Assembly: GCA_030602615.1 (NCBI GenBank)
Contig: JAUVZM010000005.1
Span: 5,094-69,093, forward strand
Length of the DNA: 64,000 nucleotides
Direction: 5' to 3'
Source of the DNA: a bacterium
Lineage (GTDB): Bacteria > Armatimonadota > Zipacnadia > Zipacnadales > Zipacnadaceae
Positions 1 to 64,000 of this stretch are shown piece by piece. The notes beneath the pieces were generated by a model that worked only from the letters and a program-made list of their open reading frames with translations, did not search any database and was not told the origin of the DNA. Each line of letters opens with the position of its first letter. Positions within the stretch are counted from its first letter, which is position 1. The position numbers and the translations under genes are program-made.

Positions 1-509
1 GCGAAATAGGTGCGCGAGTGGCCATAGCTCGACGGGCCGGACTGCTCCACGACATTGGCAAGGCCGTCGACTTCGAGCGCGAAGGCACTCACGCCCAAAT
101 CAGTATGGAGATCGCCCGCACCCATGGCGAACGCGAAGAGGTCCTTAATCCGATCGGCGCCCATCATGGAGAGATTGAACAGCAGTCGATTGAGGCAGTG
201 TTGGTACAGGCTGCTGACGCTATCTCTGCCGCTCGCCCCGGCGCTCGGCGCGAAACTCTGGAAAGTTACATCAAGCGACTCGAAAGCCTTGAGTCTCTAG
301 CAATGGACTTTGACGGCGTCGAAAAGGTTTACGCCATCCATGCCGGACGGGAGATTCGGGTGTTAGTCAAGCCCGGCGAGATGGACGATGCATCCAGCCA
401 GGAGCTGGCCCGCGATGTGGCCACGCAAATTGAACAGGATATGGACTATCCCGGACAGATACGGGTAACGGTCATCCGCGAGACTCGCGCAATCGAATAC
501 GCCAAATAG
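1..509 (+). CDS. rny: ribonuclease Y, C-terminal part (HD domain); the 5' end lies outside the window
   Basis: The translation contains the HD-domain signature LLHDIGK...HH and a conserved RNase Y C-terminus. The reading frame is open from base 1. The ymdB and spoVS genes follow in the conserved order. Confidence 0.8.
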
Positions 510-540
510 AGATACCTACAAAAACGGGGACTGACACTAA

Positions 541-1338
541 TTGGGAGCACACCGCTTGAACATATTATTTATCGGTGATGTCGTCGGCCGGATCGGTCGC
601 AACGCGATAACTGACAATCTGGCCAGCCTAATTGGCGAATACGACATCGCCTTTACCATCATCAACGCAGAGAACGCGGCCGGAGGCTTCGGGTTGACAC
701 CTGACACGGCAGCACAGCTACTTGATGCCGGGGCCGACTGCCTGACTTCCGGTAACCATATCTGGGCACAAAAAGAGGCTGAACAACTGTTGGATAATGA
801 GCAGCGGGTGTTGCGTCCCGTTAACTATCCTCCAGGCGCGCCCGGCCGGGGCAGCGCAATCTATCAGACGAGCGAGGAGGTAAAGGTGGGCGTCATCAAT
901 CTACTGGGCCGTGTCTTTATGGAGCCAGTAGATTGTCCCTTCCGGTGCGCAGAGTTAGAGGTTGAGCAGATCAGCGAATCCAGCGACCTAATCGTAGTAG
1001 ACTTCCATGGCGAAGCCACCTCTGAGAAGCAGGCTATGGGCTATTTCCTGGACGGGAGAGTAACCGCTGTAATCGGTACTCACACCCACATTCAGACCGC
1101 CGATGAGAAGATCCTGGCCGGGGGCACAGCCTACATCACCGACTGCGGAATGACCGGCCCGGACGATACAGTCATCGGGATTGATAAGCAGACTATTATT
1201 GAGAAGTTTGTATCAGGCCGCCCCCAGCGCTTTGAGGTGCCCAAGTCAGGGCCTTGTCTAATATCAGGTGTAGTGATAGAATGTAATCTCCATACTGGGC
1301 TCGCCGAGACCATAGCGCGGATACATATCACTTACTAA
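541..1338 (+). CDS. ymdB: YmdB-like metallophosphoesterase (2',3'-cyclic-nucleotide phosphodiesterase family, TIGR00282-like)
   Basis: The motifs ILFIGDVVG, GNH and GTHTHIQTADE are typical of the calcineurin-like YmdB family. The gene sits immediately downstream of rny as in Bacillus and Thermus. The start is non-ATG (TTG), or possibly TTG at 556. Confidence 0.8.
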   Translation: MGAHRLNILFIGDVVGRIGRNAITDNLASLIGEYDIAFTIINAENAAGGFGLTPDTAAQLLDAGADCLTSGNHIWAQKEAEQLLDNEQRVLRPVNYPPGAPGRGSAIYQTSEEVKVGVINLLGRVFMEPVDCPFRCAELEVEQISESSDLIVVDFHGEATSEKQAMGYFLDGRVTAVIGTHTHIQTADEKILAGGTAYITDCGMTGPDDTVIGIDKQTIIEKFVSGRPQRFEVPKSGPCLISGVVIECNLHTGLAETIARIHITY

Positions 1339-1508
1339 TAGCAATGTTCCGCAACAGACTGCAGCAGGAATTGTGACCATTACGAAATATTGGTCTTGGA
1401 CTCAATATAGGTACGCCAGTAGCAACAATCGCAGAGCAATCATAGACAGCATCATTGCCATCACGACAATTCACATCGGCACAAGACATCACAAAAGGGG
1501 GAGTAGCG

Positions 1509-1772
1509 GTGAGCCTGCTCAGAGTAGGGTCTAAATCTGATCCGAACAAGGTTGCCGGAGCCATAGCTGGCACGATTAGAGAAGAGGACTCCTGTCAAGT
1601 GCAGACCATTGGCGCCGGTGCCCTCAACCAGGCCATTAAGGCCCTGGCGATTGCCCGCGGCTTCCTGGCTCCTTCGGGGATAGACCTAATCTGCTACCCC
1701 GCCTTTGTGGATGTAACTATAGACGGCAACGAGCGCACGGCTATCAAGCTATTCATAGAAGCACGGCAGTAA
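1509..1772 (+). CDS. spoVS: stage V sporulation protein S family protein
   Basis: The sequence VAGAIAGTIRE...IQTIGAGALNQAIKALAIARGFLAPSGIDLICYPAF...ERTAIKL aligns along its full length to SpoVS. The likely start is GTG at 1509, preceded by AAAGGGGGAG. The ORF-track start at 1455 lacks a ribosome-binding site. Confidence 0.8.
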   Translation: MSLLRVGSKSDPNKVAGAIAGTIREEDSCQVQTIGAGALNQAIKALAIARGFLAPSGIDLICYPAFVDVTIDGNERTAIKLFIEARQ

Positions 1773-1931
1773 CCAACAGGGCTGCGGCCGACTTAGGCAC
1801 AGCGCTACCAGTAAATAGAACCTCATTTGCGACGGACAGGAGCGGCAGCCAAGCGCGGTAGAGAGCAGGCTCGGGCTATACAATAGCCAACCACGATTCG
1901 CAATAGCAGTCAGGCCGCAGGAGCGCTAACA

Positions 1932-3620
1932 ATGAGAGCAGACCTAAGGTGGGAGAGGCGAGCTCCTCAGATTCTTACTTACGTCCTCATAGCCCTGGTT
2001 CTGATATTTCTCTACTTGATATTCATGGCGGGACGGTTCCACGGCCTTACCAATGAAAACGCCATGGACTACGCCCAAGTCGCCCAAAACCTGGCCCAGG
2101 GCGAAGGGTTTACCACCAACTTTATCAAGCCAATTAGTCTGACTCGCAATGCCAGCCTGGCTCGCCACCCGGACTTGACCTACCCCCCAATCCATCCCTG
2201 GTTTACTTCCCTGATTATGCGAGCCATGGGCACCAATGACCGGGCAGCAGCACTGGGCAGTGGAATTCCCTTCCTGCTAACTGTGCCCCTGGTGTTTGTG
2301 TTGACCGGTTGGATCTTCGACCGGCGAACTGCTTGGCTGGCGACGGCCCTGCACTTCACCAATATCGAGATCCTCCACTATGCTATCTCCGGACTGGAAG
2401 TGTGTTTGCTGTCGCTATGGCTGCTTGCACTTTTCATGGTACTGTATCAGTATGCCCAGCGCACCGACCTACAGCCAGCTCTGGCCGGCGCTGTCGGCCT
2501 GCTGATTGGTCTCATTTACCTGACTAAGTACATCTGGGTAGTGGCGCTCATCCCGGTGCTAATATACCTGTACTATTCAACCGAGGACCACACCCGAATT
2601 CGCACGCTCCTAGTGGTCGTTATAGTCTTTGCTGTAGTGATATCTCCGTGGTGTTACCGAACTTACCAGGTCAGCGGCAATCCCTTTTTCACCTGGCGCT
2701 GGTACGAGGTTACTATGAACACGCGGACAAATCCCGGCATGACCCTGTATCGCTCGCTGCCGGAAAAGCTCCCCAATCCGGTGACCTACGCCTTGATCCA
2801 CCCCATGGAGATCTATGAGAAGCTCCGTGCCGGGGTGGTCAATCTCTACAGTGTGCCAGCGCGAGTAGCTGGAGTCTACGCTACACCATTGTTCATTGTT
2901 GCCATTCTGGTGCCCTTGGGGACCGCCAACTTCGAAAGACTCAGGTATCTGCTTTACGGTGTGTTGGTGTTGATGATCGTCTCACTACTGTTCGTAGCAG
3001 CAGCTTCCCGACTGCTCTATCCGGTGGCTCCTCTTCTCACTGTAGTCGCCGCTGCCTTTTTCTTTCGGATTTTGCTGCCATTAGTTCAAGATTATGCCAG
3101 TCCGCTGCGACGGCGTTACACGGCGGTGGGGATTGGCGTACTGATGCTGCTGCATACCACCCCACTACTATTCGCGCTGACCACTCGCCGTCGTCCCGGG
3201 GACAGACCTCCGATACAGCAGAGCCAAGACTGGGCTGACCAAGCCCAAGAACTGGGCGGTTCGCCGATCATCACCGATCAGCCCTGGCTGCTGGCCTGGC
3301 ACAATGATATGACGGTGGTGTGGCTACCCAAGACCGGTGCCGACCTGAAGCGGATCCAACAGCGAGTTGGCCAGTTGCCATGGATGCTGCTGACTCCGGC
3401 AGTTACCCGCAATCAAGTCACCGAACGCACGGAGGAGTGGGCTCGACTGTGGCGACAAGCAGTGGCCCGAGAAGTCCCACCATACTACGGATTCGTGGTT
3501 GCCGAGCGCATAGGCGACGGGACGTGGGTGCTACTGCGCAAGAACCCACAGGCTGGCCCTGTTGCCCCTGCTGCGCCTGAATTGCCCGCCACAGATACAC
3601 TACAGTCATCGGAGCAGTAG
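1932..3620 (+). CDS. GT-C fold membrane glycosyltransferase (family 39/83, ArnT/PMT-like)
   Basis: About 11 predicted transmembrane helices form the N-terminal core. The first loop has the acidic motif ENAMDYAQVAQNL. A C-terminal soluble domain follows. The gene heads an operon with the zinc-ribbon protein and the exosortase. Confidence 0.6.
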   Translation: MRADLRWERRAPQILTYVLIALVLIFLYLIFMAGRFHGLTNENAMDYAQVAQNLAQGEGFTTNFIKPISLTRNASLARHPDLTYPPIHPWFTSLIMRAMGTNDRAAALGSGIPFLLTVPLVFVLTGWIFDRRTAWLATALHFTNIEILHYAISGLEVCLLSLWLLALFMVLYQYAQRTDLQPALAGAVGLLIGLIYLTKYIWVVALIPVLIYLYYSTEDHTRIRTLLVVVIVFAVVISPWCYRTYQVSGNPFFTWRWYEVTMNTRTNPGMTLYRSLPEKLPNPVTYALIHPMEIYEKLRAGVVNLYSVPARVAGVYATPLFIVAILVPLGTANFERLRYLLYGVLVLMIVSLLFVAAASRLLYPVAPLLTVVAAAFFFRILLPLVQDYASPLRRRYTAVGIGVLMLLHTTPLLFALTTRRRPGDRPPIQQSQDWADQAQELGGSPIITDQPWLLAWHNDMTVVWLPKTGADLKRIQQRVGQLPWMLLTPAVTRNQVTERTEEWARLWRQAVAREVPPYYGFVVAERIGDGTWVLLRKNPQAGPVAPAAPELPATDTLQSSEQ

Positions 3621-3623
3621 AAA

Positions 3624-4217
3624 TTGCCGACAAAGACTGACAGTCAGCAAAACCAGCAACAATGTTACCATTGTGGCGCTGAGCTGGCGCCGGGGATGCG
3701 GGTATGCCCTGTCTGCGGCCGCAAGCAAACGCGGACCTGCTATTGTGGGGCAGAGATTCCCGTAACCGCACGGACTTGTCCTGAGTGCGGTGCTGACTGG
3801 TCAGCCAGCCGGCGGGTGAGGCGCAAATCCAAATCCAAACGGATAGACTGGAAACAGTTAACTAAATCCGCAGTGATCGGCGCCCTTATCACTGCGCTGG
3901 CAGCCGCCGGGCTCAGCGCTATCGTCACAGCATTGGCCCGTCGCAGTCTGGACTACGGCCAGCCACTGCCGGCTTCATTTATCCAGCGTCTCTCACTGGC
4001 CCTGACGGCGATGTATAGAGCTGTGGCAACAGTGGCTGATCGCCTGGCCGAGCACGGTGCAGGAGCAGCGACACTGCTGGGGATATTGGTGCTGGGAGCC
4101 GGCGTCGGCGCCGTAGTCTATCTATTCCGTGAGGGCTTCTGGACTCGCTGGCGCTATCGCTCATCGAGCAAGATCAAGCGCAAACGCAGCTCCTCAACCA
4201 CGGACCAAGCAGATTAG
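3624..4217 (+). CDS. double zinc-ribbon membrane protein
   Basis: Two CxxC...CPxC zinc ribbons (CYHCGAE..CPVCG and CYCGAE..CPECG) are followed by two hydrophobic helices and a basic tail. The gene starts 3 nt after the glycosyltransferase stop and ends 2 nt before the exosortase. Confidence 0.55.
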   Translation: MPTKTDSQQNQQQCYHCGAELAPGMRVCPVCGRKQTRTCYCGAEIPVTARTCPECGADWSASRRVRRKSKSKRIDWKQLTKSAVIGALITALAAAGLSAIVTALARRSLDYGQPLPASFIQRLSLALTAMYRAVATVADRLAEHGAGAATLLGILVLGAGVGAVVYLFREGFWTRWRYRSSSKIKRKRSSSTTDQAD

Positions 4218-4219
4218 CA

Positions 4220-5110
4220 ATGGACAGTTTGCCAGCCGACCAAACCAGGACGTTGCCAAGCCCGCAGGCCGCCGACCAGGCTCCTTCTCCCATCCAGCTA
4301 ATCACAGTAGGTGCAGCGCTGCTGCTGGCCTACGGGCATTATATCCTGTGGATGGTCGAACGGTGGTGGGAAAGCCCCTACTACGGGCACGGCTTTCTGA
4401 TCCCCATTATCAGCGGTTACCTGATCTGGCGGGTGCGCGAGCGGCTGTGGCAGCTACCGCGCGAAGATTTCAATTGGGGAATAGTCATTGTGGCCGGCTC
4501 ACTGGTGGTGCATCTTGCTGCCAGCTTTGCCGACGTCCATTTTCCCTCGGGCTTTGCTCTGGTTGGAACAATCTTTGGGCTAGTGGTATGGCTGGGAGGA
4601 CGGGCATGGGGACAGATGCTGATCTTTCCGGTCGGCTTCCTGGCATTTATGGTGCCCCTGGGTCGAATCCTGGTCGAGCAGGTCGCCGGGCCTCTGCAAC
4701 TACTCTCCGCCCAACTGGGCGGCCAGGCCGTAGCAATGATTGGCGGGATAGTCAATATTGAAGGCACGCTCATCCGCACGCCGATCTACACCTTCGAGGT
4801 AGCCATTCCCTGCAGCGGACTAAAATCAACCATTGCTATGACTGCGCTGGCTGCCCTGTTTGCCTATCTGGTGGTGGCGCCGCGGTGGAAGAAGCTGGTG
4901 TTGTTCGTGTGCGCTTTTCCCGTAGCCTTGCTGGCCAACGCTGCCCGCATCTTCGTCACTGTGATTTTAGGTACAACTGTGGGGCCGGCTGTTGCTGAAG
5001 GCTTTTTTCACAGCGTTTCGGGTATTATTGTTTTTCTATTCGGCCTGACCGGTCTGTTCGTCGTGGGGAGAACCCTGGGATGTCTGCAACTGCGCGAAGA
5101 CATCTGGTAG
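4220..5110 (+). CDS. exosortase family protein (XrtA-like transpeptidase)
   Basis: The N-terminus WWESPYYGHGFLIP matches the exosortase start. The catalytic Cys motif AIPCSGLKS and Arg motif NAARIFVTV are present. There are about 8 transmembrane helices. EpsI overlaps directly downstream. Confidence 0.75.
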   Translation: MDSLPADQTRTLPSPQAADQAPSPIQLITVGAALLLAYGHYILWMVERWWESPYYGHGFLIPIISGYLIWRVRERLWQLPREDFNWGIVIVAGSLVVHLAASFADVHFPSGFALVGTIFGLVVWLGGRAWGQMLIFPVGFLAFMVPLGRILVEQVAGPLQLLSAQLGGQAVAMIGGIVNIEGTLIRTPIYTFEVAIPCSGLKSTIAMTALAALFAYLVVAPRWKKLVLFVCAFPVALLANAARIFVTVILGTTVGPAVAEGFFHSVSGIIVFLFGLTGLFVVGRTLGCLQLREDIW

Positions 5111-5733
5111 CCCTGATCATACTGCTGGCCGCGGCCGCAGCGGTGGAAGCCGTCCGCATCATGAGCAGCGCGCCGCCCGCCTTCGCACCCGATTTTGCCA
5201 CATTGCCGATGAAGATCGGTGACTACCAGGGCCAGAACCGCGAAGTTGACGAGTTTATCCGCAAGTATCTGGGCGCCGAACAGATGCTGGAACGCCTCTA
5301 CACCGGCCCAGACGGTTTGGTGAGCGTGACCCTGATCTACGGGGTGGACTGGCGCGACGTTCACTCGCCGGTAAGCTGCTTTCCTGCCCAGGGCTGGCTG
5401 ATCGTCGCTGACGACCCCATCCAGGTACCAGCCCCCGCCGACTCACCGACCCCGGGTGCCGTCCACGCCCGTCTGCTGCGGGTAGTCAAGAATGACCAGT
5501 ATCGGCTGGCTGCCTTCGCCTTCTGCCATCCCGGCGGTACCACCAGTAACTGGATCTACCAGGGATGGAAGGTACTTACCGGCCCACGCGGAGCCGGCGG
5601 AGTCATCGTCATCCTCGACACCGAACCAACCCCCGGCCTAGAACCTGCCCAGCAGCGCCTCAACCAGTTTCTGGCGGCCGTCTACCCCCACGCTGTCAGC
5701 TTCTGGTATCAGGAGCCACAGATCGGCAGTTGA
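5080..5733 (+). CDS. exosortase-associated EpsI family protein
   Basis: A signal or anchor helix is followed by the EpsI hallmark HSPVSCFPAQGW (H-x-P-x-x-C-[LF]-P-x-x-GW). The gene overlaps the exosortase by 31 nt. Confidence 0.7.
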   Translation: MSATARRHLVALIILLAAAAAVEAVRIMSSAPPAFAPDFATLPMKIGDYQGQNREVDEFIRKYLGAEQMLERLYTGPDGLVSVTLIYGVDWRDVHSPVSCFPAQGWLIVADDPIQVPAPADSPTPGAVHARLLRVVKNDQYRLAAFAFCHPGGTTSNWIYQGWKVLTGPRGAGGVIVILDTEPTPGLEPAQQRLNQFLAAVYPHAVSFWYQEPQIGS

Positions 5734-5742
5734 TCACAGGGC

Positions 5743-7317
5743 TCAGCGACCTGGCCCAAGTACGACGACCCCACTATTGCGGTATACAGGCTGCCAGCCG
5801 TGCGCCGCGGCCAGCTCCAGCAACTGGCGACGGGGCAGTGCGCGGGCCCATTGACCCTGGGGCGAGGTTGTCGGCACGGCCACCGCACCGACGCCATAAT
5901 GCCGCCAGACGCGCTCAAGGGCATCAGCATCATCGAAAGGAATCTGCACCACTGGCCGGTCACTGTAGAAACGTACCAGGTACGGGTAGTGTGCCATGAT
6001 AACGCTAGGGGCGGGCAATTGCTGCTTCGCCCAACCCGCCATTTCGATGTGAGCCTGCCGCGATGAGTTGGCCGACTGCTGGCTCACCCGCCAATAGACG
6101 TATCCGCCTATACCCACACAGGCTACCAGCAGCACGACAGCTAACAGACCCGCCTCAGCATCTCTGCGGATTGCCCAAATCCGTCGGGCTATTGTCATGC
6201 CCCCCGCGGCGGCACTGATTGCCACCACCGGTAGTACCGCCAGCAGATAACGAGGCAGGACGATCCAACTCAGCCCCAGCTCCAATATGAGCAGACCTGC
6301 AAAAACCCACAGATTTCTGACCCGGCGGTGATGACCCACACCCAATATGACAATCACACAGGGAACCACAAAGAACAGGCCAACGCCCCCGAACAGTAGG
6401 GCCAGAGCGCGGCCTAGTTGGCCAATAACCGTCGCAGCAGCCCCTGGCAGGCCTGCTTGACTGAGCCAGCCGCCCAGTGAGGGGAGCGGCTCGCCCCAGT
6501 AAACGTGTAGCAGCCCCTGGCCGGAAGCATCCGTCCTGATGTGCCCCGCGGTATGAATGTTTGTCGAATAGACAGGATTGCCAAAAGTCAGATGATTGCG
6601 TATCAGCATCGGCGAGGCAAACAGCAGGACGATGACAGCGAATCCGATCAAATGCAGAAGACGCCGTCGGGTGCTCAACCCGGCTTGATCCAGCCAGTAG
6701 TAGGCCGCCAGGGGAGCCACCAACAGTAGCCCGGCAGGCTTGATGGTACAGGCCAGACCGACAGCAGCCCCGGCCAGCAGTATTGCCCCCTTGCGCTCAC
6801 CAGCACAGAGGGCTGCTAATAATGCTAGCAGCAACAGGCTCGTGAAGAGGACATCGGCTCCGGCGTCCAGCGACTCTTTGAGCCAGTAAGGCCAGGCAAC
6901 GAACAGAATCCCGGCCGCCAGGCAAACTGCGGAGGGAAGTCTTAACTGCTGAACCAGCAGATACACCAGAACAGGAGCAAGCAACAGACCTAACAGCAGG
7001 TTGGGCAAGGTTGCTGCAAATTCACTTTGTCCAAACACCGCCATACTGCCGGCCAATACCAGTGACCATGCCGAGGGACGGCGGTCCTCGGCATGCTGGA
7101 CCGACTGGTAGCGGCGATAGAAATTGCCCACCACCTCGCTGGTCAGGCCCCGTCCAGCCAGCAGATTGCGGGCTACCTCCACATAATTGGCCGGATCATA
7201 CGCTCCCAGCCGCGGCGCGCGCCAAGCCGTAATGAGCCCCGCTACCAACATCAGCCCACAGACAGCAATGAGGATGTGGAAATGTCGGTTCCCTATTGGG
7301 TTGAGCTTTGCTGACAT
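5743..7317 (-). CDS. GT-C fold membrane glycosyltransferase (family 39-like, PMT_2 superfamily)
   Basis: The N-terminal loop motif AYDPANYVEVARNLLAGRG is ArnT/PMT-like. More than 10 transmembrane helices precede a C-terminal soluble domain. The gene is convergent with the exosortase operon. Confidence 0.6.
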   Translation of the reverse strand: MSAKLNPIGNRHFHILIAVCGLMLVAGLITAWRAPRLGAYDPANYVEVARNLLAGRGLTSEVVGNFYRRYQSVQHAEDRRPSAWSLVLAGSMAVFGQSEFAATLPNLLLGLLLAPVLVYLLVQQLRLPSAVCLAAGILFVAWPYWLKESLDAGADVLFTSLLLLALLAALCAGERKGAILLAGAAVGLACTIKPAGLLLVAPLAAYYWLDQAGLSTRRRLLHLIGFAVIVLLFASPMLIRNHLTFGNPVYSTNIHTAGHIRTDASGQGLLHVYWGEPLPSLGGWLSQAGLPGAAATVIGQLGRALALLFGGVGLFFVVPCVIVILGVGHHRRVRNLWVFAGLLILELGLSWIVLPRYLLAVLPVVAISAAAGGMTIARRIWAIRRDAEAGLLAVVLLVACVGIGGYVYWRVSQQSANSSRQAHIEMAGWAKQQLPAPSVIMAHYPYLVRFYSDRPVVQIPFDDADALERVWRHYGVGAVAVPTTSPQGQWARALPRRQLLELAAAHGWQPVYRNSGVVVLGPGR

Positions 7318-7520
7318 GATAGGCCCCCGGATGGCTACCTACCAACAGGCCCAAACAGAATTCAAGGCAACAGCGGCTGGGACCTTCATATCGGGGCAAC
7401 AGCGGGTCAGGTTAGCGGTTACAGGCCTCGACGAGGCAATGAGCAGACCACTGGCGCTATATGATGATTTTATGAGTTAACAGCATCTGCGCCAAGCAAG
7501 TAGCCGCCCACAGCTTGTGG

Positions 7521-9113
7521 CTATGGTTGGCGCTGCACAAACATCGCTGCCCCCCAGAGAATGACACAGATGAGCAGCAGGGGCAGGTCGCCGATGCGGT
7601 GGTAGATTGACAACCTGCTCAGAGGATAGACTTTGGCAACTGTCAGGCCTTCTTCGCCCGCGGCGACCTCGGCGATGCGCCGCCCATAGGGGTTGATTAT
7701 GGCCGAGGGACCCATAGTGGCGGCCCGCACCACATAGCGACGACTTTCGACGGCGCGTACTGAAGCGATGGCCCCGTGCTGGCGCAATTCCGGGCTGTAA
7801 GCCGCCCACGAGTCACTGGTTATGGCGACCAGAACCTGGGCGCCCTTGCGACACAACTCGCGGTTAGGCCCCGCGAAGATTGCCTCCCAACAGATCAGAG
7901 TGCCCAGCGGAACTTCGTCGTATACCCGGAGCAGATTACGCTTGGCTCCCGGCACGATGTTTTGCGAGCGGATCGGATAGCGGCCAACCAACCGGTTGAG
8001 GGGACCCAGGTTCGGGACGTATTCCCCGAACATGACCAGATCAACCTTGCGATAGATATCGATAAGTTTGCCCTCACCGGAAAAAAGATAGGCAGAATTA
8101 TGCACCTGGCCGCCAGCCGCCTCCAGGGCGCCCACCAGCAGGTGGGCGCCTGTCTCCTTCGCGACCTGCTTGACTTCGTCAAGGTACTCGGGTGATTCGT
8201 TGAGCGCCACCGGCAGGGAAGTCTCGGGCCAGACAATCAGATCAGCCAGTATGCGGTCAGCAGACTTGGACGTCATATTGACGTAGGCCAGTCGGCACCG
8301 CTCGGCATCCTCCTGGGTAGTGGGATGCTGTATCGCCACGTTAGCCTGCATCACAATGGTACTTAGCGGTTTGCCGGCGGCGATTTCTCTGACAGAGGGA
8401 GTGACAAATGATCCGCTTTGAATGACCACCGCCCCGCTCAGGATAACTCCAAACACCAGGGCCAGTCCTATGAACACGGGTTTGGCCATCTGGGGATGAG
8501 CCGACTGTCTGGCCTCAAGCTTTGCCAGATGGGTCTGGACAAATATGGAGGCGATCAGAGCATTGGCAAAGACTATGACCAGCGTGACGGCACCAGAACC
8601 CAGAACGCTGGCAATCTGCAGTAGCAACAGCATCTCGTATTGGCTGTAGGCTATATCGCCAAAGTTGACGGCCAGCGCCCCTATGTGGCTGCGGATATAC
8701 TCGACCAGAACCCAGGCAGCAGCCAGCGCCGCCGCGCGTAGCAGCAGGGACCTCACGGCCCGCAAATAGACTGCCAACCAGCCGAACACTGCAAAGAAGA
8801 ATCCCTGGAAGAGAGCCAGCAGAACCAGGGGCAGAACTCCGTACTGCGAGATATAGTAGAAGAACAGCCCGAAAAAGACCATTCCGTAGATGAGGCCGAC
8901 CACGCCGCCCTGCCAGGGCCTGCGTACCTGGCCCAGAACGTAGAAAAGCGGGATTAAGGCTATCCAGGCCACAGCAGCCATCTCGGCAGGAGGAAAACTG
9001 ACAAATAGCAGAACAGCCGATAGCACAGCGCCCGCTGCCATTACTATCCAGGAAGTTGACGAGGCCGGCCGGGAGTTATTAGACCCAACTGTTACAGATT
9101 GGAATGCAATCAT
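7521..9113 (-). CDS. lnt: apolipoprotein N-acyltransferase
   Basis: An N-terminal polytopic membrane part is followed by a CN-hydrolase domain with the motifs LIVWPETSLP, K and LICWEAIF (Glu-Lys-Cys triad). The length of 530 aa is typical. Confidence 0.8.
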   Translation of the reverse strand: MIAFQSVTVGSNNSRPASSTSWIVMAAGAVLSAVLLFVSFPPAEMAAVAWIALIPLFYVLGQVRRPWQGGVVGLIYGMVFFGLFFYYISQYGVLPLVLLALFQGFFFAVFGWLAVYLRAVRSLLLRAAALAAAWVLVEYIRSHIGALAVNFGDIAYSQYEMLLLLQIASVLGSGAVTLVIVFANALIASIFVQTHLAKLEARQSAHPQMAKPVFIGLALVFGVILSGAVVIQSGSFVTPSVREIAAGKPLSTIVMQANVAIQHPTTQEDAERCRLAYVNMTSKSADRILADLIVWPETSLPVALNESPEYLDEVKQVAKETGAHLLVGALEAAGGQVHNSAYLFSGEGKLIDIYRKVDLVMFGEYVPNLGPLNRLVGRYPIRSQNIVPGAKRNLLRVYDEVPLGTLICWEAIFAGPNRELCRKGAQVLVAITSDSWAAYSPELRQHGAIASVRAVESRRYVVRAATMGPSAIINPYGRRIAEVAAGEEGLTVAKVYPLSRLSIYHRIGDLPLLLICVILWGAAMFVQRQP

Positions 9114-9130
9114 AGCCGCAATAGTTCACC

Positions 9131-9451
9131 TCAGCAAGATGCCGCCGGGGCTGCCGGAGCTACGACTTTTCCTCTTGCCAGCTTCTTCAGGAAACGCTCT
9201 ATGCGAACAAGTGCCTCTTTCAGTTGCTCCAGGCCGGTGGCGTAGGTGCATCGTAAGTAGCCCTGACCACTGGCGCCAAAGGCAGTGCCAGGAACTACTG
9301 CCACCGCCTCTTCAAACAGCAATGCCCTGGCGAACTGTTCGGAGGTCAGGCCGGTATGCTCAACAGAGGGAAACGAGTAGAAAGCACCTTTCGGTTCCCC
9401 ACAGGGCAATCCGAGGCTATCACTGAGCAGTTCACAGCTCGATATAGCCAA
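9131..9451 (-). pseudogene. remnant of a class I aminotransferase (C-terminal ~100 aa only)
   Basis: The sequence KGAFYSFP...LLFEEAVAVVPGTAFG..GYLRCTYATGLEQLKEALVRIERFL is the canonical AspC-type C-terminus. There is no room for the ~300-aa PLP-binding N-terminal part, because secF occupies the upstream DNA in another frame. Confidence 0.5.
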
Positions 9452-9457
9452 ACCAGT

Positions 9458-10597
9458 CTAGAAGCGGCGTCTACTGCTCCTGTCGTGGCGGCGTTTGCGG
9501 CGCTCGCGCCGCTCTTCGCGCTTTTCCTCCTGGGCGTCCTCTTTAGCCTGCTGGATAGCATCTTCGCTGCTTACCTTCTCTGGTTCGCTCTTTTTCTCTG
9601 TGATCTGCTTCGGGCCGCCACCTCCCTCGCTGGCGGTTGCGCCGACGTAGGCGGGTCGCCGGCGGCGCTGCCTGGCAGTGACCTCGTCACGCTCCCACGC
9701 TACCACAATGGGGCTGGCAATGAATATGGAAGAGTATGCGCCGCTGGCAATCCCAACAATCAACGCCAGCGAGAATGCGTGGATGGCCGGCCCACCAAAG
9801 AAGAATAGAGCAATCAGAGCAAACAATGTTGTGACAGTAGTGTTGATCGAACGGGTCATTGTCTGCAGCAGGCTGGTGTTAGCAATCTCGGCAAATAGGC
9901 CGCCCCGATACAGCCGCATATTCTCCCTGATGCGGTCGAAGATCACCACGGAGTCATTTATTGAATAACCAATAATCGTCAGTATCGCCGCCACGAACTC
10001 GCTATTCAACTCAGCACCCAGCAGCGACATCACTCCGACCACTATTAACACGTCGTGGACGATGGCCACAACCCCAGCGACTCCGAAGCGCAGCTCATAG
10101 CGAATGGCAATGTAGATAAGGATCAGAATAGCACCAAGGATCAGCGCTAGCAGTGCGGTGTTGCGCAGCCGCTTGCCTACTATCGGGCCAACCAGATCGC
10201 GGCCCAAAACCTTGGGAGTGCCAGCCCGATCGCCGAAAAGCTCCCGGAGCCCTCCAGCTACTTGCTCAGCCTGCTGGGCAGCGGTATCTTCGTCCTGGGT
10301 GGCAGTGCGGATAAGCAATTCCGTCGTACCGGAGACCTGTATCTGACACTTGCTCAATCCATACTCATCGAGCATAGCCCGAGTTTGGGCAACAACAGTG
10401 GCAGCCGAATGCTGCGAATCCGTCAGCGAACGCTCAAAGCCATAGTTCACCAGTGTGCCCCCGGTGAAGTCTATGCCGTAGTTCATGCCCTTGCCAATCC
10501 AACTGATCAGCCCGGCACCTATCACGACCAGCGAGACAATCAACCACAGCCGGCTGCGGCCGATAATGTCGAAATTACTGCGGCGAAAAAAGTCCAA
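9458..10597 (-). CDS. secF: protein translocase subunit SecF, with a ~75-aa highly charged C-terminal tail
   Basis: Six transmembrane helices carry the SecF motifs GIDFTGG and GYSINDSVVIFDRIRE. A K/E/R-rich tail (EEKREERRERRKRRHDR) follows. The gene is immediately downstream of secD. Confidence 0.85.
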   Translation of the reverse strand: MDFFRRSNFDIIGRSRLWLIVSLVVIGAGLISWIGKGMNYGIDFTGGTLVNYGFERSLTDSQHSAATVVAQTRAMLDEYGLSKCQIQVSGTTELLIRTATQDEDTAAQQAEQVAGGLRELFGDRAGTPKVLGRDLVGPIVGKRLRNTALLALILGAILILIYIAIRYELRFGVAGVVAIVHDVLIVVGVMSLLGAELNSEFVAAILTIIGYSINDSVVIFDRIRENMRLYRGGLFAEIANTSLLQTMTRSINTTVTTLFALIALFFFGGPAIHAFSLALIVGIASGAYSSIFIASPIVVAWERDEVTARQRRRRPAYVGATASEGGGGPKQITEKKSEPEKVSSEDAIQQAKEDAQEEKREERRERRKRRHDRSSRRRF

Positions 10598-10640
10598 GTC
10601 AAGTAAACCTCCTCAGCAAATAGCGGCGAGAATACCAAGC

Positions 10641-12638
10641 CTATTGCTCTGCGCGGGGTTTGACCCCGTAAAGGGACAGATTCTGTCCCAATGAGGTCCG
10701 CCCTACCATCGTGATCATCCAGCGAGTCACCGTCACCGCGGTAAACAGCGACACACAGATTCCCAAAAACAGCACCACCGCGAAACTCTTAATCAGGCTG
10801 GTACCCAAGAAGTACAGCACTGCTGCCACAATGAGCGTAGTCACATTGGCGTCGAGGATGGCCGTCCAGGCGCGGTTGAATCCCGCCTCGACAGCCGAGC
10901 GCATGGTGCGCCCCGACCACAATTCCTCTTTCAGCCGCTCATAGATGATAACATTGGCATCCACGGCAAACCCAATTGACAGGATCAAGCCGGCTACCCC
11001 CGGCAGCGTCATAGTTGCTCCGACGAAGACCAGCACTGCCAGCAGCAAAAGTACGTACAAGATGAGCGCGACCCCCGCTACCATCCCCGGCAGGCGGTAG
11101 AATCCGATCATAAACAGAATCACAAATCCAAAAGCAATACCACCAGCGATTAGGCTACGGTTGATGGTATCCTGGCCCAGCGTGGCGCTGACGGTGCGAT
11201 TCTCGGCGATCTCCAGAGGCACCGGCAGGGCACCAGCATTCAGCAGCAGGGCGATATCGCCGGCCTCCTGCGCGTCGAAACTACCCTCAATCACACCCCG
11301 GCCCCCCGTGATAGGACTGCGAATGACTGGAGCCATCTGGCACTCCTCATCCAGCACGATGGCCATTATCCTGCCCACGTTGCGACGGGTGAAGTCGCCG
11401 AAAGCGGTTGATTTCTCAGCCCTCAGCTCAAAGGCAACCACAAAGTCCATGGCCTGGCCGGGCTGAGGCCGGGCATTGCTCTTCAGATCAGCGCCGGTGA
11501 AGGCCTGCTCGGAGCTGTGATAGACCTGCTGCCAGGGTACCACGTCATTGCTGGCCTCGTCTATCCACTGGCTGTAGTCACCAGCTTCCGCCGCCCCCCC
11601 AGCGAGGGTGTAGCGCGCAGGAATGAGTCGAAATTCAAGCTGAGCTGTGCTCTGAAGAATACCCAGTACGCGCTGGGGATCCTTGACGCCAGGTAGCTCG
11701 ACGATAATCTGGTCGTCGCCCTGCTGCTGAATGACCGGCTCGCGGATATCGCTCATCGCGTACAGACGCCGGCTTACAATATTCTTGACCTTGTCGGCGG
11801 TATTCTTCCCGATAAAGACAGTCTCTGGGTCCTTCTTTTTAATCTCCACCCCCGGATAGTTGCTCTGCAGGAATTGGTAAACTATCTCCTGATGCTTCTC
11901 GACAGTACTTTTGTCATTTGCTCGCGTCCTTACTACCAGTAGACCGGGTGTCGGCACCTCCACAGTGATCTCATCGGCGGGCACCCCCTTACGCACCAGC
12001 ACGGCCTTGACTTTTTCCCGCAGGCTGGCCCGCGTTTCCCCGGGCTGATAGCCCTGGAGCTGGTTTGACTCGTCCTCCGTGGCGGCCTCCTGGTCAAGCC
12101 TCACCAGCGGCTTGTCCTCAGGTGAAGTAAAATGCATGGTAGCCTGGGACAGACAGCGCAGCACTACGTGAGCTCCCCCCTGCAGATCCAGTCCCAGCTT
12201 AATCTGGGGGCTTGGCGGATAAATAGCCAGATTGTCAAACGGCTGCCACAGGGGTTGCTGGCCCGCTTGTGAGGGTGGTGTTTGCGGCTGGCCAACTCCC
12301 TCAAAGTTCTCCTGCAGAATCTGGGTGACTGCTTGTTTGTCTTTCTGTGCCTCTTCATCGGTAACCGCCGCAGTCTCGACTTCCAGCGTGGAGTTATCAA
12401 GCAGAGTCACCGACATAGTGACCACACCGGCCTCTTCCAGCAGCTTCTGAATCTGCTCGGACTTGGCAAAGCGCTGGGCTGCATCAGAAACCAGCGGCTC
12501 AGCAAACGGGTAGCGGAAGGTGCTCTGTACGGTAAAGCCACCTCCCTCCGGAGATTGGATTGGGGCAAACCCCATCAGGAAACTAACAGCAAACAGAAGA
12601 ATGATTGTTGCAATCCAATATTTGTGCCGAGCTGGCAT
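10641..12638 (-). CDS. secD: protein translocase subunit SecD
   Basis: An N-terminal transmembrane helix and a large periplasmic P1 domain are followed by the C-terminal 5-transmembrane bundle with SecD/SecF family motifs. The gene is upstream of secF. Confidence 0.85.
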   Translation of the reverse strand: MPARHKYWIATIILLFAVSFLMGFAPIQSPEGGGFTVQSTFRYPFAEPLVSDAAQRFAKSEQIQKLLEEAGVVTMSVTLLDNSTLEVETAAVTDEEAQKDKQAVTQILQENFEGVGQPQTPPSQAGQQPLWQPFDNLAIYPPSPQIKLGLDLQGGAHVVLRCLSQATMHFTSPEDKPLVRLDQEAATEDESNQLQGYQPGETRASLREKVKAVLVRKGVPADEITVEVPTPGLLVVRTRANDKSTVEKHQEIVYQFLQSNYPGVEIKKKDPETVFIGKNTADKVKNIVSRRLYAMSDIREPVIQQQGDDQIIVELPGVKDPQRVLGILQSTAQLEFRLIPARYTLAGGAAEAGDYSQWIDEASNDVVPWQQVYHSSEQAFTGADLKSNARPQPGQAMDFVVAFELRAEKSTAFGDFTRRNVGRIMAIVLDEECQMAPVIRSPITGGRGVIEGSFDAQEAGDIALLLNAGALPVPLEIAENRTVSATLGQDTINRSLIAGGIAFGFVILFMIGFYRLPGMVAGVALILYVLLLLAVLVFVGATMTLPGVAGLILSIGFAVDANVIIYERLKEELWSGRTMRSAVEAGFNRAWTAILDANVTTLIVAAVLYFLGTSLIKSFAVVLFLGICVSLFTAVTVTRWMITMVGRTSLGQNLSLYGVKPRAEQ

Positions 12639-13001
12639 CCTTGCCTCTCCTTTGGTATGCCGAAAACAGTCGCAGGCAGTACATTCAATACGTAACCCGC
12701 CAGTCTATGATGTAACCGAGGCCGGGATAGTAAACCCGGCCCCGGCCAACTAAACCAGCCAGGATTGTGACATCCAAGCCGCACCACCGGCAGCGGCCAA
12801 AGACTGAACAATAGGCGGGAGCATTATAAGTCTGTGCGGTCAAACTGTCAAGCGCACCGCCGGCCAACTGACTTGACAAACCCGGCGATTGCAGCTACTC
12901 TCTTATGACGCGTAGGAGCTGGCCCACACGAGCAGACCCGGTCATCGCAAGCCAGAGGGCCTCAGCCCCAAACTTCAAAGTGACACATCAGGAGACCGCC
13001 T

Positions 13002-13829
13002 GTGCCTGAGTATACTGTGGCAGTGGCGCTGTCCAACCCCGCCAACGTTCCCAAACTTATTCACATTGCCGCACTGATAGCCACAGAACACAGTGGTGGG
13101 CTTGTGGTCACCAGCGTAGTGCCTGCTCCCGATGAAGAGGGGCTGACCGCTGACGCTGATCCCGATGCTTTTGACAAGGCTCAGAGCCTGGTTCAGCGCG
13201 GCTACGAGGCAGCCCTGACTCGCGGCATTCAGTGCGACAGGCGCGTGGCCGTCGGCCAGCATATCCATGAAGGTATTATTAATGTTGCCGAAGGCCACCA
13301 GGCCAACCTGCTGGTGATGGGAATGTCGGAGTCTCTCCATCCCCTACTGGAGGCATCCGACATAGAGTTTGATCGCGTAGTTGACGCAGTATCGGCTCAT
13401 GCGCCGTGCAATGTACTGGTAGCCAAGTTTCGTGACGGCACGCATTTCGATAGCGCTCTGGTCTGGGTATCGGACCATATTGATTTCAGGATGGCTGAAC
13501 AAGTCATCGTCCCGCTACATCGCCAGGCCGGAGTTGAGATCGAGTTTGTAAATTTCGCGGCCTCTCAGCAGCAAGTCGGGCAGGCCCGCACACAAGTCAA
13601 CCAGAGGTTGGAAGAGGCCGGGCTCACTGGCTATGGTCACCTCACAGTCCAGGTCGGTGAAGAGACCGCTGATGCCATCATCGAGGCCAGCAAGACCTAT
13701 GACCTGATTCTTCTCGGGACTCCCCCATTGCACCAGCTTGAACGCCGGTTGCTGGGATCGGTCGCTGAGCAGGTGGTGCACAACGCCTATTGCACCACTT
13801 TGGTGATGCGGCCTGCTGAGAAGGGTTGA
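13002..13829 (+). CDS. tandem universal stress protein (two UspA domains)
   Basis: Two UspA-like halves are present, each with LLV.G...G.. and G(S)V motifs. The C-terminus reads LILLGTPPLHQLERRLLGSVAEQVVHNAYCTTLVM. Confidence 0.75.
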   Translation: MPEYTVAVALSNPANVPKLIHIAALIATEHSGGLVVTSVVPAPDEEGLTADADPDAFDKAQSLVQRGYEAALTRGIQCDRRVAVGQHIHEGIINVAEGHQANLLVMGMSESLHPLLEASDIEFDRVVDAVSAHAPCNVLVAKFRDGTHFDSALVWVSDHIDFRMAEQVIVPLHRQAGVEIEFVNFAASQQQVGQARTQVNQRLEEAGLTGYGHLTVQVGEETADAIIEASKTYDLILLGTPPLHQLERRLLGSVAEQVVHNAYCTTLVMRPAEKG

Positions 13830-13922
13830 GGGCGGCGACTCGAGTAATTTGCAGAATTCTGAGTTAGCGGGGAGGAGAGCGGAGGGCAAACGGAGAACTA
13901 GTAGAGGAAACACAGGTAGGAG

Positions 13923-14537
13923 GTGCAGGTGAGCAACGAGTTTGATGACCTGAATCTGGATATAGATCAGCCGGAGCCAGCCCCAAGGAGCCGTCGTCGG
14001 GCTGTGTCCAGCCCACTGTACATGCTGGTGGCGGTACTTCTTGCCGGAGCCTGCGCTTATCTGGTGTGGCTGCATGGTGAGAACCGCGTGCTCATACAGC
14101 TTCTCCAAGAGCAACAGCAACGAGCCCGAGACCAGTATGAGAAGTTGAGGGGCCCCAGCAAAGAGGTCAGAGAAGCCCTCACTGAACTGGCCGACCACGC
14201 TGCCTCCGAGACGACACTGCATCATAGTCTGGGAAATCGCAAACAGGCGTTGGCGGACCTGGACCGCGCCCAGAAGCTGCTCCAGCTAGCCGACGATCTG
14301 AAAACGTGCAACTGTCCGTCCGAAACTGCATCTATCCAGGCAGTGCAGAATAAGCTCGACAAGCTCATGGCAGACCTGCAACCCACTGAGCAAGAACTGT
14401 CAGAACTTGTGCCCACAGAAGGGGCCAGTAGCGAGCAAGCCGACGCAACGTCGGCAGAAGCAAAGACGCCCCAACCTCAGCCGGAACAGCCCAGCAAATC
14501 CGGCGAGCAACACTCTGTAGATGAGCCCGATGCCTAA
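13923..14537 (+). CDS. hypothetical membrane-anchored coiled-coil protein
   Basis: One transmembrane helix (LYMLVAVLLAGACAYLVWL) precedes heptad-rich helical segments and an acidic P/Q/E-rich tail. No family was recognised. Confidence 0.45.
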   Translation: MQVSNEFDDLNLDIDQPEPAPRSRRRAVSSPLYMLVAVLLAGACAYLVWLHGENRVLIQLLQEQQQRARDQYEKLRGPSKEVREALTELADHAASETTLHHSLGNRKQALADLDRAQKLLQLADDLKTCNCPSETASIQAVQNKLDKLMADLQPTEQELSELVPTEGASSEQADATSAEAKTPQPQPEQPSKSGEQHSVDEPDA

Positions 14538-14538
14538 T

Positions 14539-14761
14539 ATGTGCCTGATAGCAGTTGTAGTGACGCTCCTGGTTAGTGCTGTCGTTGTTTCGGCGGGAAC
14601 CGTCAATGATGGGCTACAGCGGATTGCTGATGGTTCCGACCACTGACACCCTGAGCGACGGGGGCTACAATGTCGCGATAAGTAGCAGTGAATTGAGCGA
14701 CTGGGATGACCGCGCTTACATTGCCAACTTCGGCCTGCAGTGGCAGATGATCTTCGAGTAG
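14539..14761 (+). pseudogene. frameshifted remnant of an SLH-porin paralog (signal peptide plus terminal beta-barrel strands)
   Basis: Frame 1 encodes a signal peptide MCLIAVVVTLLVSAVVVSAG that stops at 14649. The +1 frame continues to ...DWDDRAYIANFGLQWQMIFE, which mirrors the C-terminus of the 15222 porin (...DLIGLQWQMMFD). Confidence 0.35.
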
Positions 14762-14904
14762 CTGGCCATTGCTGTTGCCTGCTACCTCCTAACGGAGGAT
14801 AGCAGCACCTTAGTTGGCCAAGAGCAACTAAGCACAACGGGGACTCGGGCAACCGAGTTCCCGTTGTTCATTTACGAGTCCTGTCCAGTGCTACACCACA
14901 AGGT

Positions 14905-14933
14905 TGACAGAAAGGGGAAACTATGATATAGTG
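14905..14933 (+). promoter_or_regulatory. sigma-70-type promoter (TTGACA-17-TATAGT) upstream of the SLH porin
   Basis: TTGACA at 14905-14910 is followed by a 17-nt spacer and TATAGT. It lies about 290 nt upstream of the porin ATG, implying a long 5' leader. Confidence 0.4.
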
Positions 14934-15221
14934 TTTAGTGTTCGTCGTGACATGATGCATTGCGCGGCGATCCTCTGAGCACTCAATCGCACTGCCTGTC
15001 CAAACTGGCCAGGAAGGGAGGGTACCTCAAGGCCTGACCGGTAGTTGGTCAGCGGTTGAGAAGCCAAGCGAGTTGTACGCCGACAAGGGGCAATAGTGCG
15101 AGGAAACATAGGACACTCACCGGATCGTCCCAGTCGGACTGTGGGCTTGCTTGGATGAAGTGAAGACGTGTTGTCATCACTTCCTTGGAGTCTTCATAAT
15201 ATGAAAGAGAGGATAAGATAA

Positions 15222-16610
15222 ATGACCAAGCACAGAGTACTGTTGTGTTTAGTTGTTGTAGTGCTCGCAGCCCCAGCTTATGCTGGAGGTGACCCCGTTG
15301 GAACGGTCCCCCCTGATCACTGGGCCTACGACGCTGTCAAGGAGCTGGTGGACGCGGGAATACTGATCGGTTATCCCGACGGGGCCATTCGTGGCAATCA
15401 GCCCATGACTCGGTACGAGTTCGCGATGGCCATCAGCCGCCTGATGGCTGCCCTCGAAATGACGGGTGTCGCTGGTCCCCAGGGCCCCGCCGGCCGGCAC
15501 GGTGCCACTGGCCCAGCAGGTCCGGCTGGTGCCCATGGCCCGGCATCGGCAGCGCCACCTGCTACAGTGGTAGCAGCCGCGCCCGCAGGTGCCACCGCGG
15601 CAGCTCCTGCCGCCAGCGATAAGTGGTACGACCGGATGTCGGTTGACGGGTACTTGCAAACGCGCTATGAGGACCGGGATATGGGTTCTTCTTCTGGCCC
15701 CAGCGCTGCGAACATGGGCAGCGATGGTGAGCATGACGGGTTTTACCTGCCGCGTTTGCATGTCAGCCTGCGGGCCGATGTCAACGAGCGAACCAAGGCC
15801 GTAGTGACCTGGTCACGTCTGGGCAGTACGAGCTCGCGGCCGCAGTGGACCACTGACTGGACGGACATCTACCTGGACTACGCTTATAGCGACAAGTGGA
15901 CAGTCCGCCTCGGCCAGGCGCCCAACTGGTTTGGGCTGGAGGGCGCGCAAGACTCTTCGGACCGCATGTCCCTGGAGCGAGCTGCCTTCCTGACTCGTAT
16001 CCCCGAAACTGGCGGGCCGGGCTGGAAGGACGGAGTGTACCACGCAGGTCGGTGGGACCGCGGCGTGTGGTTCGTCCGCCATCGCAAGAGCACCGGCGGG
16101 CCTCAGATCATACTGGGCCTAACTAACGGTAGCTTCCGGGATGTGGAGGGCAATAGCAACAAGACCCTATCGGCAGATCTGAAGTGGAAGCGGCCCTGGG
16201 GGCAGTACGGGGTTAGTTGGCTGGATGGCAAGACCAGTTATTCTCCGGACAGGGACCGCAACGCGCTGCTGGGGTATGTGCGCTGGGCGCGACCTGACCA
16301 GCGTTGGGCGGCACAGGCCGAGTATATGGACGGCAAGCTGCACGGCGACAACGTCGACGGCTGGTATGGCCAGTTCGAGTATCGGTTGACGAAGAATCCG
16401 ACGTGGGCCTTCGTCAAGTTGGAGGAGTTTAACCCCACGGACGATGCCAAGTACGATGCTGTGCACCTCGGTCTGACCAAGCAGCTAGACGCGAACAACG
16501 AACTCACCCTGCAGTGGACCGATGCCGATTGCGATTACAGGCGTAGAGGCAGTGATAGGACCCGCAAGAAGGACCTAATCGGCCTGCAGTGGCAGATGAT
16601 GTTCGACTAG
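15222..16610 (+). CDS. SLH-domain outer-membrane porin (OmpM/Slp-like) with a collagen-like linker
   Basis: A signal peptide is followed by the SLH motif PPDHWAYDAVKELVDAGILIGYPDGAIRGNQPMTRYEFA. Eight consecutive Gly-X-Y triplets follow (GPQGPAGRHGATGPAGPAGAHGPA). The C-terminal region is rich in alternating aromatics and ends with an F-terminal beta-barrel signature. Confidence 0.75.
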   Translation: MTKHRVLLCLVVVVLAAPAYAGGDPVGTVPPDHWAYDAVKELVDAGILIGYPDGAIRGNQPMTRYEFAMAISRLMAALEMTGVAGPQGPAGRHGATGPAGPAGAHGPASAAPPATVVAAAPAGATAAAPAASDKWYDRMSVDGYLQTRYEDRDMGSSSGPSAANMGSDGEHDGFYLPRLHVSLRADVNERTKAVVTWSRLGSTSSRPQWTTDWTDIYLDYAYSDKWTVRLGQAPNWFGLEGAQDSSDRMSLERAAFLTRIPETGGPGWKDGVYHAGRWDRGVWFVRHRKSTGGPQIILGLTNGSFRDVEGNSNKTLSADLKWKRPWGQYGVSWLDGKTSYSPDRDRNALLGYVRWARPDQRWAAQAEYMDGKLHGDNVDGWYGQFEYRLTKNPTWAFVKLEEFNPTDDAKYDAVHLGLTKQLDANNELTLQWTDADCDYRRRGSDRTRKKDLIGLQWQMMFD

Positions 16611-16667
16611 CCGAGAGACGGACGCTTGGGTTGATTCAATCAGCACAAGCAATAGACACCTACCGGG

Positions 16668-16693
16668 CCGGTGGCCCTCCACAGGGCCACCGG
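16668..16693 (+). terminator. terminator-like hairpin after the SLH porin (11-bp GC stem, 4-nt loop, weak U tract)
   Basis: The hairpin ccggtggccct-ccac-agggccaccgg lies 58 nt after the stop codon. Confidence 0.35.
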
Positions 16694-16930
16694 CTCGTTG
16701 GTGCAAGCCATGAGACTCCCGCAGTCAGCACTACAGTGACCTACGACGGCCAGACCGCGGAGCTATCTTCGGTACCGTACCTGCTGGCTGGGGGAACTGC
16801 GATGATGCGGTGGGACGCATCTCTTTCGGGAAGTAGGCGATTACTTCAGTAGTTGCGCACCAAGCACAAACTATCCATGCTCCAGCGCACGCTGGAGCAT
16901 GGGTTTCTCCAGGACCCTGGCAGCTACTGC

Positions 16931-17401
16931 CTACTCCTCTATGTCTACCTCAATGACAGACGCGTTCTCCTGCGCCGACAGCTCGTGCTTCGGCCTCTCC
17001 CGGTTTTCGTAACGCACGGTGATAAAGTGTATCAGAAGTAGCGCCAGTCCAACGGCGGCCAGGATGACAGATAGGCCCGCACTCTCGGACTGTGGCCCTC
17101 CGAAAGGCGCGATGGCGAATGCCCCGGCAACGAACAACAGCACGATGCCCGCCTTGAGGTTGCGCAGCCGACCTCTACCCAGAGCGAACAGACCGCCTGC
17201 GATTCGTGCCGCGGGCCTTTCGGGCAGTTCCAGCGGTGGCAGGTCGGTCACCCCTTTTTCAATCAGCAGTTTGCGCTCTTCCAGAATAAGCTGCAACTGA
17301 CGGTGATGGAGCCACCTTGAGTAAGCAGCCATCCCAAAAACGGCCAGAACCGGAATGCCAACGACAATCACTAATACGCCCATGACAGCTATTCCTTCCA
17401 T
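16931..17401 (-). CDS. hypothetical membrane protein (3 predicted transmembrane helices)
   Basis: Hydrophobic segments are present and the coding GC3 bias is maintained. No family was recognised. Confidence 0.4.
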   Translation of the reverse strand: MEGIAVMGVLVIVVGIPVLAVFGMAAYSRWLHHRQLQLILEERKLLIEKGVTDLPPLELPERPAARIAGGLFALGRGRLRNLKAGIVLLFVAGAFAIAPFGGPQSESAGLSVILAAVGLALLLIHFITVRYENRERPKHELSAQENASVIEVDIEE

Positions 17402-17572
17402 TGAGTCCTGCCTCCTATCTTACGCAGTGGTCGTGTCTTTTCGTTCGATAGCTTAGATGCCACCCTCCGGATCAAAGGTTGCAGTCAGCGGCGCGAAGAA
17501 GTATCATAGCGAGTGCAACCAAATCACGCTCGTGCGGCATCTAATCCACAAACAGTCAGGGAGATGACAACC

Positions 17573-18238
17573 ATGAATAGTAAGTTGACCGCAGCCGTGG
17601 TAATAATGCTGGTGGTGCTGCCGCTATGTGTCGTGGTAGCCGCCCCGGGCAGCGAGGCGCACGCCGGGGGGGCAGTTGCCCAGGCTCTTAAGCTCGAGAA
17701 GCCGGAGGACCTCGCGACTGTGAAGGGCCTGTCTTACCCGGGCTTCGCCTGTCCCATAATGGTGGAGCTGGACGCTGGTATGTTGAGTATGCTGACGCCA
17801 CTGCTGGAGCAACTGCTCCAGGGCAAGGAAAGTATGCCGGAGCCTCTCGGCAACCTGGGCAAGATGCTGGAGAAGATGACGCCAGAAGCCCGGCAGGTGC
17901 TGAGGCAGGTGCTGCTGAGGGAAGTGCTGGGCAACCTCAAAGGGGTAGCTCTGGCGATCCAGGCGCCCCGTAGCGGCGAGGTCAACGTGTCCAAGGTGAG
18001 CAGCTTCTATCTGCAGCGGGCAACGGCCGCGGGCTGGAAGCAATGCCTGGGTATCGGCCAGGGGGATGGGTCAATTGCGCTATTCCAACTGCCCACTCCC
18101 ATCTCCGCAGACGGCAGTCCGGAGCCGCCGCGTGGCCTGGTCCTGGTCGTGGCAGCCCCCCAGCAGGTCATCGCCGTCGGCCTGTTGGGCCAGTTGGACC
18201 TCGGCAAGCTGCTGCCGCTGCTAGCAATGCTAGGGTAG
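17573..18238 (+). CDS. hypothetical secreted protein
   Basis: A signal peptide MNSKLTAAVVIMLVVLPLCVVVAAPGSEAHA is present. AGGGAG lies 9 nt upstream of the ATG at 17573. No family was recognised. Confidence 0.4.
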   Translation: MNSKLTAAVVIMLVVLPLCVVVAAPGSEAHAGGAVAQALKLEKPEDLATVKGLSYPGFACPIMVELDAGMLSMLTPLLEQLLQGKESMPEPLGNLGKMLEKMTPEARQVLRQVLLREVLGNLKGVALAIQAPRSGEVNVSKVSSFYLQRATAAGWKQCLGIGQGDGSIALFQLPTPISADGSPEPPRGLVLVVAAPQQVIAVGLLGQLDLGKLLPLLAMLG

Positions 18239-18248
18239 ATGGCTCGCA

Positions 18249-18842
18249 ATGGCAATGGATCTCGTCTTTGCTAATCGGCTACTGGCCAGCTTCACTGACC
18301 AGGCGATCACCATCAGTGAAACGGCGCTGGTGGCACTCGCCCGGCAGGGCGACCATCACGCCTTCGAAGTCCTGGTGCGGCAGTACAGGAACCGTGTGTT
18401 GAACGTGGTCTGGCGCATCGTCTCCGATGCCGACGGCGCCCAGGACGTGGCGCAGGAGACATTCATCAAGGCGTACCAGCAACTCCCTCGCTTCCGGGGG
18501 AAGTCCACGTTCGGCACGTGGCTGTACCGCATAGCGGTCAACGAGGCACGCGGGCACCTCCGCGCACGGCGCCGACGGCAGGCCCGCTGGGAAAAGCAAG
18601 GAATGCTGGAAGCAGTTCAGCCGGTGTCTCCCGAGGTTGGCGAACAGGCTGGGCCAATCGTGGGTCTACTGCAGGAACTGCCGGAAAAGCAGCGCATCGC
18701 GCTGGCCCTGTTCTATCTGCAGGAACTGTCCGTGGCCGAGATTGCCCGGGCAGTGCGCGCGCCGACCGGGACGGTTAAGGCGTGGCTGTCTCGCGGTCGG
18801 CAGCGACTGCGAGAACTCGCCCAGGAAAGAGGGCTTCTGTGA
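18249..18842 (+). CDS. ECF-family RNA polymerase sigma factor
   Basis: Region 2 (FEVLVRQY...AQDVAQETFIKAY) and region 4 (LSVAEIARAVRAPTGTVKAWLSRGRQRL) are both present. Confidence 0.8.
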   Translation: MAMDLVFANRLLASFTDQAITISETALVALARQGDHHAFEVLVRQYRNRVLNVVWRIVSDADGAQDVAQETFIKAYQQLPRFRGKSTFGTWLYRIAVNEARGHLRARRRRQARWEKQGMLEAVQPVSPEVGEQAGPIVGLLQELPEKQRIALALFYLQELSVAEIARAVRAPTGTVKAWLSRGRQRLRELAQERGLL

Positions 18843-19312
18843 ACTGCCGGCAGGCGCACGCACAACTGGCTGGCTACAGTGCAGGCTTCACCCGGGGCGA
18901 GCGCCGCACGCGCTTGCAGGCACATCTGGCCGTCTGTCAGCCGTGCCGGGAGCACCTGGCGCAACTGCGCGCGCTGGATCAGCTCCTGGCTGGTGAATCG
19001 CTGAGTGCGGACGAAGCGCTGGTGCACAGAATTATGGCACAGGTGCAGGAGGCCGAGATTCTCTGCAAGTGGCGGCGGCGATGGCTGCTGGACAGCCTGG
19101 GGCCAATAGCGGCGGCGGTCAGCCTGGGGGCAGCCACGATACTGATTATCCAGCCGTACGCTGCCGAGTGGACCGCAGCACTGAGCACGTGGCAACTGGA
19201 CTGGGAGCTGCTGGCGCAGCCGCAGTGGGCGCTGGGAGCAGTCGTGGGATTGCCTTTGGTAGCGGGGACAGTGGCCTGGCTGACTAATTGGCTCGCCGAA
19301 GCGTTGACCTGA
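18839..19312 (+). CDS. anti-sigma factor (zinc-finger type) with a C-terminal transmembrane helix
   Basis: A GTG start overlaps the sigma-factor stop (GTGA). The H..C..C motif (HLAVCQPCREH) is typical of ZAS/RsrA-like anti-sigma domains. A transmembrane helix is present (LLDSLGPIAAAVSLGAATILII). Confidence 0.6.
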   Translation: MNCRQAHAQLAGYSAGFTRGERRTRLQAHLAVCQPCREHLAQLRALDQLLAGESLSADEALVHRIMAQVQEAEILCKWRRRWLLDSLGPIAAAVSLGAATILIIQPYAAEWTAALSTWQLDWELLAQPQWALGAVVGLPLVAGTVAWLTNWLAEALT

Positions 19313-19349
19313 CCCAGAACATTCGTGAGTCGCGACAGGAATGTCGCTC

Positions 19350-19715
19350 CTACGGTATGGTGAGCGCCTCGGCGGCGGCCTCCACATTCTCCAGAATCGG
19401 CACCATCGCGGCTACACCTGTCGTCAGAGTAGAAGCGGCCACCGAACCAGTGGCGCCAGCGATGGCCATATCGCCGCCCCGGCTGCGCAGGCGTACGGCA
19501 GTAGTCAGAAGCTGGCCCAGAGCCCGAGATATCAGGAATTCTGCGCCGGAAAGATCCACCACTAGGTAGCGGACGTCCTCGTCTATCAAGCTATCCAGCA
19601 GACGACTCAGCCGCTCCAGGCCCTCAGCGCCAGCGTCCACCTCTCCGCGAATAGCAAGCACTGTCACCGGCGGCTCGCGGTCTATCTCAGTCACTGCTGT
19701 TTCCATCTGCCTCAC
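19350..19715 (-). CDS. STAS-domain anti-sigma factor antagonist (SpoIIAA-like)
   Basis: The length of 121 aa and the pattern VTVLAIRGEVDAGAEGL...LVVDLSGAEFLISRALGQLL match a STAS domain. Confidence 0.7.
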   Translation of the reverse strand: MRQMETAVTEIDREPPVTVLAIRGEVDAGAEGLERLSRLLDSLIDEDVRYLVVDLSGAEFLISRALGQLLTTAVRLRSRGGDMAIAGATGSVAASTLTTGVAAMVPILENVEAAAEALTIP

Positions 19716-20556
19716 CTACTTTTGCCTTGGCGATCTGATGCTGACTTGCCCAGTCCAACAGATGCTCGGCGCACTCGTCAGGCACCTCAACCGCACCGAT
19801 CTCCACTGGTATCGGCCCCTCTGGCCCATGCGAGTCGCTGCCTCCGGTGATCAGCAGATCATTCTCCTGGGCCATCACGATATAACGACGGGTCTGCGCC
19901 GGGCTGTGAATAATATGATACGCCTCTATGCCCTGCAAGCCGCAGTCTATCAAGCTGTCAACATGTTGCTCAGCGCCATCCAGTACCGGGTGGGCCAGCA
20001 CGGGTATCCCGCCAGCGCTAATTACCAACTCTACAGCCTCGCCGGGAGCAAGCTGGTAGCGCTCCACGTAAGCTGAGCCGCCCCGGCGCAGATACCGAGC
20101 AAAGGCCTGCCGGGAATCAGCCACGTGGCCCTCTCTGGCTAATCGCCGGGCGATATGGGGCCGGCCAATGCTGTCAGGGCCAGCCTCTTCCAGCAGCTTT
20201 TCAAAGTCAATGACAATCCCCAGCTTCTCCAGCTCATCAGCAATCTGGCGTGCCCGCTGGTGGCGGGCGTCGCGAATCGCCTGCAACTTCTCCCGCAATC
20301 CGACGTGCTGTAGGTCAATGAAGTAGCCCAGGATATGTACGTCCCGGCTGTCTACCGTGGTACTTATCTCAACGGCGGGCAATACCTGCAATTCAGTGTC
20401 AGCAGCCGCCTGCTGCGCGGGCACAACCCCTGATATGCTATCATGGTCACTAATGGCAATCGCTGTCAGTTGCTTATCCAGGGCCACTTGCACTATCTGC
20501 TGCGGCGTCAGCGTGCCATCGGAAAAAGTTGAATGAATGTGTAAGTCAATTGCCAT
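19687..20556 (-). CDS. PHP-domain phosphoesterase (TrpH/YciV-like)
   Basis: MAIDLHIHSTFSDG...AISDHD...HP are PHP metal-binding motifs. The chosen start is ATG at 20556, and the ORF-track N-terminal extension is judged unlikely. It overlaps the helicase stop by 11 nt. Confidence 0.75.
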   Translation of the reverse strand: MAIDLHIHSTFSDGTLTPQQIVQVALDKQLTAIAISDHDSISGVVPAQQAAADTELQVLPAVEISTTVDSRDVHILGYFIDLQHVGLREKLQAIRDARHQRARQIADELEKLGIVIDFEKLLEEAGPDSIGRPHIARRLAREGHVADSRQAFARYLRRGGSAYVERYQLAPGEAVELVISAGGIPVLAHPVLDGAEQHVDSLIDCGLQGIEAYHIIHSPAQTRRYIVMAQENDLLITGGSDSHGPEGPIPVEIGAVEVPDECAEHLLDWASQHQIAKAKVGEADGNSSD

Positions 20557-22876
20557 TCTGCGGTTTATTTCCCGAAGTGGCCGGCTCAGTCCTTCCTGTT
20601 GCCCACAACTGAGCCAGCAGTGCTGCGCCCGTCTTGTCCAACGGTTGATTGTCATCGCCGCAACTGGGCGACTGCACGCAGCCCGGACAGCCGGCTTCAC
20701 ACGAGCAGTTTGTTATCCGTTCATAGACCGCACCCAACACTTCCTCGGCCCGGTAGTAGGCCTCCTCGCAGATACCCACCCCCCCCGGATATCCGTCATA
20801 GATGAAAACTCCCCCGCCGTCCAGTGCTTTGTGATAAAAATACGAAACCCCCCCAATATCGTGGGCCTCACACAGCGCAAACAAGGGTAGCAGCGCCACG
20901 AGCGCGTGCTCCAGAGCGTGCAGGCTACCCATGGGGTGGCACTTGTGCGCGGCCAGCATCTGCGCCGCCGCCTCGCTGAGGGTCAGCCATACTCCTACTG
21001 TCTCGTAGTCCTGCGCCGGTAAATTCAGCTTTTCGCTTCCACATTGCTGGCCGCTTTCCCGGTTGAACTTGCGATACCCCACGACCTGGTTGTGGACATT
21101 GACCTCGCCGAGGCCTATCTGGCCGCAGCCAGCCAGCTCTCGCCTGTCATAAGCCTCAATGACATCCACGTCCGACATCTCCAGAGTCTGAGTGTAATAT
21201 TCAACATCAGTCGGCTCCACGGTGATGCGGTACTCTTCTATATCCAGGTCAGTAACCAGGTAGTCCTCTCCCTGGTGCAGGTAGACCGCGCCGGGATAGG
21301 TTATCCAGTAGACCGAATGTTCGTCAATCGTGCCCAGCAGCTCATCACAACTGGCATCAATAATCTCAAACTCGCCACCGGCACTGCTGCGGATATTGAC
21401 CTCGGCCGGTGGATAGATATCTACATCGCCGGACCAGTGCCAGCGGCGGCGCTTGCGCAGATAGTTGTGCTTCTCCAATGTCTGCAGAATTGCAGGCATC
21501 TGAGGGCCGAAGAAATCCTCGTCATCTTCAGCCAGCGACAACTCGTAAGCTGCGCACAGCAGATGCTGTCCCAGAATGAAGCGGTTATCGGGATTGATCA
21601 ACACTCGCTCCTGAGCAGCGTCCAGCAGATACTCGGGATGCTCAATGACATACTGGTCAATACCGCCGGGCAGCGCCACCAGCACGGCAAGCGAATCATG
21701 CTGCCCCCGGCCAGCCCGCCCGACCTGTTGCCAGGCCGAGGAGATACTGCCCGGATAACCGGTCATCACCACCGCGTCCAAGCCACCGATGTCCACGCCT
21801 AGCTCCAGGGCACTGGTAGCCGCCACCGCCAGCAAGTCACCGGAAAAGAGTTGCTGCTCGATCTGGCGCCGCTGCTCAGGTAAGTACCCTCCCCGATAAG
21901 CCATCAGGCGCTCGCTGAGCCTCTCATCGCCAGCCAGCTCGCGCATGTACTGGAGAATAAGCTCGGCATGCTGGCGGGCCTGGGTGAAGGTGAGCGTGCG
22001 AATGCCGCGGCCGGCCAGCGCCACGGTTAGCTTAGCAGCCTCCACACTGCCGCTGCGCCGCCGACCTGAGTCAGGTTCGAGCAGCGGCGGATTCCAGAAG
22101 ACGAAAAAACGCCGTCCCCGCGCCGAGGTGTCTTCGCTGATCACCTCAAAATCTGCCCCCACCAGCCGTCGGCAGTGCTCGCCGGGATTGCCCACAGTCG
22201 CCGACGAGCAGATGAACTGCGGCTCTGCACCGTGGTATTGGGCAATCCGCCGCAGTCGGCGCAGCACATTGGCCGTGTGCGAGCCGAACACGCCCCGGTA
22301 GGTATGCACCTCATCGAGCACGACATACTTAAGGTGCTCAAAGAAGTCGGCCCACGACTGATGATACGGGCAGACGGCCATATGCAGCATATCGGGGTTG
22401 GTGAGAATGACTTGCGAATACTGGCGGATGCGCCGGCGCTGGCTCTGGGGGGTGTCGCCGTCGTAGGTGTTAGCGGTAAACACCTCCCCGGCGCCAAAAT
22501 CGCTCAGCTTGCCCAGTTGATCCTGCGCCAGCGCCTTGGTCGGATAGACCAGGATTGCTCGAGTGGTTGGGTCTTCGTATATTGCCTGGGCCAGTGGCAC
22601 TGTGTAACACAGTGTCTTTCCGCTGGCCGTACCCGCGGCAATGACCACATTTTTGCCGGCAAATACCTGCTCGATGGCCCGGACCTGGTGACGATAGAGC
22701 CTATCCAGGCCCAGATTATCCAGAATAGTCTCCACCTGCGGGCTTAGTTGTACATCCAGTTCATCGTAACGCGCCGGCTGCGGGGGAATCACCTGAAGAT
22801 GCTGGATCTGGTCCTGGTAATCTGCACCTGTGGTCAGCTCATCCAGGAATGCCTCGATGGGAGACTGCTCGCTCAC
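20546..22876 (-). CDS. DEAH-box helicase with a C-terminal DUF1998 zinc-finger domain (MrfA/YprA-like)
   Basis: Walker A (AAGTASGKT), DEVH box (VVLDEVHTY) and helicase C motifs are present. The C-terminal CSCEAGCPGCVQSPSCG four-Cys motif is the DUF1998 hallmark. Confidence 0.75.
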   Translation of the reverse strand: MSEQSPIEAFLDELTTGADYQDQIQHLQVIPPQPARYDELDVQLSPQVETILDNLGLDRLYRHQVRAIEQVFAGKNVVIAAGTASGKTLCYTVPLAQAIYEDPTTRAILVYPTKALAQDQLGKLSDFGAGEVFTANTYDGDTPQSQRRRIRQYSQVILTNPDMLHMAVCPYHQSWADFFEHLKYVVLDEVHTYRGVFGSHTANVLRRLRRIAQYHGAEPQFICSSATVGNPGEHCRRLVGADFEVISEDTSARGRRFFVFWNPPLLEPDSGRRRSGSVEAAKLTVALAGRGIRTLTFTQARQHAELILQYMRELAGDERLSERLMAYRGGYLPEQRRQIEQQLFSGDLLAVAATSALELGVDIGGLDAVVMTGYPGSISSAWQQVGRAGRGQHDSLAVLVALPGGIDQYVIEHPEYLLDAAQERVLINPDNRFILGQHLLCAAYELSLAEDDEDFFGPQMPAILQTLEKHNYLRKRRRWHWSGDVDIYPPAEVNIRSSAGGEFEIIDASCDELLGTIDEHSVYWITYPGAVYLHQGEDYLVTDLDIEEYRITVEPTDVEYYTQTLEMSDVDVIEAYDRRELAGCGQIGLGEVNVHNQVVGYRKFNRESGQQCGSEKLNLPAQDYETVGVWLTLSEAAAQMLAAHKCHPMGSLHALEHALVALLPLFALCEAHDIGGVSYFYHKALDGGGVFIYDGYPGGVGICEEAYYRAEEVLGAVYERITNCSCEAGCPGCVQSPSCGDDNQPLDKTGAALLAQLWATGRTEPATSGNKPQNGN

Positions 22877-23697
22877 TGCTCCTCACCTTCGGGGTCATCG
22901 ATCAGCTCATCATAGGGCGGGGGGAGCAGCTCATCTTCGCCGTCGGAGAGGTGAGGGCGCTTTTCGACCAGACGCACCAGACCAATGCTGAGCACATACA
23001 GCAACACCAGGGGCCCGGCCATAAACAGCATTGTCACCGGGTCGGTGGTGGGTGTAGCCACGGCCGCAACGATGAATATAGCAACCAGGGCATAGCGCCA
23101 CCATGTGAGCAGGCCGGTTGCTCGCACGATGCCAACCACACCCAGAAACATCAGCACCAGCGGCAGCTCAAAAGCCAGCCCGAAGACCAGCAGCAGTCGC
23201 AGCAGGAAATACAGATAGGGCTGGAGGGTCAGCTCCACCTCCACGCCCATGCTCTGATTGATGTGGAAGAAGAACGCGAAGGCGCGCGGCGAGATAAGAT
23301 AGCAGAACACAACTCCCCCGCCAAAAAGAATGGTTGCCGCTGGCAGCAGCCAGAAGACATAACGCTTCTCGTGGGGCTCGAGGGCCGGCTTGATGAATAG
23401 CCACATCTCCATAAAGATCAGCGGCGCGGCGAGGATGAGGCCAGCCACCAGCGCGATCTGCATCATCAGTATGAACCCGGCGGCCGGCTCGAAGATGCGG
23501 AAGGGCAGCTCCTCAATACCCGCCTGCTGCGCGCCGATCTCCGCCGGCAGCCGCAGGACTTCAAGCAGCGGACTGCGGATGGTCCAAGCCAACGCGGTGC
23601 CAACCGCCACATAGATAAGCATCCGCAGGATGCGCATACGCAGCTCATCCAGATGCTCAAAGAACGAGGCCTCTTTTCGGTAGCTCTGGGCAGTCAC
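22873..23697 (-). CDS. tatC: twin-arginine translocase subunit TatC
   Basis: Six transmembrane helices and the TatC N-terminal motif FFEHLDELRMRIL are present, with a short acidic C-terminal tail. Confidence 0.85.
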   Translation of the reverse strand: MTAQSYRKEASFFEHLDELRMRILRMLIYVAVGTALAWTIRSPLLEVLRLPAEIGAQQAGIEELPFRIFEPAAGFILMMQIALVAGLILAAPLIFMEMWLFIKPALEPHEKRYVFWLLPAATILFGGGVVFCYLISPRAFAFFFHINQSMGVEVELTLQPYLYFLLRLLLVFGLAFELPLVLMFLGVVGIVRATGLLTWWRYALVAIFIVAAVATPTTDPVTMLFMAGPLVLLYVLSIGLVRLVEKRPHLSDGEDELLPPPYDELIDDPEGEEQ

Positions 23698-23825
23698 AGC
23701 AATTGCCTACTCCCAATCCCACTCCAACATTTAGCAAGCACAAGTCCCGAAGGAATCCTGGTGCCGGGCAGCGAACTTAACCGCAGTTGTCTGTAAGTCT
23801 ACTGTTCTTTTGAGGAGGCGACAAG

Positions 23826-24197
23826 GTGGTAACTGAATCTGGAACACCTGATGATATACTCCGTACGCTGCGCCGGGACAACCCCGACGTCACCGCGGCG
23901 ATGGTGGTGACCCCCGACGGCTTCCCCGTTGCCGCGGATACCGGCCCGCAGGTCTCCGAGGATATGCTGGGGGCGCTGGCGGCTGACCTTCTCACCCGCG
24001 CAGCCCGCAGCGCTCGAGAATTCGGACAGGGCACCATCGAAGAGCTGTACGCTCGCGCCGAGACTGGTCATCTGATTGTGGTTACCGCCGGCGCCGAGCA
24101 GCTCCTGGCCTGCCTGGCTGCACCGGAAGTGACCCTGGGCCTGCTGCTGGCCGACGTGCGCCAGGCTGCCAATAAGCTGGCCTCAACTGCTGGCTAA
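23826..24197 (+). CDS. roadblock/LC7 domain protein (MglB-like)
   Basis: The 123-aa alpha-beta-alpha LC7 pattern TAAMVVTPDGFPVAAD...GHLIVVTAGAEQLLA is present. The start is GTG, preceded by GAGGAGG. Confidence 0.65.
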   Translation: MVTESGTPDDILRTLRRDNPDVTAAMVVTPDGFPVAADTGPQVSEDMLGALAADLLTRAARSAREFGQGTIEELYARAETGHLIVVTAGAEQLLACLAAPEVTLGLLLADVRQAANKLASTAG

Positions 24198-24231
24198 TCG
24201 CTGGGCCGCCTGTTGTTCTTGCTGCCAGGCC

Positions 24232-25230
24232 CTATCTGCGTTCCTTGTACCATGTCTCAAAGTATTCCCGGCTGCGGGCCAGGCTACGTTCCAGCCAGTC
24301 CTGATGGTCGGCAAACCAGCGCACCGTTCTGCGCAGGCCCTCTTCCCACTGAATCTGTGGCTGCCAGCCCAGTTCAGCCATTTTCTGGCCACTCATAGCA
24401 TACCGAACATCGTGACCGGGACGATCCGTTACATGCTTGATGAGGCTGGCGGGCTTGCCCAGCTCGTCCAGTATCACTCGAATCGTCTCCAGATTCTCGC
24501 GCTCGCTGCCGGCGAGAATGTTATACACCTCTCCGACCTGGCCCTTCTCCAGCAATGTGTGCATCGCCCGACAGTAGTCGGTCACATGCAGCCAGTCGCG
24601 CCGCTGCCGGCCATCGCCGTAGACCGGCAACGGCTCGTCGCGCAGCGCCTTATAGACGAACAGCGGCACCAGCTTCTCGGGATATTGATAGGGGCCGTAG
24701 TTGTTACACGGGCGCGAGATGATAACGGGCACGTCGTAGGTCACATAGTACGCCTGGGCCAGGTGGTCGGCGCCGGCCTTGCTGGCTGAGTAGGGATTGC
24801 GGGGATTCAGCCGCGCCGCTTCGTCGAACTGGCCCGTCTTAACCGGCCCGTAAACCTCATCGGTGGAGACATGCAGAAACAGATCCGGCTGAGTCTGGCG
24901 GGCAGCCTCCAGCAGCACAAAAGTACCCTGAAAGTTGGTCTGCATTGCCGGCTGCGGCCCCAGGATGCTGCGGTCCACATGCGACTCCGCCGCCAGGTGC
25001 ACCACCACATTCACGCCGGCCATCGCCTCCTGCACTACATCCACATCGCAAATATCTCCTTCAACAATAGTGACCCTGGGGTCGGCATCAACGTCGGCCA
25101 GATTCTCCCGACTGCCCGCATAAGTGAACTTGTCCAGCACCCGCACCCGCGCATCCGGAATATGCTCAAGCAGATACCGGACGAAATTACAACCAATGAA
25201 TCCTGCGCCACCCGTTACTAGAATGTTCAT
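24232..25230 (-). CDS. rfbB: dTDP-glucose 4,6-dehydratase
   Basis: The N-terminus MNILVTGGAGFIGCNFVRYLL, the YSASKAGADH catalytic motif and the SDR-extended fold are present. The start is taken at the internal ATG at 25230. Confidence 0.85.
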   Translation of the reverse strand: MNILVTGGAGFIGCNFVRYLLEHIPDARVRVLDKFTYAGSRENLADVDADPRVTIVEGDICDVDVVQEAMAGVNVVVHLAAESHVDRSILGPQPAMQTNFQGTFVLLEAARQTQPDLFLHVSTDEVYGPVKTGQFDEAARLNPRNPYSASKAGADHLAQAYYVTYDVPVIISRPCNNYGPYQYPEKLVPLFVYKALRDEPLPVYGDGRQRRDWLHVTDYCRAMHTLLEKGQVGEVYNILAGSERENLETIRVILDELGKPASLIKHVTDRPGHDVRYAMSGQKMAELGWQPQIQWEEGLRRTVRWFADHQDWLERSLARSREYFETWYKERR

Positions 25231-25270
25231 ACCCGTCTCCCTGACTACATCACATGTGGGGATGATCATA

Positions 25271-26068
25271 TCAATCGGCTGATCCAGCTTCCTGCATCAG
25301 CGCCTCAAGATCAGGCATTCCACCTTTCGGTGTAACACCTATTAGTGCTTGAGCAGCCTCAATTTGAATACCAAGGGCTATCATGAGTTGACGCAGTATC
25401 CACAGGGATAGCTTCTGCTGATCAATACGTTCGGTGTGTCCGTCCAGCCTAAGCTCGTCGGGGAAGGCGTATGTTACCCCGTAGACACTGGGATGAACCA
25501 ACTCGCACAGCCGGGCATAACAGCAGTCAAACTGCATCCTACGCCCTGCCTGCCGAAATGTACTGGCAATGCTGAGACCATTCCAGCTATCGGCGTCTTG
25601 GAAGAGTGGCTGGCCATTCTCGTCATGCTCTCCTTGCCAAAGCCCATCTCGGAACTCACGGAACTCTTTGACCTTTTCCCTCAAACACCGCCGTGCTTTG
25701 GGAGTATCGTACCGCGACACTATCTTGTGCTTCTTGAACCCTTTCCAGGCTCGAAGCCGATCCTGTGCGTCACTAATCAGAAACAGTCTAGCGAAGTCTT
25801 CAGCATCGCTTCCTCTACTACGTATGTAGGCCAGCACGCCTGCGTCCTCGAATACCGTGCGCGTCAGGACACCTGCTGCTTCCCAGTACTCACTATCAAG
25901 CAGGAGTTTGGTAGCACAACCGAAGTTGGAGGATCGCGAAAAAACCACGTGAATTGCGCCCCATCGGTGCAGTTGTGAACGGGGAGTATTTCCGTGTTGG
26001 ATCAACCTTCCCCAAACAGTTTCGGCCACTTCCTGATGACAGGTGAGTATCTCATCAAGTGACTTCAT
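25271..26068 (-). CDS. hypothetical protein in a lower-GC stretch (orphan)
   Basis: The 265-aa ORF has no recognised domain. Local GC is about 50-57% against roughly 62% in the surroundings. It is wedged between rfbB and purN. Confidence 0.4.
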   Translation of the reverse strand: MKSLDEILTCHQEVAETVWGRLIQHGNTPRSQLHRWGAIHVVFSRSSNFGCATKLLLDSEYWEAAGVLTRTVFEDAGVLAYIRSRGSDAEDFARLFLISDAQDRLRAWKGFKKHKIVSRYDTPKARRCLREKVKEFREFRDGLWQGEHDENGQPLFQDADSWNGLSIASTFRQAGRRMQFDCCYARLCELVHPSVYGVTYAFPDELRLDGHTERIDQQKLSLWILRQLMIALGIQIEAAQALIGVTPKGGMPDLEALMQEAGSAD

Positions 26069-26127
26069 AGGCTCATACACCGTACCTCTACGCGCTTTGT
26101 CCAAGAAGTACCTACCGCGGGACTGTC

Positions 26128-26796
26128 TCAGATCTCCAATCCCGGGCTGATTATTGCCTCCATGATAGTCGGTGGGCGAGCGTCTTCCAGAATTACGCGG
26201 CGGCCCTCGATACGCAGGCGACCCTCGGCACACCACTGAATCGCCTGCGGGTATATCTTATGCTCCTGCGCAAGGATACGAGCGGCGAGGCTGGCGCCGT
26301 CGTCGCCGGGGAGCACCGGCACCGCCGCCTGGATGATAATCGGGCCGGTATCAAACTCCGGCCAGGCAAAATGCACCGTGCAGCCCGCGACTTTCACGCC
26401 ATAGTCAGCAGCATCCTCCTGCCCGTGCGTGCCTGGGAAAGAGGGCAGCAGCGCCGGGTGAATGTTGAGTATCGCCTCCGGATAGGCTGCAAACATATTG
26501 GGCCCGATCAGGCGCATATATCCCGCCAGACAGACCAGGTCCACATCGTGGTTCTGGAGCAGTTCAACATGCCGCCGATCCGCCGCTGTGAATTCAGGGC
26601 TGTCATTTTTGCCGACGGGCACGTGGTAGGCAGGGATGTCGTGGCTGCGGGCCCGCTCCAGCGCATACGCATCAGCCTTGTCGCTGATGACCACCGTCAC
26701 CGTGGCGTCAATCCTGCCTCCTGCGCAGGCATCAATAATCGCTTGCAGGTTAGTCCCGCCGCCGGAGACGAATACACCAAGGTTGAGCTGGCTCAT
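26128..26796 (-). CDS. purN: phosphoribosylglycinamide formyltransferase
   Basis: The N-terminus LGVFVSGGGTNLQAII and the catalytic motifs NIHPALLP..G.H are present. The start is taken at the internal ATG at 26796. Confidence 0.85.
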   Translation of the reverse strand: MSQLNLGVFVSGGGTNLQAIIDACAGGRIDATVTVVISDKADAYALERARSHDIPAYHVPVGKNDSPEFTAADRRHVELLQNHDVDLVCLAGYMRLIGPNMFAAYPEAILNIHPALLPSFPGTHGQEDAADYGVKVAGCTVHFAWPEFDTGPIIIQAAVPVLPGDDGASLAARILAQEHKIYPQAIQWCAEGRLRIEGRRVILEDARPPTIMEAIISPGLEI

Positions 26797-26897
26797 TGTT
26801 AGACACCTTCCACATAAACTCATCCGAAGCTGGTTACCTGTAACCTTTCGCGGCCCGCGGGCAAAATCCTGCCTGCCCTCCGCCCAGAACCAGGCCT

Positions 26898-26926
26898 TTG
26901 CCAGGCCCAAGTTGTCGATGTATAAT
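26898..26926 (+). promoter_or_regulatory. sigma-70-like promoter (TTGCCA-17-TATAAT) for the 26970 gene
   Basis: A -35 element TTGCCA, a 17-nt spacer and a perfect -10 TATAAT at 26921-26926 precede an RBS AAGGGGG and the ATG at 26970. Confidence 0.35.
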
Positions 26927-26969
26927 GAAAGGGCAACCATGGGAAAGCAGATAGTAAGGGGGTAGGCGA

Positions 26970-28037
26970 ATGAGAACGACAATGCTAATCCTGTCTCTTC
27001 TGGCCCTGGCAGTAATACCTGCGCTCACAGACGACGGCGCAATCGGGGTAGTTGGTGGCGCAGTGCAGATGCTCGACGAACACAGCGATGTGCGGATGGT
27101 CTCTGCAAAGATCAGTGCTGATGTCCATATAGGGAGCACCAGGGTTCGCTGCGAGTACCTGCTCAAGAATGAAGGCAAGGGGCAGATGGTAACCTTGGGC
27201 TTCCCAGACATGCCGGGATGGGAGGGAGCTGACGTCCGAATAACGCATGTGCATCTCCACGACTTCCGCTCGTGGGTTGATGGCAAGCGATTGTCTGTCA
27301 AGCTTCACACTATGTCCCGGGAAAAAGGCTCCGGCTTCGACCGGTGGTATGTTAGGCGGATATGGTTTGGTCCTGGTCGAACGCGGCAGGTGGTCAATAC
27401 CTACATCCAAGGTCATGGTATGATGTCGGACGGGTCGCGGTGGTTTCCCTATACCATATGGCCGGCGGGATCATGGAGGGGCCCCATTGGCGAACTTGAC
27501 ATCACTGTGCGGTGGTGCGAACCGCACTTGTGGAACCATGAACGCACGCGGACATGGTCATGGACCGACCTCGAGCCCACTCGGCAACACGTCGCGGATA
27601 TATTTGTGGGTTTTTACCCGGCGTGGCGGCAGGCGGTTGTCAACGGGGAAAAGAACTGGGGCCCAGAAGCTGCTAACTGGTTCCTGGTCTACTCAGACCT
27701 GACCATGGCTCCAGTGCGGCATCTAGCCAGTTTGCTCGGCTTGGAGTGTGTTTGGGCCGATGGGGTAGTCGCCCTGTCGGACGGTGCGGGGAAGATGTTC
27801 GTTTGCCAGGTCGATAGCGAGAAAGCAATTGTCAACAGCAAGGTGATTACCATGCGAAGGGCACCTATGCTGCGGACCGCGCCCGGCTACACCAGGGGAC
27901 AACGCCATATGTATGCTCCCCTTCGCCCGATTTGTGACGTGTTCGGCTGGCGCTGCAGCCTGTACTACGACCAGTACGCCGTGGTGCTGGAGCGCGCGGA
28001 GCCAAAGCCCGCTCAGGCAGTGGAGGAGAGCCAATAG
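26970..28037 (+). CDS. secreted protein with a C-terminal copper-amine-oxidase-N-terminal-like (stalk) domain
   Basis: A signal peptide is present. The W/H-rich N-terminal domain is of unknown family. The C-terminal ~70 aa (KVITMRRAPMLRTAPGYTRGQRHMYAPLRPICDVFGWRCSLYYDQYAVVLER) resembles Cu_amine_oxidN1 stalk domains. Confidence 0.5.
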   Translation: MRTTMLILSLLALAVIPALTDDGAIGVVGGAVQMLDEHSDVRMVSAKISADVHIGSTRVRCEYLLKNEGKGQMVTLGFPDMPGWEGADVRITHVHLHDFRSWVDGKRLSVKLHTMSREKGSGFDRWYVRRIWFGPGRTRQVVNTYIQGHGMMSDGSRWFPYTIWPAGSWRGPIGELDITVRWCEPHLWNHERTRTWSWTDLEPTRQHVADIFVGFYPAWRQAVVNGEKNWGPEAANWFLVYSDLTMAPVRHLASLLGLECVWADGVVALSDGAGKMFVCQVDSEKAIVNSKVITMRRAPMLRTAPGYTRGQRHMYAPLRPICDVFGWRCSLYYDQYAVVLERAEPKPAQAVEESQ

Positions 28038-28102
28038 CGAAGAAAGAAGCCCCTGGTGGCTGGCGGACTCAGAACTTGATCTACGTGGCCCGCGGCGTAG
28101 TA

Positions 28103-28159
28103 TTGACAAACGAGGCAAATAGTGTTAGACTCTAACGGCATATTGGAATCTGTCAATAT
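28103..28159 (+). promoter_or_regulatory. promoter (TTGACA-17-TAGACT) with an inverted repeat that is a candidate ArsR/SmtB operator
   Basis: A -35 element TTGACA at 28103-28108, a 17-nt spacer and a -10 element TAGACT are present. ATATTG-N8-CAATAT (28140-28159) lies between the promoter and the arsR ATG at 28168. Confidence 0.4.
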
Positions 28160-28167
28160 TTACAGCT

Positions 28168-28494
28168 ATGCAAACGCTTGCCACCAGGTGCGTTCATAAA
28201 CTCAGAGTAGAAGTTCTCAAGGCGCTCGCCTCCCACACTAGACTTCACATAATTGCTCTGTTGCGCGACGGCGAGATGGCTGTTTGCGATATTGCTGACG
28301 CACTGGGGAACAATCAGTCTACCATATCGTGTCACTTGAATACACTTCGGGCCAGCGGACTGGTGACAACGCGCAAAGAGGGCAATCGGGTTCACTACCG
28401 GCTGGCCCACGAGGCAGTTGACGAGCTGCTCGAGCTGGTTGATGAGATACTGAAGGCCCAGTGCCTAAGTAACAGTGAAACACTGGACCTGTAG
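28168..28494 (+). CDS. ArsR/SmtB family metal-responsive transcriptional repressor
   Basis: A winged-helix HTH LKALASHTRLHIIALL...CVCDIA-type fold is present. Metal-ligand Cys residues lie at the alpha-3 position (MAVCDIAD). The length is 108 aa. Confidence 0.8.
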   Translation: MQTLATRCVHKLRVEVLKALASHTRLHIIALLRDGEMAVCDIADALGNNQSTISCHLNTLRASGLVTTRKEGNRVHYRLAHEAVDELLELVDEILKAQCLSNSETLDL

Positions 28495-28548
28495 GACAGA
28501 GAATGAATAGCTTCCTACAGCGTTTTCCCCAAGAAGGAGGTGACCAAT

Positions 28549-28671
28549 ATGTGTGGATGCTGTGAGCCAAAGAAGGAAAAAGAGTGCTGTGAGCCGAAGC
28601 AGGAAGAGTGCTGCCCGGAAGAAAAGAAAGAAGAGAAGTGCGAAGAGGAAAAGAAAAGCTGTTGCGAATAG
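28549..28671 (+). CDS. unannotated 40-aa Cys-rich microprotein, a candidate metallothionein-like metal binder (MCGCCEPKKEKECCEPKQEECCPEEKKEEKCEEEKKSCCE)
   Basis: It is not in the ORF track, which reports a different frame here. A perfect SD AGGAGGTG lies 7 nt before the ATG. Ten Cys residues fall in CC/CxC clusters within an E/K matrix. It lies immediately downstream of arsR and is followed by a textbook intrinsic terminator. Confidence 0.5.
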   Translation: MCGCCEPKKEKECCEPKQEECCPEEKKEEKCEEEKKSCCE

Positions 28672-28680
28672 CAATAGCAC

Positions 28681-28721
28681 AGACTGGGGCCTGATGCAAC
28701 ACAGGCCCCAGTCTTTTTTTG
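28681..28721 (+). terminator. rho-independent terminator (13-bp stem agactggggcctg / caggccccagtct, then T7)
   Basis: A perfect GC-rich hairpin followed by TTTTTTT lies 10 nt after the microprotein stop. The convergent NIL-ferredoxin gene ends 23 nt beyond it. Confidence 0.6.
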
Positions 28722-28743
28722 CGTACATTGATGCCCGACTACC

Positions 28744-29151
28744 TTAGAACTCCACCTTCATCGCCCGCGGCGGGCAGGCGGGCACACACAGCTCACAGGC
28801 GACGCAGCGATCCGAGTCGAAGTGTACCTCCTGCGTCGCCACTTCCCGGTACAGCGCCTCCGTGGGGCAGATCGTCAGGCACGCCCCACAGTGGTTGCAT
28901 CGGTCTTCGTCGCGCACCACATCGCGTTCCAGCGGCTCGACGGCCACACCCTGGTCGCGCGTCCAGGCCAGCCCCTGACGCAGGTTCTCTTCGCTGCCCT
29001 CCAGTCCCACCACCAGCAGACCCTCCGATTCGGGAGTAATATTGGCGCGCAGGATGTTCAGCTCCAGGTCGTAGTTCTTCACCAGGTGCGAGACGACTGG
29101 TTCATCTATCAGATGACGCGGGTAGCGTAAGACTACGCGGCGCGTTGCCAT
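28744..29151 (-). CDS. NIL-domain 4Fe-4S ferredoxin (partner of the DUF39 homocysteine-synthesis protein)
   Basis: An N-terminal NIL domain is followed by two CxxCxxCxxxCP motifs (CNHCGACLTICP and CVACELCVPACP). The gene is adjacent to DUF39, as in the methanogen-type pathway. Confidence 0.75.
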   Translation of the reverse strand: MATRRVVLRYPRHLIDEPVVSHLVKNYDLELNILRANITPESEGLLVVGLEGSEENLRQGLAWTRDQGVAVEPLERDVVRDEDRCNHCGACLTICPTEALYREVATQEVHFDSDRCVACELCVPACPPRAMKVEF

Positions 29152-30366
29152 CTAACTCACCTCCGGCTGGACAGGACGTTCGCGCAGCGGTTTGAAGCTG
29201 ACTCCCGAGTCGGCAGAGGGTATCTGCTGGACTGGCTCGCTGAGCAGAAACTCCCCACGCTGGATCCAGTCCTTGAGAATCCCGGCGATCTGTCGTGCCT
29301 TGGGGTAGCTGGATAGTGAACCAGTCGGCACCTCTCGGCCATTGATCTGTATGCTGCCGCTGCGCAACCGTTTGTAGTCAACATAACCCAGCGGGCCGCC
29401 CTCGTTGTAGGGGTAGCCCCGACTGTAGTCCACAATCGGTGCAACGATATCTTCGTCTTTCACCGCGGTGTACAGCGCCATCTCTTCGTCGAGAATGGGA
29501 ATGGCCGTGCCAATACCAACCGTCAGCGAGACACCATATCCGTACATACTGACTCCCACCATCCACTGCGGGTCCATCTGCTTCATATCGCCGACTACCG
29601 CCAGGGTGCCAGCGCCCCCCTTGGGCACACCATTGCCGGCGCGGGCTGCGGTGGGATTGTGCTGGGTCCCCGGCCAGAAGACGTAGCCCTCGGCCCCGCC
29701 CAGGAATATGCGCGAACCGATCCCAATGGTTCGGTAGTAGGGATCGTTCAGCAGCGGGCTGAGCTGGCCGGCCGAGCAGTAGTTGGCATTGCCCAGGTCG
29801 CGCTTGAGCACGCCCATATAGGTGTAGATGTCACGCTCCTCGTTTAGATTCACCGCAACGCTGTAATTCTGGTAGCAGTTGCGAGGATTGAGCAGCGTGC
29901 ATTCGTTGAGGTCCTGGATATTGATCCAGGTATCCAGCTCCCTGCGCGGGTAGCAGTCTGTGCCATAGCCGCTCGCCCGTAACCGGACATCCTTGCCAGC
30001 CACCAACTCCTCGATGACATGTCCGCCGCCGTAGCGGAATTCGCCGGGATGCTGCGCGTTGAGCGGATCGCCTTCGACGACCGCGGTGGCACCGATATAC
30101 AGGTCCACCGCAGCCAGGCCCCCGTAGGCCGGCACGTCATTGAGCCACCCCTCGGAGGCACGGATCCGCGGTGTGCTGTGCCCGAAGTTAATCAGAGCAC
30201 CCGAAGAGCACATCGGCGCGAAGGTCCCCGTGGTCACAACGTCCACCTGCGCGGCAGCCCCGGCTGGCCCCTTCTCGTCAACTACATCTATCATCTCCTC
30301 GGCGGTGACAACCACTACTTCGCCGCCGCGGATTCTATCGTTGATTTCCTGGTAGGTCTTGGCCAC
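29152..30366 (-). CDS. DUF39 (COG1900) homocysteine biosynthesis protein, sulfide-dependent
   Basis: The 404-aa protein shows conservation typical of the MA1821 family. A GTG start is preceded by GGAGGTGA. It lies adjacent to a NIL-ferredoxin. Confidence 0.75.
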   Translation of the reverse strand: MAKTYQEINDRIRGGEVVVVTAEEMIDVVDEKGPAGAAAQVDVVTTGTFAPMCSSGALINFGHSTPRIRASEGWLNDVPAYGGLAAVDLYIGATAVVEGDPLNAQHPGEFRYGGGHVIEELVAGKDVRLRASGYGTDCYPRRELDTWINIQDLNECTLLNPRNCYQNYSVAVNLNEERDIYTYMGVLKRDLGNANYCSAGQLSPLLNDPYYRTIGIGSRIFLGGAEGYVFWPGTQHNPTAARAGNGVPKGGAGTLAVVGDMKQMDPQWMVGVSMYGYGVSLTVGIGTAIPILDEEMALYTAVKDEDIVAPIVDYSRGYPYNEGGPLGYVDYKRLRSGSIQINGREVPTGSLSSYPKARQIAGILKDWIQRGEFLLSEPVQQIPSADSGVSFKPLRERPVQPEVS

Positions 30367-30563
30367 TATAGTTCACCTCCAGCGGCGCCGACCCGGATGC
30401 GGGCAGACGCCGAGACAACTTGAGTTATTGCAAACTAGGATGCTGCCGACAATACGGCTCGGGTCGCGTCGGCTGAGCCGACGCCCGTGCATAGCCATGC
30501 CCAGCACCCGCCGGTTGTATTCTCGTCGCCCTATCATCCGGATCTCACCTACCTTTCCGTGCA

Positions 30564-30896
30564 TTATCTGAAGCAGGCCACCTTGCCGCCCTCCGGCATC
30601 CAATGGTGACGAACACACTCACAGCATAGCCCCAGTCGGGGGCAATCCTGCGCTTCACAGAGGCACGCTTCAGCGTTGCGCGACTGATTGTCACAGGAGC
30701 TTACCAGTCCCTGCAGGTTAAGTGTGTCTTCAGGGCGCCCGGCCCCGCCCATGCAGGCGGTCTCAGGCCACTGGGTGCTGTTTCGATGATACGCGGCGCA
30801 CTCACAACATATCCCCCGACGCGGACAGGATTCCTCCAGACACGGACACATCTGGATGTTGATCTCGTAGTTGGGACATTGTTGGGCCAATGCCAT
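30564..30896 (-). CDS. hypothetical Cys-rich protein with two tandem C-x-C-x4-C-P-R-x-G-x-C-C-E-C-x3-[YH]-H modules
   Basis: The repeats CPCLEESCPRRGICCECAAYH and CLCEAQDCPRLGLCCECVRHH are internal duplicates. The chosen start is ATG at 30896, with AAGGGAAGTGAG upstream. It lies between thi4 and DUF39. Confidence 0.5.
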   Translation of the reverse strand: MALAQQCPNYEINIQMCPCLEESCPRRGICCECAAYHRNSTQWPETACMGGAGRPEDTLNLQGLVSSCDNQSRNAEACLCEAQDCPRLGLCCECVRHHWMPEGGKVACFR

Positions 30897-30956
30897 ATTC
30901 TCACTTCCCTTTTTCTGATGGCGGCGAGACGACTTGCCGCTTTGCAACTCGCAGTG

Positions 30957-31754
30957 TCATTCGTCAGCAAGTCGGTCGGCAGCCAGTTGCGCGGCCTTCT
31001 GGCCGGACAGGAACATACCGCCGAATATCGCTCCCATGCGCGGGGCGCCGGCCGCAGCATTGGCGGCCATCCCCGCCACTATTACGCCGGGGTAGACTTC
31101 CTTAGTCAGCTCGACGATATGGCCTTCAGCTTCAGTGGCATTCATCGAACTCTCGCCGGCTATCTGACCGGTAGGAGTATCGAACTCAGCACCAGCAATC
31201 TTGCGCTCGATGGTTCGCAGCACGTCCGCGTCATGACCAGTGGCATCAATGACCAGTCGTGCGCTGACCGCCAGCGGGTCTACGTGCATCTGGGCGCGCT
31301 GCACCGCATCCCAGTTCAGTACCACCCCACAGACCCGAGCGTGCTCATCAATCACTACGTCCTCAACCAGCATACCCACCCAGATATGGGCGCCAGCGTC
31401 TACCGCGGCAGCAGTGCATTTGGATACACATTCGACTGAATCGGCCACGTGATAACCCTCGCCTGCCTGCTGGACACTGACCCCGACTTCCTTGACGAGC
31501 TGCACGGCCTCATCCTGAATAACTATGCGCGGAAAGAGCATGCCTCCGCCCCACATGCCCCCGCCCACATGCAGGTTACGCTCGAATACTGCCACTTGAT
31601 AACCAGCCTCGGCCAGCAGCCGCGCCGCGGTTATGCCGGAGGGCCCGGCGCCGACCACGGCTACATCCAGGCGCGTGTCGGCTACAAAATCTTCAGCAAA
31701 GCTTCTGACGATAAAACGAGTAACTCGGGTTTCATCAATGTGACGCAGTGACAT
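30957..31754 (-). CDS. thi4: thiazole synthase Thi4 family (His-type, sulfide-dependent; ADP-thiazole synthase)
   Basis: The FAD/NAD fold motif VAVVGAGPSGITAARLLAEAG and the Thi4 motif GGGMWGGGMLF are present. The active-site region DATGHDADV has His where yeast THI4 has its suicide Cys. A TPP riboswitch precedes the gene. Confidence 0.8.
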   Translation of the reverse strand: MSLRHIDETRVTRFIVRSFAEDFVADTRLDVAVVGAGPSGITAARLLAEAGYQVAVFERNLHVGGGMWGGGMLFPRIVIQDEAVQLVKEVGVSVQQAGEGYHVADSVECVSKCTAAAVDAGAHIWVGMLVEDVVIDEHARVCGVVLNWDAVQRAQMHVDPLAVSARLVIDATGHDADVLRTIERKIAGAEFDTPTGQIAGESSMNATEAEGHIVELTKEVYPGVIVAGMAANAAAGAPRMGAIFGGMFLSGQKAAQLAADRLADE

Positions 31755-31775
31755 AAAAAGCAGACCTCCTCAGAT

Positions 31776-31925
31776 TAGGTCTGCCAGCGGAGAAACCGGT
31801 CCTCCCGAGGACCGATTGAGAAGTGTAGTTTCGCGGAGCACTTCCCTTCGCCGGCATTATCCGGATCAGGTTCATGGGGTCAGCGGCCCGGCCGCTTTCT
31901 CAGCAAGCAAGCTCCCCCAGTTGCC
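31776..31925 (-). promoter_or_regulatory. TPP (THI-box) riboswitch in the thi4 leader
   Basis: The minus-strand RNA reads ...CUGAGAaagcgg...ACCCcaugAACCUGAUCcGGAUAAUGCCgGCGaAGGGAAg..., matching the THI-element consensus. A downstream hairpin (cagaccu...aggucug) includes the GAGGAGG SD and precedes the thi4 ATG. Confidence 0.75.
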
Positions 31926-31973
31926 AACATTTCCGTGTTATTATAGGCCCGCGGGTCTCCCCCACAGGCTCGT

Positions 31974-32783
31974 CTATTCTATTCTATCGGCGGGCTCCCT
32001 GTCAAGCAACAGTTCATCAGGCGCCACCTGAGTGAGTGTTTTCCTGTTCGCGGCGATGGGCACAATCTCAATTTCACCGCCCACCACCATTTGATCGCCG
32101 CAAATAGCGACCGCTCCCGAAATACCGGGCAACTGAGTGGCCCACGTGACGGCCTGCTGGCAGTCCTGCGGACCCTGTATCCGATTCGCCGTGGCTGTGG
32201 CCACCGCGTCAGCCAGGGCAGTATTCGGGGCGACCACCACGGCCGCATCAGCCCGACCGTTGCTCACCGAGTGGCCCACGGTGCCGGAGGAGGTACAGAC
32301 TCCCAGCCGCACACCACCCGGAATAGCCAGACCAATCTGCCCACTGAATCTCGAGGAACCCGACTCAATCGCCACCACCCGAGCAACTTCCGTCGCCAGG
32401 AAGATGTCACCACCGTTTTCGACAATGACCTGCCTGCTACTTGCCAGCAGTTGCTGCCCGACATAGGCGGCAACAGCACCAGCCACTGCCGCCATCGGCC
32501 CGGTGCCGGCCTGCTGGGCGGCCTGGTACATATCTCTGACCAGCGCGGGGCACTTCTCCGGCTCCGGCAAAGGCCCGAGACTGGTGGCGAAGTGCGGATA
32601 GTTCTGGATATGTCTTTCAATCTGGGTGCGGGCCTGCCTGATCGACTCCAGGGCTTCATCAGTCAGCCGCGCCTCAGCCTGTATGTACAGATCGGTCTCT
32701 CCCACCACCACAGCAAAGCCAACCAGATCGGGACTTTCAGCAGATTGTCTGTAGACTCGCGGCTGGTAGGTCACAGGTGGCAC
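31974..32783 (-). CDS. UPF0280/ApbE-like family protein
   Basis: The ApbE-like pattern (GAVAAYVGQQLL...ENGGDIFL..., GS.R, AVVVAPNTALADA) was assigned from memory. The start is uncertain: the ORF-track start at 32966 would overlap the thioredoxin gene by 160 nt, so GTG at 32783 is proposed. Confidence 0.5.
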   Translation of the reverse strand: MPPVTYQPRVYRQSAESPDLVGFAVVVGETDLYIQAEARLTDEALESIRQARTQIERHIQNYPHFATSLGPLPEPEKCPALVRDMYQAAQQAGTGPMAAVAGAVAAYVGQQLLASSRQVIVENGGDIFLATEVARVVAIESGSSRFSGQIGLAIPGGVRLGVCTSSGTVGHSVSNGRADAAVVVAPNTALADAVATATANRIQGPQDCQQAVTWATQLPGISGAVAICGDQMVVGGEIEIVPIAANRKTLTQVAPDELLLDREPADRIE

Positions 32784-32806
32784 CTGATTTGCGCCCGCAG
32801 AGATTG

Positions 32807-33289
32807 CTACTGCTCGGGGGAAAGAGCCGTGACTATTTTGTCGCGCAGTTGCTTCGGCGGCCAGAAACCAATGGCTCGGTCGATCTCCTCGCCATTGTTG
32901 ATAATCACTATCGCGGGCAGGTTGATCACCTGAAACTGCCTGGCCAACTTTGGATTTGCGTCCCAATCAACACTTACAAACTTCAGCTTGCCAGCAAATT
33001 CTTCCGCCAACTGCTCCAAAGTGAGCTTGACTATGGGGCAATACACACACCAGCTTGCCCAGAAGTCCACAACCACCGGAATATCGGACTGGATCACCTC
33101 TTGCTCAAAGTTACCTTGATCCACTGCCAAAATAGTGCCCTCGGCTGCTGGATGGCCCTGCTGGTCAGCTTGCGAGCGTGGAGGCGGCTCAGAGGTCACC
33201 TGTCCATCTTTCGGGCAACATCCGGCTATGGTCAGCGCTATTGCCAAAATCGCAATGCCAACAATCGTCTTGCTGGTGGTGAAACTCAT
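32807..33289 (-). CDS. thioredoxin-family lipoprotein
   Basis: A lipobox IAGC follows the signal peptide MSFTTSKTIVGIAILAIALT. The thioredoxin active site WASWCVYCP is present. Confidence 0.75.
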   Translation of the reverse strand: MSFTTSKTIVGIAILAIALTIAGCCPKDGQVTSEPPPRSQADQQGHPAAEGTILAVDQGNFEQEVIQSDIPVVVDFWASWCVYCPIVKLTLEQLAEEFAGKLKFVSVDWDANPKLARQFQVINLPAIVIINNGEEIDRAIGFWPPKQLRDKIVTALSPEQ

Positions 33290-33867
33290 AGGGGTCTTAT
33301 TGCCTCCGCAACTAATTGCTGGTGCATGCACAGTTGAGCTAACTATGTTTGTAAGACTATACTTCTAATTGAGCCAGAACGCAACCGGCCGCAATCGCGC
33401 TGCGAAGGTGTAAGCACCTCGGGTAGCGAAGAGCTTAACAGGACAAGCGGCGCGCAGCGCGGCCCGACAGGGGCAAAGGATTGTGGGACCGGGATTGGTG
33501 GTACTAGCTTACGCGCCTGGAGTACGGGGATAGGGTGGCCCAGTCAAAAGAGGCCGCCCACAATCACAGTCCGGCGGGGTCACCCTAAAAATTGACCGCC
33601 CGGGGGAATTCATCCGAGGATTCGCCGGTGCGCTGGTCGACGCGCCGGTCGGCTTGGCTGCTGCACAGGCATGCAGCCACGGCCAGGACACCGATGAACA
33701 ACCAGATGCCTATGACAGCGATTGCTATGGTGAGCAATGCTCTCGCCCCCTGCCGGCGCTGATGGTGTTCCTTGATTATATCGGCTTGTATCCGGAAACC
33801 TTTAGCCGACGGCCCAGACAACAGTTGACATAGTTGACCTGCAACAGACGGTCAGTGAGGACGAACA

Positions 33868-34833
33868 ATGTCTGACACTACGTCAGGGCAAGTGCCACTG
33901 CTCCAGAAAATGGAGATTGCGGACATTCTGGATACCGCAATCCGCCTGTACCGGCACAATTTCACCCTCTTTATGGAAATTGTGGCCGTGGTGCAGGTAT
34001 TTCTGATGGCCATATATGTGATTGGGATGTGGGCGGCCGCCCAGACGGTGATGACAACCGGCGGCGAAGAGATCCCCTGGCAGGCTCTGCTGGGCCTGGG
34101 GCCGCTGGGGCTGTTGTACATAGGGGGCTGGATACTGCTTTTCCCCCTGAGCGAGGCAGCCCTGGCCTTTGCCGTCTCCGAGACCTATCTGGGTCGGCGC
34201 ATCAGCGTCCTAGAGGCCTACCGGCGGATGTGGCCGCTGATCTGGCGGCTGCTGGGGACGATGATCCTGGTCTCGATTGTCATCTCACTGGGCACCGGTA
34301 TGTGCCTTATTCCGGGTCTGCTGGTGTGGGTCTGGTTCGCCATTACCACGCCAATCGTCGCCCTGGAGCGCACTGCAGGCCCGACAGCGATGGATCGTTC
34401 CTACCGGCTGGTCTCCGGCCACTGGTGGCGGGTATTGGGTGCGCTGTTGCTGCTGCAGTCGATCATAATCGTTGCGACCCTGGCCATCTCCCTGCCGCCT
34501 ATGCTTGCCGTGATGCTACTGCTCGGCGAGTCCAACCCCCTGCTGGCCCAATCGCTAACGACGGCGGTCCAGACCATAACCAACATTGTTGTTCGACCGG
34601 TGTTGATGATTGGTACGGTCCTGATATACTACGACCTGCGCATTCGCAAGGAGGGCTTCGACCTGGTCACGCTGACTCAGGCTCTGGAGCGCAGTCGCGG
34701 TGCAGGTGTGGGCGAAGAGAAGCCGGCAGCCTCCCAACCGTCCGATCGGGAGCTACCGCCGGCCCCTGACACACGAGTGGCCCTGCCCCCTCGGCCCAAC
34801 GAATCTGAATCAGGACAACAGCCCCCCACTTAG
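33868..34833 (+). CDS. glycerophosphoryl diester phosphodiesterase membrane-domain (GPDPase_memb) family protein
   Basis: A multi-transmembrane protein carries the family hallmark VLIYYDLRIRKEGFDL near the C-terminus, followed by a Pro-rich tail. Confidence 0.6.
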   Translation: MSDTTSGQVPLLQKMEIADILDTAIRLYRHNFTLFMEIVAVVQVFLMAIYVIGMWAAAQTVMTTGGEEIPWQALLGLGPLGLLYIGGWILLFPLSEAALAFAVSETYLGRRISVLEAYRRMWPLIWRLLGTMILVSIVISLGTGMCLIPGLLVWVWFAITTPIVALERTAGPTAMDRSYRLVSGHWWRVLGALLLLQSIIIVATLAISLPPMLAVMLLLGESNPLLAQSLTTAVQTITNIVVRPVLMIGTVLIYYDLRIRKEGFDLVTLTQALERSRGAGVGEEKPAASQPSDRELPPAPDTRVALPPRPNESESGQQPPT

Positions 34834-34847
34834 GATTGATATAGCTG

Positions 34848-35276
34848 ATGTCAACCGATGCTGAGGCCGTTCTGTACACAGACGGATCCTCGCTGGGTAA
34901 TCCCGGGCCGGCTGGGGCCGGCTTCGTCCTGGAAGGCCCTGGCGACAGTGTGGTGGAACGGGCGATCCCTCTGGGCGAGACGACGGTGGGGGTAGCCGAA
35001 TACCGCGCGCTCATTGCCGGCCTCTCCGAGGCTATATCCCGAGGTGTGCAGGGGGTGCGAGTCTATAGCGATAGTCAATTTCTGTGCCGCCAAATCCAGG
35101 GGAAGTATAAGGTCCGTTCGGCCAATATCCGCCCGCTGTACGAGTGGGCGTGCAAGCTAGTTGGCCAGTTTGACAAGTTTCAGATCGAACACACTGCCCG
35201 CGAGGGCAATCAGCGCGCCGACGTACTGGCGAGGCAGGCCGCCGAACAAGCCAAGCAGAACGCGAAGGAGACTTAG
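34848..35276 (+). CDS. rnhA: ribonuclease HI
   Basis: The motifs LYTDGSSLGNPGPAG, VAEYRALI, VYSDSQ and NQRAD carry the D-E-D-D catalytic residues. Confidence 0.8.
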   Translation: MSTDAEAVLYTDGSSLGNPGPAGAGFVLEGPGDSVVERAIPLGETTVGVAEYRALIAGLSEAISRGVQGVRVYSDSQFLCRQIQGKYKVRSANIRPLYEWACKLVGQFDKFQIEHTAREGNQRADVLARQAAEQAKQNAKET

Positions 35277-35335
35277 CGCGGAAGCTGAAACTAAGTTGCA
35301 GTCATTTGAAAAGAACAGATCACGAGGAGTGACAT

Positions 35336-36430
35336 TTGATTATGAACAATGAGAAGATTGGATGGGGCATCATTGGCTGCGGTGTTATTGCTCCGCTTCA
35401 TGCCGATGCAGTCCAGGCGAACGAGCAGGCCGAGCTGGTTGAGGTCTGTGACATAGTGGAGCAAAAGGCCGACAAGCTGGCCGACGAGCACGATTGTTCA
35501 TACGTGACCAGCATCGAAGAGCTGCTGGCCAACGATGACATCCAGGCGGTTTCGATCTGTACGCCCAGCGGAATGCACTCCGAGCAGGCCATTGCCGCCG
35601 CCCAGTCCGGCAAGCATATCCTGTGCGAAAAGCCCCTGGATATTACCCTGGAGAAGATTGATGCAATGATTGAAGCCGCCGAGACCAACGCTGTCAAGCT
35701 GGCCGGCGTATTCCAGTTGCGCACCTATCCGTCCTTTCAGAAGGTTCGGCAGGCAGTTCGCGACGGCAAGATAGGAAAGCTGGTGCTGGGCGAATGCCAC
35801 CAGAAGTGGTTTCGCGCCCACGAATACTATGCCAGCGGGGACTGGCGCGCCACCTGGGAGCTGGACGGCGGCGGTGCCCTAATGAACCAGTGTATTCACA
35901 GCGTTGATCTGCTGACCTGGATTATGGGCGACATAGCCCGACTCTCCTCTTACTGCCGCCGACTGGTTCGTAACGTCGAGGTGGAAGATACCAGTGTCAC
36001 CAATCTGGAGTTCACCAACGGCGCACTGGGCAGCTTTGTCGGCACCACCTCAGTAACTCCCGCCGAGAATAGGCTGCTGGAAATCCATGGTGACACCGGC
36101 ACCATCAAGGTCGAAAGCGAAAGGATCACCAAGTGGGCCGTAGAGGGCGAAGAAGAAGCGATTGAAGACGAAGAGGTCCAGGAAGGCACTGCCACCGACC
36201 CGGCGGCAGTGGCTGCGGCCGGCCACATCGCACACGTGCAGGATCTGTGCGAGGCGATTATCAACGACCGGGAGCCGACCATCCCCGGTCGCGAAGCCCG
36301 CAAGGCTGTCGAGATAATCAAGGCCATCTACCTGTCCAGCCGCCTGGGGGGAAGTACTGTGGAGCTGCCGCTCAGCTACGAGGACGACAGCCCGGGCATC
36401 TACCCACCCCAGACCTGGCCGGAGTGGTAG
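35336..36430 (+). CDS. Gfo/Idh/MocA family oxidoreductase
   Basis: An N-terminal Rossmann fold (GWGIIGCGVIA) and the EKP motif (ILCEKPL) are present. Confidence 0.8.
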   Translation: MIMNNEKIGWGIIGCGVIAPLHADAVQANEQAELVEVCDIVEQKADKLADEHDCSYVTSIEELLANDDIQAVSICTPSGMHSEQAIAAAQSGKHILCEKPLDITLEKIDAMIEAAETNAVKLAGVFQLRTYPSFQKVRQAVRDGKIGKLVLGECHQKWFRAHEYYASGDWRATWELDGGGALMNQCIHSVDLLTWIMGDIARLSSYCRRLVRNVEVEDTSVTNLEFTNGALGSFVGTTSVTPAENRLLEIHGDTGTIKVESERITKWAVEGEEEAIEDEEVQEGTATDPAAVAAAGHIAHVQDLCEAIINDREPTIPGREARKAVEIIKAIYLSSRLGGSTVELPLSYEDDSPGIYPPQTWPEW

Positions 36431-36508
36431 GCGTTGAGGGTAGTATCTACCAAGCCGAAGAAGGGACTGGCTCGGCGATGGGAGACCAAACACGGCAGGA
36501 GCGCCTCT

Positions 36509-37558
36509 CTAGACTTCCACCTCTTCACCGGCCTGGCCGGAGGCGTAGATGCCGTCCAGGATGCGCTGGGTAATCAGGGCCTGCTCGCCGGGTACTGGTG
36601 AAGGCTTGCCTTTGAGGATTGCCTCCACGAAAGCAGCTATCTCCCCAACGAAAATATCCCCGGGTACGTCAACCGGCACCTGAGGGGTAGCGTTTACCAG
36701 CATGCCATTCTCTTCGCGAATCAGAGTCAGGGGGGAGTATTGCAGGCCGGCCTTGTCTCCACATAGAATCACGTTATGGCCAACGGCGGCCTCAGTCACA
36801 TTCAGTGCCCAACTGGTCTGCACGGAAAGCGTTGCCCCATTCGCGAAGCGGATAAAGCCGGCCGCCATATCTTCGGGTACCGTGTACTTGGCGGGGTCGT
36901 GCTTCATTAGCGAGGGCTTGTCAGCCAGTTCCAGGTAAGTAGCCCCGCTAACACTGACTGGCTCGGGGAAATCCATAAGATGCAGAGCCAGATCCAGGAC
37001 ATGCACGCCCAGGTCATAGCAGGGACCACCGCCCGAGGCTTCCGCATCTATGAACTCCCCCCATGAAGGGACGCCCCGAGCTCGCAGGCAACTGCACTGG
37101 CCCCAGTAGATGTCCCCGACCAGCCCGGCATCCACCCACGCCCGCAGCGTCTGGCCTTCGACGCCGAAGCGCAGCACCTGGGCGACCATCAGTAGCCTGT
37201 CGGCCTCTTTGCCCGCCTTGATCATCGCCCGGCACTCGTCAGCCGATATTGCCACCGGCTTTTCCACCAGCACGTGACAGCCGGCCTCGAAGGCAGCGAT
37301 AGCCAGGAGCTTGTGACAGGCATTGGGTGTGCAGATGTCTACAACATCCAATTCCACCTTCTCCAGCATCTTCTCGTGACCATCAAATAGCGCATCTTTC
37401 GCCACGCCCCAGCGCTCGACGGTATCTTCGCGGGCTTTGCGCTTGATATCACATATTGCCACCATCTCAGCATCCTGGTTTTCCTCCCACCCTGCCATAT
37501 GGTGCTGGGCGATACCTCCGGCACCAATAAGTCCGACACGCAGTTTCTCAGTCATCAA
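36509..37558 (-). CDS. Gfo/Idh/MocA family oxidoreductase
   Basis: An N-terminal Rossmann fold (VGLIGAGGIAQ) and the EKP motif (VLVEKPV) are present. Confidence 0.8.
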   Translation of the reverse strand: MMTEKLRVGLIGAGGIAQHHMAGWEENQDAEMVAICDIKRKAREDTVERWGVAKDALFDGHEKMLEKVELDVVDICTPNACHKLLAIAAFEAGCHVLVEKPVAISADECRAMIKAGKEADRLLMVAQVLRFGVEGQTLRAWVDAGLVGDIYWGQCSCLRARGVPSWGEFIDAEASGGGPCYDLGVHVLDLALHLMDFPEPVSVSGATYLELADKPSLMKHDPAKYTVPEDMAAGFIRFANGATLSVQTSWALNVTEAAVGHNVILCGDKAGLQYSPLTLIREENGMLVNATPQVPVDVPGDIFVGEIAAFVEAILKGKPSPVPGEQALITQRILDGIYASGQAGEEVEV

Positions 37559-37927
37559 CTACTACCTCCTCTTGGCGCCGCCATTCAGGCGGCACAGTTA
37601 ACAGCCAGCGTCAATTCTCTGTCCCTCGCCTGTTACCAGAACCAGTACTTGGCCAGCATAAGCTTGAGATAGGCTAAGTCTTCGCGAGTCTGCTCGACGA
37701 CCTCGTCGGCATCCATATCCCGGAAGCTATGCCCGCTGATATACTCGCTGTGAATGGTACTCAAGCTGGCGGTGGCCATCCATTCCCTGTGCTATTCGTC
37801 GTTGGCTGACCCAGTCCTCCCTCTACGCCAAGGCATTTCTCATTACTACTAGATGTCGCAGAAGGACTATCTGTCCGTGAGGCGAACCGTAGGACATAAC
37901 AGATCAGTGAGCGAGGAGGCGATCACC

Positions 37928-38881
37928 TTGTCACGACACGTAACCGTCGCCAGTGTCTCAACCAAGCCCAGCCACTCCGCCGATAAGGAAATGGACAAAC
38001 TGTTGGACGAGGCCGCCCACTACGCCTGGCGGGCCCGGCAGATGGGCGCTGATATCCTGGCATTTCCAGAGATATATCCCCACATAAACTCCGCAAAGAA
38101 AAGCGCGGAGGCCGCTGAGGAATTGCCCACATCCACCACTGAGCGAATGATGACAGAGGCCAGCAAGCTGGGTATGTACATCATCTGGCCGCAGTACACT
38201 CGCGAAGGCGACCAAGCCCACAACTCGGCGGTGCTTATCAATCGAGACGGCGAGATCAACGGCGTTTACCACAAGATGCACCCGACGATAGGCGAAATCG
38301 AGGATGGAATAATGCCGGGCACCCGGATGCCTACCTTCGAGACCGACTTCGGCACTATTGGTATGACCATCTGCTTCGACCTGAACTTCCGCGACATTAT
38401 GACCGGACTGAAGAAGAATGGAGCCGAGATTGTTTTTTTCTGCTCGGCTTACCGTGGGGGGCTGCAGGTGCGGGCCTGGGCCTTTGAGTTGGGCTGTTAT
38501 GTTGTCACAGCAATAATGAGCGATCTGGGCCAGATAGTTGATCTGACCGGCAGGCAACTGGTGGAGTCGTATTTCCATAACCCGGTGATTGTCCGCGATA
38601 TCAACCTCAATCGCCGGCTACTGCACATGGACTACAACTGGGAGAAGATGGACGAGATGCTGGAGAAATACGGCTCCGAGTTGACTTTTGACTATGTCAG
38701 CCCGGAGGCCTGCTACGCAATTGGCTGCGAGCGAGCAGGCTTGGATATCGAGCAGGTTATTGACGAGTTCGGTTTAGAGCGACGGGACGACTACTTCCAG
38801 CGGGCCGACGCCGTGCGCGCTGCTGCTGTGGCAGAGGAAACTACGCTACCCAGTTCTCACCCAGCCCAGAGCGATGGTTGA
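37928..38881 (+). CDS. carbon-nitrogen hydrolase family protein (nitrilase/amidase superfamily)
   Basis: The Glu (LAFPE), Lys (HKMHP) and Cys (ICFD) triad is present. A TTG start at 37928 is preceded by GAGGAGG at 8-nt spacing. Confidence 0.75.
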   Translation: MSRHVTVASVSTKPSHSADKEMDKLLDEAAHYAWRARQMGADILAFPEIYPHINSAKKSAEAAEELPTSTTERMMTEASKLGMYIIWPQYTREGDQAHNSAVLINRDGEINGVYHKMHPTIGEIEDGIMPGTRMPTFETDFGTIGMTICFDLNFRDIMTGLKKNGAEIVFFCSAYRGGLQVRAWAFELGCYVVTAIMSDLGQIVDLTGRQLVESYFHNPVIVRDINLNRRLLHMDYNWEKMDEMLEKYGSELTFDYVSPEACYAIGCERAGLDIEQVIDEFGLERRDDYFQRADAVRAAAVAEETTLPSSHPAQSDG

Positions 38882-38956
38882 CAAAAGAGCTCATTTCTAA
38901 TAAAGTTGAGTCGTTAGTGTACCGATCAACAACTTGGGGAGGAAACTGCCTTGCGT

Positions 38957-39220
38957 ATGCAAGGGAGAGTTAAGTGGTTCGATCCGCGCAAGGGCTACGG
39001 CTTCATCGAGCGGGACGACGGGGAAGATGTATTCGTCCACTACTCCGAGGTCAATATGAAGGGCTTCAAGACCCTCGAAGACGGTGAGCTCGTGGAGTTC
39101 GAGATCGCCCAGACGGATCGCGGCCCCCAGGCCGAAAATGTAACACGGCTGGAGATGGGCGCTGAGCAACCCGAACCAGGTCCGGAAACTGAAGATGAAG
39201 AGGAGCTCGACCTCACCTAG
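38957..39220 (+). CDS. cspA: cold-shock protein (CspA family) with an acidic C-terminal tail
   Basis: [15 protein letters not shown]...VFVHYS are the RNP1 and RNP2 motifs. A possible promoter TTGACA-17-TAAAGT lies at 38878-38906. Confidence 0.85.
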
Positions 39221-39305
39221 TAGCACAGTAGTGAGGCTGTCAGCCACGGGCCGGCCCCATACCATTCTCATACTTGGAAGTGCCAACAGGAGATTGCCTA
39301 CATAG

Positions 39306-39869
39306 ATGCGAATTGACTATCAAGGGCGGAATACCTCTATTACCAAGACATTCCGCCTGCATGCCGAGCCCCGCATACAGGGATTGAGCCAGTACTTCGA
39401 CCGGATAACCGATGTCAAAGTAGTTGTCTCGCAACAGCGCCATCTATTCACCGTCGAGATCACGGTCAACGCCGACGGAACGCTAATCCGCGGTGAGGAT
39501 CGCTCGCCGCAAGTCCTCGCCACCTTTGACAGAGCTCTGGACCGGGTGGAAAGGCAGTTGCGTCGGAACAAAGACAGGCTAGTCGAGCGGGGTCGCCGCA
39601 ATCGAGCAGAGGACGTCGGGGCAACCGCAGGCGAGCCGGTGACTGCTCAACAAGACGAGCCCGACCTTACCGCTGATCAAGAAGATATAAACATAGTGCG
39701 GACAAAGAGCCACGTGCTCAAGCCGATGACGCCCGAAGAAGCTGTCCTGCAGATGGATATGTTGGACCATGACTTTTTCGTGTTCTTCAACGGCCAGACC
39801 GAGCGCGTTGGTGTCGTCTATAAACGCCGCAATGGCGACTACGGGCTGATTGAACCGGACATCGGCTGA
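39306..39869 (+). CDS. hpf: ribosome hibernation-promoting factor (long HPF)
   Basis: An N-terminal RaiA/HPF fold is joined to the C-terminal dimerisation domain of long HPF (VRTKSHVLKPMTPEEAVLQMDMLDHDFFVFFN). Confidence 0.85.
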   Translation: MRIDYQGRNTSITKTFRLHAEPRIQGLSQYFDRITDVKVVVSQQRHLFTVEITVNADGTLIRGEDRSPQVLATFDRALDRVERQLRRNKDRLVERGRRNRAEDVGATAGEPVTAQQDEPDLTADQEDINIVRTKSHVLKPMTPEEAVLQMDMLDHDFFVFFNGQTERVGVVYKRRNGDYGLIEPDIG

Positions 39870-40049
39870 TGCCGGCCGTACCGAGCACCCAGATTCAAAT
39901 ATAAAGTCCCTTCCGACAATATCAGGCACTCTCCGGGGAGAGTACCTTGGATCCAGCGGCAACCTCCACGGTATACGCTGGCTCTTTTGTGTGACACCTG
40001 GTGCTAATACCGGCTCAGTTGGGCCGTTGCTGGCGGCCAGCAGATTACA

Positions 40050-41867
40050 ATGGAGAGTAGCGAAGAAGCAGATTCCAAGTTCACGCCGGACAGTCCGGCC
40101 CGACGGCTGATTGTGGGCCTGGAGCAGCGGTTCTTCAGTTCCCGCATGTCGCAATCGTCAACGGTGCTGCTGCTGGGGGTTCTCGTCGGGGTGGCGGGTG
40201 GCTTGGGTGCGGTAGCCTTCCGCTGGATGATCGGGCAGACGACCGGGCTCTTCTTTGACTACGGTGCCAGCCTTTTCCACGGGCTGGGTGGTTATTACAC
40301 TGTATTGTTGCCGGCCATCGGCGGCGCCATTGTCGGACCCTTCATCTACCTGGTAGGACCCGAGGCGCGCGGCAGCGGAGTACCGAAGGCTATGGATGCA
40401 GTGTTTCGGCTTGGCGGGCGCATGCGCGCCCGCGTCGGCCCGGCCCGAGCACTGGCCAGCGCCGTTTGTATCGGCTCGGGAGGCTCAGTGGGCCGGGAAG
40501 GGCCAATTGCCCATATCGGAGCGGCCCTGGGTTCACTGGCCGGGCAACTGCTGAGGCTCTCGCAGACCCGTACTCGGACGCTGGTCGCCTGCGGAGCAGC
40601 CGCCGGTGTTGCAGCTACCTTCAATGCTCCCATTGCCGGCGCCTTCTTCGCGCTGGAGGTCATCGTTGCCGAGTGGACGGCCGAGGCATTCGCTCCGGTA
40701 GTGGTCTCAGCGGTGGTTGGCAGCGTCATCGGTCGGACTTTTTTCGGCGATGTGCCCTCCTTTGCTGTCCCCGAATACGGAATCACCACTTTCAGCGAGC
40801 TGCCGCTATTCGCTCTACTAGGTATTGCCGCCGCGGTGGTGGGCATCGCGCTGATTGTAGTGCTATTCCGCGCCGAAGACCTGTTTTCGGCTTTACCTAT
40901 CCCCATCTATCTGCTACCCGTAATCGGAGGACTGGTAGTCGGCTTCATCGGCTTGTATCATAGCCAGTTGTACCGCGTCGGCTACGGCATGATCGAGCAG
41001 ATTCTGCTGGGTCATCAAACCGACTTAGCTTTCCTGGTGGGATTGCTGGGACTTAAGGTGGTAGCTACTTCTGCGACGCTGGGTTCGGGCGGTTCGGGGG
41101 GAGTATTCTCGCCCAGCCTCTTTCTGGGTGCAGTGCTGGGGGGCATACTGGGGACGGTGTTCGGCGACCTATTTCCCAATCTGGCCAGCACCCCAGGTGC
41201 CTACGCCATAGCCGGAATGGGAGCGGTGTTTGCGGCAACCAGCCATGCCCCAATCTGTGCGATAATGTTCGGATTCGAGCTGACCCGCGACTATCGGCTC
41301 ATTCTACCTTTGATGCTGGCCTGCGGAGTTTCGGTCGTCATCGCCAAGGCCCTCTACCGTTTCTCGATATACAACCTGGCGCTGTTCCGGCGGGGGATAC
41401 ATATCGAACTGGGCCGCGACGCACAGTTGCTGAACCAAATTACTATTGGCGAGGCAATGACCACAGACGTTATCACCGTCACGCCACAGACCCCGGTGCG
41501 CGACATTGCCCATATGTTCGACGAAACCAAACACCACGGCTTTCCCGTCGTCGACGAACAGGGTAAGCTGCACGGCTGTGTAACCCTCGAGGACGTCCAC
41601 CGGGCCGGCCCGGACGGCCTGGGCAAGCCAGTTGATGAGATTGCCACCCACGACCTGGTTGTTGCCTTCCCGGATGAGAGTATCAACGACGGTCTGCGCA
41701 AGCTGGGCCTGCGCGATGTCGGACGAATTCCCGTGGTCTCCCGCGAAGACCACACCCGCCTGCTCGGCCTGCTCACGCGCAAGAACATCATATCTGCCTA
41801 CAATCAGGCGCTGATGCGTCACCACACCCGCCTGGAAGAGACCGAAACCGCAGAGCATTTTGACTAA
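40050..41867 (+). CDS. ClC-family voltage-gated chloride channel / H+-Cl- antiporter with tandem CBS domains
   Basis: The selectivity motifs GSGVP and GREGP are present, with a C-terminal CBS pair. Confidence 0.85.
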   Translation: MESSEEADSKFTPDSPARRLIVGLEQRFFSSRMSQSSTVLLLGVLVGVAGGLGAVAFRWMIGQTTGLFFDYGASLFHGLGGYYTVLLPAIGGAIVGPFIYLVGPEARGSGVPKAMDAVFRLGGRMRARVGPARALASAVCIGSGGSVGREGPIAHIGAALGSLAGQLLRLSQTRTRTLVACGAAAGVAATFNAPIAGAFFALEVIVAEWTAEAFAPVVVSAVVGSVIGRTFFGDVPSFAVPEYGITTFSELPLFALLGIAAAVVGIALIVVLFRAEDLFSALPIPIYLLPVIGGLVVGFIGLYHSQLYRVGYGMIEQILLGHQTDLAFLVGLLGLKVVATSATLGSGGSGGVFSPSLFLGAVLGGILGTVFGDLFPNLASTPGAYAIAGMGAVFAATSHAPICAIMFGFELTRDYRLILPLMLACGVSVVIAKALYRFSIYNLALFRRGIHIELGRDAQLLNQITIGEAMTTDVITVTPQTPVRDIAHMFDETKHHGFPVVDEQGKLHGCVTLEDVHRAGPDGLGKPVDEIATHDLVVAFPDESINDGLRKLGLRDVGRIPVVSREDHTRLLGLLTRKNIISAYNQALMRHHTRLEETETAEHFD

Positions 41868-41930
41868 TAGCCAGATTCATAGTATGCTAACGGATGTCAC
41901 CGCTAATACTCAGACAGGAGGCACAGACCA

Positions 41931-42734
41931 ATGAAATTTGGGGTAATCCACTACAACGCACCGGGCGAGACACTTGCTGAGTTCTTGGACTGGGCAGCAG
42001 CCACAGGTTTCCAGTATGTTGAGCTTACTAAGGATGATCTGTGGCCGGAAGGATCGGAAAACCCCCACGCCGAGGCCGAGAAGGTCCGCGATATGCTGGA
42101 GCAGCGCGGCCTGAAGGCTTCCGCAGTGGCGGCCCACAACGACTTCGTGGTGCTGGAGGCTGACGAAGTCGCCCAGCAGATGGAGCGACTGGAGGTCATC
42201 TGCGAACTGGCCCAGATCGCGGGCACCGATGTCCTGCGCACCGAAGGCGGGGCGCCCAAGGAGGAAGTCCCCGAGGAGAGGTGGGCCGAGGCCATCACCA
42301 ACTGCTGTCGGCAGGCGCTTCAGTTCATCGAGCCGATGGAGATGAGGCTAGCCATAGACAATCATGGAGTGGTGAGCAACGATATTCCGCTGCTGCTGGA
42401 AGTCATCGAGTCGGTCAACTCGCCGCTGGTCGGCAGTAATCTGGATACTATGAACGTGCGCTGGTACGGCTGGAGCGTGGCAGAATGCGACGAGTTCTAC
42501 CAGCAGTTGGCTCCCCACGTCTTCCACATCCACATGAAAGACGGCACCGGCAGCCGTGAAAACTACCAGGGGGCAGCCCTCGGCGACGGAGAAATCCATG
42601 TGGACTATGTCGTTGAGCTGCTCCAAGAGGCGGGCTATGACGGGGTGTGGTGCGCTGAGTATGAGGGTCCGGAGGTTGCCGAGGGCGTCGGCTATCGCAA
42701 GTGCCTGGAGTGGATGCAGCAGCATATAGGCTGA
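41931..42734 (+). CDS. sugar phosphate isomerase/epimerase (xylose isomerase-like TIM barrel)
   Basis: AP-endonuclease 2 / TIM-barrel family conservation is present, with E/H/D metal ligands. Confidence 0.7.
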   Translation: MKFGVIHYNAPGETLAEFLDWAAATGFQYVELTKDDLWPEGSENPHAEAEKVRDMLEQRGLKASAVAAHNDFVVLEADEVAQQMERLEVICELAQIAGTDVLRTEGGAPKEEVPEERWAEAITNCCRQALQFIEPMEMRLAIDNHGVVSNDIPLLLEVIESVNSPLVGSNLDTMNVRWYGWSVAECDEFYQQLAPHVFHIHMKDGTGSRENYQGAALGDGEIHVDYVVELLQEAGYDGVWCAEYEGPEVAEGVGYRKCLEWMQQHIG

Positions 42735-42847
42735 TGAAAGCTGGACGCCAGCCACACTGGCTCTGTTGCCGAATTCCAGAAAATGTCGTATATTGAGGCT
42801 TGGCCTGATAGAGTATTGTACTTTGCAGAGGGGCAACAGACCGCGCC

Positions 42848-43804
42848 ATGAATGTACGGCTCACGGTTCTGGGCAACATAAACATTGACTTTGTCGTGCA
42901 GACAGATCGGCTACCCAAGCCCGGCGAGACGCTACGCTCGCGGGGTGATTTCACTATGGTGCCCGGGGGCAAAGCTGCCAATCAGGCAGTGGCTGCGGCC
43001 CGGCTTGGTGCCCAGGTGACGCTCATCGGCCGGGTGGGCAACGACGCCTTCGGACCGGCGCTGGTGGAGAACCTGCGCCGCGAGAATGTCAATACCGATT
43101 TCATCGTCCAGGACGAAGAGGCCAATACGGGCGCTGCCTTCATAACAGTGATTCCCAGCGGTGAGAATTCCATCGTCTCCGCGCTGGGTGCCAACAATCG
43201 CTGTAGCATCGAGCAGGTGGAGGCCGCCGCCCCCGAGATCGAGCGCAGCGATCTGCTATTGGTACAACTAGGTGTGCCCGCCGAGGTGGTGGATCGGGCT
43301 ATCCAGATTGCTGTCGACCGCGATGTGCTCGTCCAGCTCGATCCCAGCCCCCTGGGCGAGCCCCTGCCCGACCTATGGCGACGGGCCTACGCCCTGATAC
43401 CCAACCAGACCGAAGCCAGCGAGATTTCAGGGATTGAGATTGCCGACATAATGTCCGCTGTTGAAGCAGCACAGGCTATCCGCCGGGAGGGCATCACGGT
43501 GGTGGTAATCACCCTGGGACCATCCGGTTGCCTGGTGGCCAGCGAGCAGGGAATCTACCGGGTGGACGGCTTTCCGGTCGAGCCGGTAGATACGACTGCT
43601 GCCGGTGACAGCTTTGCCGGGGCGTTGGCCACGGCGCTGGGTGAGGGCATACCAGTGACCGAAGCAGCGATCTTTGCCAACGCCGCCGGAGCCCTGGCTA
43701 CTACAATTGCTGGCGCCCAGCCCAGCCTGCCGCCACGCGAGGCGGTAGATGACTTTCTCACGCAGCGTGGGGAGATGGGCGAAGTGACGGTCGAGGAATT
43801 GTAG
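42848..43804 (+). CDS. rbsK: ribokinase (PfkB family)
   Basis: The N-terminus GNINIDF, the di-Gly motif PGGKAANQA, and the C-terminal anion hole DTTAAGDSFAGAL are present. Confidence 0.8.
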   Translation: MNVRLTVLGNINIDFVVQTDRLPKPGETLRSRGDFTMVPGGKAANQAVAAARLGAQVTLIGRVGNDAFGPALVENLRRENVNTDFIVQDEEANTGAAFITVIPSGENSIVSALGANNRCSIEQVEAAAPEIERSDLLLVQLGVPAEVVDRAIQIAVDRDVLVQLDPSPLGEPLPDLWRRAYALIPNQTEASEISGIEIADIMSAVEAAQAIRREGITVVVITLGPSGCLVASEQGIYRVDGFPVEPVDTTAAGDSFAGALATALGEGIPVTEAAIFANAAGALATTIAGAQPSLPPREAVDDFLTQRGEMGEVTVEEL

Positions 43805-43948
43805 CCAAGTCCGTTGACAGCCTCCTGGTAGTCTGTTAGCATATTAGGAGTCTCTCTCAGGGTAGGATAAGCTGGCAGATGGCTGGGAGCAATCCGCTTC
43901 CACTCTTCTCCGAAACACCTTTGATCTCTACGCAGAGGCCGACTATCC

Positions 43949-46900
43949 GTGGCTGATGATACCATCCGCATTCGGGGCGCCGCCCAACACAATTTGCGTA
44001 AGGTTGACCTCGATCTGCCGAAGAACCGCCTTATTGTTTTCACTGGCATCAGCGGCTCGGGCAAGTCATCCCTGGCCTTTGATACCTTGTTTGCCGAGGG
44101 GCAACGGCTGTATGTGGAGTCGCTTTCCACCTATGCCCGGCAGTTTCTCCAGGAGATGCCCCGCCCGCAGGTGGATAGCATCGAGGGGCTGGCCCCGGCT
44201 GTAGCCATTGACCAGGCCAAACGCAGCCATAATCCTCGCTCGACAGTAGCCACTATCACCGAGATATACGATCACCTGCGGGTGCTGTTCGCCGCCATCG
44301 GCACGCTGCATTGCCCTAAGTGTGGGCGCGAAGTAGGCGCCCAAACTCGGGAAAGTGTGATACAGCGTATCGTCGGCCTGGCCAGCGAGAGCACCATGCA
44401 GATTCTGGCACCGCTGGAGCGTGGGCGCAAGGGCCAGTTCAAGGAACTCTTCGCCGACCTGCGGCAAGCAGGCTACGCTCATGCCCGCGTGGATGGCCGG
44501 TTCATCCACCTTACTGAACCCCCGGAACTGGACCGCTACCGCCGTCATGACGTTGAGGTGGTGGTTGACCGGCTGGCGGCTGGTGCACACTCCCCCAGCC
44601 GCATAGGCGAGGCCATCGACATTGCCTTTGATCTGGGTGAGGGTAATCTCATCGCAGTGCCCGAAGACGGTGAGGATATCCTGTTTAGCCGCAATTTCGC
44701 CTGCCCCGACTGTCAGATCAGCATCCCCGAGCCTACCCACACCTCGTTTTCGTTCAACAGCCCCCGCGGTATGTGCCCGACCTGCGAGGGCCTCGGTGAG
44801 GCCCGCACCATTGACCCGGAACTGCTGGTCGCTCATCCCGACAGGTCGCTGGCCTCCGGGGCGATACCGCTACTGAGGTCGCTGCGCAGCGCCCGCCGCC
44901 GCCACTGGTATCAGGGCGTCGCCGACCATTACGGATTCACCCTCGACACGCCCTGGAAGGAGCTAACTGAGAAGCAACGCCACGCCTTACTGTATGGTTC
45001 CGGCGAGGAACTGATTGAGTTTTACTATCGCCATGCCCGCCACGGCTGGGAGTGGCGCCACGCTGATGTATGGGAGGGGATAATTCCCGGGCTGACGCAC
45101 CGGTACAAACGGGCTGAGTCCCGCCTGCTGCGCCAGCGTTTCGAGCAGGTCATCCGCCAGCAGCCGTGCCCCGACTGCCACGGTCAGCGGCTGCGCCCCG
45201 AGAGCCTGGCAGTGACCATCGGAGGGAAGTCAATCGCCGCCATTACCGGCCTCACTGTAGATCAGGCCGGCGAGTTCTTTGCCAAGCTAACACTCAACGA
45301 AAACGACGCACTCATAGCCGAAGACGCTCTTAAGGAGATCACGGAGCGGCTGTCGTTTCTGAAAGAGGTGGGTCTGCACTACCTGACGCTGGATCGCACT
45401 GCACCGACCCTATCCAGCGGCGAAGCCCAGCGCATCCGCCTGGCCGGACAGGTGGGCAGCGGCCTGACTGATTGCCTCTATGTCCTGGATGAGCCCAGCA
45501 TCGGCCTGCACTACCGTGACCAGGGGCGCCTGCTGGAGGCACTCAAACGACTACGGGATCTGGATAACACGGTGATCGTCGCTGAGCACGACGAGCAGAC
45601 CATCACCAATGCTGACTATGTTGTGGACTTTGGTCCGGGAGCAGGTGCCCAGGGCGGCCAGATTGTCAGCGTCGGCACTGTAACAGAAATAAAGAACGAT
45701 TTAGACTCGCTGACCGGCGACTATCTGGCCGGACGGCGCAGCATCCCGATTCCCAGTCAGCGTCGTGACGGCAACGGGGCCAGCCTGACACTGTGCGGAG
45801 CCCAGCACAATAACCTGAAGGATATAGATGTGAAATTCCCGCTGGGCCGGTTTGTTTGCATCACCGGCGTGTCAGGCTCAGGCAAGAGTTCGCTGATTGC
45901 CGACACCCTCCATCCGATTCTGGCCGCCGAGCTACACAGCGCCGAGACTGAGCCGGGGGAGTTTGATCATCTCGAAGGTATTGAGAACGTGCGTAAGGTG
46001 GTGATGATTGACCAGTCACCGATCGGCCGCACCCCGCGAAGCTGCCCGGCCACCTACACCAAAGTCTTCGACGATATCCGCCGGCTGTACGCGCAACTGC
46101 CTGCCTCGCGGGAACGCGGCTATACGCCTGGCCGATTCAGCTTCAACGTTAAGGAGGGCCGCTGCCCCCACTGCGACGGCTACGGCGCCGTCAAGCTACA
46201 ATCGGATTTCCTGGCTGACGTGTGGGTGCAATGTGAAGAGTGTCATGGACAGCGGTTCGACCGGGAAACGCTAACCATTCAGTACAAGGGCGCCGGCATC
46301 GCTGAGGTGCTGGATATGGAGGTCAGCCGGGCGCTGGAGCACTTCGCTAATGTTCCCAAAATCAAGCGGGTGCTGCAGGTCCTGGCCGATGTCGGGCTGG
46401 GCTACATCAAGCTGGGACAGTCGGCAACTACCCTCTCCGGCGGCGAGGCCCAGCGAGTCAAGCTGGCCCGCGAGCTGGCCCGTCCCCAGCAGGGCGACTG
46501 CCTGTATCTGCTTGATGAACCTACCACCGGCCTGCACTTTGAGGATGTCCGCCATCTGCTGGCCCTGCTGGGACGGATGGTGGACGGCGGTAATACTGTA
46601 ATCATCATCGAGCACCATCCTGACATCATCAAGACAGCCGATTATGTAATTGATCTGGGGCCGGAGGGTGGCGAGGAAGGCGGCGAGGTGGTCGCGACAG
46701 GTACCCCGGAGCAGGTCGCCAAATGCCGCCGCTCGCACACCGGTCAACTGCTCGACCAGATACTCAACGGTGCCGACGGGAGCCAGCCAATCCCACGAGT
46801 TGGCACTCAGCGGCGCAGTAGCCAGCCCAAATGTGAGGCCATCCAAGTGTGGGGCGCCCGCGAGCATAATCTCAAGAATATCAGCGCCAGGGTCCCCCGC

Positions 46901-49900
46901 CGGCAGATGGTCGTCTTCTCGGGTGTATCAGGCTCGGGCAAGACCTCCCTGGCAGTAGACACCATCTACGCCGAAGGTCAGCGGCGCTTTGTCGAATCGC
47001 TATCTTCCTATGCCCGCCAATTTGTCAGCGAGATGCCCAAGCCCAAGGTAGACCGGGTCCGGGGCCTATCGCCGGCGGTAGCTATTGACCCGCGCAACAC
47101 GGTCCAGACGCCGCGCTCAACTGTCGGCACAATGACCGAGATATACGACTACCTGCGGGTGCTGTACGCCCGGCTGGGTGTTCCCCACTGCCCGGAGTGC
47201 GGCAGCAACCTGGGTGCAGCCTCCGTTGATGATATTGTTGACCGCCTGCTGAGCAAGCTGCACCGCCGCGAGATTATGATCCTGGCGCCTCTCCAGCCTA
47301 AAGCCACCGAAGAATACCAGGAACTGCTCGAACGGCTACAGCGGCAGGGCTGGGTGCGCATTCGCCTGGACGGACAAATCCAGCGGCTGCCGTTTGCCTC
47401 TGCGCCGGACCGGCGCAGCCACCACAAACTTGAACTGGTGGTAGACCGCCTGCGCGTGGCAGAAAAGCACAGGTCGCGCCTCGCTGAAGCCGTGGAGACC
47501 GCCCTTGCCGTCGGAGGGGGGCAAGTAATAGCAGCACCTACGGCTGAGACGGCCGCACCAGACGAAGAGCTGACTTTTTCCAGCGAGCTTTCCTGCCCTA
47601 ACTGCGGCACCGCCTACCAGGAATTAGAGCCGCGCAGCTATTCGTTCAACCATGCCCAGGGCTGGTGCCCGGTTTGCGAAGGGCTCGGCACTCAACCAGG
47701 TGTAGAACCGGCGGCGCTGGTGCCGGACGAGAGCAAGTCAATCCGCGAGGGCGCCGTCAGTCTGTGGGGGCCATTGGAACGGGACAGCCTGCTGTATAAG
47801 CTGCTTGCCGCGGTCGCGGAAGCCGCCGGGTTCAGTCTCAATCAGCCCTTTGCCGAGTTGACGTTCGCCCAGCGGAATCTTGTCTTTTCCGGCGGTGATG
47901 AGCAATTCACCGTTGACGGGATGACTGTGCGATTCAAGGGATTAGTGGAAGGTATCCGGTCGGCAGTGCAGTTGGGCGATAAGATGCGGCGCAGATTTGC
48001 CCGCGCCTGGACCGATGTGCCCTGCCACGCCTGCGGTGGAGGACGGCTGCGTCCCGAGCCCGCCGCCACTCGCTTTCGTACTCACACACTGCCTGAGCTG
48101 TGCCGCTACTCACTGGAAGAGGCACTCGGCTTTTTCGAGCAACTCGACCTATCATCCACTGAAGAGCAGCGCGCCGGAGAGATTCCTGAAGAGGTGCTCA
48201 GCCGGCTGCGGCTGCTGGTGGATATCGGCCTCGATTATCTCACATTGGATCGGCCAGCAGCGTCACTTTCCGGCGGGGAGGCCCAGCGTATCAAGCTGGC
48301 CAGCCAGCTCCGATCCGGACTCACCGGCGTACTTTATGTGCTCGACGAGCCGACTGTCGGCGTTCATCCCCGCGACAATGAGCGGATGCTGGCGGCGCTG
48401 GATTCGCTGCGGGATTTGGGCAACAGCCTCATCATCGTCGAGCACGACCCCCAGACCATCAACCGGGCTGACTATGTTATGGACTTCGGACCGGGCGCCG
48501 GCCGCGAGGGTGGCGAGATAATCGCCACTGGCACCCAACGAGGCATCAGGCGGCGCAACTCGCCGACCGGCCACTACCTGGCCGGCAAGCTGGCTGTCCC
48601 TGTTCCTCAACCCCGGCGGTGGCCCAATGACGGCAACAATAGTGAACTGAAGATTCTGGGCGCGGCCCATCATAATCTCAAAGATGTTGATGTAACCGTC
48701 CCGCTGGGCTGCCTGGTTTGCGTCACCGGCCCGTCTGGCTCCGGCAAAAGCTCGCTTATCGAGGAGATCCTTTATCCGGAGCTGGCCTGGCGGCTGCAGG
48801 GCAAAGCGACTACGCCAGGGCGGCATCGGGACATCATCGGCAGCGAAGCTGTTGACAGGGTGATAAATATCGACCAGTCGCCGATCGGCCAGTCGCCGCG
48901 CTCCAACGCCGCTACTTACACCGGCATCTTTGACCTGATCCGCGAGTTCTATGCCAGCCTGCCGGAGGCGCGCATGCGCGGCTATACCTCCGGCTGGTTT
49001 AGCTTTAACAATGCGGGAGGGCGTTGCGAACACTGCCAGGGGATGGGGACAATCCACGTGGAGATGCACTTTCTGCCCGATGTCTGGGTGACCTGCGAGG
49101 AGTGTCAGGGGCGGCGGTACAAGCCGGAGATACTGGAGATCGAATACAAACACCGCAATATCTCTGATATTCTAGAAACAACTGCCGCTGAAGCATTGGA
49201 GCTGTTTGCTGACTTTCCCAGGTTGCACCGGATGCTTAGCGTAATGTGCCAGGTCGGGCTGGGCTACCTTCCGCTGGGGCAAGCTGCGCCCACCCTGTCG
49301 GGAGGCGAGGCCCAGCGGGTCAAGCTGGTCCGCGAACTGGCCCGGCCCCGCCGCGGTCATACTATCTATCTGCTGGATGAGCCGACCACTGGCCTGCATC
49401 CCGCCGACATCATCAAGCTGCTATGCGTGCTAAATCGGTTGGTCGAACAGGGCAATACAATGGTGGTCATTGAGCACAACCTTGACGTCATAAAGACTGC
49501 TGACTACGTCATTGACCTGGGGTCGGGAGGTGGCGACCGGGGCGGGGAGGTGTGCGCTGCCGGTACTCCCGAGCAAGTTGCCCAAAGCGATTCACCTACT
49601 GCTATTTACCTGAAGAAGGCGCTGGCAGCAAGTCCCACGGTCGGTCGCCAGGAGCTAACCGCACCGCTGCTGGAGACCAAACCCGGCGGCAAGGTGGCGG
49701 CAATGCGCTCGGAGGTCCAGGCGCCCTGGCAGCGCGACCCGGCAAAGTGGCATCAGGAGCAGCGCACAACCGCCGACGGCGAGCAGCGCGCCTGGGATGT
49801 CGAAGCGCTCACTGTGCTCGAGGAAGCTATCAGCCAGCTAGCCGACCCACCCGACGGAGACTGGGAGCATCCCCGCTACATCAAGTATCAGCTCGATGGC

Positions 49901-50215
49901 TCCAGCGACTGGTTCGTGCGGGCGCGCACCGACAAGAAATGGTACCTGGACCTGCAACTGCGCACCGAAAAGGGACTTCTTGACGAAGTGCAACTGGCCC
50001 AGCGCCTTGCTCTGCCCACCTGGAACGAGATTGAAGACCTGCCCAAGTACGGCGAGGGCGCTCGCGTGCGGGTACACACCCGTGCTGCTGACTACGACAG
50101 GATTAGCCTGCAGATCTTCTCGGCCGATGACCTGCGTCAGCCACAGTTTGCCAGCTTTCTGGCAACTTGCTACCAGGGCTACCGGCGCATGATCGGATGG
50201 AAGGAGGGCGGCTGA
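43949..50215 (+). CDS. uvrA: tandem-fused double UvrA (two complete UvrA modules in one 2088-aa chain) with a ~190-aa uncharacterised C-terminal domain
   Basis: Module 1 (~aa 1-955) and module 2 (~aa 960-1890) each carry two ABC ATPase domains: Walker A GISGSGKSS / GVSGSGKSS and GVSGSGKTS / GPSGSGKSS, plus LSGGEAQR signatures. Each also has zinc-finger CxxC pairs and a UvrB-binding-like region (ILAPL...VVVDR). The frame is continuous with no internal stop. The ~190-aa C-terminal tail has no recognised family. Confidence 0.8.
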   Translation: MADDTIRIRGAAQHNLRKVDLDLPKNRLIVFTGISGSGKSSLAFDTLFAEGQRLYVESLSTYARQFLQEMPRPQVDSIEGLAPAVAIDQAKRSHNPRSTVATITEIYDHLRVLFAAIGTLHCPKCGREVGAQTRESVIQRIVGLASESTMQILAPLERGRKGQFKELFADLRQAGYAHARVDGRFIHLTEPPELDRYRRHDVEVVVDRLAAGAHSPSRIGEAIDIAFDLGEGNLIAVPEDGEDILFSRNFACPDCQISIPEPTHTSFSFNSPRGMCPTCEGLGEARTIDPELLVAHPDRSLASGAIPLLRSLRSARRRHWYQGVADHYGFTLDTPWKELTEKQRHALLYGSGEELIEFYYRHARHGWEWRHADVWEGIIPGLTHRYKRAESRLLRQRFEQVIRQQPCPDCHGQRLRPESLAVTIGGKSIAAITGLTVDQAGEFFAKLTLNENDALIAEDALKEITERLSFLKEVGLHYLTLDRTAPTLSSGEAQRIRLAGQVGSGLTDCLYVLDEPSIGLHYRDQGRLLEALKRLRDLDNTVIVAEHDEQTITNADYVVDFGPGAGAQGGQIVSVGTVTEIKNDLDSLTGDYLAGRRSIPIPSQRRDGNGASLTLCGAQHNNLKDIDVKFPLGRFVCITGVSGSGKSSLIADTLHPILAAELHSAETEPGEFDHLEGIENVRKVVMIDQSPIGRTPRSCPATYTKVFDDIRRLYAQLPASRERGYTPGRFSFNVKEGRCPHCDGYGAVKLQSDFLADVWVQCEECHGQRFDRETLTIQYKGAGIAEVLDMEVSRALEHFANVPKIKRVLQVLADVGLGYIKLGQSATTLSGGEAQRVKLARELARPQQGDCLYLLDEPTTGLHFEDVRHLLALLGRMVDGGNTVIIIEHHPDIIKTADYVIDLGPEGGEEGGEVVATGTPEQVAKCRRSHTGQLLDQILNGADGSQPIPRVGTQRRSSQPKCEAIQVWGAREHNLKNISARVPRRQMVVFSGVSGSGKTSLAVDTIYAEGQRRFVESLSSYARQFVSEMPKPKVDRVRGLSPAVAIDPRNTVQTPRSTVGTMTEIYDYLRVLYARLGVPHCPECGSNLGAASVDDIVDRLLSKLHRREIMILAPLQPKATEEYQELLERLQRQGWVRIRLDGQIQRLPFASAPDRRSHHKLELVVDRLRVAEKHRSRLAEAVETALAVGGGQVIAAPTAETAAPDEELTFSSELSCPNCGTAYQELEPRSYSFNHAQGWCPVCEGLGTQPGVEPAALVPDESKSIREGAVSLWGPLERDSLLYKLLAAVAEAAGFSLNQPFAELTFAQRNLVFSGGDEQFTVDGMTVRFKGLVEGIRSAVQLGDKMRRRFARAWTDVPCHACGGGRLRPEPAATRFRTHTLPELCRYSLEEALGFFEQLDLSSTEEQRAGEIPEEVLSRLRLLVDIGLDYLTLDRPAASLSGGEAQRIKLASQLRSGLTGVLYVLDEPTVGVHPRDNERMLAALDSLRDLGNSLIIVEHDPQTINRADYVMDFGPGAGREGGEIIATGTQRGIRRRNSPTGHYLAGKLAVPVPQPRRWPNDGNNSELKILGAAHHNLKDVDVTVPLGCLVCVTGPSGSGKSSLIEEILYPELAWRLQGKATTPGRHRDIIGSEAVDRVINIDQSPIGQSPRSNAATYTGIFDLIREFYASLPEARMRGYTSGWFSFNNAGGRCEHCQGMGTIHVEMHFLPDVWVTCEECQGRRYKPEILEIEYKHRNISDILETTAAEALELFADFPRLHRMLSVMCQVGLGYLPLGQAAPTLSGGEAQRVKLVRELARPRRGHTIYLLDEPTTGLHPADIIKLLCVLNRLVEQGNTMVVIEHNLDVIKTADYVIDLGSGGGDRGGEVCAAGTPEQVAQSDSPTAIYLKKALAASPTVGRQELTAPLLETKPGGKVAAMRSEVQAPWQRDPAKWHQEQRTTADGEQRAWDVEALTVLEEAISQLADPPDGDWEHPRYIKYQLDGSSDWFVRARTDKKWYLDLQLRTEKGLLDEVQLAQRLALPTWNEIEDLPKYGEGARVRVHTRAADYDRISLQIFSADDLRQPQFASFLATCYQGYRRMIGWKEGG

Positions 50216-50847
50216 TGCAGTTTCTCTCCCGGCTACTCTTTCAGATCACCGCCGACTGCCCACGGGTCTCCGATGCCGTGAATATGGCACCGGAAGACTG
50301 GCCGGACGGGCTACTGCCACCACTGGGTGAACTGGACAGCGAGCAACTATTTGCGCGCGTGTACGTAAGTTGGAATGAGAGCGGGCTCTACATAGCCAGT
50401 AACATTCCCCGTGGCGGTCGGCTGGTCGGCAATCGCCAGCGGCCCGACTCGGGGGACTGCCTGCAACTGTGGATTGACACTAGCCCTGAAGAAGGTCGGC
50501 GCCGGGCTGACAGGCACTGCTACCACTTCATTATCCTGCCCCAGGTGCCCGGCGGCGACAAGCCCGTGGCGTGGCAGCAGCATATCCGCCGTGCTCGCGG
50601 CCGCCCGCCGCTGTGCGATCCCCAGCAGATACAGGCCATGGTCAAGCAAGAAGAGGAAGCCTATCAGATGCTGGTGGGCCTGCCCACCACGGAGTGTCTC
50701 GATTTCACGCCCCAGGCCGGGACGGAGGTCGGCTTCAACTATCTGCTCAACGATACCAGCCTCGGTCGGCAGTTGTGGAGTTGTCCTCACCACGCAGATT
50801 ACGCAAAAGACCCCAGTTGCTGGGGCCGGTTGCGCCTGGTTGAGTAA
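50215..50847 (+). CDS. CBM9-like / DOMON-like domain protein, translationally coupled to the double UvrA (no signal peptide)
   Basis: The ATG overlaps the UvrA stop (TGATG) and has an AAGGAGGG RBS. The motifs ARVYVSWNESGLYIASNI...DCLQLWIDT and FNYLLND resemble the CBM9-like family. Confidence 0.45.
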   Translation: MQFLSRLLFQITADCPRVSDAVNMAPEDWPDGLLPPLGELDSEQLFARVYVSWNESGLYIASNIPRGGRLVGNRQRPDSGDCLQLWIDTSPEEGRRRADRHCYHFIILPQVPGGDKPVAWQQHIRRARGRPPLCDPQQIQAMVKQEEEAYQMLVGLPTTECLDFTPQAGTEVGFNYLLNDTSLGRQLWSCPHHADYAKDPSCWGRLRLVE

Positions 50848-51082
50848 AATTGATAAACAGATTTCGCGGAAAACCCGCTTTTTGAAAAAAGCCGGTTTTC
50901 CGCACCTTTCCGACAAAACTTTACAAGTGGAACAGTACGACAGATAGCGTACTGTTATCCCTCACAGGGGTCGAATACTTTCCACTAAGGGGCCGCTTGC
51001 AAACGGCTTTGACGCGGCAAGACATCTTTGTATTTCGGTTCGTGAATAATCCGCGATAGTCGAATAAGAGCTGCCAGCCATC

Positions 51083-52828
51083 CTACGCCAAAAAATGCTC
51101 CAGCAATGCAATCTCCGCCTCATTGGTCCAGCTATTGCCTGGCCCCAGCTTTTCCGCTACGCCAGGCAATCGCTCATTCAACTCATCGAGGGACGTCAGG
51201 GGCAGGCCCTCAATCTGGGGATAGATGACTATCTTTCCGGGCACCTCGCCGTCCTGGACCGCGTCCATGCCTGCGCGCGCCGCCTTGATGCCACCAATCG
51301 CCGCCACCGACAGGTTCGGGGAAAGCTGGCCGCTCTCGGTCATATGCAGCGTGGCCTCCAGATCGTGAATGCGCGAGCCACTGGTGCCGGTGTAGCGGAT
51401 ACCGTCCAAAGCCACCGAACTGAGATTTATCTGCCCCATCGTACCCCGTGGCATACCCGCAAAGAAATTAACCACGCCGCCGTCAGCTACGTACTGGGCC
51501 GACTGCACCGCCAGGGGCGCGACCGGCACCATAACTACAACATCGTTGAAACCGTCGGGGGCAATCTCGCGTAGACGTCGGTCGAAGGTCTCCGGGCCCA
51601 GCTCCTCGGGATTCAAACAGATCAACTGCTTCCCCAACTCGTCAGCAACCGGCATGAACTGCTCGGTAACCACTGCCAGCCGGCCCGCCGCAATGTCGGT
51701 GGCTACCACCACCTGGGGCCCGTCGGGACTCTCCAGGGCAAGCTGGACGTGCATCTGGCCCATCGGCCCGCCGCCACCAACCATAAGGACCCTGCCACCG
51801 GCTGCCAGGCGCGGGTTACGGCTGGCGCTGTAAGCCTCGGAGATATCAGGCCCTCGGCAGCCCAGGTAGCGGATGTAGTCATAATGAATTCGGCCCAGGT
51901 CAATCTCGACTGCCCGGACAAGCGGTTGATCGGTTACCAGCACCAGCGCGCCTTCGCGACCCAGGGCGGCGGCGGTGGCTTCAACCAGGTCAGGCGCCGG
52001 CTGGCCCAGCAGAATTATGTCATCGAAGCCGTCGGGTGCCACTTCCTTTTTCAACTCATCTATTGACTCGGCTGCGGCGCTGGGCACTTCCTGAAGCTGT
52101 GCTCCCCACTTCAGTGCTGCCGTCTCAAGTTCTTCACGAAGCTGCTCAGATACCCCGGTGTAGCGTATCTTGTCGGGGCCCTGCTCCTCCTCAGCCAAAG
52201 CTCCCAGAGAATAGGCTTCTAGTTTTTCGCTGCCGATAAACCAGGCCACTCCGCCGGGGCCAAGCCGGCGGCGGAAGTCAGTATGATAAGCATGAATCAC
52301 ACACGCCCACGGCTCCGACAGCGCTGTCTCGGCATAGCCGGTCTCAGGTCGGACCGGAATGAGATACAGCCCTTCGTCGCCGGCCAGAATCTCCTTGCCC
52401 AGCAGCACGTACTGTTCAAAGGCACCGGGCAGCATATACCCAAAGGCCAGGTTCACACCCTGAAAGAAGACATCCGCCTGCACCACAAAGCGGTCACCTA
52501 TACTGAATCTGTCAGCAATGTCGCTGCCGACCTTGACAATGGTTAGAGCTGCCTCGTGGCCGGGGACTATGGGATCAGCGGCCAGGTCGCGACCATACAG
52601 GCGGGGGTGCTCGCCGCCCAGGCGCAGTATCTTCACATCACTGAAGCACAGGCTGGCGGCGTCCACCCGCGCCAGCAGCTCTCGGGAGGTCGGCTGAGGG
52701 ACTTCTACTTCCACTGGCTGCTCATCGCGGCCGAAGCTTTCCAGGCCCGCCCCGAACACCTGCCAGGCCTTCATAGCTGCGGGAATCTCCTGCTGGCCCG
52801 AACGATACCGCTTCACAAAATCATTCAT
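51083..52828 (-). CDS. medium-chain dehydrogenase/reductase (zinc-binding ADH family) with an extended C-terminal nucleotide-binding region
   Basis: An N-terminal GroES-like ADH domain (CFSDVKIL, PGHE) is followed by two Rossmann-like glycine-rich motifs (VLMVGGGGPMG). The start is taken at ATG 52828. Confidence 0.7.
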   Translation of the reverse strand: MNDFVKRYRSGQQEIPAAMKAWQVFGAGLESFGRDEQPVEVEVPQPTSRELLARVDAASLCFSDVKILRLGGEHPRLYGRDLAADPIVPGHEAALTIVKVGSDIADRFSIGDRFVVQADVFFQGVNLAFGYMLPGAFEQYVLLGKEILAGDEGLYLIPVRPETGYAETALSEPWACVIHAYHTDFRRRLGPGGVAWFIGSEKLEAYSLGALAEEEQGPDKIRYTGVSEQLREELETAALKWGAQLQEVPSAAAESIDELKKEVAPDGFDDIILLGQPAPDLVEATAAALGREGALVLVTDQPLVRAVEIDLGRIHYDYIRYLGCRGPDISEAYSASRNPRLAAGGRVLMVGGGGPMGQMHVQLALESPDGPQVVVATDIAAGRLAVVTEQFMPVADELGKQLICLNPEELGPETFDRRLREIAPDGFNDVVVMVPVAPLAVQSAQYVADGGVVNFFAGMPRGTMGQINLSSVALDGIRYTGTSGSRIHDLEATLHMTESGQLSPNLSVAAIGGIKAARAGMDAVQDGEVPGKIVIYPQIEGLPLTSLDELNERLPGVAEKLGPGNSWTNEAEIALLEHFLA

Positions 52829-52975
52829 ATGGCATTCTCCTGGCGAGAGTAAATCAACTTGAGGACCTCCAAATGCATCCACCACAGCTTGGGTGCTGGG
52901 GAATCTGCGTCCCGGAGCCACAAAATGGGCCAGGTAATATTTGAGCTTAGTCGGACAAACGCTGGCCGATGCTGG

Positions 52976-53812
52976 TTAGTGCTTGGTAATTACCAGGCCC
53001 ACAACAGGCCGATCCAGGTCGGAATAGCCGAAGTAGCCCAGCGCGATCCATCTCTGCCTCTCACTGTATTCCTCGGCACTTCGTCCCAGTCCACTCAGGG
53101 CCAGGCCGGCATTCACTTGCATCCCATCATATTCCGTTACCAGGGTCAACCCACCAGTCACCGGTATTGATAGTCCCCCGAAAGGATTGCTGTCAAACCG
53201 CCCATCCCCCCAGCCGATGGTCAAATAGCTATCACCGAATAGATCAAAAGGTCGGGTGGCTACACCGTAAATTGAACGTGCCCCGTAAGGATCGCCGGCG
53301 TAGTCGTCGCGCTGGTTAAGGATATCCTGGACGCCAACGGCCAGGGCCCAACCCCGTTGGCCGCCGTCAGCCAGTTGGTACTGGAAGTTGTAGGCTTCCT
53401 CGATGTGGCTGCCGGTCATCATCCAGGATCCGTACATTCCATGGCCGGGCCTTCCCGCACCCAGCCCAATGAATGCCGTGCCGTTGACATCGTCCCCACT
53501 AAAGCCGATTTCCACGCTGCCGGTGTTGCTGCCGCTGTTGCAGCCTATCACCCAGTTATCGGCGCTCGGGGTGTAGGCCACCGGGACATTCTGCTGCAGC
53601 GCGCCGTCGAAGCCGACCTGGCCGGCGGGGCTGACTCCAAACATATTACCCGGCAGGGTCGAGGAGTGACGGAACTGGTAGAATTCGTTCCAGTCGGTGT
53701 CGGCCAGGACGGGGCTGACCAGCATAAATACAAGCAGCACAACTGCCGCCAGTAAGTAGCACTGTACCGGTGTCCTATCACTGCCGTAGTATGCCGGTGA
53801 CAATGTTTTCAT
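52976..53812 (-). CDS. hypothetical secreted protein, Gly/aromatic-rich (possible outer-membrane beta-barrel)
   Basis: A signal peptide is present (LLAAVVLLVFMLVSPVLA). There are many G/Y/F/W and alternating hydrophobics. No family was assigned. Confidence 0.4.
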   Translation of the reverse strand: MKTLSPAYYGSDRTPVQCYLLAAVVLLVFMLVSPVLADTDWNEFYQFRHSSTLPGNMFGVSPAGQVGFDGALQQNVPVAYTPSADNWVIGCNSGSNTGSVEIGFSGDDVNGTAFIGLGAGRPGHGMYGSWMMTGSHIEEAYNFQYQLADGGQRGWALAVGVQDILNQRDDYAGDPYGARSIYGVATRPFDLFGDSYLTIGWGDGRFDSNPFGGLSIPVTGGLTLVTEYDGMQVNAGLALSGLGRSAEEYSERQRWIALGYFGYSDLDRPVVGLVITKH

Positions 53813-53906
53813 TGCGCGACCTCCTTTGTACCATTGCTATTCATTCACAGGTAACATCGTTGAAGCTGTATCCGACAATCGCTTTCGGTTGGCAGTACAG
53901 TCCGCC

Positions 53907-54443
53907 TCACTGCGATAATGTCTCCTCCAACCGCGCCAGCCGCTGTTCCAGACGAGCCTGACGCAGGGCGTTGGTCAAATCGCCGCGGGTACGCTCGATC
54001 ATCCCGCGCAGCGCGTCGGAGCGCCCGCGCAGGCCATAGCTGATGGCTTTAGGATAGTCAAAGCCCATAATGGTATGATATATTTCGTTCATAGCTTCCA
54101 GATATTCCTCGGCCTGTTCCGGGTGGTCTTCGCGGATCAGGTCAAGGACGTGGCGGCGGAATTCCCCGCCTACTTCAGCCAGGCCATTGAGCCACGGCGC
54201 ATAATCAATTTCAAGCTCTTCGGGAGTGGGCAAAGGCTGTCCGCTTATCACTGCACAGGTGATAGCCGCCTCAGCGTATTCCTTTTCAGCATCGCCCACA
54301 AATCCGCCGTAGCGCAGGGCGGGCTGGTCGCTGAACGCGCCCAACATCTGGGCAGTGGCCTGGCGAGTCTCCTCCAGAAGCTGCTCGGCCTGCTGGGGTT
54401 GGTTTCTGTGGATGCTCTTGATGCAACTGGAAGCCAGCCGCAC
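53907..54443 (-). CDS. hypothetical helical protein
   Basis: The 178-aa ORF has coding-like composition and no confident family assignment. Confidence 0.35.
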   Translation of the reverse strand: MRLASSCIKSIHRNQPQQAEQLLEETRQATAQMLGAFSDQPALRYGGFVGDAEKEYAEAAITCAVISGQPLPTPEELEIDYAPWLNGLAEVGGEFRRHVLDLIREDHPEQAEEYLEAMNEIYHTIMGFDYPKAISYGLRGRSDALRGMIERTRGDLTNALRQARLEQRLARLEETLSQ

Positions 54444-54553
54444 GACCTCCCGGGATAGGTTATAGGCTCTTTCCCGAGACTTGTCCTGCTCGCCGAAATG
54501 GGCACGGATTCGATCGCAGATCTCAGTTAAGCCACTTAGAATGATATCTCACC

Positions 54554-55105
54554 TCACCGAAGTTGCTCTGCAGCCAGTTGTGCGCCGCGCTGCAGGGCAG
54601 CGACATTTGTGGGAATGTAGTCGTGATGGCGCTCGGGCAGTATCCGATAGAGGGTCTCCTCAATTAGCTGTTCTTCGACTAACTCGGTTGTTGCCACATA
54701 GGCCCCCAGCAACACCATATTGGTAGCCCGTTCGCTGCCCAACTCCGCCGCAATATCAGTGGCCGCTACGGCTACCAGGTCAATGTCATCGCGCTTGACC
54801 TCATCGCCGGCAAGCGAGGAGTTCACAACCGCCAGTCCACCAGGCCGAACCCTGTTCAGATGGTTGTCAACGGCAATCCCATCCATGAGTATCATACTGC
54901 CTGGCTGGCCCACCACCGGGCTGCCCACCTCACCGTCAGCAATCACCAGAGTACAGGTAGCCCGGCCCCCGCGTACCTCCGGGCTGTACAGAGGAAACCA
55001 GGACAGCTCCAGGCCTGCTTCCAGAGCCGTCTGGGCCAAGAGCTGACCCGCCAACAGCACGCCCTGCCCGCCCATCCCTGCCATAAAGACTTCTTGCCGC
55101 ATCAA
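54554..55105 (-). CDS. porG: 2-oxoacid:ferredoxin oxidoreductase, gamma subunit
   Basis: The POR gamma motif AGMGGQGVLLAGQLLAQ is present and the gene follows the alpha and beta subunits. Confidence 0.8.
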   Translation of the reverse strand: MMRQEVFMAGMGGQGVLLAGQLLAQTALEAGLELSWFPLYSPEVRGGRATCTLVIADGEVGSPVVGQPGSMILMDGIAVDNHLNRVRPGGLAVVNSSLAGDEVKRDDIDLVAVAATDIAAELGSERATNMVLLGAYVATTELVEEQLIEETLYRILPERHHDYIPTNVAALQRGAQLAAEQLR

Positions 55106-55177
55106 TACCGCCTTCTCAACTCTTCACTCATATTCCTGCACAGTACTCTGTGGAGCAACCTGCCGGTAGTCGGCCGC

Positions 55178-55945
55178 CTATTGGCCCTCCGCCAATTTGT
55201 CCACAAACACCTTTAGCGGATACTGCTCGAGCATAACATCCTCAATCCATTGCAGAGCTTCCAGCGGCTTCATATGCCACCAGGTTGGACAACTGCTCAC
55301 CAGTTCTACCAGCGAGAAGCCCAGCCCGGCTGCCTGCGCCTGGAAGGCCTTCTTCAGGCTCCTTTTGGCCTGGCGAATGCGCTTGGGACTGGTCATCGTC
55401 TCCCGCGCCAGGTAAGCGACACCGGGAATCTGGGCGAGCAGCTCACAGATGTTGAGCGGATAGCCGCCCTGCTCGACGCTGCGGCCTTGTGGAGTAGTAG
55501 TCGTTTTCTGGCCCATCAACGTGGTCGGGGCCATCTGCCCCTGCGTCATCCCGAACACGGCATTATTTACAAAGATTACCGTGAAGTTCTCGGCCCGCGT
55601 CGCCGCGTGCATCACCTCGGCAAGCCCGATAGCCGCCAGGTCGCCATCGCCCTGATAAGTGAACACTATGGTATCCGGCTGGCACCGCTTGATACCAGTG
55701 GCCACTGCCGGGCCTCGGCCGTGAGCAGCTTGCACAGCGTCGGTGTCGAAATACTCATAGGCATAGACCGAACAGCCCACCGTGGCAATGGCTACCGTTC
55801 GCTCCTTAAGACCCAGCTCGTCGAGCACCTCCGCCACCAGCCGATGAGCAATGCCGTGGGTACAACCCGGGCAATAGCGCATCTGAACATCAGTCAGGCT
55901 CTCCGGCCGCTTGTATACTGATTCGGCCAGTTTGGTCTCAGCCAA
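55178..55945 (-). CDS. porB: 2-oxoacid:ferredoxin oxidoreductase, beta subunit (TPP-binding)
   Basis: A TPP-binding GDG motif (TYQGDGDLAAIG) and the POR beta N-terminus CPGCTHG are present. Confidence 0.85.
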   Translation of the reverse strand: MAETKLAESVYKRPESLTDVQMRYCPGCTHGIAHRLVAEVLDELGLKERTVAIATVGCSVYAYEYFDTDAVQAAHGRGPAVATGIKRCQPDTIVFTYQGDGDLAAIGLAEVMHAATRAENFTVIFVNNAVFGMTQGQMAPTTLMGQKTTTTPQGRSVEQGGYPLNICELLAQIPGVAYLARETMTSPKRIRQAKRSLKKAFQAQAAGLGFSLVELVSSCPTWWHMKPLEALQWIEDVMLEQYPLKVFVDKLAEGQ

Positions 55946-55987
55946 AACGGCTACCTCCTATGAATGGCTGCGTCTCTGTCGTCACGC

Positions 55988-57040
55988 TCAAGCGATTTCG
56001 ATAATCCGCTCGGCGACCTCTTCGGGGGTCACCAGCATCCCGCCAGTGCGGCCGAACAACTCCACCGGGCAGGCCCCTGCAACAGCCAGGCGAACATCCT
56101 CAATGAATTGCCCCATTGACAGCTCCACTACCAGGACCTTGTCCACGCGCTGGGCCCAGTCAGCAATGACCTCAGTCGGGAACGGAAAGAGGCTGATGGG
56201 CCGGATTAGCCGGCAGGCCACGCCCGCCTCAGCAGCGTGCTCAATTGCGGTCTGGCAAATCCGCGCCGAGATTCCATAGGCACAAACCAGAATTTCCGGG
56301 TCATCGGCGCCATGCTCGGTCCAGCGGGTCTCATTCTGAGCCGCCTCCCGGTAGCGTTGCTGAATGCGCAGGTTGACCTCTTCCATAACCGGCGGGTCGG
56401 TCCACAGCGAGTTGACGATGTTGCGCTGGCGGCCTTTCTGGTCCCCGCCCACCGCCCACGAAGGCTTCTCTTCCGGAGGATCGAGGCGATCGCGCAGCGC
56501 ACACGGCTCGCGCATACTGGCCAGGACCGCATCAGCTAAGATCATCACCGGATTGCGGTACTTCTGCGCGATGGGAAAGGCCTGCCCGACGAGGTCATAG
56601 ATCTCCTGGACACTGAACGGTGCGAAAGTCAGGCAGCGCCCGTCCCCGTGGCCCGCTCCCCGCGTTGCCAGCCAGTAGTCGGATTGGGCCGGCGCGATGT
56701 TGCCCAGCCCCGGTCCCCCCCGGGCCATGTTGACCAACACACAGGGCAGCTCCGCGCCGATCATATAGGAAAGGCCCTCCTGCATCAGGGAAATACCCGG
56801 CGACGAGGAGGTGGTCATCGCCCAGGCGCCGGTGGCCGCCGCCCCGTAGACCATATTTATGGCAGCAACTTCACTCTCGGCCTGGATGTAGACGCCGCCG
56901 ATTGGCGGCAAGTGCTCCGACATATACTCTGGAATCCTATTCTGCGGGGTAATCGGATAGCCGAAGAAATAGCGACAACCGCCGGCAATTGCTCCCTCGG
57001 CGGCTGCCTCATTGCCGGTAATAAGCTGACGCTCAGGCAT
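55988..57040 (-). CDS. porA: 2-oxoacid:ferredoxin oxidoreductase, alpha subunit
   Basis: POR alpha-subunit conservation (GYPITP, GGPG) is present and the gene overlaps the delta-subunit stop. Confidence 0.85.
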   Translation of the reverse strand: MPERQLITGNEAAAEGAIAGGCRYFFGYPITPQNRIPEYMSEHLPPIGGVYIQAESEVAAINMVYGAAATGAWAMTTSSSPGISLMQEGLSYMIGAELPCVLVNMARGGPGLGNIAPAQSDYWLATRGAGHGDGRCLTFAPFSVQEIYDLVGQAFPIAQKYRNPVMILADAVLASMREPCALRDRLDPPEEKPSWAVGGDQKGRQRNIVNSLWTDPPVMEEVNLRIQQRYREAAQNETRWTEHGADDPEILVCAYGISARICQTAIEHAAEAGVACRLIRPISLFPFPTEVIADWAQRVDKVLVVELSMGQFIEDVRLAVAGACPVELFGRTGGMLVTPEEVAERIIEIA

Positions 57041-57263
57041 TGGCTTCCGCCTCCACCTTCACGCGGTAGATCTCGATACAAACATCCGGGCACATCAGCA
57101 CACACATCTGGCAGCCGGTGCAGTCTTCCTCACTGATTATACAGGCCGGGTGATAGCCGGCTTCGTTCATATCAGAACTCAGCTCGATATTATCCTGGGG
57201 ACAAAACTCCACACACAACCCGCAGCCCTTGCAGCGCTGCTGGTCAATAACCAGGCGAAACAT
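57033..57263 (-). CDS. porD: 2-oxoacid:ferredoxin oxidoreductase, delta subunit (2x[4Fe-4S] ferredoxin)
   Basis: CKGCGLCVEFCP and CTGCQMCVLMCP are present. The chosen start is ATG at 57263 with AGGAG 6 nt upstream. The ORF-track upstream extension is judged unlikely. Confidence 0.75.
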   Translation of the reverse strand: MFRLVIDQQRCKGCGLCVEFCPQDNIELSSDMNEAGYHPACIISEEDCTGCQMCVLMCPDVCIEIYRVKVEAEANA

Positions 57264-57297
57264 AAGATCTCCTGACTTTACTGGCACACACAAACAG

Positions 57298-58194
57298 CTA
57301 TCGCTCCAGCCCCCAGCGCAGCTTAGTATGTAATCTCTCGAAGAAAGAACTTTGATCAAGACGCACCAGTTGGGCTTTGAAAGGCGCCTTTTGGATCACT
57401 ACCAGGTCTTCGGAGGTGACTTCAACATCTTCTTGCCCATCCACGCTCAACCGCACGGTCACCGGCTCGTCATAGCGCTGCTCGACTTTGACGGTAACCA
57501 CCGAATCATCGTCTACGATGAGGGGCCGCAAATAGAGAGTGTGAGGACAGATGGGCGTGAGAATAAGGCAATCCAAATCGGGATCCACCAGCGGCCCGCC
57601 TGCTGACAGGTTGTAAGCAGTCGAGCCCGTGGGAGTAGCCACAATCAAGCCGTCGGCAGGATAGACGGCGACGCGCTCGCCGTCCACGTGCGTATCCAGC
57701 CGGGTCATCCAGCGGGGATATACCCTCGAGATAACCGCATCATTAAGCCCAAAGAACCGGCTGGTGACCTCAGCACCTCGCTGCACCTCTACAGCCAACA
57801 TCAGCCGCTGCTGGATATGATACCCGCCGGCCAGCAACTGGTCTACGCGGTCGAGCACCATCGCCGGCTGGACGGCAGCCAAAAAACCAAAACTGCCCAA
57901 ATCGACTCCCAGCAACGGGACTTGCGCAGGCCCGGCCAGGCGCGCTACCCTCAGCAGTAGCCCGTCGCCCCCCATCACGATTACCATGTCTGCCTGGGCT
58001 ACCAACTCTTCCCGCGGCCGCTGTTCATAGCCGCCTGGACAGCTCTGGGCTGTATTGGGGTCCAGCAGAACCTCAACTTCGGCCTCGTGCAGCTTGGCAA
58101 TCAGTGGCTCAGCAAACTCCCGCAGCCCCGGGCGCTGCTGGCCGCTGACCAGGCCTACTGTCTTGAGGTTTGTAAGCTCCGCCGCGAGGCTCAT
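57298..58194 (-). CDS. nadK: NAD kinase
   Basis: The motifs GGDGLLL and NDAVI..., PTGSTAYNLSAGGP are present. Confidence 0.85.
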   Translation of the reverse strand: MSLAAELTNLKTVGLVSGQQRPGLREFAEPLIAKLHEAEVEVLLDPNTAQSCPGGYEQRPREELVAQADMVIVMGGDGLLLRVARLAGPAQVPLLGVDLGSFGFLAAVQPAMVLDRVDQLLAGGYHIQQRLMLAVEVQRGAEVTSRFFGLNDAVISRVYPRWMTRLDTHVDGERVAVYPADGLIVATPTGSTAYNLSAGGPLVDPDLDCLILTPICPHTLYLRPLIVDDDSVVTVKVEQRYDEPVTVRLSVDGQEDVEVTSEDLVVIQKAPFKAQLVRLDQSSFFERLHTKLRWGLER

Positions 58195-59657
58195 TAACTG
58201 GGTTCTGACTCCTCTTTTGGCTCAAGCCGCTCTAGATTCTCCTGGGCCGGCTGATAATTTGGGTTGATCTGTAGCGCTCGCTGGTACTGCTGACGGGCTT
58301 CGTCCAGCTTGCCCTGGCGCTGGTATGCAGCTCCCAGATTGTTGACGGCATAGACATACTGAGGATCGCTCTTCAATGCCGCTTTGAAATGGACAATCGC
58401 TTCGGTTACGTCCTGGCGATCCAGGAATATCAAGCCAATATTGTTGTGCGCCTCGGCGTTGTCAGGAGCAAGTTTGAGAACCTGCAGATACTCAGCCAGC
58501 GCCTCAGACTTGCTTCCTCGGTCGTAGTAGGCATTGGCCAGGCCCAGGCGCACCTGGAAGCTATCGGGAAACCTTTGGGTCGCCAACTGCCACTGCACCA
58601 GCGCCTCGGCGTCTTTTCCCGCCTTGGCCAGCGACCAGGCCAGATTCAGATGGGCAACTTCCCAACGAGGCCCGCGCTTGATAGCCTCGCGAAATGTCGT
58701 GCTAGCCTGCTCGTAGTTGCCCTGCTGGAACTGGGCCCAGCCCAGATTAATCAGACAGTTGACATTGCCAGCCTCAATGGCCAGCGCCTGTTCGTAGGCC
58801 GCTTCAGCCTGCTGGTACTGCTGCCGGGCAGCCAGAGCCAGACCCAGATTATACTGGGCGACAAAATCATCGGGAGTAGCTTGCGCCGCCTGCTGGAGAT
58901 GACTGACTACCTCCGTGTAGCGCTGCACATTGTACAGCGCCGTGCCCAGACCAAGATGAGCATTTGGGAGGTCAGCATCTATGGCGAGGGCCGCCTGATA
59001 GGCATCTATGGCCGCCTCATTGTCGCCCGACTTGAGATACAGCGAGCCGAGCGTGCTCAGGACGGCGGTATTTTGTGGCTGTATTTTGCGGGCGGCCTCG
59101 TATTCGCGGATCGCTTTGGCTGTCTCCCCGGCTCTTTGCAGGGCATAACCAAAGTTTATGTGCGCCTCCGGGTCATTAGGACTTACCTCAAGGGCACGAC
59201 TGTACTCATTGAAGGCCACCACAAACTTGCCCTGGCGAGCCATCAGGTTCGCCAGATTGTAATGAGCGTCAAAGTAGTTGGAAGTGATTTCCAGGGCTTT
59301 GCGGTAGCTTTCCTCAGCCTGCTCAAACTTGCCGACCTCAGCGTAGGCATTGCCCAGGTTGTTGTATATCACGTGCGATCCTTCACTGCGAGCAGCCGCC
59401 TGCTCCAGACACTGAATAGCCCGCTGGATGTCGCCGAGCTGCAGCGAGACCGTCCCGCACCAGGCCAAAACCACCGGATCGTTGGGCACCAGGCCCAAAG
59501 CTGCCTCGAAAGCCGCTTTGGCACCAGCGAGATCACCGGCTTCGTACAGCTCCAGGCCGCGCTGGAAGTCATCGGGGCTTGATTGCTGGGCGTAACTGAC
59601 ACTAGCAACCAGCGCCACGACCACAATTACTACCGCGACGTTCAAATGCATTTTCAT
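58194..59657 (-). CDS. secreted TPR-repeat protein
   Basis: A signal peptide MKMHLNVAVVIVVVALVASVSYA precedes more than 10 TPR units. The start is taken at ATG 59657. Confidence 0.7.
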   Translation of the reverse strand: MKMHLNVAVVIVVVALVASVSYAQQSSPDDFQRGLELYEAGDLAGAKAAFEAALGLVPNDPVVLAWCGTVSLQLGDIQRAIQCLEQAAARSEGSHVIYNNLGNAYAEVGKFEQAEESYRKALEITSNYFDAHYNLANLMARQGKFVVAFNEYSRALEVSPNDPEAHINFGYALQRAGETAKAIREYEAARKIQPQNTAVLSTLGSLYLKSGDNEAAIDAYQAALAIDADLPNAHLGLGTALYNVQRYTEVVSHLQQAAQATPDDFVAQYNLGLALAARQQYQQAEAAYEQALAIEAGNVNCLINLGWAQFQQGNYEQASTTFREAIKRGPRWEVAHLNLAWSLAKAGKDAEALVQWQLATQRFPDSFQVRLGLANAYYDRGSKSEALAEYLQVLKLAPDNAEAHNNIGLIFLDRQDVTEAIVHFKAALKSDPQYVYAVNNLGAAYQRQGKLDEARQQYQRALQINPNYQPAQENLERLEPKEESEPS

Positions 59658-59704
59658 TTCTCTGGCACCCCCATTATAAGGTTCAGTTGCACTGGACTGG
59701 AAAT

Positions 59705-61606
59705 CTATTTGCTGACGTAGGCGACGTCCACACTGCGGCACAGCTTGCCCGCAGCCTGCACGATCGCCTCAGTATCTATGCCCACATCGGCGCGCAGGCG
59801 CTCGACATCCCCGAAGGTAATAAATTCATCGGGTATCCCCAGGCGAGCCAGTCCTACATCCTCCAAGCCGCAGTCATTGAGCAACTCGGCTACCCCCGAG
59901 CCGAATCCGCCCGCTCTAGCATTGTCTTCTACTGTTATAATTGCCCCAATTTCTTGGGCAAGGCTGATAATTAAATCTTCATCCAGCGGCTTGACAAAAC
60001 GAGCATCAACAACAGTAGCATCAATGCCCTGCTTACTGAGGACTTCCGCTGCCTCCAGAGCCGCCGAAACACAATCGCCCACGGCAACTACTGCTATATC
60101 ATTCCCCTCGCGGCGCACTTTGGCCTTCCCCGCAGGCAACGGCTCCAGCGGCACCTGCCAATCGGCCCCAGGCCCGCAGCCACGGGGATAGCGCAGCGCA
60201 GCCGGACTGTCGAGCGTCAGGGCTGTCGCCAGCATACGGCGCAGCTCCGCTTTGTCCGACGGGGCCATCACCGTCATATTAGGGATATGGCGCAGATAGC
60301 TCAAATCGAAAAGGCCGTGGTGGGTCGGGCCATCCGCACCTACGAGGCCAGCCCGGTCTACCGCAAAGATCACGGGAAGATTCTGCAGGGCCACATCGTG
60401 AATGATCTGGTCATAGCTGCGCTGCAAGAAGGTAGAATATATGGTCACAATCGGCCTCATGCCCGCGGCCGCCAGTCCCGCCGCATAGGTGACGGCGTGT
60501 TCTTCTGCCATGCCCACATCGAAGCAGCGGCCTGGGAAGAGCTTCTTGAACTGGTCCAGCCCGGTTCCGTCGAGCATGGCCGCTGAGATAGCCACAATTC
60601 GCTCGTCGTCTTCGGCCAACTCGCAGACCGTCTGACCTAACACCTCACTGAAAGTAGGCTGCTGGCGCGAGGAAACGGTCTCGCCATTTTCCGGTAGAAA
60701 TGGACTGGTACCGTGGAAGCGCCGCGGATTATCTTCCGCCGGCTCATAGCCCCGGCCTTTTTGCGTCAGCAGATGAACCAGGACTGGTCCCTTAAGGCGC
60801 ACAGCATGCTTAAACAAACTACTCATATGAGCTATATTGTGGCCATCAATGGGACCCAAATAAGTGAAGCCAAACTGCTCGAAGAGCATCCCCGGCACGA
60901 CAAGTTGCTTGATCCCCAGCTTGATTCGGTCCAAAGCGTGGACCATATCCTCGCCCATCGGAATATGCCGCAGCAGGCGCAGAGCATCTTCGCGCGCCCG
61001 CCGGCCAGCCGGGTGTAGCGTCGCCCGCAGCGTGGCTAGATAGCCGGACATCGCCCCAACATTGTGACTGATGCTCATTTCATTATCATTTAGCACAACC
61101 AGCAGATCGCGCTGCTGCTCGCCGGCTTGATTGAGCGCCTCCAGAGCCAGACCACCGGTAAGAGCACCGTCGCCGATAACTGCGACAATGGTCTCATCCT
61201 CACCACGCAGGTCGCGGGCGGTGGCGAAGCCCAGGGCCGCAGAGATGGACGTACTGCCATGACCGGCCCCGAACGGATCGTGCGGACTCTCCTGGCGGCT
61301 GGTAAAGCCGGAAAGCCCTCCATACTGACGCAGATTAGCAAACTCTTTCTGGCGGTCGGTCAGCAGTTTGTGGGTATAACACTGATGTCCGACGTCCCAG
61401 ATAATCTTATCGGCAGGCGAGTTAAGCTCGCGGTGCAGGGCAATGGTCAGCTCCACTGTCCCCAGGTTGGGAGCCAGATGCCCGCCGGTCCGAGCGGTAG
61501 TCTCGATGATCCGCTCGCGGATTTCTCCAGCCAGAGTGTGCAACTGACTTAGCGACAGCGATTTCAGGTCAGCCGGCGATTGTATATCGTCCAAAAGCTC
61601 ACTCAT
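59705..61606 (-). CDS. dxs: 1-deoxy-D-xylulose-5-phosphate synthase
   Basis: The TPP-binding GDG motif, transketolase-like domains and full-length DXS conservation are present. Confidence 0.9.
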   Translation of the reverse strand: MSELLDDIQSPADLKSLSLSQLHTLAGEIRERIIETTARTGGHLAPNLGTVELTIALHRELNSPADKIIWDVGHQCYTHKLLTDRQKEFANLRQYGGLSGFTSRQESPHDPFGAGHGSTSISAALGFATARDLRGEDETIVAVIGDGALTGGLALEALNQAGEQQRDLLVVLNDNEMSISHNVGAMSGYLATLRATLHPAGRRAREDALRLLRHIPMGEDMVHALDRIKLGIKQLVVPGMLFEQFGFTYLGPIDGHNIAHMSSLFKHAVRLKGPVLVHLLTQKGRGYEPAEDNPRRFHGTSPFLPENGETVSSRQQPTFSEVLGQTVCELAEDDERIVAISAAMLDGTGLDQFKKLFPGRCFDVGMAEEHAVTYAAGLAAAGMRPIVTIYSTFLQRSYDQIIHDVALQNLPVIFAVDRAGLVGADGPTHHGLFDLSYLRHIPNMTVMAPSDKAELRRMLATALTLDSPAALRYPRGCGPGADWQVPLEPLPAGKAKVRREGNDIAVVAVGDCVSAALEAAEVLSKQGIDATVVDARFVKPLDEDLIISLAQEIGAIITVEDNARAGGFGSGVAELLNDCGLEDVGLARLGIPDEFITFGDVERLRADVGIDTEAIVQAAGKLCRSVDVAYVSK

Positions 61607-61613
61607 AGTTCAG

Positions 61614-61847
61614 CTACTCAAAGAGCGACTCTTCCTCCTGTTCGGACTCCTCATCAGGGACATATTCTTCAATCTTGGCCTCGGCCTCGCTCAGCCGGCG
61701 CTCACACAGTTGCTTCAGAGCCATACCTCTCTGAAACTTTTCCACAGCTTCCTCCAGGGACAACTCGCCTTCTTCCAGCTCTGCGACAATCTCTTCGAGC
61801 TGAGTTAGAGCTTCCTCGAACTTCAGGTCTTCCCCAGATTCTTCCAT
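61614..61847 (-). CDS. xseB: exodeoxyribonuclease VII small subunit
   Basis: The sequence FEEALTQLEEIVAELEEGELSLEEAVEKFQRGMAL is XseB-like. The gene lies directly downstream of xseA. Confidence 0.8.
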   Translation of the reverse strand: MEESGEDLKFEEALTQLEEIVAELEEGELSLEEAVEKFQRGMALKQLCERRLSEAEAKIEEYVPDEESEQEEESLFE

Positions 61848-61866
61848 GATGATATCCTAACCGGCC

Positions 61867-63075
61867 TTAGTTGGCGCTGACCTTGGTAACATCAGCGAAT
61901 ATGTCCCCGTCGGTTACCGTCACCCGCACCGGCTCACTTCGCTGCACTGCCGCGACCGACTTGACCACAGCCCCATCGCGTCCTCGCTGGCAGATGGCGT
62001 AGCCCCGCTCCAATACCGCTGTGGGGCTCAGCGCCGTCAGGGCCGTGCCTGCCTTCTCCAGCCGACGGTCATGCTCAGAAACCAGGTCATCGAGCTCCCT
62101 ACTCAGTAGAACAATTCCCTCATCGAGCCGCTGCTGCCAGGGCTCGAGCATTATCTGGGGCTGACGCATTGTCGGGCGGTCGGCGACGGCAGCGAGCCGG
62201 TCGCTAGCTCGTTGCAGCCGGCTCAGCACGCCGCCTCGCAGCCGCTTGCCCGCGACCACCAGATTATCAAGAAGTTCTCGCTGATCGGGCACCACCATCT
62301 CGGCTGCCTCCGAGGGCGTGGCGGCGCGGGCGTCAGCAACATAGTCAGCGATGGTAAAATCTGTCTCGTGACCGACAGCGCTGATCACGGGAATCGGGCA
62401 GGCAAAAATAGCTCGGGCCACTGCTTCTTCGTTGAACGCCCACAGATCTTCCAGCGACCCTCCACCACGCCCGACAATGATCACATCCAGTTCCTCATGG
62501 CGGCCGGCCGCCTGCAGGGACTGCACGATGCTGGGAGCGGCTGCCTCTCCCTGGACTACTGTAGGAAACTGCACAATCTTGGCCCGCGGATAGCGGCGGG
62601 TCATTATGCGAATCATATCCTGGACGGCCGCCCCGGTTGGCGAGGTGCATATCCCAACAGCTCGCGGGAAGAGCGGCAACGGACGTTTGCGGGCGGGCTC
62701 AAACAGACCTTCCGCCTCCAGCCTCGCCTTGAGTTCTTCCAGACGCGCTGCCAGTTCCCCAGCGCCGTCAGGTCGCATAAACCGCACAATTAGCTGGTAG
62801 CGCCCGGCCCGCTCATAGACTGTGACATTGCCGCGCGCCACTACCTGCATGCCCTCTTCGGGGGCAAAATCCAGGCTCTGGGCGGCGCGACGAAAACAGA
62901 CACAGCTAAGCTGGCTATCCTCATCTTTCAGTGAGAAGTACAGATGGCCGGAGCGGTGGCTGGTGAAGTTGGATATCTCGCCACGTACCACCATCTGCTG
63001 GAGCACTTCGTCGCGATCCAGCAACTGCTTGACGTACGCGGTCACCTCAGAGACACTAAGGATAGCTTCTTGCAT
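61867..63075 (-). CDS. xseA: exodeoxyribonuclease VII large subunit
   Basis: An N-terminal OB-fold (LSVSEVTAYVKQLL...) is followed by the catalytic domain. The start is taken at ATG 63075, with 63090 as an alternative. Confidence 0.85.
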   Translation of the reverse strand: MQEAILSVSEVTAYVKQLLDRDEVLQQMVVRGEISNFTSHRSGHLYFSLKDEDSQLSCVCFRRAAQSLDFAPEEGMQVVARGNVTVYERAGRYQLIVRFMRPDGAGELAARLEELKARLEAEGLFEPARKRPLPLFPRAVGICTSPTGAAVQDMIRIMTRRYPRAKIVQFPTVVQGEAAAPSIVQSLQAAGRHEELDVIIVGRGGGSLEDLWAFNEEAVARAIFACPIPVISAVGHETDFTIADYVADARAATPSEAAEMVVPDQRELLDNLVVAGKRLRGGVLSRLQRASDRLAAVADRPTMRQPQIMLEPWQQRLDEGIVLLSRELDDLVSEHDRRLEKAGTALTALSPTAVLERGYAICQRGRDGAVVKSVAAVQRSEPVRVTVTDGDIFADVTKVSAN

Positions 63076-63152
63076 GTTAGAAGAATGCATCCTCAGACTA
63101 TTTACACCCACTCTGTGCCGGGTGGCCCATCTCTGTTCTGCCCACCGGGCAA

Positions 63153-63650
63153 TTAGCTGACTTCTTCAACCTGTTCCCGGGCCACTGCGCCCAGAATGCC
63201 GTTAATGAACTTGCTGGAGTCTTCGGTCCCGTATTCCTTAGCCAGTTCGACAGCCTCGTCAATAGTAACACTGATCGGGACCTCGGGCACATAAAGCATC
63301 TCGGCCAGAGCCATGCGCAGAATGTTGCGATCCACCGCTGGCATCCGCGCCAGCGCCCAGCCCTCTGAATACTGGCTGATTAGTTCATCTATTGGGATCG
63401 AGTGGGCATAATATTGCTCAGCTAAGCGGCGGCTATAATCTTCAATCTCTGCGCCGAGCTTTTCCAGCTCATCGCCGTCGAGGTTCCACTGCTCGATCAG
63501 CATGCCCAGGATGGCTCGAGCTTGCTTGAAAACCTGGTCGGAGCCTTGCCCGCTGATATCCCCAGCAAAGACTAATGCCAAGCACAGTTCCCGCGCCCGC
63601 CGCCGGGCGCCAATCTGACTTGTCCGCGACGTTCCAGGGAGGTCGGGCAT
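63153..63650 (-). CDS. nusB: transcription antitermination factor NusB
   Basis: ARELALQ-like N-terminal and NusB C-terminal conservation is present (EYGTEDSSKFINGILGAV). The start is near 63650 at MPDLPG. The ORF-track upstream extension is judged unlikely. Confidence 0.8.
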   Translation of the reverse strand: MPDLPGTSRTSQIGARRRARELCLALVFAGDISGQGSDQVFKQARAILGMLIEQWNLDGDELEKLGAEIEDYSRRLAEQYYAHSIPIDELISQYSEGWALARMPAVDRNILRMALAEMLYVPEVPISVTIDEAVELAKEYGTEDSSKFINGILGAVAREQVEEVS

Positions 63651-63684
63651 ACCATACCTCTTACTTACCAGAGGCCGGCGCCGG

Positions 63685-63912
63685 TCAGCCTCGCTCAGAC
63701 CAGGGCCAAGTGGCGTCGCCGGCCACATAGAATCTGCCGACCACTGCCCCCAATACTGTGAGGAGTAACACGAATAGACCGGCGGCAGCTCCGCTGACAA
63801 CAAAGATAATCCCAATGCCCAGTCCAAATACCGCACCAATGATGGTGGCTACCACGGTGATGAGGGTATCAACCCATGCCGGTGACTCATTGGACTTTTC
63901 TGAACCTTTCAT
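63685..63912 (-). CDS. hypothetical small membrane protein (2 transmembrane helices)
   Basis: The 75-aa ORF has two hydrophobic helices and sits upstream of nusB. No family was recognised. Confidence 0.3.
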   Translation of the reverse strand: MKGSEKSNESPAWVDTLITVVATIIGAVFGLGIGIIFVVSGAAAGLFVLLLTVLGAVVGRFYVAGDATWPWSERG

Positions 63913-64000
63913 AGTAGCTGACCTCCTTCATCTAATCCATACGCCGTTCGACAAAACTAATATCCACTTCCCCGCGCCGGAAATAGGCATTGCCCAGAAT

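What the first reader, a model, noticed from the sequence alone, without database searches (positions are those of the whole stretch)
49600..50847. Novel C-terminal domain on the double UvrA, plus a translationally coupled CBM9-like cytoplasmic partner
The last ~190 aa of the double UvrA (...QAPWQRDPAKWHQEQ...YQGYRRMIGWKEGG) match no domain I recognise. The next gene starts at the overlapping TGATG with a strong RBS. It encodes a signal-peptide-less protein with CBM9/DOMON-like motifs (VYVSWNESGLYIA...LQLWIDT, FNYLLND). This family is usually extracellular and carbohydrate-binding. Tight coupling suggests a two-protein complex of unknown function, possibly a lesion, ligand or polymer recognition module feeding a UvrA ATPase.
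Basis: inference. Interest (0 to 1): 0.65.

Follow-up and report, generated by a model that had tools for sequence, protein, structure and literature searches.

The report
Double UvrA with extra tail and partner
A fused double copy of the DNA-damage sensor UvrA carries an uncharacterised extra domain and is followed, almost always within a few bases, by a small cytoplasmic protein with a sugar-binding-module fold; this pairing recurs in more than 20 environmental bacterial genomes and points to an undescribed accessory factor of excision repair.

Summary
Window 43949-50215 (+) encodes a 2088-aa double UvrA: two complete class I halves with four intact ATPase sites. Its last ~190 aa match no Pfam or NCBIfam model. 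A 210-aa gene (50215-50847) starts in a TGATG overlap behind an AGGAGG site. It has no signal peptide and is a remote CBM9/DOMON-superfamily homologue (family profile vs PDB 1i82, E=3.6e-9).

The interpretation needs correction.
- **Tail.** It is not unique to this protein. It is a recurrent, un-annotated ~165-aa domain (signature PW..DG..WH) with 153 clusters at 50% identity. Where upstream sequence is present it mostly sits on UvrA C-termini; named members are from Armatimonadota and Planctomycetota. It often occurs in tandem, and rarely on NucS-like nucleases. The AF2 model is confident (pLDDT 90.7), with no significant structural match in PDB or BFVD.
- **Partner.** One of the two CBM9 sugar-clamp tryptophans is lost. 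Its family splits into a UvrA-linked clade and a clade in chlamydial CHP03076-GcvH-like operons.
- **Linkage.** The partner lies directly downstream of uvrA in 22 distinct loci, 20 of them within -8 to +8 nt. These include a tail-less UvrA and a two-tail UvrA, so the link is to UvrA rather than to the tail.

Physical complex formation and function remain inferred.

The parts
43814..43842 (+). Promoter-like site (TTGACA-17-TAGCAT, TG extended) in the 145-nt gap between the PfkB-family gene and uvrA
   Evidence: Consensus scan, 10 of 12 matches. This is a weak pattern match only.
43949..50215 (+). Double UvrA gene (2088 aa plus stop): two full class I UvrA units, a linker and the C-terminal tail domain
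   Evidence: ORF list. NCBIfam PRK00349 2512.7 bits with two stretches; Pfam UvrA_inter x2 and UvrA_DNA-bind x2. Four Walker A and four Walker B motifs.
43949..46783 (+). First UvrA unit (about aa 1-945)
   Evidence: PRK00349 match to aa 3-940. 64-94% identical in orthologues.
46844..49630 (+). Second UvrA unit (about aa 966-1894)
   Evidence: Second PRK00349 stretch. Walker A at aa 992 and 1594. 59-93% identical in orthologues.
49631..49693 (+). Linker between the UvrA core and the tail domain (about aa 1895-1915), lower model confidence
   Evidence: pLDDT 67-72 for the first ~30 residues of the tail model. Poorly conserved.
49694..50194 (+). Tail domain ('PW..DG..WH' domain, about aa 1916-2082): N-terminal Trp/His-rich arm, then alpha-beta4-alpha-beta2-alpha
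   Evidence: Family profile match. Exhaustive HMMER search: 153 clusters. W40 and H41 invariant (tail numbering). AF2 pLDDT 90.7, pTM 0.80.
50202..50207 (+). Shine-Dalgarno AGGAGG for the partner gene, lying inside the last UvrA codons
   Evidence: Sequence. Purine-rich equivalents in orthologues.
50213..50217 (+). TGATG stop/start overlap (UvrA TGA, partner ATG)
   Evidence: Sequence. Junction distance is -8 to +8 nt in 20 of 22 UvrA-linked loci.
50215..50847 (+). Partner gene: 210-aa cytoplasmic CBM9/DOMON-superfamily beta-sandwich protein (UvrA-linked clade), family motif FCxHF
   Evidence: Homologues at 54-90% identity. Profiles vs PDB 1i82 E=2.9e-7 and 3.6e-9. Foldseek top hits are CBM9 structures. 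No signal peptide.
50866..50903 (.). Strong hairpin between the convergent partner and ADH-like genes: likely terminator closing the uvrA-partner operon
   Evidence: MFE -23.5 kcal/mol, z = -5.0, 0 of 200 shuffles fold as well.

Best explanation
This is a two-gene uvrA operon for a lineage-specific version of the nucleotide-excision-repair damage sensor.

Shown:
- A single chain carries two complete class I UvrA units, a covalent pseudo-dimer of the kind already noted in Planctomycetes.
- An extra ~165-aa C-terminal alpha/beta domain follows the second unit.
- A 210-aa cytoplasmic CBM9/DOMON-fold protein is encoded from a start codon that overlaps the UvrA stop codon.
- This arrangement is conserved across Armatimonadota MAGs and further unclassified metagenome contigs.

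Inferred:
- Translational coupling delivers the small protein in fixed proportion to UvrA, and it acts as an accessory subunit or cofactor of UvrA. It binds the UvrA body or its substrate rather than strictly the tail.
- The tail is an added recognition module, most likely directed at DNA or at a DNA-bound partner. The same domain is otherwise found only behind NucS-type PD-(D/E)xK nuclease domains that resemble the candidate phage-defence protein PDC-S11.
- The partner keeps the CBM9 scaffold but has rebuilt the ligand site (half of the aromatic clamp is lost; a family-specific Cys-x-His motif is present). It therefore probably binds something other than a polysaccharide end.
For: - **UvrA identity and integrity:**. 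Double UvrA is already reported in Planctomycetes (PMC8567305).
- **Tail family:** 153 clusters at 50% identity. 59 have UvrA sequence upstream, 80 start at or near the tail itself (mostly short proteins, probably contig fragments), and 14 have other upstream sequence. One or two tandem copies occur. Three non-UvrA members carry nuclease-like N-termini; two of them (P0083, P0152) match NucS_C and PADLOC PDC-S11.
- **Tail model:** confident. The only weak fold resemblances are to T3SS chaperones and the T4 MotA DNA-binding 'double wing'.
- **Partner fold:** a CBM9-superfamily homologue.
- **Gene linkage:** every member of the core UvrA-linked clade examined lies directly downstream of a tail-bearing double UvrA, while the flanking genes differ. 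More distant members follow a tail-less UvrA, a two-tail UvrA and the UvrA of L048.
- **Junctions:** -8 to +8 nt in 20 of 22 loci.
- **Phylogeny:** UvrA-linked partners form one clade in an NJ tree.
- **Co-inheritance:** tail and partner diverge in step with the UvrA core across orthologues. Core half 2 runs 93 to 59%, tail 88 to 36%, partner 90 to 41%.
- **Operon boundaries:** promoter-like site upstream and a strong hairpin downstream.
Against: - No direct evidence of physical interaction. Co-folding could not be run.
- The partner model is poor (pLDDT 47).
- Neither the tail nor the partner is basic overall (pI about 5.3-5.4 in the window), which does not favour simple DNA-backbone binding.
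- Two basal relatives of the UvrA-linked clade (L029, L033) are not next to uvrA.
- Three two-tail UvrAs have no adjacent partner.
- The sister clade works in a different, non-repair context, the CHP03076-GcvH-like operon.
- The named members of the core linked clade all come from one phylum (Armatimonadota), so part of the conservation is shared ancestry.
Confidence: 0.5

Rival explanations
1. The tail is the specific docking platform for the partner: tail plus partner form a heterodimeric module hanging off UvrA.
For: In the core clade (about 20 loci) a single-copy tail and the partner always occur together. The core-clade partners carry conserved Arg-rich loops (NR[RQ]RP, IRRARGRP) that are absent from the GcvH-linked clade, and the window tail is acidic. 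Weak T3SS-chaperone-like fold resemblance would suit a protein-binding role.
Against: L030 has the partner overlapping the stop of a double UvrA with no tail. L015, L045 and L047 have two tails and no adjacent partner. L046 has two tails plus a partner. Tail and partner therefore occur independently.
Confidence: 0.25
2. The partner is functionally unrelated to repair. It is merely co-transcribed with uvrA (operon hitch-hiking or shared stress regulation) and acts elsewhere, as its GcvH-linked relatives do.
For: The sister clade is embedded in CHP03076-GcvH-like operons. L029 and L033 relatives sit beside unrelated genes. One UvrA-linked member is fused to a fragment of 5-formyltetrahydrofolate cyclo-ligase.
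Against: Start/stop overlap or a gap of at most 8 nt is maintained in 20 of 22 loci, across partners only 30-40% identical and with unrelated flanks. The linkage also appears with tail-less and two-tail UvrAs of the basal branch. Hitch-hiking rarely survives that much divergence.
Confidence: 0.2
3. The partner is a small-ligand sensor or adduct reader. It uses the CBM9/DOMON pocket to bind a sugar-like, heme or other cofactor ligand (for example ribosylated or glycosylated DNA adducts or abasic sugars) and directs or regulates UvrA.
For: The CBM9/DOMON superfamily binds sugar chain ends or heme. The CBM9 scaffold motifs are kept, and a family-wide conserved Cys102/His104 motif plus Tyr196 at the Trp175 position suggest a retained but re-tooled pocket.
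Against: The Trp71 equivalent is a variable non-aromatic residue. No ligand can be inferred. The pocket could not be mapped because the model is poor and the central strands did not align to 1i82.
Confidence: 0.15
4. The partner is an ordinary exported carbohydrate-binding module whose adjacency to uvrA is accidental.
For: Sequence and fold similarity to CBM9.
Against: No signal peptide or TM segment. The conserved N-terminus is part of the fold. No glycoside hydrolase is attached. The clamp is incomplete. The recurrent tight linkage to uvrA also argues against it.
Confidence: 0.03

Closest known systems
Class I UvrA, and the fused double UvrA of Planctomycetes and Chlamydia (NCBIfam PRK00349; PRK00635; PMC8567305)
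   Same: Both halves have the full class I set: two ABC ATPase modules, the UvrB-binding domain, the insertion (DNA-binding) domain and zinc modules. The two uvrA units are fused into one ~2000-aa chain, as reported for Planctomycetes.
   Different: The protein scores far below the cut-off of the chlamydial double-UvrA equivalog model (1349 vs 3054 bits). It carries an extra ~165-aa C-terminal domain that no curated model covers, and it is followed by a coupled partner gene. Neither feature is mentioned in the paper found.
Family 9 carbohydrate-binding module (TmCBM9-2, PDB 1i82; CkCBM9.3, 7nwn) within the DOMON-like superfamily
   Same: Collinear profile match over both halves of the module (E=3.6e-9). 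Shared motifs D-S-V-E-x-F-I-D, G-F-N-x-x-x-N-D and D-P-S-x-x-G-x-L-x-L. CBM9 structures are the top Foldseek hits, followed by DOMON-type heme subunits.
   Different: It is a stand-alone cytoplasmic protein, not a module of a secreted xylanase. Clamp residue Trp71 is not conserved and Trp175 is replaced by Tyr. It has its own FCxHF motif. The single sequence is below the Pfam gathering score.
Chlamydial 'near_not_gcvH' operon (TIGR03076 / PF27779, with a GcvH-like protein)
   Same: A sister clade of the partner family (20-32% identity, same length, also lacking a signal peptide by inspection of the aligned N-termini) is encoded between the TIGR03076-family protein and the GcvH-like protein.
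   Different: There is no UvrA nearby. The Arg-rich loops of the UvrA-linked clade are replaced by acidic ones. The clade is separate in the NJ tree. The TIGR03076-family proteins contain no tail-like domain.
Type III secretion class I chaperones (SycH/SycE) and the T4 MotA C-terminal 'double wing' DNA-binding domain
   Same: Similar order of secondary-structure elements (alpha, beta strands, alpha, beta strands, alpha). These are the best, though weak, Foldseek matches to the tail model (E=0.014-0.08, TM up to 0.58 on the target).
   Different: No match reaches significance, and there is no sequence similarity. The N-terminal PW..DG..WH arm has no counterpart. This is a resemblance only.
NucS-like nuclease proteins resembling PADLOC candidate PDC-S11
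   Same: P0083 and P0152 combine a PD-(D/E)xK NucS_C-like nuclease domain (matching PDC-S11 profile positions ~1-200) with a C-terminal tail-type domain carrying the PW..DG..WH signature.
   Different: The C-terminal part of the PDC-S11 profiles is not matched, so equivalence of the sensor domains is unproven. There is no ABC ATPase. The function of PDC-S11 is itself unknown.

Membership tests
UvrA class I (excinuclease ABC subunit A) | Whole-protein score above the curated cut-off of the equivalog model | tested here: met
   NF001503 2512.7 bits vs 1147; TIGR00630 2438.4 vs 729.8; two stretches each.
UvrA class I (excinuclease ABC subunit A) | Two ABC ATPase modules per unit with Walker A, Walker B and signature motifs | tested here: met
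   Walker A at aa 33, 640, 992 and 1594. Walker B at 510, 852, 1462 and 1806. LSGGE signature at 829, 1440 and 1783; the first-module signature was not matched by the pattern used.
UvrA class I (excinuclease ABC subunit A) | UvrB-binding domain and insertion (DNA-binding) domain present (absent in class II UvrA) | tested here: met
   PF17760 and PF17755 each matched twice.
Chlamydial-type double UvrA (NF001885 / PRK00635) | Score above the equivalog cut-off | tested here: not met
   1349.3 bits vs cut-off 3054. It is a double UvrA but not this equivalog.
CBM9 (Pfam PF06452, CAZy family 9) | Sequence match above the Pfam gathering score | tested here: not met
   Window partner 15.8 bits vs 23.4. 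Some homologues carry a precomputed PF06452 hit.
CBM9 (Pfam PF06452, CAZy family 9) | Homology to solved CBM9 modules over the whole fold | tested here: met
   Profiles vs 1i82 E=2.9e-7 and 3.6e-9, vs 7nwn 3.1e-4, collinear in both halves. Foldseek top hits are 1i82, 7nwn and 7nwo at E about 1e-6, on a low-confidence model.
CBM9 (Pfam PF06452, CAZy family 9) | Aromatic clamp for the reducing-end sugar (Trp71 and Trp175 in TmCBM9-2; Tyr89 and Trp191 in CkCBM9.3) | tested here: not met
   Trp71 aligns with partner position 78 (D/A/S/T/Q). Trp175 aligns with Tyr196 (Phe in one homologue).
CBM9 (Pfam PF06452, CAZy family 9) | Extracytoplasmic module appended to a glycoside hydrolase | tested here: not met
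   Stand-alone 210-aa protein with no signal peptide. Its neighbours are uvrA and an ADH-like gene.
Heme-binding DOMON (cellobiose dehydrogenase cytochrome, EbdC, NxrC) | Axial heme ligands (Met/His or Met/Lys) in the beta-sandwich pocket | not testable with these tools
   Only weak Foldseek similarity (7b04 E=1.3e-3, 1pl3 and 2ivf E about 0.1) on a poor model. Conserved Cys102/His104 are noted but not mapped.
Type III secretion chaperone-like / MotA double-wing fold (for the tail) | Significant structural superposition | tested here: inconclusive
DUF5655 (PF18899) (for the tail) | Profile match | tested here: not met
   One of 37 family members hit at E=0.023. This was not reproduced on the nuclease-linked members or the window tail at E<=10.

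The most novel reading that the evidence does not exclude
The CBM9-fold partner is a true new subunit of the bacterial excision-repair damage sensor. It would read a sugar-like or otherwise non-canonical DNA feature (for example ribosylated or glycosylated bases, or abasic deoxyribose) or a small-molecule signal. The PW..DG..WH tail would be a new DNA- or lesion-recognition fold shared with defence-type nucleases. Together they would extend the substrate range or control of UvrA in Armatimonadota and Planctomycetota.
Probability: 0.12. Interest if true: 0.85.

Novelty: new variant of a known kind. Interest (0 to 1): 0.6.

Why it matters
To my knowledge, UvrA has been treated as self-sufficient for damage search, with UvrB and Mfd as its main known partners. 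A conserved, translationally coupled small protein and an extra conserved domain on UvrA would mean that some phyla run a modified damage sensor. Two uncharacterised protein families gain a concrete, testable context: a cytoplasmic branch of the otherwise extracytoplasmic CBM9/DOMON superfamily, and a confidently modelled ~165-aa domain that matches no model in the Pfam or NCBIfam copies used and has no significant structural neighbour in PDB or BFVD. The tail family includes UvrA of a cultured planctomycete (Planctomyces sp. SH-PL14), so part of this is experimentally reachable.

Tried and rejected
1. **Partner substitutes for a missing second tail copy (single tail goes with partner, double tail with none).** Supported at first by L015 and L017. 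Rejected by L046 (two tails plus an overlapping partner) and L030 (no tail plus an overlapping partner).
2. **The CHP03076 protein upstream of the GcvH-linked clade contains a tail-like domain, which would unify both contexts.** Rejected: no match with the tail HMM at full sensitivity.
3. **The tail is a DUF5655 member.** Only one weak hit (E=0.023), not reproducible.
4. **Net charge as a sign of DNA binding.** Tail and partner are neutral to acidic, so this gives no support.
5. **Partner structure prediction.** With 12 sequences the model was poor (pLDDT 47), so the ligand pocket could not be mapped.
7. **Metagenome scan seeded with the tail alignment.** The partner alignment was used instead.
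8. **Literature searches.** Searches for a UvrA C-terminal extension, UvrA plus DOMON, and DUF5655 found no description of the tail or the partner.
9. **PADLOC.** Neither the tail nor the partner matches a defence model.
Full report
**1. What is in the window**

- ORF 43949..50215 (+) encodes 2088 aa.
- NCBIfam's UvrA equivalog models are passed more than twofold, with two matched stretches.
- Pfam finds the UvrB-binding domain (PF17760) and the insertion/DNA-binding domain (PF17755) twice each.
- All four Walker A and Walker B motifs and the CxxC zinc modules are present.
- It is therefore a head-to-tail fusion of two complete class I UvrA units. Such a fusion has been reported for Planctomycetes (PMC8567305). 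It does not reach the cut-off of the chlamydial double-UvrA equivalog (1349 vs 3054 bits).
- UvrA homology ends near aa 1894. The last 194 aa (49631-50212) match no Pfam or NCBIfam model.
- The next gene starts at 50215 in a TGATG overlap, 7 nt behind AGGAGG, and encodes 210 aa.
- A promoter-like site lies in the gap upstream of uvrA.
- A strong hairpin (-23.5 kcal/mol, z = -5) follows the partner stop, before a convergent gene.
- The unit therefore looks like a two-gene operon.

**2. The tail**

Distribution:
- An exhaustive HMMER search of 1.84 billion cluster representatives found 153 proteins at E<=0.001, 72 of them at E<=1e-10.
- Classified by what precedes the domain, 59 have UvrA sequence upstream, 80 start at or near the tail (mostly short proteins, probably contig fragments) and 14 have something else.
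- Full-length examples include double UvrAs of 2343 and 2334 aa and a 1381-aa UvrA with a single UvrA unit that may be the second half of a split double UvrA.
- Many carry two tandem copies of the domain.
- Source names place two-tail versions in Planctomycetota, including the cultured Planctomyces sp. SH-PL14. The window's lineage is Armatimonadota (Ca. Zipacnadia, Armatimonadia).

Non-UvrA members:
- P0083 and P0152 have a NucS_C-type PD-(D/E)xK nuclease domain in front of the tail-type domain.
- P0163 has an N-terminal region that looks nuclease-like by eye but matched no Pfam, NCBIfam or PADLOC model.
- The nuclease parts of P0083 and P0152 match PADLOC candidate PDC-S11.

Sequence and structure:
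- The family signature is PW..DG..WH. The Trp-His pair is invariant in a 37-sequence alignment.
- With that alignment AlphaFold2 gives pLDDT 90.7 and pTM 0.80: an N-terminal arm, then alpha-beta4-alpha-beta2-alpha.
- Foldseek finds nothing significant in PDB or BFVD. The best weak resemblances are T3SS chaperones (E=0.014) and the T4 MotA C-terminal 'double wing' DNA-binding domain (TM 0.58 on the target).
- A profile search of PDB sequences finds nothing.
- A suspected link to DUF5655 did not hold.

The tail is therefore real, conserved and uncharacterised, but it is not peculiar to this protein.

**3. The partner**

- The first search found eleven homologues at 54-90% identity. A profile search extended the family to 42 clusters.
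- The family profile hits TmCBM9-2 (1i82) at E=3.6e-9 and CkCBM9.3 (7nwn) at 3.1e-4, collinear over both halves.
- Even the poor AF2 model (pLDDT 47) retrieves the three CBM9 structures first. DOMON-type subunits and domains (NxrC, dopamine beta-hydroxylase, cellobiose dehydrogenase cytochrome, EbdC) follow, interspersed with other hits.
- There is no signal peptide or membrane segment, and the conserved N-terminus belongs to the fold.
- The CBM9 sugar clamp is Trp71/Trp175 (PMC8280721). In the alignment Trp71 falls on a variable non-aromatic position and Trp175 on Tyr196. Classical reducing-end sugar binding is therefore not expected.
- Family-wide conserved residues include the CBM9-like GD...IDT, GFxY and PxxWG motifs plus a family-specific FCxHF.

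**4. Gene neighbourhood**

- From the partner side, every core-clade member examined lies directly downstream of a double UvrA ending in one tail copy. This covers the genome collection, the metagenome scan and exact look-ups.
- The loci are the window, L001, L003, L005, L008-L010, L012, L013, L016, L017, L020-L026, L028 and L048.
- The flanks differ: an ADH-like gene, a 295-aa unknown protein or CN_hydrolase downstream; PfkB, UxaE or GH123 plus cupin upstream.
- Two more divergent relatives are also coupled to uvrA. L030 follows a tail-less double UvrA with a TGATG overlap. L046 follows a two-tail UvrA with a 4-nt overlap.
- The stop-to-start distance is -8 to +8 nt in 20 of 22 loci; the exceptions are +31 and +348.
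- Orthologue comparison shows tail and partner diverging faster than the UvrA core, but in step with it.
- In an NJ tree the UvrA-linked partners form one clade.
- Counter-examples exist. Two basal relatives (L029, L033) are not beside uvrA. Three two-tail UvrAs have no adjacent partner.

**5. The sister clade**

- Relatives at 20-32% identity from Chlamydiota, Aerophobetes and others are encoded between a 700-800-aa TIGR03076 / PF27779 protein ('chlamydial GcvH-like protein upstream region protein') and a GcvH-like protein. In one locus the full glycine-cleavage genes are present.
- The TIGR03076-family proteins have no tail-like domain.
- The fold family is thus used in at least two unrelated cytoplasmic contexts.

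**6. Interpretation**

Shown: the architecture, the two new families, the fold assignments at the levels stated, and the recurrent tight gene coupling.

Inferred: the partner is made in proportion to UvrA and works with it. The tail adds a recognition function, most plausibly DNA-directed given its only other fusion partners (nucleases). The overall neutral to acidic charge and the chaperone-like topology keep a protein-binding role open.

The idea that the tail is the partner's dock is weakened by their independent occurrence. Pure hitch-hiking is weakened by the persistence of the overlap across deep divergence. I found no publication describing either element.

**7. Verdict**

This is a real and conserved elaboration of a known system: a new variant of the UvrA damage sensor. 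It involves two uncharacterised families and a testable hypothesis of a new accessory factor. The function is unproven.

Noticed in passing
L018 5888-8998; L019 5584-10155; L014 256-3584; L032, L034-L036, L038-L042, L044: A sister clade of the partner family (about 210-220 aa, cytoplasmic CBM9-like) sits in a conserved three-gene arrangement: TIGR03076 / PF27779 'near_not_gcvH' protein, CBM9-like protein, GcvH-like protein. It occurs in Chlamydiota, Aerophobetes and other metagenomic lineages. L019 also has GcvT and GcvP next to it.
   Followed up: partly
L048 145-1059 (P0168): A UvrA-linked partner homologue (37% identity) is called as one 304-aa protein fused to the C-terminal part of a 5-formyltetrahydrofolate cyclo-ligase (PF01812). 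A UvrA tail end lies upstream with a 4-nt overlap. It could be a real fusion or an assembly or gene-calling artefact on a 2.1-kb contig.
   Followed up: partly
P0083, P0152, P0163 (proteins): The tail-type domain (PW..DG..WH) also occurs at the C-terminus of ~360-aa proteins. In P0083 and P0152 the N-terminus is a NucS_C-like PD-(D/E)xK nuclease that matches PADLOC candidate defence family PDC-S11 over profile positions ~1-200 only. P0163 matched no library model.
   Followed up: partly
P0018 (Planctomyces sp. SH-PL14, WP_075091369.1); L046 3-707 with 738-4883: Some planctomycete UvrA entries look split or truncated. P0018 (1096 aa) starts in the middle of a UvrA unit. In L046 the 1381-aa UvrA is preceded by a 234-aa call whose translation is Arg-rich nonsense, which suggests a frameshifted first half of a double UvrA.
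   Followed up: no
L026 and L027, 7652-8001: In one lineage (partner 41% identical) about 348 nt separate the UvrA stop from the partner start, unlike the overlaps elsewhere. The content of this spacer was not examined.
   Followed up: no
window 50866-50903: A near-perfect 38-nt hairpin (GGAAAACCCGCUUUUU...AAAAAAGCCGGUUUUCC, -23.5 kcal/mol, z = -5) lies between the convergent partner and ADH-like genes. It is flanked by A/U runs on both sides, so it is possibly a bidirectional terminator.
   Followed up: partly
window 52976-53812 (-) and 53907-54443 (-): Two conserved ORFs (278 aa with a hydrophobic N-terminal segment; 178 aa) have no Pfam hit in the syntenic MAG locus L001. They are unrelated to the finding as far as seen.
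   Followed up: no
PMC8567305: In Tuwongella immobilis all UvrABCD subunits fractionated with the SDS-soluble fraction, whereas the E. coli homologues are in the Tris-soluble fraction. Whether the planctomycete tail domains contribute to this was not examined.
   Followed up: no
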